DNA from: an uncultured cyanobacterium
GTDB taxonomy: Bacteria > Cyanobacteriota > Cyanobacteriia > Cyanobacteriales > Cyanobacteriaceae
Length of the DNA stretch: 64,000 nucleotides
Assembly (NCBI GenBank): GCA_963710605.1
Contig: CAVQBA010000004.1
Location: forward strand, 96,001-160,000
Direction: 5' to 3'
Of this stretch, positions 1 to 64,000 are shown piece after piece. The notes below the pieces were generated by a model. It saw only the letters and a list, made by a program, of their open reading frames with translations, had not been told where the DNA came from and searched no databases. Position 1 is the first letter of the stretch. Every line of letters starts with the position of its first letter. A program made the translations under genes and the position numbers.

Positions 1-511
1 TTTCCTCTTGATTATTATTCATCGCTTCGGTGAAGTCGTTTTCTAAATCAGATTGTGATTCACTAATCGTTTCAGCTAAATCCGATTGTACTTCTTCGAC
101 TTTCGTTTGCAGACTTTCGACGGTTTCACGTACAGTATTAAATACCTCTTGTAATTCTGATGATTTACTGTCGCTATCTTCACCTAAGGCGGTTAATTCA
201 CCAACGGTTTCTTCTACTGTTTGACTGGTTTGCGATTGTATTGATTGAGTATTTGATTGTAAGTTATCTAAACCTTGACGTAAATTTTCACTTTCGCTAT
301 CTAACTCATCTCTAGCACCAGAAATACGTTCTAATAAACCATCTGCCCTAGTTGATAACTCATCCCAGTTGTTGTCGAATTGCTCACTAACGGCCGCTAA
401 TTCTTCTCTTGCTTGATTAAGATTTTCTTCAGCTTCATCAGCACGATTAAGCAATTCTTGAAGTTGGGTTACTGTTTCGGCAATACTTTGTTCTAAATCT
501 ACACTAGCCAT
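1..511 (-). CDS. Acidic coiled-coil protein, paralog 4 of the operon (partial, runs off the window start)
   Basis: Manual translation from ATG at 511 gives MASVDLEQSIAETVTQLQELLNRADEAEENLNQAREEL..., open to position 1. GAGG RBS upstream. N-terminus resembles that of 1639..2631. Absent from the ORF track because it lacks a stop. Confidence 0.9.
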   Translation of the reverse strand, partial: MASVDLEQSIAETVTQLQELLNRADEAEENLNQAREELAAVSEQFDNNWDELSTRADGLLERISGARDELDSESENLRQGLDNLQSNTQSIQSQTSQTVEETVGELTALGEDSDSKSSELQEVFNTVRETVESLQTKVEEVQSDLAETISESQSDLENDFTEAMNNNQEE

Positions 512-650
512 GATTTTTTCCTCTTAAATAATAAATAATTGTCTTGAAAAATTGAATGTTACGTTTTAGCTTTTAGTTGTGGGGTGTTAGGTTTTAGTTG
601 TTAATAAATTTAATTCTTAACTTTTAACTCTTAACTCTTAACTGTTAAGG

Positions 651-1583
651 CTATCCGAAATCAACACCAAACTTATCGGCGGCACTTCTAACTGAATCAA
701 CACCGTTTTCGATCGGCTCTTTAAAACCATCTAATTGATCAATCAAATCACCAATTACTTCTCTGACACCTGCTGATTCTTCCTCCGCATCGGTTACTTT
801 TTCCACCATGTCATCGATCGATGATGTTACTTGCCCAATAGCGGAGGCGATTAATTCTTGTAACTCAGTTTCGATTTCGGTTTGAGCTTTATCCATCAAA
901 CCATCAACACCTCCTGATAATGCTTCAGAAGTTGACCCTAAAACATTACTAAAGCTTTCACCAACAGAGGCAAATTCTTCTGCCATGGTTTGAATATTGG
1001 TGGTGACAGTTTCTTGATTTTGTTCTACTTGCTCAGTAAAACTTTGGGCTTCTTCTTCCATTCTGCTACTGACATCTTCTAATTTGTCTCGCATTGTCTC
1101 CATCACTGCTAAAGCACTTTCCATGGCTGAAGCTAATTCATCTTGATTACCTTGAATTGCTTCTTGAGCGGTATTCAATATTGCCATCGCTTCTTCTTCC
1201 GCCATTTTGGTTGTGGAATTATCTTCCTCGATTTGAGTTTGATATTGACTAATTTTTTCGCTAGTAGCCGCTACTTGCTCCATTATTTGCTCTTTAGATT
1301 CATTTAAGAAACTTTCTAATTCATTAGCTGTTTCTTCAAAGCTAGTCACGTTTTCTTGGGTTTGAGTTTGGTTTTCGGCTATTTCTTCTTGCATTTCGCC
1401 TAATGCACCTTGAACTTCTCCTAGGGTTTCGGTTACTTGTGCTTGTTTTTCTTGAACATTACTAACTAATTCATCTGCTTCTGCTTGTACTTCTTCGGCT
1501 AATGTCATTAGGTTTTCTAAACGTTCGGGAAATTCGATGATTAGTTGAGATAATAGATTGAGGCTATCGCTTAATTCACTCAT
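651..1583 (-). CDS. Acidic all-helical coiled-coil protein (apolipoprotein-like), function unknown
   Basis: 310 aa ORF, E/Q/S/T/A-rich with very few basic residues and amphipathic periodicity. Confidence 0.85.
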   Translation of the reverse strand: MSELSDSLNLLSQLIIEFPERLENLMTLAEEVQAEADELVSNVQEKQAQVTETLGEVQGALGEMQEEIAENQTQTQENVTSFEETANELESFLNESKEQIMEQVAATSEKISQYQTQIEEDNSTTKMAEEEAMAILNTAQEAIQGNQDELASAMESALAVMETMRDKLEDVSSRMEEEAQSFTEQVEQNQETVTTNIQTMAEEFASVGESFSNVLGSTSEALSGGVDGLMDKAQTEIETELQELIASAIGQVTSSIDDMVEKVTDAEEESAGVREVIGDLIDQLDGFKEPIENGVDSVRSAADKFGVDFG

Positions 1584-1638
1584 GATTATTAATTGGGTTA
1601 AAGATTGTGGTTATTGAATTGAGATTATGTAAATTAAT

Positions 1639-2631
1639 TTAGAAATCAAAGGCATCAAGTACAGCATTGATTGCACCAATTGCGACTTTAGCGGCGGCGA
1701 TGTAAGGTAGGATAGGACTAATACCACCTGTAACTGATGTACCTACACTTGTCATGGTGATTTGTTCGACCATTTCGCTGGCTAAGGATGCTACAGTGTT
1801 TTCGATCGCATCTTCAAAGGTTTCTTTTAATTCCTCTTTGGTAGTTTCTCCAGCGTATTCAGCGGTGTTGGTTAGTATTTCAGTAAATCTTTCTTTCAAT
1901 TCGTCGGCTAAATCTAAGTTTTCGTCGTTGAATGAAGTTAAAAATTCATCAAAATTACCAGTTAATTCTTCTAACTGCCCTGTAATTTCGGTAAGTTGCT
2001 CTCCTATTAGGTTGCCGCTAAAATCACTGAGTAATGTATCAAGGCTATCTTTGACTGTTTCACCAACATTGGTGGCGGTTTGTTCAAATAATTCTTCGGT
2101 TTCTTCTTGGGCAGAAGTTAAGTTGTCTTCCAAACCAGAGGTGTTTTCAGTGAAGGTGTTGAAAAATTCTTCGGCAGTATCACCATTTTGACTTAAGGAA
2201 TCTTCTAAGGAGGTTATTGTTTCCATCAATTCGCCAAAAGTTTGAGCTAATGCTTCGACGACACCATCTAATTCACTTTGCTGATTATCAACTTCGGTTT
2301 CGACTTCACCTTTAGTTTGCTCTACTGATTGATTTATCTCTTGTAATCTTTCTTGTAAATCATTAAGTGCTTCTTGAAAAGCTGTCATTTCACTAATCAT
2401 TGCTTCAGAATCTTGAGCAAATTCTTCTTGAGAACTTTCAAATTCTGTACTAGCATTGTCTAAAGTGTTGTTGACTTCTTCTTGACAGTTATCTAAAGAT
2501 TCGTTGGTTTCTCCTAACTGTTGAGTGAAATCTTCCATTTGATTATTGGCGATATCTAAGGCTTTGAGTAACTCTTCTAGTTTCTCTACCGACTCGTCAA
2601 TATTTTGCTCCATTGCTTGGGCTTCAGCCAT
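1639..2631 (-). CDS. Acidic coiled-coil protein with hydrophobic C-terminal segment
   Basis: 330 aa ORF with AGGAG RBS. C-terminus TSVGTSVTGGISPILPYIAAAKVAIGAINAVLDAFDF is hydrophobic. Confidence 0.85.
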   Translation of the reverse strand: MAEAQAMEQNIDESVEKLEELLKALDIANNQMEDFTQQLGETNESLDNCQEEVNNTLDNASTEFESSQEEFAQDSEAMISEMTAFQEALNDLQERLQEINQSVEQTKGEVETEVDNQQSELDGVVEALAQTFGELMETITSLEDSLSQNGDTAEEFFNTFTENTSGLEDNLTSAQEETEELFEQTATNVGETVKDSLDTLLSDFSGNLIGEQLTEITGQLEELTGNFDEFLTSFNDENLDLADELKERFTEILTNTAEYAGETTKEELKETFEDAIENTVASLASEMVEQITMTSVGTSVTGGISPILPYIAAAKVAIGAINAVLDAFDF

Positions 2632-2672
2632 GATTTTTGCTCCTTAAATAAATAAAATTACTAATTAATTTG

Positions 2673-3569
2673 TTATCCTAAGACTGTTTCGATCGCATCT
2701 AAGACAGGTTTAATTTGTTCAATCAAATCAGTCACTTCATCAACTTGATCGACAATGTCACCGATACTACCGTCTAATAAGTCTCCTACTTCTTCTCCTG
2801 CATCTTTCAAAAAGCCCATGCCATCGCTTAAAGCACCTGAAGATTCACTTAATTCACCTGTCAATTCCTCGATGAATTTAGCTGTTAAAGCACTCATTAC
2901 ATCACCTGCTTGAGACTCTAGATTACTGACTAAATTTTCTGCCCCTTCTTGACTAGCTGATGCAACGTCTTCAAATTCTGTTTGTAAGGTTTCTAATTTG
3001 TCATTTAACTCTTGAGCTAAAGTGCTAAACTGTTCCATCATGTTTTCAGTTTGGCTTTGGAAACTTTCGGTTGTACTACCAACTTGTTCTTTTAACTGCT
3101 CGATATTACTGTTAGCAGTTTCTTGATATGTTGCCATTTGCTCTTGCATCTGGTCGATATTTTGCCCATAATCATCAAAAGCTGATTGACTATCTTCTGT
3201 TTGGGTTTCAATTTCTTCGACAATTGCTTCTTTGCGTTCAATAAATTCTTGTAAACGTCCTTGAAAATCTTCCATCGATTGGTTTAGTTGTTCGCCTACT
3301 TCACTAATCTGTGATTCAAATTCACCCATCACCCCACGAGTATTTTCTAACTCTGTTTCGAGGTTACTTTCTGCTTCTTCTAACTCGGTTAGCATTGCTT
3401 CCCATTTAGCTTGAGATTCTTCTCCTGCTGTTTTGAGGTTTTCGGCAATTTCGGTTGCTTTCTCGACGATTTGCTCTACTTGCTCGAAGGCTTTTTCTCC
3501 TTCTAATATTAAACTTTGAGCCCTTTCGTCTGCTTGTTCAATCAAGGCATTAATTTCATTGGTAGCCAT
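2673..3569 (-). CDS. Acidic coiled-coil protein, first gene of the operon
   Basis: 298 aa ORF with AAGGA RBS and the same composition as its neighbours. Its IGDIVDQVDE matches IGDLIDQLDG in 651..1583. Confidence 0.85.
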   Translation of the reverse strand: MATNEINALIEQADERAQSLILEGEKAFEQVEQIVEKATEIAENLKTAGEESQAKWEAMLTELEEAESNLETELENTRGVMGEFESQISEVGEQLNQSMEDFQGRLQEFIERKEAIVEEIETQTEDSQSAFDDYGQNIDQMQEQMATYQETANSNIEQLKEQVGSTTESFQSQTENMMEQFSTLAQELNDKLETLQTEFEDVASASQEGAENLVSNLESQAGDVMSALTAKFIEELTGELSESSGALSDGMGFLKDAGEEVGDLLDGSIGDIVDQVDEVTDLIEQIKPVLDAIETVLG

Positions 3570-4154
3570 AATCGGTTATTCCTTTTTTAGCATTCTGTTA
3601 GTATATAGGTCTAATATTTCGGGGTATGCAATTTTTTTAATTAAAAATTTTTTCTAAGCTAATTTAAATAGATATTTTTACTTTTGTAGCAAAAACGATC
3701 GATTGAATACCCTTGATTTAGTTAGTTGTTTCGATTCCTAAATAGTTAATACTATAATCTACGAATTTGGTGATAAAAGTATTAGTTGTCGATTGTTTTA
3801 CTGATTGTGGATATATTTTAATTCGATCGTTTGAAAATGATCCTAAATCGAAAAACATTGTAATAATTCATAATAAATAACACCCTGTCACCGAGCCACT
3901 ATCAATGATTAATTATTAATTGTCAATTATCAGTTATTAATTATTAACTATCTTTGATATTTTGGTTAATGACTGTTATCGTAACGATACAATTGAAGCT
4001 ACTGTACCTGAGATTAACAGATAAGATATCTATATCTAAGACAAAAATTATTTTCTTTACTATCTTAAATTCGCTATTTTGAATGAAGGTAATCAATTAA
4101 TAAGCAATTTTTAATTGTTTTTGCATATTGCCAAAAAGTATAACCAATAAATAA

Positions 4155-5615
4155 ATGGATATGGTAATACAAAATATCATTGACAAATTTTCAACTTATA
4201 TTCAAGTTAAACAACAAGGTAACAACTATTTTGTTCCTATTTATTTAACTGATGTTAAGTTAAAAAAAACTATATCTTCTCACTTACAATCATTTACTAA
4301 TGATAAAGAAGAAGACTGTATTCGTCATTTTTTACGATCGTTAAAAAAATCTAACTATCAAGATGTAACTACTAAACAATTGATTGTTTGTTATTTACAA
4401 AAAGCTTGTTGGTATGCCTCGCAAAAAGTAAGCCGAGAGTTGAGTCAGACTAGTAATCTAAATTTGCATTATTCTCATGAAGATTGTTTTATGATTGCTT
4501 GTGAGTTGGCATTACAACCGAGAAAATTACTTGATAATTTTAATTTTGAGACTAAAGTATCGGTACAAACTTATGTACAAACTGTATTAAGCAGAATGAT
4601 TAAAAATCAAATTGTGACACAGTTAAAAGCTAAATCTTTAAAATTTTCTGATCAAGGTTTACTAAAAAATACTAGTAAAAGTCAATTAGATGAATCACTT
4701 TCTACTTATGGTATAAATCAAACTAAAATGACTGAGTATGGTATATTTTTTCAGTCTTTTAAAGACTTATATTATACTTTATTAGATTTGAGTTTAGACT
4801 CAAGTAATAATAGTGATAAAAATTTAATTAGTACTTTAAATCAAGCACAAACTAAAGCTCTTAACGATCGTATTCAACAACAATTTAAACGTTTAGGTTT
4901 ACCTCAAAAAAATCTATCAACTGAGGAAATTCAACAAAATCTTAGTTTTTGTGTACAAGTAATTCGTAACTATCAAAATCGTACCTTTGTGGATTTAGAT
5001 AATGTTCATCAAGATTTAACTACAACTGCTAATTCTCTTGATTTATTATCCCAAAGTGAAGAATATAAACAGTTTGAACAATTACGTAATATAGTAGTCA
5101 AAGAATTTGAACCTTTAGATTTAGCTCATAAAGTTATTTTACTTTGGTTAGGATTAGAGATAAATCAAGCTGATTTTAGAGAACTTTTGCAATGTGAACA
5201 ACAATTTCAAGTTTCTCGTCAATTAACGAAATATCTTAAAAATATTCTCAAAGCAATCGTTCAAAAAGTCTTAACAAATTCTAGTCAATTAACTAACAAA
5301 GAGTTAAATAAACTTTGTCAAGAAAATACTAAAGTTATTAAAGATTATTTACAATTATATAGTCAAGATTATTTTATTAATTTGTTGATGAATATTGTTA
5401 ATAGTAATGATGATTTAATCAAAAAATTAATCTTAGAAATTAGTAATAATTATTTTATTATCATAGTTGATTTACTAAAAAATAAAATTGATGAAAAACT
5501 AGAAATAAAAATACAACAATTTGCTTGTGCTACACAAAGACTTAACTATTTTGTATTTCAAACTCTAAGTAACAACAAAGCATTATTGATTAGCCAACAA
5601 AAAATAGAGGAGTAA
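4155..5615 (+). CDS. Sigma-70-like / HTH protein of the cyanobacterial DUF1822-associated type
   Basis: 486 aa. YLQKACW...LLDNFN...QTY segment resembles sigma region 2, and the LEINQADF...QFQVSRQL segment resembles an HTH. It sits 4 bp before a DUF1822 gene, the usual arrangement. Confidence 0.65.
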   Translation: MDMVIQNIIDKFSTYIQVKQQGNNYFVPIYLTDVKLKKTISSHLQSFTNDKEEDCIRHFLRSLKKSNYQDVTTKQLIVCYLQKACWYASQKVSRELSQTSNLNLHYSHEDCFMIACELALQPRKLLDNFNFETKVSVQTYVQTVLSRMIKNQIVTQLKAKSLKFSDQGLLKNTSKSQLDESLSTYGINQTKMTEYGIFFQSFKDLYYTLLDLSLDSSNNSDKNLISTLNQAQTKALNDRIQQQFKRLGLPQKNLSTEEIQQNLSFCVQVIRNYQNRTFVDLDNVHQDLTTTANSLDLLSQSEEYKQFEQLRNIVVKEFEPLDLAHKVILLWLGLEINQADFRELLQCEQQFQVSRQLTKYLKNILKAIVQKVLTNSSQLTNKELNKLCQENTKVIKDYLQLYSQDYFINLLMNIVNSNDDLIKKLILEISNNYFIIIVDLLKNKIDEKLEIKIQQFACATQRLNYFVFQTLSNNKALLISQQKIEE

Positions 5616-5619
5616 AAAA

Positions 5620-6870
5620 ATGAGTATTACGAGCAAAGATTTAGCTATTATATATCCAGAGCAACTATTAATCCCCTTTAGCCAAGACGATAAACAACAG
5701 GCATGGCAAAAGGCAACACAAAATAATCAAGACAACAAAGCAGTTATCTGGAATAGTTTTCTTAATCATCTTTGTTTGCAATATATACCTTATTTAAAAT
5801 CCGATATTACTGATAATGTAACGATACAAACTTGGCAATCAGAAGCAAAATTAAACCAAATTTGGCAATTAGTAAATGGTAATGCGATCGATATTGTATC
5901 AGAAAACTCAACCACAACTAGATTAGTTTTAATCCCCACTAATGAAGAGACAGACGAATTAAGAGTGCCTAGAGAATGGTTAGATTTACCAAATTGGGTT
6001 GGTAATTATTATATAGCGGTGCAAATCAACGAACAAGAAAATTACCTGACAATTCAAGGATATACCACCTACGAAGAGTTAACTGAATATGGAAATTACG
6101 ATGCGATTGATGAAACTTATAGTCTTCCTCTCACTAATTTAACTGAAGATTTGACATCAATGTATATCAGTTTAGAATTATACCCTTATCATCGCCCTCA
6201 ACTAAAAAACGAATATATTCTAGATAGTGATAAGCTACCAGAAATTGTTAGCCAATTGAAATCAACCACAATGACATTACCTCGTTTAGAAATTCCTTTT
6301 ACTGATTGGGGGGCAATCATTGACAATCCAGAAACTAGATATTTTTTCAGTGAAGATAAATATAACCAAAATAATAAAGAAGAGTCAATCGTTAATAATG
6401 ATAAAGTAATTAAAGACAATCAAGGTGTAAAATTATTACAATGGCTAGAAGACGCAGTAACATCAGGTTGGCAAACTTTAGATAGTTTAATTAATCAAGA
6501 GCAACTAAACTTAGCCTATAACTATCGTCGTAGTAATAGTGATAATAGCGTTGAAGCAGTAAAACTAGTTGAGATACCAACAAATACAGGTATGCAAACT
6601 CTAGCTTTAGTTATTCATTTAGAAAAAACTCCAGAAGGCAAATTTACCCTCAAAATACAACTCAATTCTACTGCCGAAAAATCGACTCTTCCCAGTCAAC
6701 TCAAACTACAAATGGTATCTTATTCACAAAAAATTATTCAAGAAGTAGAAGCTAGAGATAATGATAATTCAATTCAATTAAAACAATTTACCACCCGTAG
6801 CGGTCAAAAATTTTTGATTAACATTGTTCAAGAAAAATTTACTTGGGTAGAACAATTTTCTGTAAGTTAA
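5620..6870 (+). CDS. DUF1822 family protein
   Basis: Motifs WQLVNG, RLVLIP, ELRVPREWLDLPNWVGNYYIAVQI, WL...GWQTL and the C-terminal EARDNDNSIQL beta domain. Confidence 0.85.
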   Translation: MSITSKDLAIIYPEQLLIPFSQDDKQQAWQKATQNNQDNKAVIWNSFLNHLCLQYIPYLKSDITDNVTIQTWQSEAKLNQIWQLVNGNAIDIVSENSTTTRLVLIPTNEETDELRVPREWLDLPNWVGNYYIAVQINEQENYLTIQGYTTYEELTEYGNYDAIDETYSLPLTNLTEDLTSMYISLELYPYHRPQLKNEYILDSDKLPEIVSQLKSTTMTLPRLEIPFTDWGAIIDNPETRYFFSEDKYNQNNKEESIVNNDKVIKDNQGVKLLQWLEDAVTSGWQTLDSLINQEQLNLAYNYRRSNSDNSVEAVKLVEIPTNTGMQTLALVIHLEKTPEGKFTLKIQLNSTAEKSTLPSQLKLQMVSYSQKIIQEVEARDNDNSIQLKQFTTRSGQKFLINIVQEKFTWVEQFSVS

Positions 6871-7268
6871 AATTCAATTTTTATTAGTACCAAAAACGGT
6901 ATTAATAACTAGTTTTGTTATGTATTTATCAAATTCTAAAATACAATATTTAGCGATAACTATAGTTATTTCGATTAAGATTTAGACAGTATTAATAACA
7001 CTTAAAATTATAAGCCCTCACCCCGCTTTGAAATAAATTACAAGGCTAACAGCAAGACGTTTAATAAATCAAACTCAAATTCAATATAAAAAATATCTCT
7101 CAAGTTATTTCAAGTAACTATAAATACTCTAAATATTACTATATTAACTACTAAATTAATTAATATGATTTAATATTATCAAGTAAATTTGCCACTGTAG
7201 TTATCAAGAAATCAAATAACAACTACTTAATTATCAATTGTCAATTATCAATTATCAATTACAAAACT

Positions 7269-9098
7269 ATGTCTGGCTTAGTTGAAATTAATTTAGGAAA
7301 AGGTAATTTAGAAGAAGGCTTTGATTTAGTCACGGTAAAAATAGATAAAAAGACTCAATGTACAAGTAGTCTTCCTCCTTCACCAGAGTTACAACAAATA
7401 TATTATCGTTGGTTATCCTTTTACCAATCACTATATCAGTCTCGTCGTTTTGCTATCAGACAAAGACAACCAGTAGCGGTAGTAAATAATTTTGAGGATG
7501 ATGATGATGATGACTTTGAAATTGATGAAGATGATATTACTCATGTTTGTGAAGAAGATTTTACTGACATCTGTCTTCAATTAGAAAATAGCCTTAATCA
7601 ATGGTTAGGAAATAACAGTTTTGTCAATACTGAAAATAAACTTAGACAACAATTACCACCAGAAAAAGAACTTATTTTTGTTTTAGAATCAGAAGATTAT
7701 TTAATCAAAAAAATACCTTGGCATTTGTGGCAATTTTTCGATGATTATCCCTTAACAGAAATTAGTTTAAGTAATCTTTATTTTAAGCCTAGGGCGACTA
7801 TTTTTAATAAAAGTAAGAAAGTTAGAGTTTTAGCTATTTTAGGTGATTCTACAGGAATTGATGTCCAAAGCGATCGTCAAATTTTAACTAATTTAGAAAA
7901 TACAGAAACGTTATTTTTAGTAGAACCAACTATTGATGAATTATACACTCATTTGTTAGCTGAAAACGGTTGGGATATTTTGTTTTTTTCTGGGCATAGT
8001 GAAACTAATATAGCTGAAAACTATACAGGTTATATGTATTTAAATCAACAAGAAAAACTAACTATGGAGGAGTTAAAAAATGGTATCAAAAAAGCAACTG
8101 ACAATGGTTTACAATTAGCTATTTTGAATTCTTGTGATGGTTTGGGTTTGGGTAAACAATTAGCTGATTTATCTATTCCTCAAACTATTTTAATGCGAGA
8201 ATCGATCGCTGATCAAGTAGCACAACAATTTTTACAATCTTTTTTGGACATTTTTTCCCATGGACAAAGTTTATATTTATCAGTTAAAGAAGCTAGAGAA
8301 AAACTAAAAACGATCGAAAATCAATTCCCAGCGGCGAGTTGGCTTCCTGTTATTTGGCAAAATCCTGCTGTTATACCCCCTGTGTGGCAAGATTTATGTT
8401 TTACCCCAACAACTCTCAAACGTAAAATAAATCAAATTTTATCTGCTAGTGTCGCAGTCTTTAGTTTAATCATCGGTGTCTTTAGCTTAACTAATCAAGC
8501 TGAAGCCAGAGAATTTGAGCAAAATAATTCTTTAATCGATTTAGGTAATTATTTACAACAACAAACTTTAAATTTACAGCAGTTTAATAATTATTTAAAA
8601 GCAGATTTTAACGAGGAATATCTGGATAATCAATTAATTGAATCAATTGATAGTATTAGCAGTCAATTACAAGATAATAGTTTACCTTCAATATCAGATT
8701 TGAATTTTTTAAATGATAGTTTTAATCAACAACTACAAGTAGATAATACTCTTAGTTTGACTGAAAATGTCAACGATGGGCAAGTTAATAATAAGGTAAC
8801 TAATCCGCAATCAACTCAGAATTTAGAAAACCTTAATCAGATTAATTCATCATCAGAAACTCAGCAATTGTTAAATTCAGTTGAGCAGATAAGTGATAGT
8901 TTAGAAGAATTTTCGGCGGATATAGATAACTTAAATATAACGATCGAGCAAATCAATGAGAATAACAATCTCTGGTTAGAAGATATTAACAAAATCGATC
9001 GAGATTTACAAGCATATAAAGAAGATTTGGCAGTTAAAATGAATGATAACGAAAAAATGCTCACTGAATATTCTGAGCTATTAAAAAGAATACTATAA
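7269..9098 (+). CDS. CHAT (caspase/HetF-like) protease with TM helix and N/Q/D-rich coiled-coil tail
   Basis: Catalytic dyad motifs LFFSGHS and AILNSCDGLGL, plus IPWHLW, MRESIAD and WLPVIWQNP. Hydrophobic stretch ILSASVAVFSLIIGVFSL follows. Confidence 0.85.
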   Translation: MSGLVEINLGKGNLEEGFDLVTVKIDKKTQCTSSLPPSPELQQIYYRWLSFYQSLYQSRRFAIRQRQPVAVVNNFEDDDDDDFEIDEDDITHVCEEDFTDICLQLENSLNQWLGNNSFVNTENKLRQQLPPEKELIFVLESEDYLIKKIPWHLWQFFDDYPLTEISLSNLYFKPRATIFNKSKKVRVLAILGDSTGIDVQSDRQILTNLENTETLFLVEPTIDELYTHLLAENGWDILFFSGHSETNIAENYTGYMYLNQQEKLTMEELKNGIKKATDNGLQLAILNSCDGLGLGKQLADLSIPQTILMRESIADQVAQQFLQSFLDIFSHGQSLYLSVKEAREKLKTIENQFPAASWLPVIWQNPAVIPPVWQDLCFTPTTLKRKINQILSASVAVFSLIIGVFSLTNQAEAREFEQNNSLIDLGNYLQQQTLNLQQFNNYLKADFNEEYLDNQLIESIDSISSQLQDNSLPSISDLNFLNDSFNQQLQVDNTLSLTENVNDGQVNNKVTNPQSTQNLENLNQINSSSETQQLLNSVEQISDSLEEFSADIDNLNITIEQINENNNLWLEDINKIDRDLQAYKEDLAVKMNDNEKMLTEYSELLKRIL

Positions 9099-9478
9099 AC
9101 TAATAAATTTAGTTTAGTAAATTTTTGTCAAAGAAAATTACCTGTGATATTTTATACTCTGTGAAGACTACAAGTCATTTAAAGCTTTATTACCCGATTA
9201 AAAAAAATAGCGATTAGTCACACTAATCAACTATCTCATTATAATTAAATTGAAGTAAGATCATAAATTATCATATGTATATTCAGAGAAAAAAATTGTT
9301 AATCGCTTTATCTGTCAATGTATTAATTCTAAAAAGTTATTTAGATTGTGAGTTAAAATCGTTATATAGCTTTATGTACAAAGACTCTACCTATTTAACT
9401 TATCTGCTCAACAAGTAGAAATACTAAAAATAATAGCATCGTTAAAACCAGAGAAACACTTAAACAATCGAATAACTG

Positions 9479-10429
9479 TCAATTATCAACTGTCAATTTA
9501 TCCTCTTCTTCTTTTTCCCAATCAATTGCCCCATTTTCATTGCTAAATTCAATCGATGAAACATTTTCATCTTCATCACTTAACCATTCACTCCAATCAT
9601 CACCTATTTCTTCATCATCAGTAACTTCTTCAACCACAATCTCTTCGCTAACTGCCTCTTCTTCTGCGGATAAATCTCCCATAAATTCATCCCAGCTTTC
9701 TTCTGTTTGTTGTTGTTGCTCATCAGAAATAACTACACTTTCTTCATCAATCGTATCTAAAATTATTTCATTCTCATTTTCATCAATCGTATCCAATATT
9801 ATTTCATTCTCATCTTCATCATTAATAGTATCTAATATTATCATCTCATTCTCATCTTCATCAAGAGCATCCAAGATTATTTCGTTTTCTTCTTCTACTA
9901 TTATCTCATCTAATAACATTTCGTTATCACTATCAATTGGCGAATTTATTTGCTCTTTATTTTCATCTAACCAATTTTCATCATCATTATCTTCTGCTAA
10001 ATCAAAATCGATAATCTCACTGTCTTGAGTTTCACTTTTTTCTATTAGATTAGACTTATTAAATTCAAAAGAAACAGATTTAGTTAAAGGAATATCTTTT
10101 AAATTATTTCCGGCTAATATTTCTAAAATTTTGACTAAAACTTCTCTATTTTTCTGCCATACTTGATAAACATTTCCTAATTGTTGAGTATGAAATTTAG
10201 TTAAATCATTTTTGCTACTAAGAATTTCTGAGTTACTAGCAGTGGTGGTTAATCCTTTTAATAAGTTTATTTGTGTTTCAATAAATTCAACCGATTCTTG
10301 TGTATCTTTATCTGTATCTGTTTTGATACTAGTTAATTTAAACTTTAAACTATTACTAAATGCCACTAAAAGAGCCGCTGAAAAATCTTTTTTAGCTAAT
10401 AATTGTTTAATTTCTTCTTGACTATTCAT
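9479..10429 (-). CDS. Hypothetical protein with long acidic repeat tail
   Basis: 316 aa. Tandem (D/E)ENEIILD(T/A)(I/L) repeats. N-terminal domain similar to 10495..10809. Confidence 0.75.
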   Translation of the reverse strand: MNSQEEIKQLLAKKDFSAALLVAFSNSLKFKLTSIKTDTDKDTQESVEFIETQINLLKGLTTTASNSEILSSKNDLTKFHTQQLGNVYQVWQKNREVLVKILEILAGNNLKDIPLTKSVSFEFNKSNLIEKSETQDSEIIDFDLAEDNDDENWLDENKEQINSPIDSDNEMLLDEIIVEEENEIILDALDEDENEMIILDTINDEDENEIILDTIDENENEIILDTIDEESVVISDEQQQQTEESWDEFMGDLSAEEEAVSEEIVVEEVTDDEEIGDDWSEWLSDEDENVSSIEFSNENGAIDWEKEEEDKLTVDN

Positions 10430-10494
10430 TAGTATATTTACCTGTCTATTTTAGCTTTACTTTTTAGTTAAAAAATTAATTTAATCACAATTTT

Positions 10495-10809
10495 TTATTT
10501 TTGAGATAACTGATCTAAATTGTCTTGTAAAATAGCAAACATTTTTTGTAAGCTTTGAACATTTTGTAAAATTTTGTTATGAGCATTTTCTACCTCAGAA
10601 AAATGGAAATTTTCTAAAGTGCTATCTCCTAATTCATGCTCAATTTCATTTTCTAACAAATCAATAGAAGTACGACAAGAGGAAGAATTATTAACTGAGT
10701 TTGTAGCGGTAATGATTTCTAATTTCATTGCTTCTACCATCGCCATCGCCATCGCTTCGTCTAATTTTCCTTCTTTGATTTTAACTTTGACTTGTTCTAT
10801 ATTACTCAT
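10495..10809 (-). CDS. Hypothetical protein (short paralog of the 9479..10429 N-terminal domain)
   Basis: 104 aa helical ORF. TSIDLL...FH aligns with TQINLL...FH in the neighbour. Confidence 0.75.
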   Translation of the reverse strand: MSNIEQVKVKIKEGKLDEAMAMAMVEAMKLEIITATNSVNNSSSCRTSIDLLENEIEHELGDSTLENFHFSEVENAHNKILQNVQSLQKMFAILQDNLDQLSQK

Positions 10810-10876
10810 TTAGACAATTTAATTTTGATTTTATTTTTATTTCTCATTAGCTTAACGTATAAATGCACTTTTTGAA

Positions 10877-11458
10877 TTACCAAAAATCACTGATTTGATA
10901 ATTTAATTGATTTAGCATTTCTCTGAATAAAGGTAAACTCAAACCGATGACATTACTATGACAACCAACTATTTTTTCGATTAACACTCCTCCTTTTCCT
11001 TCTAAGGCAAAACTTCCTGCACATTTAAGAGGTTCTTGTGTAGCGACATATGCTTCAATTACTTGATCATTTACATCAGCAAAATAAACTTCTGTAATAC
11101 CACACTGGATAGTTTGAGTTTGATCTTGAGTATCAATTAAAGCATGACCTGTGTATAGTTTACCTATTTTACCTCTCATTTGACGCCATCGATCAATCGC
11201 AACAGTCGGGTTATCAGGTTTACCATGTATTTCTCCTTCTATCACCAAGACAGAATCACAACCTAAAACTAAAGCATCCGTGAAATTAACGGCAACTGTT
11301 TCGGCTTTTTTAATGGCTAAGGTATTGACTAATTCTTCAGGATCAGTTAATTTTATTTGTGACTCATCAAAATCACTACTTTGCACGATCGGTTCGATAC
11401 CCGCCATACGTAATAATTTTAATCGAGCAGGAGAGGCAGATGCAAGAACAACAAACAT
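10877..11458 (-). CDS. maf: Maf-family nucleoside triphosphate pyrophosphatase
   Basis: [24 protein letters not shown] and SNVIGLSL motifs. Confidence 0.93.
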
Positions 11459-11696
11459 ATTTAATAATAGTAGAAATTTAATCTATAATTGATGATAAAT
11501 AATTTAATCATTAATTATCAGCGGATATAAACTTTGGTAGTTAATTACACTCAGTTTTTTAATCGTAATTTATAGTAGTATAATCATCACAATGTTTAAA
11601 CCTCAACTATATAGTATGCAAGTTGATAGTTAATTACTTGATACTCTATCGAAGAGGTTAATAAAAGTTTTTTTAATTAATTATATTTTGATAAAA

Positions 11697-12248
11697 TTAA
11701 GAAACAATAAATGATTTAGCTACTGCGGTAAATAACTCTTCCACTTTTTGCCAACGAGATTCGGTACTAGAAATATTAAAAGTATAAAGTTTACCATTTT
11801 TCGTGGCAACATTCGCTAGATTATGACGATATTGACTATCAGATAACTTGACTCTATATTCTAATAAGTAATAGTCTTGCATTTCTTGTTGACCTTTTTC
11901 GGCGGAGATTAATTCTGCTTCTCTACCATTGTTATTATTTTGATTAACAATTTGCATAAAACGATAACCAATATCTGTAGGTGAGCCTAAATCAGTTAAT
12001 TTATTTTCATCACCAATATCACTAATAATAACACTAAGGTTTTCTCCTTCTTCAATGATATCTCGATAGACAACATCAACACCTCGACTACTATTTTTGA
12101 CATCAATACCTACCCAACCGTTAGGATAAAAGAATTGATAACCATCAATAACATCGCTATAACGATTTAAGCCTGTAAGTGAAGATGAACAAGCTGATAT
12201 AGTAAAAGTGATTACAATTAAGCAAATTGTAATGATTGATTTTAACAT
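11697..12248 (-). CDS. psbP: Photosystem II extrinsic lipoprotein PsbP (CyanoP)
   Basis: Lipobox ISAC, plus DGYQFFYPNGW, ENLSVIIS, LGSPTDIGY and GKLYTFN motifs. Lies upstream of maf. Confidence 0.9.
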   Translation of the reverse strand: MLKSIITICLIVITFTISACSSSLTGLNRYSDVIDGYQFFYPNGWVGIDVKNSSRGVDVVYRDIIEEGENLSVIISDIGDENKLTDLGSPTDIGYRFMQIVNQNNNNGREAELISAEKGQQEMQDYYLLEYRVKLSDSQYRHNLANVATKNGKLYTFNISSTESRWQKVEELFTAVAKSFIVS

Positions 12249-12343
12249 ATTGAACTAAAAATTTGATGTACGTGAATTATTATCTCATTATCTCGGACGG
12301 TCAAACAATTGACAATTGACAATAAAGATTAGTTGATTTGTTG

Positions 12344-13357
12344 TTATTTAGTTATTTGATGATAATCTAAGTAATCATGATAGTTTTTATATAATTCAAA
12401 TCCATGAGGTTTTGTTTTGAAAGTAGATGGAATTGAATATTCACTATTAGTATATTTTTTTCTTAATGATAATAAGTAATAATATCTTTTACCCCATTTT
12501 TTCAAGTATTGCAAAAATAAGCGAAACTGTGGATACAAAGATTTATATTTATAGTCTAAAGCCGTATATTGTAAGATACGTGCAATCGTAACTAGTTTAT
12601 GAGGAGATGACTTTTTTATTCTAATAATTTTGTATCCTATTTCAATTAATAAGTTTTTCTCCGTTTTAGTTAATAATAAAAATGGTTTTAATTGATCAAT
12701 CGAGTCTTTTTCATTATCGTGAACAAAATTTTTTATTTTACTAAATAAATGCCAATGATCAAGATTCTCTTTTTTTAATGCCGAAAAAAAGTAAAGTAAC
12801 TCGTCAATTTGCGAAAGATTAAACAGATGACGATAATACTGTTTTAATAAAATCACACTTTGTTCTTCTTCTACTTGTAAACGGTAAAAAAGATAAGATT
12901 TTTTTAATTTTGCTTGAAAGATTAATTTATGATGTTCTTGTTTGATTAGATGTAATGAATCTAAACAAAAACCTAGTAAAACTGGATCAGTACATTTATT
13001 TTCTAATTCTGTTAATTTGATTAAACTATCCAAATTATCTAACACAGTTTGAAAAAAGTATTTACCAATTAAAAAATAATGTTTTTTTTCTAACCTAGCT
13101 TGGGTAAAATATTCTTCTATACGTGCGTAAATCAAAAAATCAGCGGCTAAAAAGCGATCATTAAATAAAGCTTTTAATGTTAGTGATAATTGCTCTACTG
13201 AATCTAAAACTTGATTATGATAAGTTACTGATTGAGGAGGAATTTTGAGACGAGTATTAATTAGTAAATATTCTGTCAACGTTTTTCTACCAATCAATGG
13301 ACGATTCCACCATGGTTTTTCGGTTATATTCGATTTCTCAATTTCAGTAGTTACCAT
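12344..13357 (-). CDS. Hypothetical protein
   Basis: 337 aa ORF with AAGGA RBS and N-terminal KPWWNRPLIG motif. Confidence 0.7.
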   Translation of the reverse strand: MVTTEIEKSNITEKPWWNRPLIGRKTLTEYLLINTRLKIPPQSVTYHNQVLDSVEQLSLTLKALFNDRFLAADFLIYARIEEYFTQARLEKKHYFLIGKYFFQTVLDNLDSLIKLTELENKCTDPVLLGFCLDSLHLIKQEHHKLIFQAKLKKSYLFYRLQVEEEQSVILLKQYYRHLFNLSQIDELLYFFSALKKENLDHWHLFSKIKNFVHDNEKDSIDQLKPFLLLTKTEKNLLIEIGYKIIRIKKSSPHKLVTIARILQYTALDYKYKSLYPQFRLFLQYLKKWGKRYYYLLSLRKKYTNSEYSIPSTFKTKPHGFELYKNYHDYLDYHQITK

Positions 13358-14151
13358 GATTTATTTTCCTTGACCATCACAGATGTATATTTACTAGTTG
13401 ATTATTTAACTAAATCGTTTATTGAAAATAATCACTCATCTTTTATCAATAAAGTTTTGACAAGTTTTTAGTTATCTATTACTTATCTCTATTTTTTATC
13501 AAGCTTTAGTTAGGACTATATTTTTTGTTCATTTATACATAATAATTTATTTTTTTGCGTAATTAATCAGTAATATTGGCTATTTTAAACTAATTTTTTA
13601 TTATTCATTTTACGTATTCTTCGCTGTTATTCTTAAGTATATTCAACCATAACTAAATATTAAATAAATATCTGTAAAAGTAAGTATTTAAATTCAAAGA
13701 TTAATAAATATTTTTATAAATTAGCTCTATTAATCTATATTTAATAAATAATAGTTAATACTTTTTACTAGTAAAATAGAGAGGTTTATTTTTATATAGA
13801 TTAGTTAAATATATTGATTTTAAATAGTATAATTATTTTTATTTTAAAGTATTAATAATATTTAAATTATAGTTATAATTAGATTAAACAAATTTTTTTT
13901 GTCGAAAATAGTTAAATAGAATTTTGAATATTTTCTCATCTGTGAAAGGAATTTAGCTATGTAATACTTTAGATTAATTTTGTTTTCTTAAAATAAAACC
14001 TATTGGAAATAAATAAGCTAACTTCAAGTTATTATAATATTAGATTAATCAACCTAACTAGATTTTAATATTTTAGTTAGCCAGAAAATTTGGTCAAGTA
14101 GCTAATTAATAATTGATCAAAATTATAGTCACATAAATATTAACTGTAATC

Positions 14152-14184
14152 AAAAAAAAAGACCAAACTAAATTTAGCTTGACC
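14152..14184 (-). terminator. Intrinsic terminator downstream of icd
   Basis: Minus strand GGTCAAGCTA-AATT-TAGTTTGGTC stem followed by T9. Confidence 0.7.
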
Positions 14185-14265
14185 TAAGAAATAAATAACG
14201 ATCGATATCAATAAAAGTAAAATACTTAATAATTGATAATTAAGTAAAAAAAGCTACGTACTTAA

Positions 14266-15692
14266 TTAGTTCTCAAAATTGTCAATAATAGCTTGAGCAA
14301 ATTCAGAACATTTTAAAGGTGGTTCGACAGGAGGAGTCATCAAACGAGCTAAATCATAGGTAACCTGACGAGAAACGATCGCCTCAGAAAGCCCTTTACG
14401 AATCAAATCAGCCGCTTCTTGCCAGCCCATGTACTCCAACATCATTACCCCAGAAAGAATCACAGAACCGGGGTTAATACGGTCTAATCCAGCGTGTTTA
14501 GGAGCAGTACCATGAGTCGCCTCAAAAATAGCCGAGTTGTCACCAATATTAGCACCAGGCCCATACCAAGTCCACCAACAATAGCGGCGGCGGCATCAGA
14601 TAAATAATCACCGTTCAAATTCATGGTTGCGAGAATAGAATATTCATCAGGACGTGTTTGAATTTGTTGGAAGATACTATCAGCAATACGATCGTTGACC
14701 ATGATTTTATCTTGCCATTTACCCTCACCATGACTATCCCAAATAGTATCTAAAACAGTTTTAACTTCCTTACAGATAGCGGTTTTCTTCTCAGGAGTTA
14801 AAGAGTCATAACCTGGTTCGATTTTACGGGCATTATCTTCAACAGAAATATCGGCATTAGCTTCTTTATTAGCTAAAATCCATGATTCTCTTTCGGTTAC
14901 GCATTCATCACGAAATTCTTCTACTGCTACTTCATAACCCCAATCACGGAAAGCACCTTCGGTATATTTCATAATATTACCTTTATGTACTAAAGTGACT
15001 TGCTGTTTTTCTTTAGGTAATTTTAAAGCATTTTGAATCGCCCGACGCACTAAACGTTTACTACCTTTGATACTGATTGGTTTAATGCCTATTCCCGCAT
15101 CAAGAGGAATTTGTTTGTTTTTATGCTCAGGTGTAGAAGGTATTAAGTCTTCATTGAGAATTTTAATTAATTTTTGCCCAATTTCTGAACCTTCTCGCCA
15201 TTCGATACCCAAATAAATATCTTCTGTATTTTCCCGATAAACGATTACATCAAGTTTTTCAGGACTTTTATGAGGAGATGGTGTACCTTTATAATAACGA
15301 CAAGGACGAACACAAGCGTATAATTCAAAAATTTGGCGTAAGGCAACATTAAGGGAGCGAATTCCACCACCGACAGGAGTGGTTAAAGGACTTTTGATAG
15401 CGATACCATATTCTCTAATAGCGGTTAAAGTATCTTCGGGTAAATATTGATATGTACCGTATTTTTCGCAAGCCTCATCACCTGCATAAACTTTAAACCA
15501 ATTGATTTTACGTTTGTCATTATAGGCTTTGGCTACTGCGGCGTTGATTACTTTTTCTGTTGCTGGCCAAATATCAACTCCCGTTCCATCACCACGAATA
15601 AATGGTACGATCGGATCGTCGGGTACGATCGGTAATCCATTTTCAAATTTTACTTTACTTCCTGTAGTTGGTGGAGTAATTTTGTCGAACAT
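14266..15692 (-). pseudogene. icd: NADP-dependent isocitrate dehydrogenase with a 1-nt frameshift near 14560 (likely sequencing error)
   Basis: [39 protein letters not shown] and NLNGDYLSD motifs. Adding one base after GGLGM restores [38 protein letters not shown], joining the 14266..14463 ORF. Confidence 0.92.
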
Positions 15693-15887
15693 ATATACTA
15701 GCTCACTGATTGAATATCTTAATTATTGCGATTATCATATCATTCAATTTGCCGATAGATAATTAATGAAATGGCTTTAAAATGAGGTTATCTTGATAAT
15801 AACAACGGCGATCGATAGTAAGTAGTAAACAGATAATAACGAAAAAAGTATCGCAATTTGTGCTTGATAAATATTTTAATTATTCAT

Positions 15888-16088
15888 TTATTCTAAATTT
15901 AGCATTTGTTTTACTCGAACCAGAGGAATAGAATCATGATTTTTTTCTTCTTTTTTAGCATTTCTCAATTCCTGTAAATCTTCTAAATCCTCTAGTAGTT
16001 CTTGGATTTTGATAAATTCTTCATAAGGTAAAACAGCAAATTCTTTGTTACCATTTTTACTTAAAAACTCAGGATGTAGTTTAATCAT
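15888..16088 (-). CDS. Putative antitoxin (partner of the upstream RelE toxin)
   Basis: MIKLHPEFLSKNGNKEFAVLPYEEF...LEDLEDL, a small acidic protein directly after the toxin. ATG at 16088 preferred over TTG at 16106. Confidence 0.75.
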   Translation of the reverse strand: MIKLHPEFLSKNGNKEFAVLPYEEFIKIQELLEDLEDLQELRNAKKEEKNHDSIPLVRVKQMLNLE

Positions 16089-16102
16089 TTTTGGATACCT
16101 TT

Positions 16103-16351
16103 TCAATAATAAGCGTTGCTTCTATGTTTTATTCTGTAAATTATAATTATTTGTTTTTCTATTTCAAATAAGACTCGATAATCTCCAATTCTTAACCGAT
16201 ATTCGGGTGTAAAATTAGTTAATCTTTTAATATCTCCTTGTAAATTATCTTGCATTAATTCAATTTTCTTAATTATTTGCTTTTGAAAATTGGATGATAA
16301 TTTACTTAAATCTTTAACTGCTTTTGGCTTAAACTCAACTTCATATTTCAC
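16103..16351 (-). CDS. RelE/ParE family type II toxin
   Basis: 82 aa. YEVEFKPKAVKDL, IKRL, YRLRIGDYRVLF and IKHR motifs. Confidence 0.9.
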   Translation of the reverse strand: MKYEVEFKPKAVKDLSKLSSNFQKQIIKKIELMQDNLQGDIKRLTNFTPEYRLRIGDYRVLFEIEKQIIIIYRIKHRSNAYY

Positions 16352-16571
16352 ATTATTTATTTTCTTCGTAACTTCAATCTTATAATTATGTTAGCTCTTC
16401 ATAGCAACAATTTGATTTGAGTAACAGTTTAGATAAGAACAATAGTATTTATTCTGGATTAAAAAAAATAATTGTTATCGCACAAAAATTAAAAAGCAGA
16501 TTAAGATCGAAAAAAAGTGCAAAATCATCGAAATTATGACAATGGGATTAGAAGCGATCGCCTAAAAATAA

Positions 16572-18143
16572 TCAACTGTTGTTCATAATCTGTTTAAGTA
16601 GATTTTGAGTATAAGGATGATTACTTAATTCGGAAACTCGATCGTCTTCGATCGCTTGTTTTAAAAACTTAACGAAATTACTATATATAATCTTAGTATC
16701 AGAGTGTTGTGTTCCTAAGAGTGTTTCATCTAACTCTAAGGCTTGAAGATATAAAGGTTCTGCTAACTCGTATTTTCCTTGTGAACCATATAGTCTAGCT
16801 AAATTATCGAGCGAACTTGCTACATAAGGGTGTTGTTCTCCTAAGAGGGTTTTTCTTAACTCTAAAGCTTTGAGGTACAAAGATTCTGCTTGTTCATATT
16901 TTCCTTTTAATGAATAAAGTAAAGCCAAATTATTGAGCGAACTAGCCACATGGGGGTGTTGTTCACCTAACAATGTTTTTCTTAACTTTAAGGCTTGGAA
17001 GTACAGTAGTTCTGCTAACTCGTATCTTCCTTGTGATTTGTAAAGTAAAGCTAAGTTATTAAAGGAAGTTGCCACATCGGGATGTTGTTCTCCTAAGAGT
17101 GTTTTTCTTAACTCTAAGGCTCGAAGAAATAATGGTTCTGCTTCTTTGTATTTTCCTCGTGAATAATATAATCCAGCTAAATTATCAAGCAAACTAGCCA
17201 CATGGGGATGTTGTTCTTCTAAAAGTGTTTGATATAACTCTATAGCTTGGACGTATAAAGATTCTGCTTGCTCATATTCTCCTTGTAAATCATATAGTAA
17301 AGCTAAATTATTAAGGGAAGTTGCCAAGTCTAAATCTAAATTTAATTGCTTTTGCAAAGCGATCGCTTTTTGAGAATATTCAATACTTAAATTTAATTCT
17401 TCATTATAGTTTTCACAACCTTCTGTTTCAATTCTATTAAGATAAATTTGCCCTAAACTACTATACAAACTAGCTAATTTTTTTTCATCTTTTGTTTGAG
17501 GATTTGTTTCTAAATGTTTAACTAAAGCCTCCAAATCTTGCAAAGGAATTAAAGAAGACTCTTGATTATCAAAATTCAATAATTTTTCTTCTTCAAAAAG
17601 AGAGAATTGCTCTTGAAATCGATCTAAACAAATATAAGATTTGATATTCGACACAAAACGAAAAACACCTTTACGCCAACTCCAAAAATCAGGAGCATTT
17701 TTCTGTAAATTAACTTCAATACTATTATTAATCCACAATACAATCGAATAAGGAAATTCTCGAAATGCTTCCCTCGTCCATTGTAAGTAACCAATAAAAC
17801 GATCGAGTTCAGATTTTTCCTGATTTAAACCGAACTTCAACAACTTTTCTATTCCTGTAACAGTAATTACCGCTTTTTTATTAGCGTTTAACTTTGGATT
17901 GTCGGCAACTAATTTTTCTAAATGATTGCGTAAACTTAAATTATCTGAGTTAATTTCGACTTGATAGGTAAGGAAATTTCCTTTTAACTCTTGTTCGTAC
18001 AAAGTAATAATCTCTTTTCTTACACTATCTCAATCGCAGACACAAATTAAGATATTTAAGTTTTCCTGATTCGTTTCTAAAGAAACCATCAAATCGTCAT
18101 AAGTATCTTTATTTTCTGGACTAATAGTTAACTCTTGTTCCAT
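16572..18143 (-). pseudogene. Tetratricopeptide-repeat protein with N-terminal domain, in-frame TGA at 18030-18032
   Basis: ATG at 18143 (MEQELTISPENKDTYDDLMVSLE...ICVCD*DSVRKEII) is in frame with ORF 16572..18002. About five 42-aa repeats of type HPxVAxSLNNLAxLYxxxGxYxxAExLYxxAL. Confidence 0.8.
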
Positions 18144-18225
18144 GATTTTTACTTTTTTTAAGTACTTTTTAATCAAATAAATTTAAGAAGATAAAACTAC
18201 TAAAAATAATTGAGACGGATAAATG

Positions 18226-19527
18226 TTAAGGTTCAATTATTCCTTTGTGTATTAACATCTTGGAAACAATAGGATGTAAATCGTACCATAATTCACTATT
18301 GCGGTATTCCAAAGCATAAAGAGCGTGTAGCAAGGCTAAAAAGTCATCGGATTTAGGATCGGGTGGTTGATAGTTTTTGTAAACACTCTTGAGAATTAGA
18401 TAGTCTTTTTCACCGATACGAGCTTCAAAATCCAAGCTTAATTTATTAATTGCTTCTTGAAATATTGTTCGATCGATTTTAATTCGATCGTTATCTGGTT
18501 GCTGACGAATTAACCGCAAACAAATACGACAACATTCGTTAGTGATTCTAATCAATTCTCGTAATACGCCACCACTGTAAATAACAATCTCGGTTAAAAT
18601 TTCTGATTCAATTATATTAAGATCGATTCTTTTTTCAATAATATCCTTTAATAACTGAATATTTTCTTGGTTGGGAATAATATTTTCTTGCCTAGCTTCT
18701 CTTTTTGGTAATAATTTATAAACAGGCATTTTGACAATTTGGTTATTAGTTTCTGTTTCTAAAACCGTAACTAAACTAATTTCTCTAAGTGCGGCGATAG
18801 GTATAGTCATTAACAGACGAAAATTCGGAGAAAAAAGAGCTTTTATATGTCCTAAAAAAATATCATTTACTTGAGTTAAATCTAATTTGTCTAAATCGTC
18901 AATAATAACGATAATTTCTTGTTGACTTGTTTGCTCGATTATAATGGCAATTTCATTGATACGTTGAACTAAACTTGAAATATTTTTTTCATATTCTATT
19001 TTTATTTCATTTCTAATGGTGGAATTGTTTTTTAAAACTCCTTTTATCCAAGCTAATAGATTAGTAAAATTAAAACCTGTTTCTACTTCAGCTTTAAACT
19101 CATCAATTTCTGTTTTTGTCTTAGTTGCAAACCAGCGATAAAAATTTTCTTTAATTTTCGGTTTAATCTCGATTTTTTTATTTTCTGCTTCTTCCATCAA
19201 ACTGACAGCGATCGTAAACAGAATATTAACATGATTCACATCGGACATTTCGATCGTATCGGAAATAGAGAAAAAAACGACCAAAAAACGATCGTCTAAA
19301 TTCCTTTTTACCTCAGCTAATAAAGTTGATTTACCACAACCTCTATGCCCAGAAAAGATTATTTTATTATCAGTAGCTAAACCATCTTCAATAAGTTGTT
19401 CTAATTCTGAAATAACATCAGGATTACAAGGCACAGCAAACTTTTGAAAATCTTCTTCTGTTTTTAAAGGATCAACTCTCAAATTACGATAAGCTGATTG
19501 GTATATAGATAAAAGACTTTCAGACAT
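18226..19527 (-). CDS. P-loop (AAA/KAP-like) ATPase
   Basis: Walker A SGHRGCGKST, Walker B IIDDLDK, SGGVLRELIR and C-terminal LEYRN..WYDLHP. Confidence 0.85.
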   Translation of the reverse strand: MSESLLSIYQSAYRNLRVDPLKTEEDFQKFAVPCNPDVISELEQLIEDGLATDNKIIFSGHRGCGKSTLLAEVKRNLDDRFLVVFFSISDTIEMSDVNHVNILFTIAVSLMEEAENKKIEIKPKIKENFYRWFATKTKTEIDEFKAEVETGFNFTNLLAWIKGVLKNNSTIRNEIKIEYEKNISSLVQRINEIAIIIEQTSQQEIIVIIDDLDKLDLTQVNDIFLGHIKALFSPNFRLLMTIPIAALREISLVTVLETETNNQIVKMPVYKLLPKREARQENIIPNQENIQLLKDIIEKRIDLNIIESEILTEIVIYSGGVLRELIRITNECCRICLRLIRQQPDNDRIKIDRTIFQEAINKLSLDFEARIGEKDYLILKSVYKNYQPPDPKSDDFLALLHALYALEYRNSELWYDLHPIVSKMLIHKGIIEP

Positions 19528-19956
19528 ATTAACTTGTTGAACTTCTTTGTTATTGTACTTTACTTTTTATTGTCTTCCTTTGTTGTCTTTAATTTACTAA
19601 TATTCTTAAACCCCTCTCATTATCAAGAAAAAAGGCTGGGAGTGTGGTTGTATTATCATACCAATTCAAATAAAATTGGCAATCCTTTGTGTCAAAAAGT
19701 CCCCCAAAGTTGGAGGATTTAGAGGGCTTAAGGATTGATCTATCTTTTTGTTTTTTGAATTTAGTATAATTTCTTCATCTACGTTTTCAACCCACCTTGA
19801 ATTAAAATTCAAGGCTAATATAATTCGTTTAATAAATTAAACTAAAATCTATTCTACGATTTTTTGATAGTTCATTTTAATGAACGTTTTTTTTGAGCCT
19901 TGTCAATTCATACCCAAGGCTTCTCATTACTCAAAAAGATGGGCTTGGGAGTGAGG

Positions 19957-20553
19957 CTAACTTTGAACCAAATTTTCTTGCTTAAGTTTGTCTTTTAATT
20001 CTTCTTCCAACTTAGCTTCATTTTGACGACGTATTTTTGCATAAGATTGAATACTAGCTAACATCACAATCACCAAACCAACAACCGCCCAAGTCGTAAT
20101 ATCTAAAGGAAGATTGTTTTTGAAAATAGCTAACAAGACAATGACTAACAACAAAAGAGTAGGTGCTTCATTCAGTAATCTAAATTTTTGTCCACTCCAT
20201 TGGTTTTCACCCTTAGCCAATTTTTTCATGATTTTACCACACCAAAAATGGTAAGCCAATAACAAAGCCACAAATAAAAATTTGACGTGTAACCAACTAG
20301 ACTTTAATACCTCTGGCTCAGTAGAAATCAAACCGATCGCCATTGCTACTGTCAATATCATACCGGGGGTTGTAATGATATTATAGAGTCTTTTTTCCAT
20401 CAACTCATATTGTTGTGTCAAAATACTTTGAGCGGGTTCATCTTTCTCAAATGCTTCAGCGTGATATACAAATAAACGAACGAGATAAAACAACCCTGCA
20501 AACCAAACGACAATACCGATTAAATGAAACGCTTTGAACCAATAATAAGCCAT
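19957..20553 (-). CDS. hemJ: Protoporphyrinogen IX oxidase HemJ
   Basis: WFKAFHLIGIVVWFAGLFYLVRLFVYHAE, MEKRLYNIITTP and NEAPT motifs. Confidence 0.95.
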   Translation of the reverse strand: MAYYWFKAFHLIGIVVWFAGLFYLVRLFVYHAEAFEKDEPAQSILTQQYELMEKRLYNIITTPGMILTVAMAIGLISTEPEVLKSSWLHVKFLFVALLLAYHFWCGKIMKKLAKGENQWSGQKFRLLNEAPTLLLLVIVLLAIFKNNLPLDITTWAVVGLVIVMLASIQSYAKIRRQNEAKLEEELKDKLKQENLVQS

Positions 20554-20848
20554 AATTTATAGTTAAGATAATCTAAATATTTTTGCAATTTGGGAGTAAT
20601 AGTCAAATTTTTGATGATTAACAAACACGATCGCGCTTTGTATTTATTTGTCAATCTACCTATTTTCAACAATTGGAGAGTGAAAATAATGACCATTAAC
20701 TCACACCTATTTACTCTAGATCGATTCAGAGATAACCGACAATAGGCTATTTACATATCTTCTTGAAAATATATTTAAAGCATCATTGTTAAAATTATTT
20801 TTGGTTACGCTAATATAAATTTTTGAAGTAAAATCTATAAAGTTAGTT

Positions 20849-21055
20849 ATGAATAAAAAATTAGTTGATTCATTAATTACAATCGTGCGATCGCTTTCAA
20901 AAGAAGAACGTCAAATATTTGAAAAAAGATTATTCTTTAATGATGAAGTAGTTAGCACACAAGATATGATGAACTTAGCTCAAAAAAGTGGTTCTTTTGA
21001 TTTTTTAGAAGATGAACCAGACATTTATACCTTAGAAGATGGAGAAGCGATTTAA
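20849..21055 (+). CDS. Small putative antitoxin
   Basis: 68 aa with acidic tail GSFDFLEDEPDIYTLEDGEAI. Its stop overlaps the next ATG (TAATG). Confidence 0.7.
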   Translation: MNKKLVDSLITIVRSLSKEERQIFEKRLFFNDEVVSTQDMMNLAQKSGSFDFLEDEPDIYTLEDGEAI

Positions 21056-21078
21056 TGTCTCTTAAAAAAGGTGATATT
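21055..21078 (+). pseudogene. Remnant 5' end of a PemK/MazF-type toxin
   Basis: Translationally coupled MSLKKGDI resembles the MazF N-terminus (xxGDIVxVxFP). The frame then drifts into a CTCCTTA repeat. Confidence 0.5.
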
Positions 21079-21097
21079 CCAAGAGTGAAAAATGATT

Positions 21098-21132
21098 CTC
21101 CTTACTCCTTACTCCTTACTCCTTACTCCTTA
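21098..21132. repeat. STRR heptamer repeat (CTCCTTA)x5
   Basis: Direct reading. Overlaps the 3' end of 21123..22154. Confidence 0.85.
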
Positions 21133-22154
21133 CTCTTTATTAAGTTTCGCATATTCCAACGAGAGCGTAATTCTTCGATGTGCATATTTTTTTCCTCTTT
21201 TTTCAGATGTCTTGGGCTACTTTCAAATGATAAAGAAGAGGGTAGATTATCTTCTCCATATTCAGCTTTGATAAAATCATAAATTTCCTCGTAGCTAGGA
21301 GAAAAAGTTTCTTCGGTATCAGATTCTGCTATTTCGACAAAACTACGACTTCTGAATGTTTTAGAAAATAACCCTGTACCATCATCAAAAAATCTTTCTG
21401 TAGTTGCTCCATATGCTTCGTAAGGATAGTAAGATAACTCTTCAGGTGATTTTTGTGATACCCACGAAACATAACACCAATATTCGCTATAAGTGCCAAA
21501 TTCATTAGCCGATCGCATCATCAATTTCAACCAATTTTCCTCAGATTGATAGTATTTTTGAACTTGACTAGCAAAAGATTTGAGATGTTCTTGTTTAAAC
21601 CACATATGATGAGGGATAAAAGTTCCTTCACGATGTAATAAACCTTCAACTCCTAACACGGTATTAATCCATTTTTCCCATTTACCAACAATACTTGGAT
21701 TACCCCAACCGTTATGTTGAATCAAGGCAAATTTGTGTTTAATTTGGTTATCTTCTTCTTGAATTAATGGCCAAGTAGCCACAGGTAACAAATCGCTATC
21801 CCAGACAAGATACCATTCGCTTAGATCATCGATCGCTTCAAAAGCACCTAATTTTAATAATTGTTGATAAAACCAACCTGGAGTATATAAAGATTCACCT
21901 AAATCTAACTCCGCACAAATTTGGTCTTTTGTCAACCCACAATTGGCTTCAAAAAAAACTTCTTCAGGATGAACGGATAAAGGTGCAGTATCCCATTGCT
22001 GTGATAATTTTTCTAAAGCCTCAGCTTGTTCTTTTGGGGCTACTACATGAATCGATCGAGGTTGATAATTTTTAGTTAAGCCTTCTAATACAGCTCTGGT
22101 ATTCCAACGAATACGATACAAAGGAATGACGATATCGAAAATTTCAGATGACAT
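21123..22154 (-). CDS. Glycosyltransferase-like protein (DUF6492-like)
   Basis: DIVIP N-terminal strand, GWFYQQLLKL, DxD motif (VWDSD), FIPHHM and SEYW. Resembles a GT-A fold. Confidence 0.6.
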   Translation of the reverse strand: MSSEIFDIVIPLYRIRWNTRAVLEGLTKNYQPRSIHVVAPKEQAEALEKLSQQWDTAPLSVHPEEVFFEANCGLTKDQICAELDLGESLYTPGWFYQQLLKLGAFEAIDDLSEWYLVWDSDLLPVATWPLIQEEDNQIKHKFALIQHNGWGNPSIVGKWEKWINTVLGVEGLLHREGTFIPHHMWFKQEHLKSFASQVQKYYQSEENWLKLMMRSANEFGTYSEYWCYVSWVSQKSPEELSYYPYEAYGATTERFFDDGTGLFSKTFRSRSFVEIAESDTEETFSPSYEEIYDFIKAEYGEDNLPSSLSFESSPRHLKKEEKNMHIEELRSRWNMRNLIKSKE

Positions 22155-22159
22155 AGGTT

Positions 22160-22532
22160 TGATAGTTGATAGTTGATAGTTGATATAGCGTTTCCCATAC
22201 TTGTGAAGTACAGTTAGCGATCGACAAGTCCCCAGACATAAAAGCGAAGCATCTGCTTATCTTCCCCCGAACGCGCGGGGGATAGAGGGGGATAGGGATT
22301 TAGGGGGATCTATATGTACCTCGTAATGGTGATAGTTGATAGTTGATAGTTGATATAGCAGTAAAGGAAGGAATTAATTAAGACATTTATCTATTAAAGT
22401 CTCCCCTTTTAAGGGGAGATTTAGAGGGGTTGTACACAGATAAAAAACGTCCTAACTATCTCGCTCACTACTAAAAGTTGAAACTTTCAAAAAATAAAAG
22501 TCCCCCTTACAAAGGGGGATTTAGGGGGATTA
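22160..22532. repeat. Cluster of STRR repeats and nested REP/MITE-like palindromic elements
   Basis: The 30-mer TGATAGTTGATAGTTGATAGTTGATATAGC occurs at 22160 and 22330. Three AAGTC(T)CCCC...GGGG(A)GATTTAG(A/G)GGG units. Confidence 0.75.
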
Positions 22533-22551
22533 ATCTATATTTAATTATTAA

Positions 22552-24309
22552 TTATCCAACAGTAGATAATTCCTCAGTTTCTTGAGGTGAAGCAATGCTA
22601 TTACCGACGGTTGAAGGATCTTCTAAGCCAACATCACTACAAAGAGGATCGATTCCTAAACCATTACGAAGATATCCTTCGCAGAATTCTTGGTATTCAT
22701 CAATATAAGCAAATAATTGCTCTTGAGTCATGGTATTAAGATAACCACATTGACCAATTTCTCCTTGAGGTAAAGGTGCGGCTAAGTTTTGACCACGTTT
22801 TTCAACGATTTTAACTTGAGCTGACCATACTGTTTCTTTGTTTAATAAAATGTCGTGCCATAAACTTAAACCAAAAGTACTGATTAAGTTCATAATTCGA
22901 TCGCAATCTTCTTTACTAATCCAATCCAAACGATAACTTAAATAGGCACCAAAGCCCATACCGATAGCCACAGCATGACCATGTAATAAACCTGCTTCAA
23001 TTTCAAAACCAGGAGACCAAGTATGTCCGTAAGCATGAGGACGACATTGGTGAGTTTCGTAAAGGTTGTCATATTCAGAAGCGACATAACTACGTAAAGC
23101 AAAAGCCAAAATTCTTTGGGAAAGTTGATTGATTTCGTCTTCTGGTTCACAGTTGATTGTACCAAAGGCTGTATTAACAATCTCAAGTCCACCTTTTTCC
23201 AGACAGTCAAATAATTCTTTGTCTTTGACTACCGCCATTTTAATCATTTCAGCAATTCCATGGCGCAACCAACCTGTACGTAAGGTTTTGAAGAAATGAC
23301 GATCGGTAATTGAGACAACAGGAGGGTGATAAGCACCAAATAAGTTTTTGTAACCAAAACCATCGCAACAAGTACGAGGAGAGGGACCCGCATCAATACC
23401 TGCAACGATCGAAGTCGATAGCATTGCATAAGGAGTATTACGGTGATATAAAGCACAAGCAAGTCCGCCTGTATCTGTTAAAACACCACCACCGACGATT
23501 AAAACAGGTTCGTTACGAGAAACACCTAAGCGTTTAAAGTCACCTAACATTCTTTCAACGGTAGAGATACCTTTATCTACTTCCATTGCTCGATAAACTA
23601 ATTTATCTAGTTTAATATTATGATATTCAAAATAATGTTCGATTTGTTCACCAAAATAGCCTTCTACGTTTTGGTCAACCAAACAAACACAACGCCCGAT
23701 GGGAAGGTACATATCCTTCAATATAGGCTGTTCTGGGTCAAGACAGTTATCAATGAGTTTTACTGAAGTAAAGGTACTAGAACTCATTACTGCTTGAATA
23801 TTGGTATAATCTTCGTTACTTTCGACAAATCCACGACTCTCACGGTAACTTGAAGTTGGATAAATAGCGTGAGGATGTTCAATTACTAATTTGTCAGCTA
23901 ATTCTTGATAATATTCTCCTTTCTCACCCTTGATTAAATTATCTAAAAGTTTTGTTTTAGCGATTGACGATCGGTGAACTCGATTAGCAAATGTGTACCA
24001 TTCATCTCCTACTTCCTTGTCAAAGGCACAAATAAGCTCACATAAAGTGGCGAAAAAACTACTAATGGTGAAATTTAAACAACTCCTTAAACTGCGACAA
24101 GCAGATATACCCTCGATCGCATTCTCTACTGCGAATTCCTTGCCAAGCTCCTCGGAAAATGCAGGGCTATTAATCAGTGCAATCAGTAAGTTTTTCAAAT
24201 TGTCACTACTACTAATTGCGTTGACAGCTTTCTTTAAATCCTGAAATTTTAAAGTTTCACTATCATGCGCCTGGATAAAAGCTCTAATCGCTGATGTGGT
24301 CTTTGTCAT
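22552..24309 (-). CDS. Sedoheptulose-7-phosphate cyclase (MysA/DDGS-like, DHQS superfamily) with ~170-aa N-terminal extension
   Basis: IVGGGVLTDTGG, TSIVAGIDAG, YKNLFGAYHPP, EMIKMA, AYGHTWSP and LLHGHAV motifs. Confidence 0.85.
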   Translation of the reverse strand: MTKTTSAIRAFIQAHDSETLKFQDLKKAVNAISSSDNLKNLLIALINSPAFSEELGKEFAVENAIEGISACRSLRSCLNFTISSFFATLCELICAFDKEVGDEWYTFANRVHRSSIAKTKLLDNLIKGEKGEYYQELADKLVIEHPHAIYPTSSYRESRGFVESNEDYTNIQAVMSSSTFTSVKLIDNCLDPEQPILKDMYLPIGRCVCLVDQNVEGYFGEQIEHYFEYHNIKLDKLVYRAMEVDKGISTVERMLGDFKRLGVSRNEPVLIVGGGVLTDTGGLACALYHRNTPYAMLSTSIVAGIDAGPSPRTCCDGFGYKNLFGAYHPPVVSITDRHFFKTLRTGWLRHGIAEMIKMAVVKDKELFDCLEKGGLEIVNTAFGTINCEPEDEINQLSQRILAFALRSYVASEYDNLYETHQCRPHAYGHTWSPGFEIEAGLLHGHAVAIGMGFGAYLSYRLDWISKEDCDRIMNLISTFGLSLWHDILLNKETVWSAQVKIVEKRGQNLAAPLPQGEIGQCGYLNTMTQEQLFAYIDEYQEFCEGYLRNGLGIDPLCSDVGLEDPSTVGNSIASPQETEELSTVG

Positions 24310-24916
24310 TAGTATTCTTAATCCGAGTAATTTTTATTCTATGTTGCAATTATTATATCAATTTATGTTGAGAATTGTAACATTTATCACAGTTTTCTGA
24401 ATAAATATGTAGAAAATAGATATAAAGTGCTATATTTGCTAATTTTTCTCTCTAAATTTAATAATTATACATATAGTACATAGTATAACAAAAGAATAGT
24501 TAATAATTAATTCTCCATTGATATCCTTTACAACATATGCTAATAAATGATTTGGTATATATAGTATTGATGGAGTTGAAGCAGGTAGTAATATTGGTAT
24601 TATCTCTAATCCATTAGGAGATAATCTAGTTAATAATGTATCGTTTATCACTCAAATCTATTCCACTCAAATCCATCCCCGAAAAATCAGAAAAACTTAA
24701 ATTTCTTTATCCATCAGAATAGATTCTGATTAAATTTTCTTTAGTGAAATTAACCATGGCTAAAACTCTCTAATTATTAACCAACTCAATAAAGAAATAG
24801 AAACCACTTTTTTTGTCACAGCTATTGAGGCAGGAAATAACAGCTTTATTTCTAGCTGGTCAGTAGAACAAAATAACCAGCTTCGTAGCTAGTTTTATTA
24901 TTTGTTATTATTTAAA

Positions 24917-24988
24917 CTCCCCGAGTAGGATTCGAACCTACGACCGATCGGTTAACAGCCGATTGCTCTACCACTGAGCTATCGAGGA
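24917..24988 (-). tRNA. tRNA-Asn (GTT)
   Basis: TCCTCGATAGCTCAGTGGTAGAGCAATCGGCTGTTAACCGATCGGTCGTAGGTTCGAATCCTACTCGGGGAG forms a cloverleaf with GTT anticodon. CCA not encoded. Confidence 0.97.
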
Positions 24989-25118
24989 AAGTTGTTTAAC
25001 ACTATTACTTATTATAGCGATGCTTTTTTAAAAATGCAAGGGTAAAATTAAAAATTATTTAATTTAATTAATCTTAATAAGTTGCGAGGGATATTCTCCC
25101 CCTCAAAACTATTAATAA

Positions 25119-26723
25119 TTACAAACTAAAACCAATACCTAAACGAGCCGCTAAACTAGGAGTTATGGGAATAATGGTAATCAAAGCCAAAAGTAGTAAA
25201 AGTAATCCTAAGCCGGCACGAGTGTCGTTTGGCTCGGTTAATTCGTTTAAACTAGGACGCTCTAAGTCTCTTTGTAAGAATAAAATTACGATCGCCCAGT
25301 AAAAGACTAAAGAATTAATCGGGTTAAATAAACTAACTAAAGCAAGTATAACTAAAGTACCAATAGTAGTTCGCCGACAAGTCTTTCTCCCAAAAATAGC
25401 TTGAACTATTCTACCTCCATCTAATTGCCCCGCAGGTAACAAGTTAATGGCTGTAATTACCAAACCTAACCAACCCAAAATTGCTAAAGGGTGAATTGAG
25501 GTTAATTGTGCTTCTAAATTAGATTGTAAAAATAACTTAGCTAAAATACCCACCAAAATTGAACCTTGAAAAAAATTAGTTGGTATTTCTAAACCCGTCG
25601 CTGTTGTTGAAAGATTTAAACCTAAAAACAACATAAATAGGGAGAAAACAAAGCCTGTAGCTGGTCCTGCAAAGGCGATATCGAACAATACACTACGGTT
25701 AGGAATCAATGATTCAAAACGAGTTATCGCCCCAAAACTACCAATCTGAATCGAAGGTAAGAAAAAAGGTAAACTTATTTTAACATTGTTTTTTGCCCCC
25801 ACTACTCGGTGAGCAATTTCATGGGCGATTAAAATAATCCATAAACCCGTGACTAATGGTAATACTTCAGGATAACGATTCCATTGTCCGACTAAATCAA
25901 AGCCTAACAATAAAGCGATCGCTTCACAAGTAGTAAAAATAGTTGATAAGAATAAAACTAAAGCTAAGTTTTTTTGAGCTAAAGTTAAAGGCTGAGGATC
26001 ATTTTTACTAGGTAAAACAATCACAACAGGTTTTTCTTCTGGAGTTTCGACTAAAAATAAACGATATTTTTCCGCCATTTTAGCGGTTAATCTTTCGGTT
26101 AAGTGTTGATGAGTATATTCAGCATCTCCCCGTAAATTACCTTTAAAAATAACTCCTTCTTGATAAGGAATAGTTTCGGTTGCAAAAAAAGTATCAATCC
26201 CAAAAATAGTTTTAATTTGGCTAACATCCTCATCAGGAATCTTGACAAAATCTTCAGGTAATTGCCCTACGGTAACTGAAAAAATCTTTTTATTTTGATT
26301 ATCTTCGGGTGTTACGTTTTGATTTTCACTCGTCGTCGTTTTTTCTAATTGATTATCGGTTGAAGTTTCCTTATTTAGGTTGACTGGTTTTTCTGATTCT
26401 TCGATCGCTTTTTTAGCTAAATCAGTAATTGTTTGCGAGTTACCAATTTTGTCTTGAGCTTTTTGCCTAATTAGGTTGCCGATATAGATATAAAAAGTGG
26501 CTGAAATGACAAGTAAAGCGACGACACCGATTAGATTAATATAAATCCCCGTCACCAGAAGGGCAAAAAAGACAAACCAAGGTGTCATTAAGGTTAGAGA
26601 CTGTAACCAAGCTAAGATACCTATCTCACCGTAGGGTTTAGCTCGGTTGTAACCGAAAACTACTATCAAAACTGCGATCGTACACACAGCTAAGATAGGG
26701 ATATTGTTGGATAGATTTACCAT
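25119..26723 (-). CDS. Site-2 protease (peptidase M50) membrane metalloprotease
   Basis: HEIAH zinc motif, IAFAGP and NLLPAGQLDGGRI. Multiple TM helices. Confidence 0.92.
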   Translation of the reverse strand: MVNLSNNIPILAVCTIAVLIVVFGYNRAKPYGEIGILAWLQSLTLMTPWFVFFALLVTGIYINLIGVVALLVISATFYIYIGNLIRQKAQDKIGNSQTITDLAKKAIEESEKPVNLNKETSTDNQLEKTTTSENQNVTPEDNQNKKIFSVTVGQLPEDFVKIPDEDVSQIKTIFGIDTFFATETIPYQEGVIFKGNLRGDAEYTHQHLTERLTAKMAEKYRLFLVETPEEKPVVIVLPSKNDPQPLTLAQKNLALVLFLSTIFTTCEAIALLLGFDLVGQWNRYPEVLPLVTGLWIILIAHEIAHRVVGAKNNVKISLPFFLPSIQIGSFGAITRFESLIPNRSVLFDIAFAGPATGFVFSLFMLFLGLNLSTTATGLEIPTNFFQGSILVGILAKLFLQSNLEAQLTSIHPLAILGWLGLVITAINLLPAGQLDGGRIVQAIFGRKTCRRTTIGTLVILALVSLFNPINSLVFYWAIVILFLQRDLERPSLNELTEPNDTRAGLGLLLLLLALITIIPITPSLAARLGIGFSL

Positions 26724-26770
26724 CTTAGTTATAAAAAATTTTAGTAATAAAAGTGCTGTTGATGATTTGT

Positions 26771-27676
26771 TTATTCAGCTAAAGCCCGACGTAAATCACC
26801 GTCATTTTTTTCTAACAGGATTTGAGCTTCGTCTTTATTTTTCTGACTCCAGTGCATCAATAATGCTAATTTTACCTTAGATCCACTAGCGGATAACAGA
26901 GCTGATGCTTTTTCCCGATCTAAATCGGTTAAATCGCTCACAATTCTTAATGCTCTATCTTCTAATTTACTATTTGTCACAGACACATCTATCATCCGAT
27001 TGCCATATACTTTACCTAATTTTACCATTACCCCTGTGGAGATAATATTTAACGCCATCTTGGTTACTGTACCAGCTTTTAGACGTGTTGATCCTGCTAG
27101 TATTTCTGCTCCTGTCAGTAAACGGATATCAATATCAGCTTCGATGGGTACTTGCTCGGCTGGTACACAACTCATAGCGACGGTGGTAGCACCATTTTCT
27201 TTTGCTTGTCTTAATGCCCCATGTACGTAAGGAGTTGTCCCTCCTGCTGTAATACCTATAACTACATCGAATTGATTAATCTGATTTTCTCTGATTATTT
27301 TTGCTCCGTCTTCGGGTAAGTCTTCTAGTGCCTCGGAGCTTTTTACTAAAGCTTTTGCTCCTCCTGCTAATATGCCTTGTACCATCTCAGGAGGACTACA
27401 GAAGGTGGGGGGACATTCAGCCGCATCTAGTACTCCTAAACGTCCGCTAGTACCCGCTCCGATATAAAACAATCGACCACCTTGCTTAATTCCGTTAGCG
27501 GTTGCTTCGATCGTTTTTGCTATTTCTTCTCTAGCAGAGGCGATCGCTTCGATCGTTTTGTAGTCTTCTTGATTAAATAAATCAACGATTTCAAGAGAAG
27601 AAAGTTGATCTAAATTGGCACTGTTACTATTAATTTGTTCGGTTAAAAGATGTCCTCGGTTTGTAGAAGAAGGCAT
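26771..27676 (-). CDS. murQ: N-acetylmuramic acid 6-phosphate etherase
   Basis: GAGTSGRLGVLDAAECPPTF, GSTRLKAGT and GKVYGNRMIDV motifs. Confidence 0.96.
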   Translation of the reverse strand: MPSSTNRGHLLTEQINSNSANLDQLSSLEIVDLFNQEDYKTIEAIASAREEIAKTIEATANGIKQGGRLFYIGAGTSGRLGVLDAAECPPTFCSPPEMVQGILAGGAKALVKSSEALEDLPEDGAKIIRENQINQFDVVIGITAGGTTPYVHGALRQAKENGATTVAMSCVPAEQVPIEADIDIRLLTGAEILAGSTRLKAGTVTKMALNIISTGVMVKLGKVYGNRMIDVSVTNSKLEDRALRIVSDLTDLDREKASALLSASGSKVKLALLMHWSQKNKDEAQILLEKNDGDLRRALAE

Positions 27677-27941
27677 AATAATTTGGTTAATACAAAATGA
27701 AAGTTATTTTCTTTTACCATATAAGTTAATGTTTTATCGATCGAGTGTTAAAAATAAATAAACAACGAATGAAAGAAATAATACTATCATTGGTAGAATT
27801 TATAGTTTTTTTAAATACTTATTTCCGTCCTATATTTTAGAAATAATTTAATCAATATCTCGTAATTAGTTTTAACCTATTTGCATCAAAAAAGTATCGG
27901 GGAATAATATATTATTAACTCATCCATTAAAATAAATACTT

Positions 27942-29996
27942 ATGAAAGCGAGTGAAAATAAGGTAGAAGAATTCTTATCATTAAATAAGACGCAGTTTGT
28001 AATTCCTATATATCAAAGAAATTATGATTGGTCAAAAACTGAATGTAAAAAACTTTTGGACGATATATTAGAAGTTAGTACTAGTGAACAAACAAGCCCT
28101 CACTTTATTGGAAGTATTGTTTACGTTCATGATAGTGCTTATACTACCCAAAGGATCAAAGAATTTGTTGTTATTGATGGGCAACAAAGATTAACAACTT
28201 TAACCTTAATTTATTTAGTTCTATACAGACTAGCAAAAGAACTAAATGACGAAAATCTTGTTGATGAAATCGCCGAAACATATTTAATTAATAAATTTGC
28301 TACCGAAACAGATAACCTCAAATTACATCTGACAGAGAATAATGATAAAGCTTTAAAATACCTTTTTAGAAGTGACACAAAAGAAGAGTTTTCAGACTTT
28401 TCTAAGTTGATTGATAATTTTAATTATTTTAAAGGGCGAATTACAGAAGAAAATTATCAACTTGTTCAAAAAGGATTGTCTCAATTGATGTTTGTTGAAA
28501 TATCATTAGATAAAGACAAAGATAATCCACAAAGGATTTTTGAAAGTCTTAATTCAACGGGGTTAGAACTTTCACAAGCCGATTTAATACGTAACTATAT
28601 CCTAATGGGTTTAAACCGTAAAGATATAGGTATAATTTATCGAGATTATTGGGAAATTATTGAAAAACTAGCTCAAGATGAAACTAAAAATGTCACTAAA
28701 TTATCTGATTTTATCAGAGACTATTTAACCCTAGAAAATAAAAGTATCCCAACGAAGAAGAAAGTTTATGAAACATTTAAAGCTAAATATCCTCAACCTT
28801 CGATGGAGGAACTTGAATCTAATTTATCTAAAATTAAAAATTTAGCAAAGTATTATAACAAACTGATTAATTTCACAAAGGAAAATGACGAAGATATTCG
28901 TTTTCAACTGCAAAATATTAATCGTCTTGAAATCAACGTAGCTTATCCTTTTTTGATGCAAGTTTATGATGATTACGCTAATTCAATTATTGATAAATCA
29001 ACATTTATCGAAATTTTAGAATTAATTCAGTCATTCACTTGGCGTAGATTTATCGTCGGATTAGGAACAAATTCACTTAACAAAGTTTTTATGAATTTGT
29101 ACGATAAAGTTGATTCTTCAAACTATTTGTTTTCTATTCAAAAATCTTTATTAGAAAAATCTGTAACTCAAAGATTTCCCAAAGATGCAGAAGTGGTGGA
29201 TGCTTTAAAAGTAAAAGATGTTTATAACATTCAATCCAAAAATAAAGTTTACTTACTTGAAAGACTAGAAAATTACGACAACAACGAACTAGTTTCAATT
29301 ATTGATAACCCTAAAATTACTGTCGAACATATTTTTCCTCAAAATCCAAATAGACAATGGAAAATAGATTTAGAAGAAAGTGAATATATTTATATCAAAG
29401 ATAACTACTTACATACGATTGCAAATCTGACGCTATCAGGAAATAATGGAAAACTAGGAAACAAATCTTTTTTAGAAAAAAGAGATCTTAAATCTGTAGG
29501 ATATAAAGACAGTCGATTATGGTTAAATAAATATTTATCTCAAGTTGAAAAATGGGATTGAGAAGAAATTGAAAAACGTTTTGAACATATAGCTAAAAGA
29601 TTTTTGCAAATATGGAGTTATCCTGATATTTCTATTGAAGAGGAAGTTGAAAATCAAGAAGTGAATATTTTTGAAGCACAAGATCCTACAAACAAAAAAC
29701 TAGAATACGCTATTTTTCTCGATCGTAAAATTGAAGTTAATCAGGTATCTCAACTTTATCTAGAAGTACTCAAACAACTTTTTGAATTGCGACCTGAAAC
29801 ATTTTTTACAACAGACTTAGCAGAAAGAGTAAGATTAACCAAAAATCCGAAAGAAGTTAATTTAAGAAAGGCACATCCGATTAATGATACTTATTTTGTT
29901 GAAGTAAATTTGGATAGTGTAGGTAAATTTGACAGAATTAAACAAGCTTTGGAAATTTTTGATTTTGAAGATGAGCTTATTATTAAATATGCTTAA
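27942..29996 (+). pseudogene. DUF262-DUF1524 (GmrSD-like) nuclease with C-terminal domain, in-frame TGA at 29559-29561
   Basis: IPIYQRNYDW, IDGQQRLTT, FESLNSTG, VEHIFPQ and NLTL..NN motifs. The frame continues past the TGA (EEIEKRFEHIAKRFLQIWSYP) into ORF 29604..29996. Confidence 0.85.
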
Positions 29997-30048
29997 AAAT
30001 ATTTAATCTTATCTCAACAAGTACGTAATTCACTTGCGACTAATAATT

Positions 30049-30083
30049 AAAAAAAAATGGACAACTGTCAAACAATTGCCCAT
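30049..30083 (-). terminator. Intrinsic terminator after crhR (possibly bidirectional)
   Basis: Minus strand ATGGGCAATTGT-TTG-ACAGTTGTCCAT followed by a T-run. Confidence 0.65.
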
Positions 30084-30117
30084 CTATAAAAAAATTAAAA
30101 TTTAACGGTTTGAGAAA

Positions 30118-31607
30118 TTAACCTCTTAATTTGATCGATCGATCGAAGTTACCGCCAGAACCACCTTTTTTGTAAGGTTTACGACTACTACCGTTACGTG
30201 AAGAGTATTTGCGTCCGCCTCCACCAGAGTATTTTCTGCCTCTGCCTCTGCCGCCGCCTAGATCTGGCTTATTAGAAGCAGGAGGTGGTACTTCCCAATC
30301 TTCTTGTAACCATGCAGGACAGTTTTGATCATAAAGAATTTGTAACGCCGCCGCCGCTATAGTGGCAGGATCGTATTCTTCTTGCAAATTTTTGACCATT
30401 GGTAAGAAGGATGCTAGTCTTTCTCCTACTAAAGAGCCTTTAATTTGGGTGGTGAGTTTTTCCATCCGTTTGGCTTCTACTACCGAACGGTTAGGAATGG
30501 TTTCTACAGGAATAGTTTGACGTACACGACGCTCAATTTGGCGTAATAAACGACGATCGCTAGGTTCTACTAAGGCGATCGCTTTACCGTCTTTTCCTGC
30601 TCTTCCTGTACGTCCGATACGGTGAATATAAGTTTCACTATTATCTGGTAAATCAAAGTTAAAGACGTGAGTCAAGTCAGAAACATCAAGTCCACGAGCG
30701 GCGATGTCTGTTGCTACTACTACTTTAACTTGTCCATCTCGCCAACGTTGAATTAAACGTTCTCGTTGAGATTGACTCAAGTCACCATGATACTCATCAA
30801 CACTATAACCAGATTCTTGTAATTTACTGGTTAATTCAGAAGCTGTACGTTTTGTACGTACGAAGACGATCGCACTTTGGGGATTTCTACTTCTAAAATA
30901 GGTTGAATAGATTTAATTTTTGACCAACCACGAGGCACCATATAAACAGTTTGTTCAATACTAGAAGGTGTATCTTGTGGTTTTTCTCCAGTCACGTTAA
31001 CAGGAGAATTCATGAATTCGTTAACTAATTGCTTAATCTCACGAGGCATAGTCGCAGAGAAACAAGTAGTTTGACGAACATCACCAGTTTGAGAAAGAAT
31101 TTCTTTAACATCATCAATAAAACCCATGCTAAGCATTTCATCGGCTTCATCTAAGACGGCGTAACGTAAATCTCTTAAGGATAAATGACCACGATTAAGT
31201 AAATCAATTATTCTTCCTGGTGTACCAACAACCATATGAACGCCTTTTTGTAAGAAGCGAATTTGACGCTCCATAGATTGCCCACCATATACGGTTTGGA
31301 CAAAGATTCGTTGACGCCCGATTAAATCTTTAAGTGCTTGTGCAACTTGTTGTGCTAATTCACGAGTAGGAGTTAAAATCAACGCCTGTACTCTTTTATC
31401 AGATTGATCAATACCATCTAAAATGGGTAAAGAATAAGCGGCAGTTTTACCTGTACCAGTTTGAGATTGCCCCACCACATCTCTTCCGGCTATCAACTCA
31501 GGGATAGCTAATGTTTGTATTTTTGTGGGAGTATCAAAACCAATTGTTTCTAATTGGTTAACTAAATTTTCTGAAAGTCCTAAACTTGCGAAGGAAGTAT
31601 TCGTCAT
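30118..31607 (-). pseudogene. crhR: DEAD-box RNA helicase CrhR with a 1-nt frameshift near 30885 (likely sequencing error)
   Basis: QTGTGKT, PTRELA, TPGR, DEAD, SAT, ARGLD and HRIGRTGR motifs. Adding one base restores PQSAIVFVRTKRTASEL...EYHGDLSQ, joining the two ORFs. Downstream of rimO, as in Synechocystis. Confidence 0.9.
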
Positions 31608-31926
31608 CTGTAATGATTTTATGTGATTTGTGGATTGAAATTGTCTCGGCAGATGAATGGAGAAACAATTCATGTGAAGCAAAACTGAGACGGTAAGGTA
31701 AAAAGCAGATGATTCGCAACTGAATTAACGGTACAAAATATGATAGCGTAACTACACTATGTAATTAGTCCTTACCTTTGAGTTGTCACTCCTTATGAAG
31801 CTATTCCTTGAAAACAAAAAATAGTAAAAAGTTAACTTTATTTAAGCGATTTAGTTACCTACATCCTCAACATAATAATATTGATTGTTAGATGGAGGAT
31901 TGGCTCAAAAAGATTTTATTCTTTTA

Positions 31927-33246
31927 CTAATTTGTTTCAATTTCACCGTAGAGATCATAGACATCGGCTGAGGTTATTCTGACTGATGTTATTGAACCTA
32001 GGTTTGCTGTTCCTTGAACATAGACTAAACCATCTACTTCAGGTGCAAAACGGGGAGATCGACCAATCAATTCTCCTGTCATGGGGTTTTCTTGCTCAAT
32101 TAATACGGGTACTACTTGACCAACTTGAGCTTGATTTCTAGCTGCTGCGATCGGTTGTTGTAATTCCATTAACTGATTTCGACGGATTTGCTTAATTTCC
32201 TCAGGAATCTGATCGCTTAAATTATAAGCTTTCGTACCTTCTTCGGGAGAAAAAGTAAACACACCCACATGATCAAATTGATGTCTTTTTACAAATTGTA
32301 ACAAATGTTGGAAATGTTTTTCACTTTCTCCGGGAAATCCGACAATAAAAGTTGTCCTCATCACTGTATTAGGTAAGGCTTCTTTGATTCGATAAATAAT
32401 TTCATCGTTCACTTTTCCTTGCCATGGACGGTTCATACTTTTTAATATCTCAGGGTGAGAGTGTTGTAATGGTAAATCAAGATAAGGTAAAACATTAGGA
32501 GTTTCTCTTATTGCTTTGATTACTTTATCTGTCAAACCTGTCGGATAAGCGTAATGAATTCTAATCCAAGGGATATCTACTTCACCTAAAGCGGATAAAA
32601 GTTCGGCTAATTTTGGCTCTCCATAAATATCAACACCATAATTAGTGGTGATTTGTGAGATTAAAACTAACTCTTTTACTCCTTGGCTTGCTAATTGATG
32701 AGCTTCAGATACGATCGATTCTATTGTTCGTGAGCGTTGATTTCCTCGTAAATGAGGTATAATGCAAAACGCACAACGATAGTCACAACCTTCAGCTACT
32801 CTCAAATAAGCAATACCTTGATTTGTAGTACGATAACGAGGTATATTCTCGTCAGCAATAAAAGTAGGTTGACTCGAAACTGCTTTAACAGTCTCTCCTT
32901 GCTCTACTCGTTCAATAATATCAACTATATTTTGATAATCTCCTGTCCCGACAAGGGCAACGGCTTCGGGTAATTCTGTTAATAATTCTTCTTGAAAATG
33001 CTGTGCCATGCAACCAGCGATAATGATTTTTTTCTGGTTTTCAGCTAATTCGACTAAAGTTCTTACAGATTCTTGCCTAGCTTCGGCAATAAAACTACAA
33101 GTATTAACTATTACATAATCGGCTAATTCTTCGGTGTTGTCTATACCATACCCTGATTGTGCTAATAATCCCAGCATATGTTCAGAGTCTATGCGATTTT
33201 TTTCACAGCCTAAATGCGAAACGGCGATCGTTGGCTTTATGCCCAT
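31927..33246 (-). CDS. rimO: Ribosomal protein S12 methylthiotransferase
   Basis: [18 protein letters not shown], radical-SAM CDYRCAFC and APEVDG motifs. Confidence 0.96.
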
Positions 33247-33321
33247 ATCTTAAGTGAGATTGTTTATATTTTATATAAGTATCAATAATTTCCAACAGCT
33301 ATATCATCATAACAGGTTTTT

Positions 33322-33440
33322 ATGAACAATGAACAATGAACAATGAACAATGAACAATGAACAGTTAAAAGCTCTAAACTTCTTCTTCCTCCTTCATCCC
33401 TCATCTTTGATTCCCTATTCCCTATTCCCTATTCCCTATT
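33322..33440. repeat. STRR heptamer repeats (ATGAACA)x6 and (ATTCCCT)x4
   Basis: Direct reading at 33322-33363 and 33410-33437. Confidence 0.9.
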
Positions 33441-33524
33441 ACTCATTCATTTAGGAACTTTAATTAATTAACATCTGTCTAAAGTAATAACTAGAAAATT
33501 AAAACCTAATTTCTTTTATCTGCC

Positions 33525-33695
33525 ATGTTTAAAAACAAAAAAAATAGTCAATTTAGTTTCTGGCGTAATTGTCTGTTTACTTATATTTTAGTTGGTATTT
33601 CTGCTGGGGCGATCGCTGATATTCATCAAAGTTTTCATTTAGATAATCTATCTAATCAAGCTAGTAATTATTACAGAGTAATTTCAATTGATTAA
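33525..33695 (+). CDS. Candidate 56-aa small protein with basic N-terminus and hydrophobic segment
   Basis: MFKNKKNSQFSFWRNCLFTYILVGISAGAIADIHQSFHLDNLSNQASNYYRVISID. Contains HIP1 read as Ala-Ile-Ala. Confidence 0.45.
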   Translation: MFKNKKNSQFSFWRNCLFTYILVGISAGAIADIHQSFHLDNLSNQASNYYRVISID

Positions 33696-33777
33696 TCACA
33701 AATTTTAGTTACTGATTTTTTTTCAAATTGAATAATATACAATAAAACAGATAACCAAAAATAGAAGATATTGATTA

Positions 33778-34581
33778 ATGTTTTATTATGCTGGTGAACT
33801 TAAACAAACAGATAAGATTGAGTTAGATATTAATGACTCCACATGGCTTTATGGTGCAACCATTTTTACCACCATGAGAGTCTATAATTTTGATTTAGAA
33901 AATCCCTTAACTAATTGGCAACAACATTTAAATAGACTTAAATTAAGTGTTAATCAATTAGATTGGCAACCTCCAAATTGGCAATTAATAAGAACAGAAA
34001 TCAAAGATTTATTACAATATTTTCCTATTATTAGAATTACTCTTTTTCCCGATGGTAAAGAATTGATTATAGGTAGAAAATTACCATCAAATTTATCACA
34101 AAAGCAAGAAAAAGGAGTTAAGGGTTTAATTTGTCTCGATCGATCATTACAAAGAAGTTTACCTCAACATAAAACAGGTAATTATCTTACTCCTTGGTTA
34201 GGTTTACAACAAGCACAAAAAATCGGTTATCAAGAAGCAATTTTAACTAATGCGGATGGTGATTGGTTAGAAACTAGTACTGGCAATCTTTGGGGTTATA
34301 GTAGCCAAGAAAAAGTGTGGTGTACACCTGATTTATCAGTCGGTATCTTATCTGGTATTGCTCGCAATATGATTATTGAAAATGCTAATTTCCCTGTGAT
34401 AACTAATTATTGGACACCAGAATTTATAGCTAATTTAGAAGCGATCGCTTACAGTAACAGTGTTGTCGAAATAGTTCCTTTTAACACAATTAAAATAGGT
34501 GATACTTATTTATCATACGATGCTCATCATACCGCCTATTCTTTACTGACAAACATATTCAAACCAATAGACTACGATTAA
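33778..34581 (+). CDS. Class IV aminotransferase / 4-amino-4-deoxychorismate lyase-like
   Basis: LYGATIFTTMRV, HLNRL, HKTGNY, LETSTGNLW and ILSGIAR motifs. Confidence 0.85.
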   Translation: MFYYAGELKQTDKIELDINDSTWLYGATIFTTMRVYNFDLENPLTNWQQHLNRLKLSVNQLDWQPPNWQLIRTEIKDLLQYFPIIRITLFPDGKELIIGRKLPSNLSQKQEKGVKGLICLDRSLQRSLPQHKTGNYLTPWLGLQQAQKIGYQEAILTNADGDWLETSTGNLWGYSSQEKVWCTPDLSVGILSGIARNMIIENANFPVITNYWTPEFIANLEAIAYSNSVVEIVPFNTIKIGDTYLSYDAHHTAYSLLTNIFKPIDYD

Positions 34582-34656
34582 TCATAACTTACCGAAAAAT
34601 TCAGTTAAAAAGTTAGAAATATCTCATGTTATTTTTAAAATCTTTACAAGTTTACT

Positions 34657-36375
34657 CTATTTATCAAGCATAAAAGCAAAGCCAAAGGTATCGTTATTGT
34701 CTGTAGGTGAATGTTTAGCATCAGTAGCAATATTTCCTTGAAATAAAGGAATTTTGTCGATAAAAACTACTTTAGGTAACTGACTAGTTTCTGGTTGTGA
34801 TGGCAAATAATTTTTGGAAACAAAAATAGCACCTCCTTTACCCAAACCCGGGTTAACACCCTTTCCAGCTAATGCCATATTGCCTGTAAAATTAGTGTTT
34901 TCTAGAGATAAAGTGCCAGACTTAACGAAAATAGCACCTCCTAAACCTGCCCCACTACCACTGAATTCAGCCCCACCATTTCCTGCACCAAAACCGCCAA
35001 TACCTGGTTTTCCTTTTATACCTGCTACAGCACCACTGCCACCAAAACCGCCACTACCACCTCCGCCACCGAAGCCACCATCACCACCATTACCACCGTC
35101 TCCACCATCACCACATAATATTAATTCATTAGCCAATTTATCAGCTTGTGATTCAGTTTCAGATTTTTTCTTTTTATCTAATTTTTTAGCTTTCAAATTA
35201 TTACTATTCTTGGTAGTTTCTGATTGATTTAAAACTCCATCTAAAGTATTATCAAATAATAAATCAGTTTCTGTTATTTCTCCTTCATCACCGTAACTAT
35301 TATTAGAGTCAGAAGAATTTATTGCGGTACAGAGATTGCCACCATTACCACCGTTACCGGCATTCCCAAAACCACCAAAACCGCCACCGCCACCGAAACT
35401 AATATTACCAATCGCACCTGTACCATCAATATTACCAAAAGAACCAAAACGACCTATACCGCCATTACCGCCATCACCGCCATTACCACCATTACCACCA
35501 TCACTCCCGCCGTTACCGCCATTACCACCGTTACCAGCATTCCCAAAACCACCAAAACCGCCACCACCACCAAAGGCAATGACACCAATACCACTTACTC
35601 CAACCCCATCAACTCCTGCAATTGCACCTCTATTAGCAATGTATTCACCACCATCATTTTTAATATTAAGGCTATCAAGATTCATTTTTTCTAAATCATT
35701 TCCGCCAATACCAATACCGCTGACTCTGGTAATTGCACCTCGGTTAACATAAAATTTTCCGTCTTTATGATTAATGCTATCAACCGAATTGATTGGTAAA
35801 GTGTTTGTAAGATTATCGCCTTCTCCTCCAACTGCTTGATTATTAGTAAAAATAACATTTTTAAGTTTAACGTTTCCTCCTTCCATTAATAAACCACCAC
35901 CAATACCTGCATCTGCACCAGCACCTTTTTCTCCATTTTTTCCTTGTGCTAATCCATTGATAATTTGTAAATCGCTGATTAAAATATTTCCTCTTTTAAT
36001 CTGAAAAATACGATGATGATTATTGCCATCAATAAAGGTTTTTGGATTACCTTTAATAATCAAATCTGTCTTAATTGTCGGTAAAGTTTGATTTAACTGA
36101 ATTGCCCCTGTAATTTGACTTAAATCGATCGTTACAGGTTTTTGAGCCATATTTGCTTGATTGATTGCCCATCTTAAAGTACCTTGTTTATTTGTATCTA
36201 AATTAGACGTAACATTTATACTTGTTGCTATGTATCGATTGCTAACATCATTTAAAATTACCGCATAAGTGTTTTTTGAACTACACAAAACAAAAAGCAA
36301 AAAAACACTTACAAAAATAGTTAATTTCTTAATAAATAATTTAGCTTTGTTCAATAAAAAATTTAAGATTGGCAT
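34657..36375 (-). CDS. Secreted glycine-rich surface protein
   Basis: Signal peptide, GTLRWAI, IDGNNHHRIF, GGGL/GGAIFV beta-helix-like motifs and a duplicated FGGGGGFGGFGNAGNGGNGG block. Confidence 0.8.
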   Translation of the reverse strand: MPILNFLLNKAKLFIKKLTIFVSVFLLFVLCSSKNTYAVILNDVSNRYIATSINVTSNLDTNKQGTLRWAINQANMAQKPVTIDLSQITGAIQLNQTLPTIKTDLIIKGNPKTFIDGNNHHRIFQIKRGNILISDLQIINGLAQGKNGEKGAGADAGIGGGLLMEGGNVKLKNVIFTNNQAVGGEGDNLTNTLPINSVDSINHKDGKFYVNRGAITRVSGIGIGGNDLEKMNLDSLNIKNDGGEYIANRGAIAGVDGVGVSGIGVIAFGGGGGFGGFGNAGNGGNGGNGGSDGGNGGNGGDGGNGGIGRFGSFGNIDGTGAIGNISFGGGGGFGGFGNAGNGGNGGNLCTAINSSDSNNSYGDEGEITETDLLFDNTLDGVLNQSETTKNSNNLKAKKLDKKKKSETESQADKLANELILCGDGGDGGNGGDGGFGGGGGSGGFGGSGAVAGIKGKPGIGGFGAGNGGAEFSGSGAGLGGAIFVKSGTLSLENTNFTGNMALAGKGVNPGLGKGGAIFVSKNYLPSQPETSQLPKVVFIDKIPLFQGNIATDAKHSPTDNNDTFGFAFMLDK

Positions 36376-36805
36376 ATTATCAGCTGATGTTAGGTAAAAT
36401 AGAATTAATTACTAAAAGGAAGTATTAATGATTGTAGTTAGGATTTCAATTTAATCCATTGATTCTGGATAGGATTGCGATTGTCACTTGCAGACTCAAC
36501 TTTTGAATTGTGATAAGTCATGATTAAAATCATGTCCATGAAATTAACGTCTGTTTTGGTTAAGACTGTTTTAGCTTAGAAAGACACTTTCGAGCTTATC
36601 TATAACTCAGGTTAAATTATCAAACCGAATACTTAATGCTAGGTACTGAATAAAATACTCCTAAAACAAATTAAAGATTATAAAGTAAACCTCAAACCAA
36701 TCAGGGTTATTAGCGTTTTATCGTCAGGGAGATGCCCAGCCCGATCTTTTTATCTTAATTTTGTACGGTAGTAGTATTTTAAACAATAGTACATAGGCTT
36801 TATTT

Positions 36806-36820
36806 AGTATACTGTATACT
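36806..36820. promoter_or_regulatory. Putative GntR operator AGTATACTGTATACT
   Basis: Perfect 7-1-7 palindrome. The same core recurs at 40334, 48708 and 51631. Confidence 0.6.
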
Positions 36821-36839
36821 AAACATCTGAATAAAAAAT

Positions 36840-36959
36840 TATAGCAGTTAAAGAATTAATTAGGACAGTAATGTATGTGAATTTTCTCTTTGTAAGGAGT
36901 GATTCACTAGAGGTTTAGCCAGTAATAAAAATATCCTAATTTACCCGTTACTTTCTATA
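36840..36959. mobile_element. Degenerate MITE/REP-like element (same family as 22354..22475)
   Basis: Ends TATAGCAGT...AATTAATTA(G/A)GACA and TCCTAA...CTATA, plus an internal degenerate CTC..TAAGG.G.GATT..AGAGG, are shared between the copies. Confidence 0.5.
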
Positions 36960-37079
36960 TTTCACACTAATTTGATTAACTTTTTTTAAAAAATTTAGAA
37001 ATGGAACTTTTCGCATAATTAGCTAGAATTTAACAGATGAATGAGCAATTAACCTGAGTCAGATTAATTTAATTTACTA

Positions 37080-38525
37080 TTAACCAAAATTCACAGTAGT
37101 CATAAAGGCGAATCTTGCCACAAACACTACACTCAAAACCCAAGTAGCAATAGAAACTTGATTTGCTTTACCTTGAAAAGTTTTAATTAGAGGATAGGCA
37201 ATAAAACCAATAGACAAGCCCTCGGCAATAGAAAAAGACAGAGGAATCATAAAGATAACTAAAAAAGCAGGAATTGCTTCTCCCAAATCGCCCCAGTTGA
37301 TACTTAAAGCATTAGACATCATCAAAACACCGACGATTACTAAAGCAGGAGTCGTTGCGTAAGCAGGAATTGCTTGTAAAAGAGGAATAAAGAAAATAGA
37401 TAAAGCAAATAAAACGGCTGCTGTTGCGGCAGTAAAACCCGTTCTACCTCCTTCGGCAATACCTGAAGCTGATTCGACGTAAGTTGTAACACTACAGTTA
37501 CCTAAAAGTGCACCGAAAGTAGTTCCGACTGCATCAGATAACAAGGCTTTGTTTGCTCTAGGTAATTCACCATTTTCGTCAATATATCCTGCTTTCATTC
37601 CTACCCCTGTTAAAGTTCCAATTGTGTCAAACATATCGACAAATAAGAAGACAAACAGAGCGGCAATGAAATTAAATAAATTTGCACTATTGAGTCCAGC
37701 TAAACCTCTGATAGATTCTCCGAATAAGTTCGCAGGAAAAGGTGGAAAATCTACTATTCCTTCAGGTGGGGGTGTGACTTGGACAATCCAACCCAAAATA
37801 GCAGTTGCTAAAACACCCCAAAGTAAACCACCTTTGATATTTCTGACGACAAAAGCAGAAGTTAATAAAATTCCGACACAAGCTAAGATGGTATTAGGTT
37901 CGGTGAAGCTACCAAAAGAAGTTTTAGTTGCTGGATTAGCCACAATTAATCCCGCACCTCCTGTCTCGACACTACCTCCTAAACCAAGGTAGGCAATAAA
38001 CAATCCGATTCCCGCCCCTGTTGCACTTTTAATACAGGTGGGTATAGCAGTAATAATTTGCCGACGAATATCTGTCAAAGTAAGTGAGATAAAAATCAAT
38101 CCTTCCACAAATACACAAGCAAGGGCTAATCGCCAGTCGATTCCTAAACCAATTACCACGGAAAAAGCGAAAAAAGCATTTAAACCCATACCTGGGGCTA
38201 AGCAAAAAAGATAATTAGCATACAATGCCATAGTCATAGTTGCGATCGCAGCAGATATACCTGTTGTAACAACTAACTCAGAAAATAAATCTCCACTTTC
38301 ATTTAAGAAAATTGCATTAGACAAAATAATCGGATTGACGATTAAGACATAAGCCATCGTCATGAAAGTTGTTACCCCTGCCAAAATTTCAGTCCGAAAA
38401 CCTGTTTTATATTCAGCAAATTTGAAGTAGTTAGCGATTTTACCTTGCCAACCGGTATATTGAATTGCACGATTGTCCGACATTTGAGATTGCTCAATTT
38501 CTACATCTTTTAAGTCGTCACTCAT
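37080..38525 (-). CDS. NCS2 family (AzgA-like) purine permease
   Basis: TEILAGVTTFMTMAYVLIVNP, APGMGLNAFF, DMFDTIGTL and TTYVESASGIAEGGRTG motifs. Confidence 0.93.
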   Translation of the reverse strand: MSDDLKDVEIEQSQMSDNRAIQYTGWQGKIANYFKFAEYKTGFRTEILAGVTTFMTMAYVLIVNPIILSNAIFLNESGDLFSELVVTTGISAAIATMTMALYANYLFCLAPGMGLNAFFAFSVVIGLGIDWRLALACVFVEGLIFISLTLTDIRRQIITAIPTCIKSATGAGIGLFIAYLGLGGSVETGGAGLIVANPATKTSFGSFTEPNTILACVGILLTSAFVVRNIKGGLLWGVLATAILGWIVQVTPPPEGIVDFPPFPANLFGESIRGLAGLNSANLFNFIAALFVFLFVDMFDTIGTLTGVGMKAGYIDENGELPRANKALLSDAVGTTFGALLGNCSVTTYVESASGIAEGGRTGFTAATAAVLFALSIFFIPLLQAIPAYATTPALVIVGVLMMSNALSINWGDLGEAIPAFLVIFMIPLSFSIAEGLSIGFIAYPLIKTFQGKANQVSIATWVLSVVFVARFAFMTTVNFG

Positions 38526-38618
38526 TAAAATGTTTCTCCCTATCGTTGTTAATTTTTAATAGTTTATAAGTGTTGTCAGTTAAGATATGTACTTCAAAAC
38601 AAATTTTATCTTAACGCT

Positions 38619-38660
38619 ACGTTAAACCTTTCAAGTTAAATATTTTGTAACCATTTTGAC
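38619..38660 (-). promoter_or_regulatory. Candidate NtcA-activated promoter of the NCS2 permease
   Basis: Minus strand tGTC-N8-TACa (1 mismatch to GTA-N8-TAC), a 22-nt spacer, then TAACGT (TAN3T -10 box). Confidence 0.45.
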
Positions 38661-38885
38661 AATTTTTCTGAGAAAGAAGACTTATTTTTTAATAGATGAG
38701 AATGAGCTTTATTTAACCATAACTAATCAATTTTTTCAGGCTAAAAAATAATTAATAGATAATTAATTAACTTTATTGTATTGCCGTAAAATTATAGTTT
38801 TTAAAATACTAACTAACTAATAAACAAGAGTTGGTAATAGTTTTTTATCCTTATTCTTATCTATGTAACAAAAATAAATATAATA

Positions 38886-40199
38886 ATGACTATTAAAGGT
38901 TTTAGAGGTTCTTTTCTTGATTTTATTGATGATCCTTTTTTAATAAAAGAGAGTGATTGTGTCAGATATATAGAAGATGGTTTACTAATTGTTGAAAACG
39001 GTTTAGTTAAAGATTTTGGTAAGTATGAAGATTTGCAAACTAAGTATTCTGAAATAGAAATAACAACTTATTTCCACAAAGTTATTATGCCCGGTTTTAT
39101 CGATACTCATATTCATTATCCACAAACTGGAATGATTGGTGCTTATGGAGAGCAGTTACTAGAATGGCTAAATAAATACACTTTTCCTACCGAAAAAAAA
39201 TTTAAAAATCCTGAGTTTGCGACACAGATGTCATCTCTTTTTTTAGATGAGTTGTTAAAAAATGGTACAACCACAGCTTTAGTCTTTTGTGCAGTTTTTC
39301 CTGAATCGGTAGATGCTTTTTTTACTGAAGCAAAAAAAAGAAATTTAAGGATGATTGCGGGTAAAGTAATGATGAATCGTAATGCTCCAGACTTTTTGTT
39401 AGATACTGCTAAAACGTCTTACGAAGAAACAAAACAATTAATTGAAAAATGGCATAAGAAAGAACGGTTATTATATGCTGTGACACCACGTTTTGCTATT
39501 ACTTCAACTGATGAACAATTACAATTTGCAGGTCAACTTTTACAAGAGTATCCAGATGTTTATTTACATACTCATTTATCAGAAAATGTCGATGAAGTAA
39601 GTTTTGTCGCTGAGCTATTTCCTGAATCTCAAGGTTATTTAGATGTATATGATAAAGCAGGATTAGTAAAAGATAAATCAGTTTTTGCTCATGGAGTACA
39701 ATTAACTGATGCAGAATTTGAAGTACTTTCTAAAGCAAAATCAGCTATTTCTTTTTGTCCTACTTCTAACTTATTTTTGGGTAGTGGATTGTTTAAACTA
39801 AATAAGGCAAAATCCAAGGATACTCCTGTCAAAGTAGGATTGGGTACAGATGTTGGTGCAGGAACAAGTTTTTCTTTATTACAAACTGCAAATGAAGCCT
39901 ATAAAGTTGTACAACTACAAAAAGAAAAATTATCGTCTTTTCAAGCTCTATTCTTAGCTACATTAGGAGGAGCAAAAGCATTATCTTTAGAAGATAAAAT
40001 TGGTAATTTTGATATAGGAAAAGAAGCTGATTTTATTGTCTTAAATCCCCAAGCTACGCCGATAATGAAATTACGAAATCAAAATTTACCAGCAAAAACT
40101 TTAACGGAAATTGCTGATCTAACTTTTGCGATGATTATTATGGGAGACGATCGAACTGTTGAAGCAACTTATATTATGGGAGACGATCGAACTGTTTAG
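38886..40199 (+). CDS. guaD: Guanine deaminase
   Basis: PGFIDTHIHYPQ, LLEWLNKYTFPTE, TPRFA, HTHLSEN, CPTSNLFLGSG, GTDVGAG and GDDR motifs. Confidence 0.95.
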   Translation: MTIKGFRGSFLDFIDDPFLIKESDCVRYIEDGLLIVENGLVKDFGKYEDLQTKYSEIEITTYFHKVIMPGFIDTHIHYPQTGMIGAYGEQLLEWLNKYTFPTEKKFKNPEFATQMSSLFLDELLKNGTTTALVFCAVFPESVDAFFTEAKKRNLRMIAGKVMMNRNAPDFLLDTAKTSYEETKQLIEKWHKKERLLYAVTPRFAITSTDEQLQFAGQLLQEYPDVYLHTHLSENVDEVSFVAELFPESQGYLDVYDKAGLVKDKSVFAHGVQLTDAEFEVLSKAKSAISFCPTSNLFLGSGLFKLNKAKSKDTPVKVGLGTDVGAGTSFSLLQTANEAYKVVQLQKEKLSSFQALFLATLGGAKALSLEDKIGNFDIGKEADFIVLNPQATPIMKLRNQNLPAKTLTEIADLTFAMIIMGDDRTVEATYIMGDDRTV

Positions 40200-40333
40200 T
40201 ATGACAATTAATAATTAAGAATACTATTCAATTAACTTGTCAAAAACTTTTTTTCGTTACAATTATTCAAAAACTTTTTTAATATATTTAATGTTTTAAG
40301 CCCCTAAGGTTTAGTCGAAGAAATATAAAAAAC

Positions 40334-40357
40334 TGTATACAGTATCCAAGTATACAG
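40334..40357. promoter_or_regulatory. Putative GntR operator(s) upstream of the porin
   Basis: TGTATACAGTATCCAAGTATACAG: one near-full site plus an extra half-site. Confidence 0.55.
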
Positions 40358-40710
40358 TTTTTGTGACAATAAGAATTAAGATTTAAAAAAGAATAATCAA
40401 ATTTAGTAATTATTTTATTCCCCTCTAAAACAGTAAATATAGTGTTGAGATAGCTTACAAAAAAAAGCATTACAAAGTTCGATCAATTTAAACAGTTGAT
40501 TGACAAAATAATCGACAGTAACGGCTAAAAGTATCATCTTTTAGTCGATCGTTTTGTGAAAGGCTATTTGGTTAGTTATCTATGTGGAAAACTGTTTTAT
40601 CTATATATAAAGATAGTTTTTAGTAACCATAGGGAGGTTGAGCAATTACCAAATTTAGATTAACTTGACAATTTCCTAAATAAAAAATAAAAATTTTGGT
40701 GTGAGTTAGG

Positions 40711-42468
40711 ATGACAATTTTAAATAAGATCAAGTGGTTAGTAGTTCCTTCTATTTTAGGAATAGCACAATTAGGTTCGATCGTTAATGAAGCTAAGGCT
40801 GAGACTGCTTCTATATCGGGAAATGTTCCTTCAGTATCAAATCTTAGTGACAATAGTGCCGTCGATCAAGAACTATCGAGTAATTCGATGTCTCAACTCA
40901 ATAGTGTATCTTCTCTAAGAGATGTTTCTCCTACAGATTGGGCTTATGAAGCACTAAGAAGTTTAGTCGAAAGATACGGTTGTATTGTTGGCTATCCCGA
41001 TCGTACTTTTCGAGGTAATCGAGCTTTAAGTCGTTATGAATTTGCCGCAGGATTAAACGCTTGTATGCAGCAGATGGAACGTTTGATTGCAGGTAGCGAA
41101 TCGGTATTAAAAGAAGATGTAGCTACACTCCAACGATTAGCTCAATAATTTGAAGCTGAGTTAGCCGTGCTAGGTGAAAGAGTTGATAACTTAGAAGGCA
41201 GAGTTGCTTTTCTAGAAGATAATCAATTTTCCACCACCACCAAGCTAAGTGCACTCACTAGTTTTTATTTAAGTGGTGCTTGGGCGCCCGGTGACATAAG
41301 AGCAGAGGGAGTGAATATTTTTGCTCCTCGTCGAGGTCAAAATAATGCTCCTGATAGTCGAGTCATTACAGATGATCCTAATGTTACTCTTAGTTATCTG
41401 ACTTGGATTAATTTTGATACTTCTTTTACTGGTAGAGATAATCTTAGAGTTCAATTTGCCGCAGGAAATGGAAACGCCCCGGCTAATCAATTTCTTTCTG
41501 CTGGTTTTTTTAATTCTTCTGGTACTCCATTTATGTTGCAGTCAGCTGGTGATCCAAATGACGTAATAATTAGAGAGTTGTATTATACTTTTCCTGCTGG
41601 TGATAACATAAATATAGCAGTAGGTCCACGGATTCAAGTTTATCGTTTTTTTGATAATAATCGTTATACTTTTTTCCTTAATGGAGCTGAAAGTTTTAAC
41701 TCTAGTGGTTCAACACAGTTTAATTCCATCGATCGAGGTTCTGGAGTCGTTGTAGATTGGAAAATTAACGATATTTTTAAACTTACAGCAGGGTATGTAG
41801 GTAATAACACTGAATTTTTACCAGAGATAATCGGTTCTTCTGCTTCAGACCCCAACAGAGGTTTGTTTGGTGGAACTTACAACATAATGGCTGAATTAGG
41901 TATTTCTCCGACTGATAATCTCAATTTCCGATTTTTATATAATCGTTCTCGTTTAGAAGCGAATCCTTTCAACGGGTATGTTGGTGGTGCTATTGGTGAA
42001 CCTATACCCTATGGTTTCGCCGATGATGGTAATGGTGGTGCTTTAAGACACGCTTTTGCTGATACCTATCTTTTTAACTTTGATTGGGCTGTTTCCAATA
42101 AATTTGGAGTGTTCGGTCGATATAGTTGGGGTAGTACTAGCTTAACACCTAGAGATAGTAGTAAAAGTAAAGGACGGATTGATTCTCAATCTTTACAATT
42201 AGGTTTTGCTCTGCTTGATTTAGGTAAAGAAGGAGCAAGGGCTACTTTTTCTTATCTCATTCCTTTCTCTATAGTAGATGGTAGAGAATTCCTGATTTCA
42301 GGAGGAGGAGACGGCGGAGTACAGTATGAGTTTGAAGCTAATTATTTTTATCCTCTTACTAATAATATTGCGATTGTTCCTTCATTTTATGTGATTTCAA
42401 GAGCAAATAATTTCACCTCAAATGAACCAATTTATGTGACCAATCTAAGGACTCAATTTAGTTTCTAG
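40711..42468 (+). pseudogene. SLH-domain cyanobacterial porin (OprB / iron-uptake porin family), in-frame TAA at 41146-41148
   Basis: LRDVSPTDWAYEALRSLVERYGC SLH domain. RLAQ*FEAEL continues in frame to LEDNQFSTTTKL and ends in LRTQFSF. Confidence 0.88.
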
Positions 42469-42528
42469 CAATCATAGCCAAGAATGAGATGCTTAAGACT
42501 AATAGATTCCCCTAACCCCCTTTTTCCT

Positions 42529-42700
42529 AGGTAGGGCTGTTTCATGTCTTATTTTTGTAATTTCTACAATGCCAGAAATAGCAGTAAATTTAGCCGTTTT
42601 AATGCGACTAAATCGCTCGATTCGAGTAGTAATAGCTTCTAGCTATTTATTGTGAGCAGATAGCTATTTTCTTCTTCCTTTGAATGAAACAGCCCTGCCT
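42529..42700. mobile_element. MITE-like element, 172 bp, 17-bp terminal inverted repeats
   Basis: AGGTAGGGCTGTTTCAT ... ATGAAACAGCCCTGCCT (1 mismatch). No ORF. It interrupts a TCCCCTAACCCCCTT...AAGTGGGA REP-like unit. Confidence 0.7.
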
Positions 42701-42811
42701 TTATTAAGTGGGAAATATCACAAATATAATGTTTTAAGTAACTCGTTTCTTGCTATATCTTCGGAAAATTAGCTTTAATTCTTCTATTTAATTAACTTTT
42801 ATGAGTAAAAT

Positions 42812-43819
42812 TTGAAAATGAAAACTTCAGAAATATCTAAATCCCCACTGATTTTAGTTGCTCCTTTTTTCTTTTTAGCAACGGCAATGGTGGTAATGAA
42901 GTCACTGATTCCTGATACAACACCATTATTTCTGGCTTCTTTTCGCTTGATTCCCGCTGGGCTTTTAATCATTTTGTTAGCCGTTATCTTAAAAATTCCT
43001 CAACCCAAAGGCTGGAAAGCATGGCTCTGGATTTTACTTTTTGCACTCATTGATGGAGCAATGTTCCAAAGTTTTCTAACTACAGGGTTAGTCCACACAG
43101 GTGCTGGAGTAGGTGCTGTCTTAATTGATGCCCAACCTTTAGTAGTAGCTATATTAGCAAGGTTAATCTTCCGTGAAAAAATAGGTATATGGGGATGGAT
43201 AGGCTTAACAATTGGTTTAGTTGGTATTTGTTTGTGTGGTTTACCAACTTTATGGATTGAAAATTTCTTACAAGGTAATGGTATTCCTTTTGCGAATGGT
43301 AGTTTTTCTTTGGAAAATATTTTACAAAGTGGTGAGTTGTTGATGCTTTTAGCGGCATTATCGATGTCTTTTGGGACTATTATCATCAGAGTAGTACAAA
43401 AATATGTAGATCCAGTTGTAGCAACAGGATGGCATCTATTTTTAGGCGGAATCCCTGTTTTGATATTATCTTTTCTGTGGGAATCAAATCAATGGCAAAA
43501 TCTTTCAGGGCAAGAATGGTTAGGAATAAGTTACGCCACAGTATTTGGTACGGCTGTCACTTATGGACTATTCTTTTTTCTAGCGGCTAATGGAAATTTA
43601 ACTAGTGTTAGTGCTTTAATCTTTTTGACACCAGTTTTTGCACTATTATTTAGTACTATTTTTTTACAAGAAGAATTAACTAAATATCAATGGATAGGAG
43701 TATCGATTGCTTTGTTTAGTATTCTTATTGTTAATCAAAGAACTCAAATCGAAGAATATATTGCTAAATCTTTCTCTAAATCAGAAGAGGCAACAGTGAA
43801 ATCAGAAAAATCGAGTTAA
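42812..43819 (+). CDS. DMT/EamA family transporter
   Basis: Ten TM segments in two EamA repeats, including PLFLASFRLIPAG and LIDAQPL. Confidence 0.9.
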   Translation: MKMKTSEISKSPLILVAPFFFLATAMVVMKSLIPDTTPLFLASFRLIPAGLLIILLAVILKIPQPKGWKAWLWILLFALIDGAMFQSFLTTGLVHTGAGVGAVLIDAQPLVVAILARLIFREKIGIWGWIGLTIGLVGICLCGLPTLWIENFLQGNGIPFANGSFSLENILQSGELLMLLAALSMSFGTIIIRVVQKYVDPVVATGWHLFLGGIPVLILSFLWESNQWQNLSGQEWLGISYATVFGTAVTYGLFFFLAANGNLTSVSALIFLTPVFALLFSTIFLQEELTKYQWIGVSIALFSILIVNQRTQIEEYIAKSFSKSEEATVKSEKSS

Positions 43820-44059
43820 GCGTAAGGTTATTTCTGGTCAAAAATATACCAATGGTGCTTTACTACTTATACTTAAGATTTGTAAAAATTATAATTATAA
43901 TTGAGACGATTTGATGATATTTTCTTTCAGTTTAATTTATTAAACGTTATCTGTTAGCCTTGCCAATTCATACCCAAGGCGGGTTTTATCTTCTTATTTG
44001 CACTGTTTTTATACTGTCTCAAATTTAACCTAAACAACTATACTTATAAGTTTTTTTAA

Positions 44060-44152
44060 AAACCCCCCTCTCCTCGCAGGAGCGGTCAGACCCCGCGTCG
44101 GCGTAAGACGCAAGGGAACGCTGACCAAGACAGAGGGGTTGGGGGTGAGGTT
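44060..44152. repeat. GC-rich nested REP-like palindrome
   Basis: AACCCCCCTCTC...AGAGGGGTTGGGGGTGAGG enclosing a GGTCAG...GCGTC..GACGC...CTGACC hairpin. Confidence 0.55.
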
Positions 44153-44198
44153 AAATTAAAGGTAAGAAGACAACCCTTGTAAAGTTTGCACCAATTAA

Positions 44199-45452
44199 CT
44201 AGGCTCGATCGAGTTCGAGAAAAGTCTGCAACAAGACATTAGCACCTTGAGTACATTGCTCAGGGGTTGTATATTCATCAACCGAATGACTAATTCCTGC
44301 TTCACTAGGCACAAAAATCATTCCCATATCAGCAAAACGCCCTATTTCTTGAGCATCATGCCCTGCACGACTAGGTAAGTGGGTATAACTTAACTCCATT
44401 TGAGTACATACTTGAGCGATAATATCCATAACTAAAGGTTTTGCCAGGGTAGGCAGAATATGCAATGTGGTGGACATTCTGATTTGGGTATTAGTTTTAA
44501 TCGCTATTCGATCGAACTCATTTTTCATTTCTTGCATCAAAAAATCGAGGTGATTTTGAGATAAATCTCTTAAATCGATCGATAAATTAACTTTCTCGGG
44601 TACTGTATTGACAGTATTAGGAGAAACCTCTAAGTATCCAACTGTTGCCACTTGCTCACCTTCAATTTCTGTTGCTAAACGATTTACTGCAACTACAACA
44701 TGAGATGCCGCCACCAGAGCATCTTTACGACAATCCATCTTCGTTGTACCAGCGTGGTTAGCACGTCCTTTAACTTCTACTGCAAAACGATATTGCCCTA
44801 CAACACCTTGAACTACACCAATTTGTTTATTTTCGTCTTCTAAAATTCCTCCTTGTTCAACGTGCAATTCAACAAAAGTAGCAATTTCTGCTGATTGCCG
44901 ATATGCTTCTTTAATCTTTGACCAATCTCCGCCAATTAGTTCTAAACAATTTTCGATCGATCGCCCATCTTTACGTCGGTAAATTTCTGATTCATCAACA
45001 ACATTACCTGCCATTGCTTTAGAGCCGATTACACTAGATTCTTCATCAGTAAAAACGATAACTTCGATCGGATGATTAAGCCTCATCTTATTTTCACAAA
45101 GAGTGCGAACAACTTCAATTCCGGCTAATACTCCTAAAGTTCCATCAAATTTACCTGCAATACAAACAGTGTCAATATGAGAACCTGTTGCTAAAGCACC
45201 TTTATTGGGATTCGTACCTCTATAAGTACCAATGATATTACCCGCCGCATCAATACGGACGGACATACCCGCTTCTTTCATCCACGATTGTACTAATTGA
45301 CGAGCTAGTAAATCTTCGGGGCTAAATGCTACCCGACTGACTCCACCGTTAGTTAGTTTGCCTATTTCAGCTAATTGAGCAATAGAACGGTTAAGACGTT
45401 CTCCATTAATTCTGAGACTCGAAATGTTTTTGGTAATAGTAGGAACAGACAT
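44199..45452 (-). CDS. Zn-dependent M20 amidohydrolase (allantoate amidohydrolase / N-carbamoylase family)
   Basis: GSHIDTV, DGTLGVLAG, DEE, ELHVEQG, ANHAGTT, AGHDAQ and GISHS motifs. Confidence 0.9.
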   Translation of the reverse strand: MSVPTITKNISSLRINGERLNRSIAQLAEIGKLTNGGVSRVAFSPEDLLARQLVQSWMKEAGMSVRIDAAGNIIGTYRGTNPNKGALATGSHIDTVCIAGKFDGTLGVLAGIEVVRTLCENKMRLNHPIEVIVFTDEESSVIGSKAMAGNVVDESEIYRRKDGRSIENCLELIGGDWSKIKEAYRQSAEIATFVELHVEQGGILEDENKQIGVVQGVVGQYRFAVEVKGRANHAGTTKMDCRKDALVAASHVVVAVNRLATEIEGEQVATVGYLEVSPNTVNTVPEKVNLSIDLRDLSQNHLDFLMQEMKNEFDRIAIKTNTQIRMSTTLHILPTLAKPLVMDIIAQVCTQMELSYTHLPSRAGHDAQEIGRFADMGMIFVPSEAGISHSVDEYTTPEQCTQGANVLLQTFLELDRA

Positions 45453-46192
45453 AATTATTTTTCTAGATACAATTTACACTCGCCTGTTAAATCAAGATTA
45501 TAGAGGGTGATTTTTACTTTTACTTCTGCTAACTAGACATTTGATTAGTTAATGCTTTCCTTCGCCAGAATAAATCCACAAGGATTTCGATTTTACTCTC
45601 ACGGTATGCCCTACCACCGAAAGATTTAGAACTTTATTATTTAATTTTTTGCTGACTTTACAATTCAATGCTATAACCTGCTATACCGATCGCCATTAAA
45701 TTCTCTAGAGGCGATATTTGTCCAGAAATATTCAGGTTAGAGAAGTCGCTTTCTTAAATATGTTACGTATATTACTGCTACTTCAATTTAGCATATTTAT
45801 CCTAAAAATTAGTGCATTGGTCCTGCCATAATAACTTTAGCGATTGCATCTGTGACTGCTTGAGAATCTTCTTGTTTTAATTGTTGATACCATTTTTTTT
45901 ATGACTTTTTAATAAATTACTTCTACGAAACTATATTTTGAATGAAATAAATGACTAGACAAAATTAATTATAGATTGTATTTTCTGTTCAAATTGATAA
46001 TAATAATGATACGATAAAGAGTCTAAAGCCTTTGTACAGATACAATTTATTCTGTTTATGTACTTAAACCCAAGATTTTCAATTTGCCATTATTATCGTC
46101 AGTTGACTATGTACTGTATGCCAAAAAACTGGGAAATGATTGTATCAACACAGATCATTTTTAATAAATAGACAAGAAGGAGAATAATAATT

Positions 46193-46888
46193 TTGACTAT
46201 ATCATCCCATTTTGTACAACGAAATCAATCTTTACAAGAACAAACCTATCAAGCAATCCGTACTGCTATTTTGACGGGGGAACTTGCTCCTGGAGAACGT
46301 TTAGTAGAAACTAAACTATCCAAAAAGTTACAAGTTAGTAGAACTCCGATTAGAGAAGCATTACATCAATTAAAACAGCAAGATTTAGTTGTTTCCCGCA
46401 GAAATAATATTTTACAAGTGGCAGAATTTTCGATACAAGATGCTATTCAATTATATGATTGCCGTCTAGCTTTAGAAAAATTATCAGTCACTCAAGCTTG
46501 TAGTCAAATAAGTTCTAAGCAATTAAAAAAACTCGAGCAAATATTAAATCAATCGGCAAAATTGAGTAAAGCATCTTCTTCGCCATTAAAAGATTTTCAA
46601 ATGCTTGATTTAGATTGTCGTTTTCACCGCTTATTAGCAGAAAGTTCGGGAAATTTATGGTTAGGATCGCTGTTAGACCAAGTTTTCGATAAAATGACTT
46701 TAATTCGAGTACATACTTTACAACAAAATAGCCAAGTGCTTAATATCAATAGTGAACATCAACAAATCTATGATTCTCTTGCAAAAGGTAATCTTGAGCA
46801 AGCCTCGATCGCTATTACTACACACTTAAGCTCAGCTAAAACTAGAGTCATTACGCAGATGCAACAACAAAAAATGCAAAAGCCATAA
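46193..46888 (+). CDS. GntR family (FCD/FadR) transcriptional regulator
   Basis: GERLVE..LS..LQVSRTPIREAL wHTH and FCD motifs D..FH and EH..I. GAAGGAG RBS before the TTG start. Confidence 0.92.
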   Translation: MTISSHFVQRNQSLQEQTYQAIRTAILTGELAPGERLVETKLSKKLQVSRTPIREALHQLKQQDLVVSRRNNILQVAEFSIQDAIQLYDCRLALEKLSVTQACSQISSKQLKKLEQILNQSAKLSKASSSPLKDFQMLDLDCRFHRLLAESSGNLWLGSLLDQVFDKMTLIRVHTLQQNSQVLNINSEHQQIYDSLAKGNLEQASIAITTHLSSAKTRVITQMQQQKMQKP

Positions 46889-47060
46889 CTAGGCATTCAG
46901 ACGATCGACTTACTTTATTAATACAGGTTTTACACAAATTGTTTTGTATTTTTATGTTTAACTACTATTATTAGAAGTCGATCGCATTTATACACATCAT
47001 TTGAAATTCTCGTAACTTTCAATAATCTTAACTCATGCTCATTGCTCAATAGTAAGTTTG

Positions 47061-48104
47061 TCAATTATTGACAAGATGAGAAAGCTGTTGACTATCAAAA
47101 TCTACTTCCTTTTGATGTTGCTTAATCAAAGAAGCTATTTTTTGACGAATCAAAATACCCGGCTTATCGGTTATCATATGTTGCTCTTTACTATTTTTCA
47201 TAGATAAAGGTACATCGTAATCAGTACTCTCTAAGATAAGTTTATCTTCTAAAGTTACAGCTCGATTGAAAGCTATCACATCTTCAGTAGCTGTATCAGC
47301 TTCAGTATCGTTACGCAAACAAAACTGTACCATTTGCGAGACACCATCACTAATCGGAGTCATAGTATTAACAATAATATGTACTAAACCGTTAGCATAA
47401 TTAATTCTCAATTTGACAGTGAAAGGGGCAAACCAATAACCATCAATACTACGATCGGTTTGAGTATCCTCCATTTTGAGATTTTGTTGTTGCTGCTCAT
47501 TATTTGTTACTCCCAAAACACTTTTATAATAAAGTCCCCATTCGAGATCTTCAAATTCCATTACATTAGGAGTCAAATGTTCATCACTACCAAAAGTATT
47601 AGTATGAACAAAAGCAGGATGTGCCATATCTAACTCATTTTCCATCACTCGTAATCCCGCACAATTCCAAGTTTCGTAAAATTCGGGGATTAAGCGGTAA
47701 TTTGAATCATCAGCTTCGGTAATAGTTGGTATTTCGGTTAATGGCTCTTCTAATGATACCCAAGCATAACCATAACGCTCAACACAATAATAAGATTTCA
47801 CCTTATAACTATCAGAAATAGCTTTTTCTGGAGCTTGAGGCACACAGACGCATTTACCATCTTTATCGAATTGCCAACCGTGATAACTACAGGCTAAATT
47901 ACCATCAACAATTTTTCCTAATGACAATTTAGCAGTCCGATGACAACATCTATCTTCAACGGCACAAGGCTCTTTTTTTGAATTTAACCAAAGCACAATC
48001 GGTTGTTCTAATAGCACAAAAGATTGAGGTTTTTCTTGGAGATTTGCTATCGGCATTACAGGATACCAAAAACGTTTGAAAAGTGGTTCTTGAGTGACTA
48101 ACAT
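47061..48104 (-). CDS. Rieske non-heme iron oxygenase alpha subunit (HpxD-like candidate)
   Basis: Rieske CCHR...CSYHGW, mononuclear Fe motif NELDMAHPAFVH and distal ED..ILE. Confidence 0.88.
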   Translation of the reverse strand: MLVTQEPLFKRFWYPVMPIANLQEKPQSFVLLEQPIVLWLNSKKEPCAVEDRCCHRTAKLSLGKIVDGNLACSYHGWQFDKDGKCVCVPQAPEKAISDSYKVKSYYCVERYGYAWVSLEEPLTEIPTITEADDSNYRLIPEFYETWNCAGLRVMENELDMAHPAFVHTNTFGSDEHLTPNVMEFEDLEWGLYYKSVLGVTNNEQQQQNLKMEDTQTDRSIDGYWFAPFTVKLRINYANGLVHIIVNTMTPISDGVSQMVQFCLRNDTEADTATEDVIAFNRAVTLEDKLILESTDYDVPLSMKNSKEQHMITDKPGILIRQKIASLIKQHQKEVDFDSQQLSHLVNN

Positions 48105-48216
48105 AATATTTAGATATAAAAATTTAGATTAAAATTTAATTACTATTTTGGTTGAAATACTAAGTAAGCTCAGAATTTAATACCGTAGCCTATAATAAAG
48201 TTATTTTGTTTTAACT

Positions 48217-48579
48217 TTAACTACCTCGATAAGTACTATAAGACCAAGGCGAAGCTAGTAAAGGGACATGATAATGAGCGTTTATATCCGCTATCCCAAA
48301 ACGTAGAGGAATAGAGTCTAAAAATAATGGTAATGGTAAATTATCTATATGTGCAGTGAAATAACTTCCCATGAAAAAAACTAATTCATAAACACCAGTT
48401 TTTAGATTATTTTCTTCTAATAAAGGTTCGTCGGTACGTCCATCTTGATTAGTTTTAATCGTTTTAATTAAAGTCTTCTCTTTTGAGTTTTCTTCTATGT
48501 ACCATAATTCAATGGAAACATTCTCAGCAGGACAACCTCTAGCAGTATCTAAAACATGAGTTGTTAATTTTCCAGACAT
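48217..48579 (-). CDS. uraH: 5-hydroxyisourate hydrolase (transthyretin-like)
   Basis: LTTHVLD, TNQDGR and HYHVPLLASPWSYSTYRGS motifs. Confidence 0.96.
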   Translation of the reverse strand: MSGKLTTHVLDTARGCPAENVSIELWYIEENSKEKTLIKTIKTNQDGRTDEPLLEENNLKTGVYELVFFMGSYFTAHIDNLPLPLFLDSIPLRFGIADINAHYHVPLLASPWSYSTYRGS

Positions 48580-48707
48580 TTATCAATTTTCCTTTCCATC
48601 ATTTAATGTTTTCTTTTGAGTTTATCAAACACTTTAATGTAGTAATATACACTCTCAATTGGTTTAAACTTTACTTTAATTTCTTTTATATTTAGCTTAA
48701 AAACTAT

Positions 48708-48722
48708 TGTATACTGTATACC
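48708..48722. promoter_or_regulatory. Putative GntR operator upstream of uraH-Rieske
   Basis: TGTATACTGTATACC palindromic core about 130 bp upstream of uraH. Confidence 0.65.
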
Positions 48723-49251
48723 ATTAATTATAAATAAATAAAAGTGTTAGATGATACCAAAGACTAAAAAAGAAGAAAAAAACTGGCTCAACACAATATT
48801 TATTAATTACTCATAAATAATCCCAATAGTCCTTTCACTTTTTTCAAGATTATTACGAATATATTTTGAGACTTAATTTGATCTAATTTAATTACCGCAA
48901 TATACAACTATGAGTTGAAACTATCAAAAAATTATCATCGAATTTAAACTCAATTTTTTGGGTGGTGATTGTTTTGATTTAAAAAAAGGAAAAGCTATCA
49001 TTTTTCAATATATCTTTACAGATTAAATCCCCATACGATCGATTTACAAATAAGATTGTGCTTCTAATTTTAGAATACCGTCTAATAATTCAAAACAAAA
49101 TTTTTTAAATTTATCGACGGATGTTTGCACAAAAATAAAAATCCGTTCATTACGTTTTCAATCTACTTTAGTTAACGTATTAACAGTAGTAGATCGAAAA
49201 CAATCTGAAGCTTAAAAAGAATTGAAATAAATGTTTTAAGCAATCAGTTCA

Positions 49252-49602
49252 CTAAGATTTTTGATTATTTTTATTTTGCTCAGATTGAAACTTAGTTTGT
49301 TGATCTTCTTGAAAAACTTGATTGTTTTTATTTTGCTCAGATTGAAACTGAGCTTGCTGTTTTGGAGTTTGCTGAGAAGTCTGAGTTTGTTGTGATTCTT
49401 GTTGTTGATATTCTTGATCTACACCAAGGTACTGTGGCTGAATATTATTTTTTTGTTGTAAAGATTGTTGATCTTGCTGAGTGTACGGATTAGTTTGGTT
49501 ATTAGCCGAATAATCATAATCTGCGGCATTAGCAGGGGTAACAATTAATGTTGTTACTGTAAATAAAAAAGCGATCGACGCTAAAACAAATTTACGAATC
49601 AT
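49252..49602 (-). CDS. Small secreted Gln-rich protein
   Basis: AAGGAGG RBS, signal peptide ending PANA and a repeated FQSEQNKNNQ. Confidence 0.75.
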   Translation of the reverse strand: MIRKFVLASIAFLFTVTTLIVTPANAADYDYSANNQTNPYTQQDQQSLQQKNNIQPQYLGVDQEYQQQESQQTQTSQQTPKQQAQFQSEQNKNNQVFQEDQQTKFQSEQNKNNQKS

Positions 49603-49994
49603 GTGGAAAAAACCTCCTTTATTGTTAACTATTTTTAATGTTGATTTTCTAACTCTTGAAGTTAGTGTTTTTTCAACTTACTCTTACTATAGTATCACTT
49701 TTTAATAGTAAGCAAATAATAGTTTTGTTAGAAAAAATACTACTTGACAAAATGCTTAATAAAGGAGTGATTCTTTGTAGCTGTAAAAACTTAGGAATAA
49801 CTCAAAAAAAAGTGATAATAATTCAAGGTTTTTGACAAAATTTTCGAGACAAAACTAAGTAATTTGTTTAATTTCCTTAAGAGCTTGTTTTGTCTCTTTT
49901 TGTTTACTATTTTGGAGTCTTGAGGTGAAGGCATCTAAAATACAAAAAGCTTTTAGTTCATTTGATTTAATACTGTTAAGGTAATGATTATGGC

Positions 49995-50906
49995 TTAATT
50001 TTTCTCTAAATGATTTTTATACCAATGGTGGGCAATATCAACCCTTTTGCATAACCAAACCGAATCATGTTGTTGAACATAGTCTAAAAATCTTGCAAGT
50101 GCAGTTGCCCTTCCAGCTCTACCCGACAAACGACAATGTAAACCAATACTCATCATTTTAGGAGCAGTTTCACCTTCAGAGTACAACATATCAAAAGCAT
50201 CTCGTAAATAAGCAAAAAATTGATCTCCTGAATTAAAACCCTGAGGAGTGGCAAACCGCATATCATTATTATCAAGGGTATAAGGAATAACTAAATGAGG
50301 TTTTCCGTAATCATGAACCCAATAAGGAAGATCGTCAGCGTAACTATCTGAGTCATAAAGAAAACCACCTTCTTCTACTACTAATTTACGGGTATAAGGA
50401 CTGTTACGCCCTGTGTACCACCCTTGAGGACGACTTCCTGTCATTTGAGTGTGAATAGCGATCGCTTTTTGTAAATGTTTTTGTTCTTCGGCTTCACTAA
50501 AATAACTATAGTCAATCCAGCGATAACCATGACTAGCAATCTCCCAGTTTGCTTCAATCATAGCGGCAACCGCTTCAGGATTACGTTCTAAAGCCATAGC
50601 TATTCCATAAACTGTTACAGGAATATTTCTTTGAGTAAATAAACGATGTAATCGCCAAAAACCCGATCGAGAGCCATATTCATAGCAAGACTCCATATTC
50701 ATGTGTCGTAAACCTTTAAATGGAGTTGCCCCCACAATCTCCGAGAGAAAAGCTTCTGAAGACTCATCCCCATGTAAAACGCAATTTTCTCCTCCTTCTT
50801 CATAATTAATCACGAATTGCACAGCAATACGAGCATCGTTTAACCATTTAGGGTGAGGAGGATTTTGCCCATAACCGATCATGTCTCTGGGATAAGATAA
50901 TGACAT
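49995..50906 (-). CDS. puuE: Allantoinase PuuE (polysaccharide deacetylase fold)
   Basis: YPRDMIGYG, NYEEGGENCVLHGD, ESCYEYGSRSGFWRL, HGYRW, PYTLDNNDMRF and GLHCR motifs. Confidence 0.95.
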   Translation of the reverse strand: MSLSYPRDMIGYGQNPPHPKWLNDARIAVQFVINYEEGGENCVLHGDESSEAFLSEIVGATPFKGLRHMNMESCYEYGSRSGFWRLHRLFTQRNIPVTVYGIAMALERNPEAVAAMIEANWEIASHGYRWIDYSYFSEAEEQKHLQKAIAIHTQMTGSRPQGWYTGRNSPYTRKLVVEEGGFLYDSDSYADDLPYWVHDYGKPHLVIPYTLDNNDMRFATPQGFNSGDQFFAYLRDAFDMLYSEGETAPKMMSIGLHCRLSGRAGRATALARFLDYVQQHDSVWLCKRVDIAHHWYKNHLEKN

Positions 50907-51200
50907 TAGCTACTAATAACTATTTTTAATTAATTTTTACCTATGTATGGAACAAAAATTTTGAAAACCTGATTATTTCATCATCAACTAAAAATGCTGA
51001 AATTTTTTTAGTCTAAACTTTTACTTAATTTAAAGTTATTTTTTGTCCTGTCGCCGAGAATTTTTACTTTAAATAAAAAAAGATTTACTCAAGTAAAATT
51101 GTAACCGTGAATTTAAATACTGGATTTAGAGTATTTTCAACAATAATTTATTTACCCTTTTTAGTAATTACCTTCCCCAATTTTGTTTTAAATTAGGGGG

Positions 51201-51608
51201 CTATATGTTAGAAGCACTATTTTTTAGTGTTTTTTGATATGCCACCCAGCCACCCAAATTGGAAATATCTGGAAAATTATATTTTTTGATTAACTCTTCT
51301 GGATATAAAAAAGCGGTTAAAGTTTCCCCATCTTGCAAATAAATATCGGCTGGATACATATCGGGGGGTTCATTCTTTGCTAGGTAGTTGAATTGTTCAT
51401 CTGTTAATTCATATACTTCCCCTGGGATGGAAATACCATTATCTTCGCTAATTTCGTATATAGCAGGATGCCAACCGTCTTTCGCCGAGTGAAGACGATA
51501 CCGAGATTCAGTTTGTGCTTCTCTGATAAATTTAGCAGATTGCAAATTTTGATGATCGGGTTGTCCTCTCAAAGCCGAACCACAAATAAAAACACGCTTC
51601 ATAGTCAC
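51201..51608 (-). CDS. Gamma-glutamylcyclotransferase-like protein (allophanate hydrolase C-terminal-like)
   Basis: VFICGSALRGQPDH, IPGEVY, EP and DIS..GGW..Y motifs. Confidence 0.8.
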   Translation of the reverse strand: MTMKRVFICGSALRGQPDHQNLQSAKFIREAQTESRYRLHSAKDGWHPAIYEISEDNGISIPGEVYELTDEQFNYLAKNEPPDMYPADIYLQDGETLTAFLYPEELIKKYNFPDISNLGGWVAYQKTLKNSASNI

Positions 51609-51630
51609 ATTTTATGATTAATTTTTTGAT

Positions 51631-51646
51631 CGCATACAGTATACAG
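51631..51646. promoter_or_regulatory. Putative GntR operator upstream of the GGCT-like gene
   Basis: CGCATACAGTATACAG, 1 mismatch to the core, about 25 bp upstream of the start. Confidence 0.6.
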
Positions 51647-51988
51647 TTTATCAAGACAAATTAATAATGTAAAGTAAATTTATATTCTAAACAGGGAAAA
51701 AGCATATTCGATCGAAATTATTCCAATCCTTATAATCTTCTTGAGTAAACCTCTAATTATCGAAAATTAAATAGACTTTGTTAACGATGGGTAATATCAA
51801 GTCTATTTTAGCCTTTTTTCAAAATTATCTAATCTTTTTAATTTTATCTGAAGCTTGCTTATATATTTTATGATCTAGTTTTCTGTTGACCTTTCTCTTA
51901 ATAGATAACCCGTAAACACAGGAAAACTATCAAGCAACAAACTGAGGCGAAGCGTCAAAGTTCTAAAGAAAAGAAAAGGCAAAATATT

Positions 51989-52016
51989 AAAAACCCCGCC
52001 TCTGAAAAAACGGGGT
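51989..52016 (-). terminator. Intrinsic terminator after ORF 52030..52251
   Basis: Minus strand ACCCCGTTTTT-TC-AGAGGCGGGGT followed by TTTT. Confidence 0.65.
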
Positions 52017-52029
52017 AGTTTATAAATAC

Positions 52030-52251
52030 TTATTTATACTTAACAGATGAATTAGTGCGTGAATTTAAATAATAATTCAAAGGATAATGATTATAGATCT
52101 TAGTTGAATCTTCTTTTCGTGTAACCATTTCTGTTGGTTGATCTTTATCTGTTACCCATTTCCAGTCGTTAATGTCAAAATAAACGTTGGCGAGAAATGT
52201 CTTCGATGATTGACAGACGTTTATTATTTTCGAGCTTAAATTAATAATCAT
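52030..52251 (-). CDS. 73-aa small protein of unknown function
   Basis: AGGAGG RBS, extended -10-like TGCTATATT upstream and a terminator downstream. Many differences from the duplicate copy are synonymous. Confidence 0.65.
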   Translation of the reverse strand: MIINLSSKIINVCQSSKTFLANVYFDINDWKWVTDKDQPTEMVTRKEDSTKIYNHYPLNYYLNSRTNSSVKYK

Positions 52252-52330
52252 ACTATAACCTCCTGTTTTGTATCAATTTATACTTTTTATCTTTTTAATA
52301 TAGCATAGTTTAAAATAAATGTGCATCAAT

Positions 52331-52494
52331 CAGAAGAGTGAGTGCCTGAGTTCAAATAATAATTCAAAGGATAATAATTACAGATCTCGGTTGAATCTTC
52401 TTTTCGTGTAACCATTTCTGCTGGTTGCTCTTTATCTGTTACCCATTTCCAATCGTTAATGTCAAAATAAACATTTGCGAGAAATGTCTTCGAT
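52331..52494 (-). repeat. 164-bp imperfect direct repeat of 52044..52207 (start-less gene copy)
   Basis: Ungapped manual alignment with about 15 mismatches. Confidence 0.9.
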
Positions 52495-52804
52495 CGATAA
52501 TATCAATTGTGCTATCAACAAGATTATCTCTAATTTTTAGTTAACCATCAATGTATTATCAACTCTTTATTAATAAAACATTGGTGGTTACTCAGGTTTT
52601 AATTACAATACTACTTATTCCAATAGTAGAAGTGCTTTTGTTGGGAACAACTTCACCGCTTTTTTTGAGGTGGAGTATTTAGACAAAAAGTCCATTTTTA
52701 TAACTGACTCAACAGTCATCTAGCCCTTCGCAGTTAATTGATAGATTGTATTTTTTTAAATAGTTGGTACTATTTATCGCTTATTGACGATGGATTTTTC
52801 ACTG

Positions 52805-53746
52805 TTAAGGGTGTGTAATTTGTTCTAATCGATCGATTTCGTCTTGAGTTAATCGCCATCCTAAAGCACCTGCATTTTCTTTTACCTGACGAGCATTTTT
52901 TGCCCCTGGGATAGGAATGACATTGTTTTGGCAAATTAACCAATTTAAGGCAACTTGAGCAGGAGTTTTTTGATAATTTTCGCCGATAGTAGTTAATAAA
53001 TTAATTACAGGAGTAATTTTATTTAAACCTTTATCTTTAAAACGTGAATCTAATTTTCTTGCCCCTTCTGGAGAAAGTTGGTCACTATTATTATATTTCC
53101 CTGTTAGTAATCCTTGGGCTAACGGGCTATAAGCGAGTAAAGTTACTCCTAGTTTTTTCGCCATTTGGGTAATACCCTTATTTTCAATTTTTCTGGTAAG
53201 TAAAGAATATTTAACTTGATTTACCGCTAAAGGTATATTTTTTTTCGCCAATATCTCCGAGGCTTTTTTCATATCTTCTGCTGAATAATTACTCACCCCA
53301 ATCGCTCCTATTCTACCTTTAATAACTTCCTCAGCGAGGGCATTCATTAAAGTTTCTTGACTCATCAGCATAAACGGCCAATGAACTTGATATAAAGGAA
53401 TATGATCAACTTGTAGTCTATTTAAACTTTGGGTAATGGCATCACTAACTGATTGCTTTTGTAAACGCCAAGGAAGAGGTGCAAATTTAGTCGCAATGGT
53501 AATTGGTTCATTTTTTTCGGCTTTGAATTGCCCAATCAATTTTTCTGATTCTCCATTACCGTAAACTTCGGCGGTATCAAACAAAGTTATTCCTGCTTCT
53601 ACTGCGGTATCAAAGGCTGTTTTAACGTCATTACGATCGTAATCTTTACCATAACTCCAAAAAAACGAATCTCCCCATGCCCACGTGCCGATTCCTAATG
53701 GCGGTACTTCGATCGCTGTTTTACCTAAACTAATTGTATCTGTCAT
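52805..53746 (-). CDS. Aldo/keto reductase
   Basis: LGIGTWAWG, FDTAEVYG, ATKF, LYQVHWP, IGVSNY, AYSPLAQGLLTGKY and IPIPGAK motifs. Confidence 0.93.
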   Translation of the reverse strand: MTDTISLGKTAIEVPPLGIGTWAWGDSFFWSYGKDYDRNDVKTAFDTAVEAGITLFDTAEVYGNGESEKLIGQFKAEKNEPITIATKFAPLPWRLQKQSVSDAITQSLNRLQVDHIPLYQVHWPFMLMSQETLMNALAEEVIKGRIGAIGVSNYSAEDMKKASEILAKKNIPLAVNQVKYSLLTRKIENKGITQMAKKLGVTLLAYSPLAQGLLTGKYNNSDQLSPEGARKLDSRFKDKGLNKITPVINLLTTIGENYQKTPAQVALNWLICQNNVIPIPGAKNARQVKENAGALGWRLTQDEIDRLEQITHP

Positions 53747-54314
53747 TATTCAACTTCTTTATAATTACTTGTTTCTTCTATTATGAACTTTTGTAACTAA
53801 ACTCTGCTGATAATATTTATTGACTAACAAACTAGCTCATTGAAATAAAAACTGACCAAAAAAGTTAATCAAATTCTAGCTCTGTTTATTGAAGAATATG
53901 TAGTATCAATCACAAATAATTTGTTTGTTGTCAATATTTAGGTACTTGAGATTGATAAAATAAACAGACTGCTCAATGATAAAATATGAAGAAAATATTA
54001 AGTTGTGTACGTTACCATAAAATTTGGTTTGCTACATAGTTGCGTAATTAAAAAAGAGGAAAACAAATAAGTAAATATCAGGTAAAATAATTTGTGTTTG
54101 CTGATTTAAAAATTTTTTTCAATCTATTATAATTAATAAAAATAATTTGAGGTTATCAATTTTAATTTATAAATAGGGTTGAAATTACTCATGACAATTT
54201 AATTGTCAAAATAAATGGTGATGGTATTCACCTTAATAAATTATCAACAAAAAGTAAAATAAATCTAAGAGATTATTTGAGCTTTATCTAGAGTTCCTTA
54301 AAACAAAAAAATTA

Positions 54315-56474
54315 ATGAATAAAAAAACTACTTTGCTAGCAATTCCTACTATTTTAATAGTTATTATCGGTGTAGTTGGGGCAACTGTTTTAAGTCCTAA
54401 ATTAATGACGATTTTAGAAGAAACTTTAGTACCAATACAAACTAAAAAGCCCGAATACAGATTAGATGCACCTTCGGAAGTTTTACCTTTAGCTGATGTC
54501 TCCCCTCAACAAAGAAGAGCTAAACTAGAGACGATCGCTAATCAAGAAGAATCTAGTTTAGATCAAGCACGTGCTAAATATTTACTTGGTTCAGATCTTT
54601 TAAGAGAAGAATTTGATGGTGCAAAAGCTTTAGATTATCTTAAACACTTAGACAAACAATATCCGATTCTCGCTCCATACGTATTGCTAAGAGAAGGTAG
54701 AGCATATGAATTGAATAATAACATTGAAAAAGCAAAAGAAGTATGGCAACAGTTAATCTCAGAACACCCTGATTCTTTAGTTACAGTTGATGCTTATTAT
54801 AAGTTAGGTACATATGATGACAAATATTGGGCAGAAGCGATCGATCGTTTTCCTCAACATCCTCGTAGTCAAAGTATGGCACGTGCATTACTAGAAAAAG
54901 ATCCTAACCAAAAAAGTTTGCTTTTATTATTGGCAAAATATGATTTATCTGCTGAAACTAAACCAATATTAGATCGATTAATCAGTGACTATAAAGATCA
55001 ATTACAACCAGAAGAATGGGATAGTATTGCTAACAATTATTGGCAAAATGGTTATTACGCTCAAGCCGCTACAGCTTACGAAAGAGGCACTTCTAATCCA
55101 GAAAATTTGTATCGTTTAGCCAGAAGTTTTCAAGTTGCTAAAGCCCCAACTAAAGCCAAAGCAGGTTTCCTTAATCTAGAAAAAACTTATCCTGAAGCGA
55201 CACAAACAGGATTAGCATTAAGAAGACTAGCGAATTTATCTACAGGTGACGAAGCCTTAGTTTATTTGAATAAAGTTGATGACAAATATCCAACTGATGC
55301 ACCCGAAGCACAACGGGAGAAAATCAAGTTATTGACTAATTTAGGTCGATATAACGAAGCTAATGAAGCTCAAAATTTACTTCTACAAAAATATACAGAC
55401 AGTGATGAAGCCGCAGATTATCGCTGGGATGTTGCGAGTAAACACGCCAATGTCGGAAATTATGTAGCGGCATGGCAATGGGCAGGAGAAATTACCACGA
55501 ATAATCCTGATAGTAGCGTTGCCCCCAAAGCTGGTTTTTGGGTTGGTAAATGGGCAGAAAAAATGGGGCAACCTGAAGAAGCGAAGAATTTTTATCAATT
55601 TGTTTTAAATAATCATCCTCATTCTTATTATGCGTGGCGATCGGCTGTTAGACTTGGTAAAGATGTTGGTGATTTTGGTAGTTTACGTAATTTAGACTTA
55701 AAAGTAGAAACTCCTATAAATCGTCCGATTCCTCCTGCTGGCTCAAATACATTTAAAGAGTTGTTTTTGTTAGGGGAAGATACAGATGCGATCGATCTTT
55801 TTGCGGCTGAAGTGTCAAACAAAGAAAATCCCAGCGTATCAGAGCAATTTACCCAAGGATTGTTAAAACAAACTCAAGGAAAATATCTACAAAGTATTAA
55901 TTTGATTTGGAGTTTGAGTAAAAGAAATTCCCCAGAAGATTTAAGAGAATGGCAAATTTTAAGAGAAAGTCCAGAATATTGGTATGCCTTGTTTCCTTTT
56001 CCTTATAAGGATGAAGTAGTTGAATGGTCAGAAAAAAGAAACCTCAATCCTTTTTTAGTTATCTCTTTAATGCGTCAAGAATCAAGATTTCAAAAAGAAA
56101 TTAAATCTCCTGTCGGAGCAACAGGTTTAATGCAAGTAATGCCCGATACAGGAAAATGGATTGCACCCCAAATTGATTTGGAAGAATATTCTCTGACTAA
56201 TCCTGATGATAGTATCAATTTAGGTACATGGTATTTAGACTATACTCATGAAACCTATAATGGTAACTCGATGTTAGCGATCGCTAGTTATAATGCGGGG
56301 CCTGGTAATGTGAGTAACTGGCTTGACAGGTATAGTCTTAATGATGTCGATGAATTTGTCGCTAATATTCCTTTTAATGAAACCAAAAATTATGTTGAAA
56401 CTGTTTTCGCTAATTACTGGAATTATGTACTTTTATACAGTCCTGAAATCAAAGATGAAACAACTCAAGAGTAA
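54315..56474 (+). CDS. slt: Soluble lytic transglycosylase (TPR + SLT domain)
   Basis: N-terminal anchor, TPR-like helices, MRQESRF, GATGLMQVMP, ASYNAGPG and IPFNETKNYV motifs. Confidence 0.9.
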   Translation: MNKKTTLLAIPTILIVIIGVVGATVLSPKLMTILEETLVPIQTKKPEYRLDAPSEVLPLADVSPQQRRAKLETIANQEESSLDQARAKYLLGSDLLREEFDGAKALDYLKHLDKQYPILAPYVLLREGRAYELNNNIEKAKEVWQQLISEHPDSLVTVDAYYKLGTYDDKYWAEAIDRFPQHPRSQSMARALLEKDPNQKSLLLLLAKYDLSAETKPILDRLISDYKDQLQPEEWDSIANNYWQNGYYAQAATAYERGTSNPENLYRLARSFQVAKAPTKAKAGFLNLEKTYPEATQTGLALRRLANLSTGDEALVYLNKVDDKYPTDAPEAQREKIKLLTNLGRYNEANEAQNLLLQKYTDSDEAADYRWDVASKHANVGNYVAAWQWAGEITTNNPDSSVAPKAGFWVGKWAEKMGQPEEAKNFYQFVLNNHPHSYYAWRSAVRLGKDVGDFGSLRNLDLKVETPINRPIPPAGSNTFKELFLLGEDTDAIDLFAAEVSNKENPSVSEQFTQGLLKQTQGKYLQSINLIWSLSKRNSPEDLREWQILRESPEYWYALFPFPYKDEVVEWSEKRNLNPFLVISLMRQESRFQKEIKSPVGATGLMQVMPDTGKWIAPQIDLEEYSLTNPDDSINLGTWYLDYTHETYNGNSMLAIASYNAGPGNVSNWLDRYSLNDVDEFVANIPFNETKNYVETVFANYWNYVLLYSPEIKDETTQE

Positions 56475-56480
56475 ATTTAG

Positions 56481-56522
56481 AAAAATAATGAGTTACGCAG
56501 ATAACGTACTCATAATTTTTTA
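56481..56522. terminator. Bidirectional terminator-like hairpin between convergent genes
   Basis: AAAATAATGAGTTACG-CAGATAA-CGTACTCATAATTTT. Confidence 0.55.
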
Positions 56523-56554
56523 TTTTTTTTAAATTGTTAGTCTTACTTAAAACG

Positions 56555-57316
56555 CTATGATTTTTTAGCTGATTTTTTTTTGAAATAGCCACCCAAACCA
56601 AAAGCAAGTAAACTACCTCCGATTGTTAATGGTTCGGGAACAGGTTCATAACTAATATCGCCTATACCAATCCCGTGACTACTTGGATTTTCTCTTACTA
56701 AAGCAGGGTCTTGGCTAAACACCAATTCAAAACTATCAATAGGACTAGCAAAACTAACATCTATGTTTCCATCATCACTATCATTACCTACGTTTTGAAC
56801 TCCATTGAGACTATCACCAACTTGAACTACACTACCAGATGTGAATCCTTGTCCACTATAGTTTGCAGTTAATGGATTCCCATTAAGAAAACCCGTAACA
56901 GTTATTAAGTCATTCCAACTGTTACTAGTTGAAGCACTACTTCCTGAAATGTCAATATCATAAATTCTAAAAGAAACATTTTGAACAGGAACGCCATAAT
57001 TAAAAGCGGTAGTCATGGTGACAGAATCGTTCTCATTGCCTGGATCGTACTGGAGGCGAAGAGTTTCGTTAGTGGCTGAACTTCCATTAAGCACAATAGT
57101 GTCATCAGGTGTACCTGCGACAAATGTTCCACCATTAAAACTATAACTAAAATCAACGCTTCCATCACCTACATTGAAACTTTCGTTTAAGCTTCCAGTT
57201 GTGTAGTCAACCGAATCCCAGTCTAAAGTTAAACCAGCGGCTCTGACAGCCCCTGGTACTAAAACAGATGTTGATACAGCCGTCAGTACGGCTAAAAGGC
57301 ATTTAGTTTTCTTCAT
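56555..57316 (-). CDS. PEP-CTERM exosortase-sorted surface protein
   Basis: Signal peptide, then C-terminal VPEPLTIGGSLLAFGLGGYFKKK. Confidence 0.93.
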   Translation of the reverse strand: MKKTKCLLAVLTAVSTSVLVPGAVRAAGLTLDWDSVDYTTGSLNESFNVGDGSVDFSYSFNGGTFVAGTPDDTIVLNGSSATNETLRLQYDPGNENDSVTMTTAFNYGVPVQNVSFRIYDIDISGSSASTSNSWNDLITVTGFLNGNPLTANYSGQGFTSGSVVQVGDSLNGVQNVGNDSDDGNIDVSFASPIDSFELVFSQDPALVRENPSSHGIGIGDISYEPVPEPLTIGGSLLAFGLGGYFKKKSAKKS

Positions 57317-57556
57317 AGTAGTTTTCCTCTTTGTTTTCTCTTTAAAATATTTTTTTTAATTGTACTCTATTAGTAATTAGAACACAATATTGATGGTCAT
57401 GAATTATTGATTTTTAAACCGTTTATAAATTGGTCAATAATCCGCAATCAATATTTTTTGAAGAGAGTTTCTACCCATGTGTAGTCCAAAAGGCAAAAGG
57501 CAAAGAGAGTGAAAGTGCCAAGAGTGAACACAGAAGAGAGAAGAGTTAAAAGAGGC

Positions 57557-57648
57557 AATTATTAATTATTAATTATTAATTATTAATTCTTAATTATTAA
57601 TTCTTAATTCTTATTCATCCTTCATCCTTCATCTCTCATCCCTCATCC
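57557..57648. repeat. STRR heptamer repeats (AATT[A/C]TT)n and (TCATCCT-like)n
   Basis: Direct reading. Confidence 0.8.
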
Positions 57649-59085
57649 TTATCCTGCACCAAATACTTGAATATCTTTGAAAGCACAGACAGGAGAAGCG
57701 TGTCCCACTTTAATAGCTTGATTAGGTTCACCTTTACCACAACAAGGTGTACCATAACATTCACGAGTGGAATCGTCACCGACGGCAAACAAACTATGCC
57801 AAAAAGGACGAGTTACGCCTCGGTAATTGGGATTACGTAGTGTTTTAGTTAATTTACCATTTTCAATCAAACGAGCATATTCACAACCAAACTGGAATTT
57901 ATTACGGTAGTCATCGATCGACCACGATCGATTAGCCTGCATATAAACACCATGCTCAATATTACTAATAATCTGCTCAAAGCTACTATCTCCTGATTCT
58001 AAGTTTAAATTAGCCATCCGATCGATCGGCGGACGATTCCAAGAAGAAGAGCGAAAATTAGCAACGCCGTCTATTTTTGCCCTTGCCTGACTTTCCGCAC
58101 TACCTAAACCTCTAACTAAAATACCATCTTTAATTAAATATTCTTTTTCGGCTTTTACCCCAGCATCATCATAACCATAACTTGCTAGTTCTCCTTCTAC
58201 GGTAGGATCGAAAGTAATATTCATTATCTTTGAGCCATAAGCCAAATTACCAAAATCGCTTAAGTTTACAAAACTACTACCTGCATAGTTACGCTCATCA
58301 CCTAAAATACGATCGATTTCTAACGGATGCCCAATACTTTCATGAATTTGTAACATCATTTGATCGGGAGCAAGGACAAGATTAGTTGTCATCTCAGGGC
58401 ATTCTTGGGCAGACAATAACTCTAATGCTTCCTCACCAATTTGAATCGATCGATTTAACGTCGTTTCAGGATCAATAAATTCTTTTCCACCTTGATAATA
58501 TCTAGCTACCATGCCATTGTCAGTCCGCTTTTGCACTACATTACCATCAGAAGCCGTAGCGGAGTAATCTGTAGCTACTAAAGAGAAAAACTGTTCTATA
58601 TCTGCTCCATTACTACTCACAAAACGATGACGAATATCACTAATTTGAGCCATCGCACTCGTTCTAATAATTTTATCGTTGACTTTTAAATTACGACAAA
58701 TTTGCATCAGTAAATCATTTAAATCTAAGGCGGTTAATAACTGTGTCGATTCACCTACAAGAGATTGATATTTACCAGTGGTGGCAGGACGAATTTGGGT
58801 ATCAAAACGATATACTCCCCATTTACTCGCTTTTTGAGCTTGCTGATAAGCAATATCAACTGCTTGTTGAATACTCGGTTGATTAAGCTGATTGGTGGCA
58901 CAGTAGCCTATTTGTCCATTTACCATCACTTCTACCATCACTCCATCAGTTATCGATCGATGATTACGTTGAGGATTACTATCTCTAAACATTCTTGTCG
59001 TTGTCGTTTGACTGACTTGTCTTAATCCAATCCAATCAGCTTTACTATCTAGGTTTTGCAAGGTTTTTGCTAAATCGAATTTCAT
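57649..59085 (-). CDS. tldD: TldD/PmbA family metalloprotease (TldD type)
   Basis: IHESIGHPLE.DRILG.E, PIDRMANL, SWSIDD.R..FQF and CGKGEP.Q motifs. ATG at 59085 preferred over GTG at 59109. Confidence 0.88.
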   Translation of the reverse strand: MKFDLAKTLQNLDSKADWIGLRQVSQTTTTRMFRDSNPQRNHRSITDGVMVEVMVNGQIGYCATNQLNQPSIQQAVDIAYQQAQKASKWGVYRFDTQIRPATTGKYQSLVGESTQLLTALDLNDLLMQICRNLKVNDKIIRTSAMAQISDIRHRFVSSNGADIEQFFSLVATDYSATASDGNVVQKRTDNGMVARYYQGGKEFIDPETTLNRSIQIGEEALELLSAQECPEMTTNLVLAPDQMMLQIHESIGHPLEIDRILGDERNYAGSSFVNLSDFGNLAYGSKIMNITFDPTVEGELASYGYDDAGVKAEKEYLIKDGILVRGLGSAESQARAKIDGVANFRSSSWNRPPIDRMANLNLESGDSSFEQIISNIEHGVYMQANRSWSIDDYRNKFQFGCEYARLIENGKLTKTLRNPNYRGVTRPFWHSLFAVGDDSTRECYGTPCCGKGEPNQAIKVGHASPVCAFKDIQVFGAG

Positions 59086-59325
59086 TTTAAGCTCTAGTTT
59101 ATTTCTCACTATCGGTTATTTTATCCGTCTTCAAAGTATTGATTGTGTCGTCTTAATTACAATAAAACATTGTTTAACTTGTAATCATCAGTTTTGGTCA
59201 GTTTAGTTTAACATTCTCTTAAATGGAGTTGCTCACTAGTAACGCAACATTAATAATTATTCATTATTCATTACCTAATATATATTTTAGAATTGAAGTA
59301 AATACATTAAAAATCATCATCTCTT

Positions 59326-59421
59326 ATGACTAACGATCAATTCATCATGTTAATTGTTTTATTAATACCCGGACTATTACTTTCATTTTTAGTCATGATT
59401 TCCTTTGCTAAAGGAGGATAA
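59326..59421 (+). CDS. Candidate 31-aa single-pass membrane microprotein
   Basis: MTNDQFIMLIVLLIPGLLLSFLVMISFAKGG, followed directly by an STRR. Confidence 0.6.
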   Translation: MTNDQFIMLIVLLIPGLLLSFLVMISFAKGG

Positions 59422-59423
59422 AG

Positions 59424-59458
59424 AATAGGGAATAGGGAATAGGGAATAGGGAATAGGG
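59424..59458. repeat. STRR (AATAGGG)x5
   Basis: Direct reading. Confidence 0.9.
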
Positions 59459-60278
59459 ATGAAAAATTATTAATTATCTCTTACTTTAACTATTTTTTGA
59501 ATTAAAACACGATTAATCGATCGACAACTATTAATTACAAACCGATCGATTAGTTTTTTAAAGGTTAGTTTAACTTTGTTTTCTTGTCTATGTATTTTTA
59601 CTGATTTTTTTTCTTTACTTAAATTATTCGTGAGAAATACGAGCGTGACAAATTTAAATCTAATTCGCTTTTTTTTAATTAGGTTAGTTTTCTTTTGTCA
59701 GGTTTTTACATCTAGTTAGCAACAGATACTTAAGTATTTAATAAATCAAAAAATATCCCAAATCAAACTTAACAAATACTCAAATCTTTATTTTTTGTGC
59801 TGACAAGTTAGATTATATCTACTTTTTTTTGGTTTGATTGCTATAAAAATATAAGTTTTTTTTAATTGTTGTTAATTAATCAAATTAGCTTATTTTTGAG
59901 CTTAAGTGTTAATACTTAAATAAATAAAACTATTTTATTGCTTTTTCTATTAAATAAAAATTATTATTTTTTCTCACTTTTAATGTTTGTATTTCTTTGA
60001 ACTTTAATTTAGTAATATTAAGTAAATAAAAATATTAAGAAATGTATCTAGTACAAATCATCTTCACAAAAAATACACAATTATACTTAATACTAATTAA
60101 TAGTAAAAATGGTATAATTACAATCTATTAAATAAAAAATAATAGATACTTTGGTTTTCCATTATTGTCGGGTGATGTGTTCGTTTTTACCAAATTAAGA
60201 CTCAGATGAAGAAAAGTATTCAATTGAGTTATTAAAAGTTCTGTTTATTCTTGAAAATTAAAAAATTATTTTTAAAAA

Positions 60279-60641
60279 ATGAAAAAAATATTAGTTGTAG
60301 ATGACATGAAAAGCGAATTAGATCTTTTAAATGAATATCTAACTCAAAGTGGCTTTGATGTAGTGACAGCAAATAATGGTAAAGAAGCATTGGAAAAAGC
60401 AAGTAATAATCAGTTTGATCTAATTGTCACTGACTGGATGATGCCCCAGATGGGAGGGTTAGATCTTTGTCGTCAATTAAGAAAAAAACCCGAAACAGCC
60501 AATATTCCTGTGATAGCCTGTACTGCTAAAGATAAAGATGTGGATAAAATGTGGGCAAAAAAACAAGGTGTAAAAAAATATTTAGTTAAGCCTTGTACTA
60601 AAGAAGAATTAATTAGTACTGTCAAAGAAGTTATCGGCTAA
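60279..60641 (+). CDS. CheY/PilH-like single-domain response regulator
   Basis: ILVVDD, TDWMMPQMGG, CTAK and YLVKP motifs. Confidence 0.93.
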   Translation: MKKILVVDDMKSELDLLNEYLTQSGFDVVTANNGKEALEKASNNQFDLIVTDWMMPQMGGLDLCRQLRKKPETANIPVIACTAKDKDVDKMWAKKQGVKKYLVKPCTKEELISTVKEVIG

Positions 60642-60645
60642 AACA

Positions 60646-61185
60646 ATGTCAACAGATATTTCTAATTTCGATCGATTACAAGGACTTTTACCTGAATTAT
60701 TTCAATCAAATCAATCCACAGGAAAGTCTTATCTTCAAGCTCAATTAACTAACCAAACGCCAGTTTTACTCTCGATGGAATCAGTTCAAGAATCTTTGTT
60801 AGTCAAGGATAGAGAAATTACTTTGATTCCTAATATGCCGACTTATTTTTTGGGTTTAATCAACTCGCGCGATCGAGTTTTTGGTTTAATCGATTTACCC
60901 AAATTGTTAGGTTTATCTAATCAAACTAGTACGAGACGAAGAGTTTATCATACGATCGTTATTCGAGTTAACGATATCTCAGTTTCTGAACAAGAATTAT
61001 TAGTCGGTTTTGTTTTTTTTGAAATACAAAGTATTACTCGTATTATACCTAGTCAACTGAATCTAGCTCAAGACAGACTATCCCAAGTTTTAAAGCCTTA
61101 CGTTCAATACTGCGTCCAAGAACAAGAAAATTTGATTCCTGTATTAGATATTAATGCAATTATCAACAATATTATCACTTCGTAA
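60646..61185 (+). CDS. CheW-like coupling protein
   Basis: ITLIPNMP..LGLINSRDRVFGLIDL motif and operon position. Confidence 0.9.
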   Translation: MSTDISNFDRLQGLLPELFQSNQSTGKSYLQAQLTNQTPVLLSMESVQESLLVKDREITLIPNMPTYFLGLINSRDRVFGLIDLPKLLGLSNQTSTRRRVYHTIVIRVNDISVSEQELLVGFVFFEIQSITRIIPSQLNLAQDRLSQVLKPYVQYCVQEQENLIPVLDINAIINNIITS

Positions 61186-61197
61186 AAGGTAAAGATT

Positions 61198-63699
61198 ATG
61201 ACTACTCAAAAACAAATTATTGATTCTTCATCTAGTATTTCTTCTCCATCAAATCAAGTATTAACTCCCAAAGTAGTTAACAACAATGTAGTGGTGGAAA
61301 CCAAACAAGTAAAAAAAAGAGGTTTAAATCTTAGAAATAAATTATTATTAACCATTTTACCGACAGTTTTAATTCCTCTAGGTATTGCTAGTGCGATCGG
61401 AATCACATTTGTCAAAAACGAAGCCGCCTTACAACAGCAAGAAGAACTTGAAAACGGTATTATCATCGCTAGTTCGGTTACTCAAAGATTCTTAGAAAAA
61501 GGAGCTCAACTTAATCAGTTATTAGCAAGGAACAATTTTATTATCCGAGAGTTACAAGTAGATACCCAAAAAGCCGAAGTAGAAGGATTAACTCGAAAAT
61601 CAATCCCCGAACTAGAAAAACAATTTAGCCGTACCAAATTACTCAATCCCGACACAGACATCAACAGCTATCTCAAGATTATTGCTGAAAGTAATCAATT
61701 AGCTGAGATTATCCTCACTGAAAGTAATGGTTTTAATGTCGGTTATAGCTCTCGTACTTCAGACTTTGTTCAAAGTGACGAGCAATGGTGGCAAATAGGT
61801 GCTGAAGAAGGAAAAAGTATTTTAGAGCCAAAAATTGATGAATCCACACAACAAGTAATCTTAGAGCTAGTTAATTCGATTAAAAATCCTGATACCGGTA
61901 AATTATTAGGCGTAACTAAAATTGGGGTTTCAGTCGATAGTCTCAAGCAAAACATACGAGAAGAGATAGTCGGATTTAAAGAATCTCAACAACTACAAAT
62001 TATTGATAGCCAGACTGCAAAAGTTTTGAGTACCGTAAATACAGAGGAACAAACACAGACAAATAACGAAATACAAATCGAAGAAATTGTAGGTGGTGAA
62101 ACAATCGGACAGGCTGCCAAAATTTTAAGTCAGAATGTTAATGCTCTTTCGACAAACAATTCCGAATCTTCAGTAACTATACCAGAAGAAATAATTACTG
62201 AAATAGAACAAAATATAAGTGCTTTAGAAGGAGTTTCTCAAGTCGAATTTGAAGCAGATGATAAAGAGACATTGGATCAAGCTTCACAAATTCGTAACAT
62301 ACTTCATTTTGAATACAATGATAAGTTTTTTGAGTTGAAAGTAGTTCCTAATACCACTTTAGTCATCTCCTCTTCTATTGATGTAGCCCAAGCCGCAACA
62401 GCAGGAAACAATCTAGCTAGAATTTTACAGATTTCAGGTGTTATTTTAGGACTTATCGCTATCGGTGTTATTTTTTGGTTAGCACAAAATCTATCTCAAC
62501 CCTTAGCTAAATTATCGTCTAAAGTTGAACAAGCAGGAACAGGAGATTTAGATGTTCAAGCAGATTTAGAAGGTACATCAGAAACGATTGTCTTAGGTGA
62601 TAACTTTAACAAACTAGTTACTCAACTTAAAGGTTCGATTGACGAACAAAAATTAATTGCCCAAACGCAAAAAGACGAAAAAGAACAATTAGAATTAGGA
62701 ATTTACCAGTTACTTGAAGAAATACAAGATGCGGCGGATGGAGATTTAACCGTTAGAGCAAGTTTAGATTCGATGGAAATGAGTACTGTTGCCGATTTAT
62801 TCAATGCGGTTATTGATAGTTTACAAGATATTGCAATTCAGGTAAAAGACTCTAGTAAACAAGTAACAACATCTTTGAACGAAAACGAAGTCTCGATTCA
62901 AATGTTAGCTAATCAAGCGATCGAAGAGGCACAAGACACCCGTGATACCTTAGAGGAAATTGAAAAAATGGGTATATCGATCGAACAAGTAGCCAATAAC
63001 GCAAATGAAGCGGCTAATTTGGTTAATTCTGCTTATCAAGAAACCCAAGAAGGTACTAACGTAATGGACGAAACTGTAAATAGTATTCTAAATTTACGAA
63101 CAACAGTCGGAGAAACCGCTAAAAAAATGAAACGATTAGGAGAATCATCTCAAAAGATTTCTCAAGTAGTCTCCTTAATCGAAGAAATTGCCTTAAAAAC
63201 CAACTTACTCGCTATTAACGCAAGTGTTGAAGCTAGTCGTGCAGGAGAACAAGGTCAAGGTTTTACCGTTGTAGCCGAACAAGTAGGGGCGTTAGCTTCT
63301 CAATCAGCAACTGCAACTAAAGAAATTGCCAAAATTGTTGCCGCCATTCAAGCAGAAACAAAAGAAGTGAGCCAAGCTATGGAATTAGGTACAACACAGG
63401 TAGTTGATAGTACCCATTTAGTAGAATCAACCAAACAAAGATTAGTACAAGTGTTAGAACGTTATGGTAGTATCAACGAATTAATGAAACAAATTTCTCA
63501 ATCGACAGTTTCTCAAACAGATACTTCTCAATTAGTTACTAACTTGATGCAATTAATTGCTGAAAAATCAGAACAACGATTACAAGATTCGGTGGCAATT
63601 GCTAAATCTATTCAATCAACAAACCAAGTTGCTCAAAAACTAGAATCAGCAGTTGAACAATTTGAAGTCGAAAAACAATTAACAAGTAATAATGCTTAA
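61198..63699 (+). CDS. Methyl-accepting chemotaxis protein (2 TM, Cache-like sensor, HAMP)
   Basis: TM helices, [18 protein letters not shown] and signalling domain [29 protein letters not shown]. Confidence 0.95.
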
Positions 63700-63854
63700 T
63701 TATTAATAAGTGATAAGTCACTAGTTTCTAATCATAAATAGTTAATCTAATCTTGTAATTTAATTTACTAATAAAAAATCAAAGTTTTAATCTCTGCTTC
63801 GATTTTTTATACTTAATTTTTACTCAATACTTGCTTAGCAAGGATTTATTTCGT

Positions 63855-63920
63855 CTTGGTGGACATCCCCGTTTTAGTCAGCCTTCGGTGTCTTACGCAT
63901 TACTAGCGGGCTTCTGTCCG
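63855..63920. other. GC-rich structured element between MCP and cheA (possible IS200/IS605-end remnant)
   Basis: GGACA..CCCG...CGGG..TGTCC stem in an AT-rich spacer. Minus strand reads AGAAGCCCGC...CGGGGATGTCCAC. Confidence 0.35.
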
Positions 63921-63940
63921 TAATTATCAATTCTAGAAAA

Positions 63941-64000
63941 ATGGATCAAGAACAAAAAATACGCCTTAATTTTCTCGATGAAGCACAAGATTGTTTAGAT
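63941..64000 (+). CDS. CheA-like histidine kinase, Hpt N-terminus (partial)
   Basis: MDQEQKIRLNFLDEAQDCLD (F..EA Hpt start) directly after the MCP. Confidence 0.8.
   Translation, partial: MDQEQKIRLNFLDEAQDCLD

Follow-up and report, generated by a model that had tools for sequence, protein, structure and literature searches.

The polymorphic toxins known so far rely on a few named machines for transport, and to our knowledge little has been learned about how cyanobacterial cells fight their neighbours. The ClyA-family toxins (Nhe, HBL, YaxAB) comprise several paralogous helical subunits of ~300 aa, of which only some are hydrophobic. According to the accessible part of Zhang et al. 2012 (PMC3482391), polymorphic toxins keep the same trafficking element at the N-terminus but vary in the toxin domain at the C-terminus (Ntox28, Ntox44, HINT), are accompanied by downstream immunity genes (SUKH) and tandem cassettes, and are exported by T2SS, T5SS, T6SS, T7SS, PVC, PrsW, MuF or TcdB/TcaC. 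In the type VIIb LXG-Lap system, separately encoded helical partners complete the N-terminal helical part of the toxin, resulting in an elongated bundle (10.1101/2023.07.21.550046, accessible part). Among bacterial dynamins of the BDLP/LeoA/IniA family, LeoA has been tied to toxin release, possibly via vesicles, and IniA/IniC to vesicle release with IniB as the vesicle cargo (accessible parts of PMC4159319 and PMC10240201).

Here we describe a gene cluster at one end of the window, which is the whole stretch of 64,000 nucleotides analysed from an uncultured cyanobacterium of the family Cyanobacteriaceae.

Two tandem four-gene modules

The initial annotation described four co-oriented genes, and these are confirmed as four minus-strand ORFs, A-D, at their coordinates. 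It also proposed that more members might be found by extending the contig leftward, where four further genes, E-H, are indeed present. The source genome thus carries eight co-oriented genes arranged as two tandem four-gene modules, A-B-C-D followed by E-F-G-H (genome G000, contig C4):

2673..3569, minus strand: gene A, first gene of the module, an acidic amphipathic helix of 298 aa
1639..2631, minus strand: gene B (ORF and structure model), 330 aa, two long predicted helices (residues 2-207 and 213-328)
1654..1770, minus strand: tail of B (residues 288-326), hydrophobic and Gly/Pro-kinked, a candidate membrane-inserting hairpin
651..1583, minus strand: gene C (ORF), an acidic amphipathic helix of 310 aa
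1..511 (ORF 2-511), minus strand: gene D, 301 aa in full, of which the window edge leaves the first 170 (G000:C4:95606-96511)
C4:94646-95521, beyond the window: gene E, A-like, second module
C4:92771-94486, beyond the window: gene F, B-like, 571 aa, second module
C4:91817-92749, beyond the window: gene G, C-like, second module
C4:90769-91695, beyond the window: gene H, D-like, second module

The extreme acidity and the near-lack of Cys, Trp and basic residues reported for these proteins are borne out by their composition (D+E 0.23-0.24, K+R 0.03-0.05, with 0-1 Cys and 0-1 Trp in each of A-D), and the quoted N- and C-terminal motifs are present in the sequence. Among 1951 frames of at least 200 aa in the source genome, 13 are equally acidic, and 8 of these 13 make up this cluster. 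By alignment score, E is best on A, F on B and G on C in 6/6 genomes each, and H on D in 5/5, so the duplication affected the whole set; in another genome (G683) there are three modules. Identity to the orthologues is 21-40% for E-H vs 46-72% for A-D and, judged by these comparisons, E-F-G-H is evolving faster than A-B-C-D. Relative to B, F has an N-terminal hydrophobic segment, a small helical domain and a disordered linker as extras, and its N-terminal 115 aa matched only themselves in a word-index homologue search. Scans for promoters (32 vs 36.3) and terminators (6 vs 4.5) were both at chance level.

Four ancient paralogous families

With B alone, a word-index search found 0 matches among 6601 candidates (an alignment of A found 2), and a pattern scan was confirmed for 0/124 stretches in genome contigs, 0/93 in viral contigs and none in plasmids. 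The family was recovered by a profile search that dispensed with the word index and yielded 230 representatives of B at E<=1e-10. Weak matches in genomes G055, G098, G234 and G260 turned out on inspection to be unrelated coiled coils.

Loci with the module range from cyanobacteria to Acidobacteriota, and synteny is conserved: the order ABCD is kept in 33 of 40 loci, while four are cut by a contig end and three are rearranged. The module occurs in 21 of 401 genomes of the class, and within one family there are near-complete genomes with and without it. Lengths are nearly fixed (interquartile range 295-298 aa for A and 306-310 aa for C) at an identity of ~20-25%. Local profile-profile scores for the six real pairs are 123-147, compared to 75-88 with a reversed template and 78-107 in self-reversed controls, and the real pairs align in register starting at the N-terminus; the paralogy suggested initially thus exceeds what composition alone would produce. 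A periodicity gradient is common to A-D (3.50-3.58 in the N-terminal half, shifting to 3.6-3.75 in the C-terminal half), although common ancestry alone would also result in this. On the strength of these alignments, each of A-D represents a distinct family of fixed length, and the four are ancient paralogues.

It had been stated that the proteins cannot be assigned to a named family, and none of A-D has a Pfam or NCBIfam match over the cut-off. GvpC and MCPsignal are absent from the best 25 Pfam rows per protein, and GvpQ reached 24 bits against a cut-off of 100 in the NCBIfam search. PADLOC and PHROGs gave weak coiled-coil matches only (ZorA tails, JetC, LmuB, tape measures), ESM Atlas matches were <0.8 by features, and the database names of 20 B homologues are generic or missing. 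We found no description of the system in the literature searched; these loci could be listed in the gene-neighbourhood tables that supplement PMC3482391 and PMC7159879. The ABCD set is conserved and, in that literature, undescribed.

The C-terminal tail of gene B

Among the complete genes in the window, the initial annotation had singled out 1639..2631 by its hydrophobic C-terminal segment. This feature is confined to B among A-D, with a best 19-residue Kyte-Doolittle window of 1.79 (at residue 307) vs 0.78 in A, 0.60 in C and 0.87 in D. The tail is the most conserved part of the B family (G297 0.93, P306 0.82, P309 0.80). Across 121 homologues it is hydrophobic in 81, acidic in 22 and intermediate in 18, and in the tree all 12 cyanobacterial B rows with an acidic tail fall into a single clade (98/99). 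The monomer model of B (pLDDT 82; pTM 0.38, too low to fix the fold) had no match in Foldseek and found generic long coiled coils only in a wide structural search (Z<=10.2, rmsd mostly very large).

The proposal of a hetero-oligomer with one membrane-engaging subunit can be upheld in part, as it fits the invariant four-gene set, the fixed lengths, the common register and the conserved tail of B. Neither of the two observations named initially as speaking against it, a match to a single characterised family and the lack of a conserved cluster in other genomes, was made. A complex prediction with the last 250 residues each of A, C, D and B scored 0.03 against a mark of 0.32 and is evidence in neither direction.

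Leader-bearing cargo in related modules

The strongest clues are located in other genomes, namely polymorphic cargo with leaders inside modules and a dynamin-fold protein linked to them. Within 14 modules of relatives there are 22 cargo genes, of 136-343 aa, with a dedicated helical leader of ~30 residues. In a profile search of 1670 ORFs from 41 loci, these 22 (16 of which had served as profile seeds) scored at least 39 bits, the next best scored 15, and all 22 are inside modules. In 5/5 cargo genomes, all 8 strong leader-profile matches are inside the module; as these are rows of the query alignment or close kin, what the search adds is the absence of strong matches elsewhere. Their domains include nuclease-toxin, HINT, peptidase and amidase types; seven of the 22 cargo proteins are over a Pfam cut-off (Ntox44 twice, Ntox28, PT-HINT, Peptidase_C39, Amidase_6, DUF6973), the other 15 matching no Pfam family above it. 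A hairpin in seven cargo proteins, not called by Pfam, is one that we take to resemble the pre-toxin TG domain. Cargo may often have an immunity-like partner gene: an SMI1/KNR4 immunity gene, above the cut-off, is found downstream in one locus, and small unnamed ORFs follow the cargo in L046, L055, L061, L103, L107, L108 and L112. In L046 and L056, the extra module genes next to cargo are copies of A and D alone, so that A and D would be candidates for setting specificity.

In the source genome, the leader profile found no leader-bearing gene (0/8552 frames at 12 bits or more, in an 85%-complete assembly), and 5/5 other genomes with a hydrophobic B have none either. Most cargo loci belong to a single B clade. 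Because the cyanobacterial acidic-tail B rows form one clade in the tree, the correlation between tail and cargo counts as one event only, and the toxin role may have arisen by local co-option.

A dynamin-fold gene linked to the module

Another finding is a dynamin-fold gene that accompanies the module. In the 401-genome sample it is encoded by 19/21 genomes with the module vs 4/380 others, although the profile was made from module-adjacent genes, so that the 9 of these 19 genomes that supplied rows match by construction and their kin are not independent. In 18/19 genomes the gene is on the contig of the module, within ~8 kb. Within the same family it is likewise present in 4/4 module genomes, and G077, which belongs to that family but lacks the module, yielded none. 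The linkage is not universal, as no dynamin-like gene was found in the 85%-complete source assembly or in two Acidobacteriota module genomes.

The best Foldseek matches of the model are BDLP, LeoA and IniA (E 2e-7 to 3e-6, with low TM-scores of ~0.2); at that level of similarity, the protein shares with them a G-domain, a helical neck/trunk and a membrane paddle feature. It differs from BDLP, LeoA and IniA/IniC in that the P-loop motif GxxxxGK[ST] is absent from all 14 sequences, in an FHA domain inserted in the G-domain of most, in the Ser/Thr kinases that are often its neighbours, and in its linkage to ABCD.

Possible functions of the module

Of several possible explanations, we favour, as on balance probable, that A-D are the structural components of an undescribed system that delivers proteins in inter-cell conflict, forms a heteromeric helical carrier rod and is not type VII secretion. 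As in polymorphic toxin systems, cassettes occur in tandem, and a shared N-terminal element is joined to variable toxin domains, a feature of the relatives (Pfam-supported in 7/22) and not of the source genome. Unlike in those systems, the trafficking element is a helix of ~30 residues tied to four 300-aa paralogues, and no export route named in the accessible part of PMC3482391 corresponds to the ABCD module. No paper pairing dynamin-like proteins with polymorphic toxins was found in the literature searched, which covered few subscription papers.

A-D might instead be chaperones or adaptors that pass cargo to a known machine, either type VII secretion or a contractile injection system. The LXG-Lap principle, where helical partners bundle with N-terminal toxin helices (10.1101/2023.07.21.550046, accessible part), speaks for this, as the leader helix may likewise be completed by A-D into an elongated bundle, and phage-type sheath genes occur in 6/8 cargo genomes. 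However, the module has four conserved 300-aa partners rather than two small cognate ones, its hosts are Gram-negative and its cargo is short. WXG100 was matched in 0/5 genomes, four of them cargo-bearing (controls matched in 3/14), and no FtsK-type ATPase is encoded beside any module; in the same number of genomes, FtsK/SpoIIIE is missing (G000) or under the cut-off (cargo genomes G294 and G787) in three and present away from the module in two (G198, G913). Sheath genes, found in 9/15 module genomes, are never beside the module, and they were not found in the 99%-complete cargo genomes G733 and G750 or in 4/7 hydrophobic-B genomes. We therefore consider an adaptor role very unlikely. A multi-component alpha pore-former of the Nhe/HBL/YaxAB type, where soluble subunits assemble on the membrane of a target, B is the subunit that inserts and any cargo present passes through the pore, has somewhat more in its favour, as there are several paralogous 300-aa helical subunits of which one is hydrophobic, the cargo needs passage over a target membrane, and Bacillus_HBL gives weak scores. 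These scores (16.6 and 18.2 bits) are far under the cut-off of 29.1 and rank among generic coiled-coil matches, and no pore-forming toxin is among the best 60 of 687 solved-sequence matches for B, nor among 39 for C. In addition, the hydrophobic segment lies at the very C-terminal end instead of centrally as in the ClyA family, it is lost in 22/121 B homologues, and the module has four fixed subunits with toxin cassettes in the operon, all of which makes such a pore rather unlikely. It overlaps with the rod that we favour and differs in the working form, a ring-shaped pore.

An internal scaffold for membrane remodelling or a cytoskeleton, acting with the dynamin-like protein and the kinases (in vesicle budding, or thylakoid or envelope repair) and with toxins recruited later in one lineage, is unlikely. 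In its favour, the association of the module with the dynamin-like gene is wider than that with cargo, A-D have no signal peptides, their conservation within the family is high (51-72% identity), and coiled-coil proteins forming heteropolymers are on record for cyanobacteria (10.1101/553073, accessible part). Yet the patchy occurrence (21/401) is not that of a housekeeping scaffold, the dedicated leader is confined to modules, modules have multiplied and carry fused variable domains, and three module genomes are without a detected dynamin-like gene. It is highly improbable that A-D are lipid-body coats resembling apolipoproteins or phasins, or acidic cation-binding storage proteins. They do have amphipathic helices and extreme acidity, and ApoA-IV/A-I are the top sequence matches among those listed, but the apolipoprotein profile scores (27-41 bits) are far under the 90-bit cut-off, ApoLp-III reaches at most 34.1 against 36.3, the dominant period is 3.55-3.59 compared to 3.67 for 11-mer repeats, and neither the four fixed, non-interchangeable families nor the toxin cassettes would be accounted for. 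The four options offered in the initial annotation (pore-former, lipid scaffold, filament, cation-binding structure) thus find no support as family assignments.

For the carrier rod, we infer both assembly and export of A-D. One copy each of A-D would coil up, parallel and in register, to give a rod ~45-50 nm long, with the hydrophobic tail of B as its membrane-engaging tip. In modules with an acidic-tailed B, a separate cargo protein would dock by its leader helix and bring, along with the toxin domain, a hydrophobic hairpin or glycine zipper of its own. Other payloads may sit at the N-terminal end, by fusion or docking, as could apply to F in the source genome, to C-terminal-helix cargo in L106 and L048, and to the giant A of the Acidobacteriota locus L058, which is fused behind ~1690 aa of repeats. 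The dynamin-like protein might remodel the membrane to free the rods, perhaps within vesicles, and would be switched not by GTP but by signalling through kinases and FHA. The A-D copy in the window would be a cargo-less, hydrophobic-tipped form that acts directly on membranes, and E-H a second, fast-diversifying rod displaying the F domain.

In its full form this proposal is more tentative, and we would call it possible though doubtful: ABCD as the core of a new delivery route, a ~45-nm rod of four subunits with interchangeable toxins loaded at either end via the 30-residue leader, a membrane-inserting hairpin tip, and release by a phosphorylation-controlled, GTP-independent dynamin, all without a known secretion machine. 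The presence of leader-bearing cargo inside the modules and the tie between a P-loop-less dynamin-fold protein and the module are new links. The dedicated leader, together with the fixed set of four proteins, suggests a further toxin route, in cyanobacteria, and a rod that takes short, swappable cargo would, if true, be of interest as a protein carrier. The association of a P-loop-less, FHA-bearing dynamin-fold protein with a defined gene set makes it testable what bacterial dynamins release. In three of the four dynamin-only genomes, the dynamin-like gene has as its next gene a cargo-like ORF that is either glycine-rich or beta-rich.

The acidic gene cluster at the window's left edge

Four ORFs, A to D, occupy positions 1-3569 on the minus strand of the window:

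A, minus strand, 298 aa
B, minus strand, 330 aa
C, minus strand, 310 aa
D, minus strand, 301 aa in the genome, truncated at the window edge

Four further acidic genes (E-H) adjoin the window's left side in the same orientation, and intergenic gaps throughout the A-H cluster are 21-159 bases. In this assembly (3.93 Mb, GC 33%, completeness 85%), the cluster supplies 8 of the 13 long frames, out of 1951, with the most acidic composition, bearing out the extreme acidity proposed in the initial annotation. B alone of A-D ends in a hydrophobic tail; that annotation saw this contrast among the three complete genes and could assign no named family, and A-H all score below cut-off in Pfam and NCBIfam. 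The cluster is a real feature and falls in none of the named families tested. The proposed paralogy of A-D likewise stands, with profile-profile scores of 123-147 (controls: reversed templates 75-88, self-reversed up to 107) and an N-terminal register common to all four families.

When each gene was assigned to its best family profile, E matched A, F matched B and G matched C in all six genomes, and H matched D in 5 of 5. Judged by these profiles, the cluster is two copies of one four-gene module. Identity to orthologues in five other genomes is 46-72% for A-D versus only 21-40% for E-H. F begins with a conserved head of about 105 residues, made up of a hydrophobic, glycine-rich segment at the N-terminal start and a small helical domain, followed by a disordered linker and a B-like rod.

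Distribution and predicted shape of the module

A B profile search among 1.84 billion sequences returned 230 representatives at E ≤ 1e-10; the B alignment was built from 117 of the 150 listed matches, the 33 dropped being fragments or long repeat proteins. Within the class, the module, as detected by B, is present in 21 of 401 genomes, and the B profile also matches 2 of 301 genomes in the phylum of G401, labelled Acidobacteriota. Among 40 loci, which are not 40 independent cases because some are near-copies, the order ABCD is intact in 33, truncated by a contig end in 4 and rearranged in 3. In one Acidobacteriota genome, A is fused to the end of a stretch of Decapeptide-family repeats some 1690 residues long (L058:4871-10834).

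Subunit lengths are near-constant (interquartile ranges A 295-298, B 327-331, C 306-310, D 296-301 aa), and the hydrophobic periodicity of all four rises in the same way, from about 3.5-3.58 to 3.6-3.75. AlphaFold2 models B as a pair of long helices whose local structure is confident and whose global fold is undefined (pLDDT 82, pTM 0.38). We infer that A-D form a parallel heteromeric coiled coil which, at a helix rise of 0.15 nm per residue, would be about 45-50 nm long.

Polymorphic cargo and the tail of B

Extra genes, 22 in total, lie inside the modules of 14 of 41 loci, mostly between B and C. These cargo genes (136-343 aa) open with a common helix of about 30 residues, the leader, and then diverge. 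Among 1670 ORFs, the leader profile gave ≥39 bits to these 22, of which 16 were seeds, and ≤15 to all others; a scan of five cargo genomes in full gave 8 strong matches, every one inside the module. The leader also scores weakly (10-15 bits) against C N-termini. Seven of the 22 exceed Pfam cut-offs (Ntox44 twice, Ntox28, PT-HINT, Peptidase_C39, Amidase_6 and DUF6973). Some of the remainder have glycine zippers, below cut-off, and some a hydrophobic hairpin, given no family call by Pfam, which we take to be pre-toxin-TG-like. An SMI1/KNR4 immunity gene follows one cargo gene, and small unnamed ORFs follow several others. Some cargo show a motif pattern (Y, FDG, EAK, Y, Q, W) like the Tox-REase entry in the accessible text of PMC3482391.

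Locus L107 contains three cassettes, between which a duplicate of the C start is stranded (L107:4456-4701, 81 aa), as expected from cassette recombination. Two loci (L106 and L048) show a mirror arrangement, with variable genes next to A and B whose products have a helix at the C-terminal end.

The tail is the best-conserved region of B, and among 121 homologues it is hydrophobic in 81, acidic in 22 and intermediate in 18. An acidic-tail B occurs in 12 of 14 leader-cargo loci, an association that represents one event rather than a repeated correlation, as a B tree computed without the tail unites all 12 acidic-tail rows from cyanobacteria, of which 10 have leader cargo and 2 mirror cargo, in a single clade (98/99). 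The other two leader-cargo loci (L046 and L056) have a hydrophobic B, with extra A and D copies adjoining the cargo. The window's B belongs to the hydrophobic, cargo-less group, and the leader profile found no leader in its genome, nor in any of five similar genomes.

Genome G683 carries three modules (L113, L114, L115), one with a hydrophobic-tail B and two with acidic tails, one of the latter ordered A-D-B-C; a search of these modules detected no leader cargo.

A dynamin-fold partner

In 16 of 40 loci, a dynamin-fold gene (580-770 aa) is found no more than 3.8 kb from the module. Its profile matches 23 of 401 class genomes, namely 19 of the 21 with a module versus 4 of the 380 without, although 9 of the 19 supplied rows to the profile and so match by construction. 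Of the two module genomes where it was not found, one is 85% and the other 61% complete. For 18 of the 19 carriers, gene and module share a contig and are no more than about 8 kb apart. Within the same family it occurs in 4 of 4 genomes with a module and was not found in the module-less G077. The top structural matches of its model are BDLP, LeoA and IniA (E 2e-7 to 3e-6, TM about 0.2); most copies carry an FHA insert, and none of 14 sequences has a P-loop. It was not found in the G000 assembly (the window's genome), even by unfiltered search, nor in G401 or G683, which counts against a universal pairing.

The four dynamin-only genomes have no D match either. In the three of the four compared, the FHA dynamin-like gene is followed by a cargo-like ORF that is either glycine-rich, with glycine zippers, or beta-rich (L120:7015-8223, L121:8139-9575 and L122:953-2407); this pair may represent a simpler version of the release system. 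The L122 protein start resembles the hydrophobic start of F.

Proposed mechanism and known systems

The observed gene content, order, cargo and linkage are best accounted for by a four-subunit helical carrier of conflict proteins, whose release is aided by the P-loop-less dynamin, a mechanism to which we give somewhat better than even chances. The A-D subunits would assemble into the carrier, its tip may insert into the membrane, cargo would dock on it and the dynamin-like protein would help to release it along a putative export route. Polymorphic toxin systems, as far as the accessible text of PMC3482391 describes them, follow the same logic, and the available part of a report on LXG-Lap bundles of type VII secretion (10.1101/2023.07.21.550046) presents a similar helical-partner principle. 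LeoA is a dynamin tied to release (PMC4159319, in part), as are IniA/C, with IniB as vesicle cargo (PMC10240201, in part). By extrapolation from relatives, the window's own cargo-less copy would have the same role.

An internal membrane scaffold, co-opted later, is unlikely, and a multi-component pore slightly more so. That the module is an adaptor serving a known machine seems very improbable: the WXG100 protein of type VII secretion was found in 0 of 5 genomes, and FtsK-type ATPases are either missing, weakly matched or not linked to the module; tail sheaths are likewise unlinked in the 9 of 15 module genomes that have them, and a search of two near-complete cargo genomes found none. A lipid or cation store is the least probable reading. 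The literature searched (main texts, few subscription papers) gave no account of the ABCD system; it is not described in the accessible parts of PMC7159879, where the word 'dynamin' does not occur, or of 10.64898/2026.10.19.760177.

Other neighbouring genes

PsbP and DUF1822 are among the cluster's neighbours and mark the genome as cyanobacterial. Divergent from it (window 4155-9098, plus strand) are genes for a 486-aa sigma-70-like protein (family match below cut-off), DUF1822 and a CHAT-domain protein. The L046 module is likewise flanked by DUF1822 genes (Pfam), and look-alikes occur in L056 and L101, but none flank the modules of the four same-family genomes. Two small unnamed genes (9479-10809, minus strand) have N-termini alike by eye, and one of the two ends in a strongly acidic low-complexity tail (D+E 0.29). 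Left of the window, a polysaccharide-type cluster (G000:C4:70000-81200) has many ORFs seemingly split into short pieces, suggesting assembly frameshift errors or decay; the adenylyl-sulfate kinase gene beyond H seems shortened (129 aa).

A motif scan detected kinases in 16 of 40 loci; the true count is higher, because Pfam finds kinases in loci missed by the motif. Upstream of A in four same-family loci (L022-L025) are a divergent ligand-gated-channel-like gene (SBP_bac_3 and Ion_trans_2) and a Ser/Thr kinase, followed in 2 of 4 by an FHA-WD40 gene; in G000 the corresponding genes sit elsewhere (C6:225665, C4:487441-491095). In one clade (L026/L057, L055, L061, L103-L105, L107 and L108), a polysaccharide export gene and a Wzc-like gene, Pfam-checked in L026, lie downstream of D, where they precede the kinase and dynamin-like gene.
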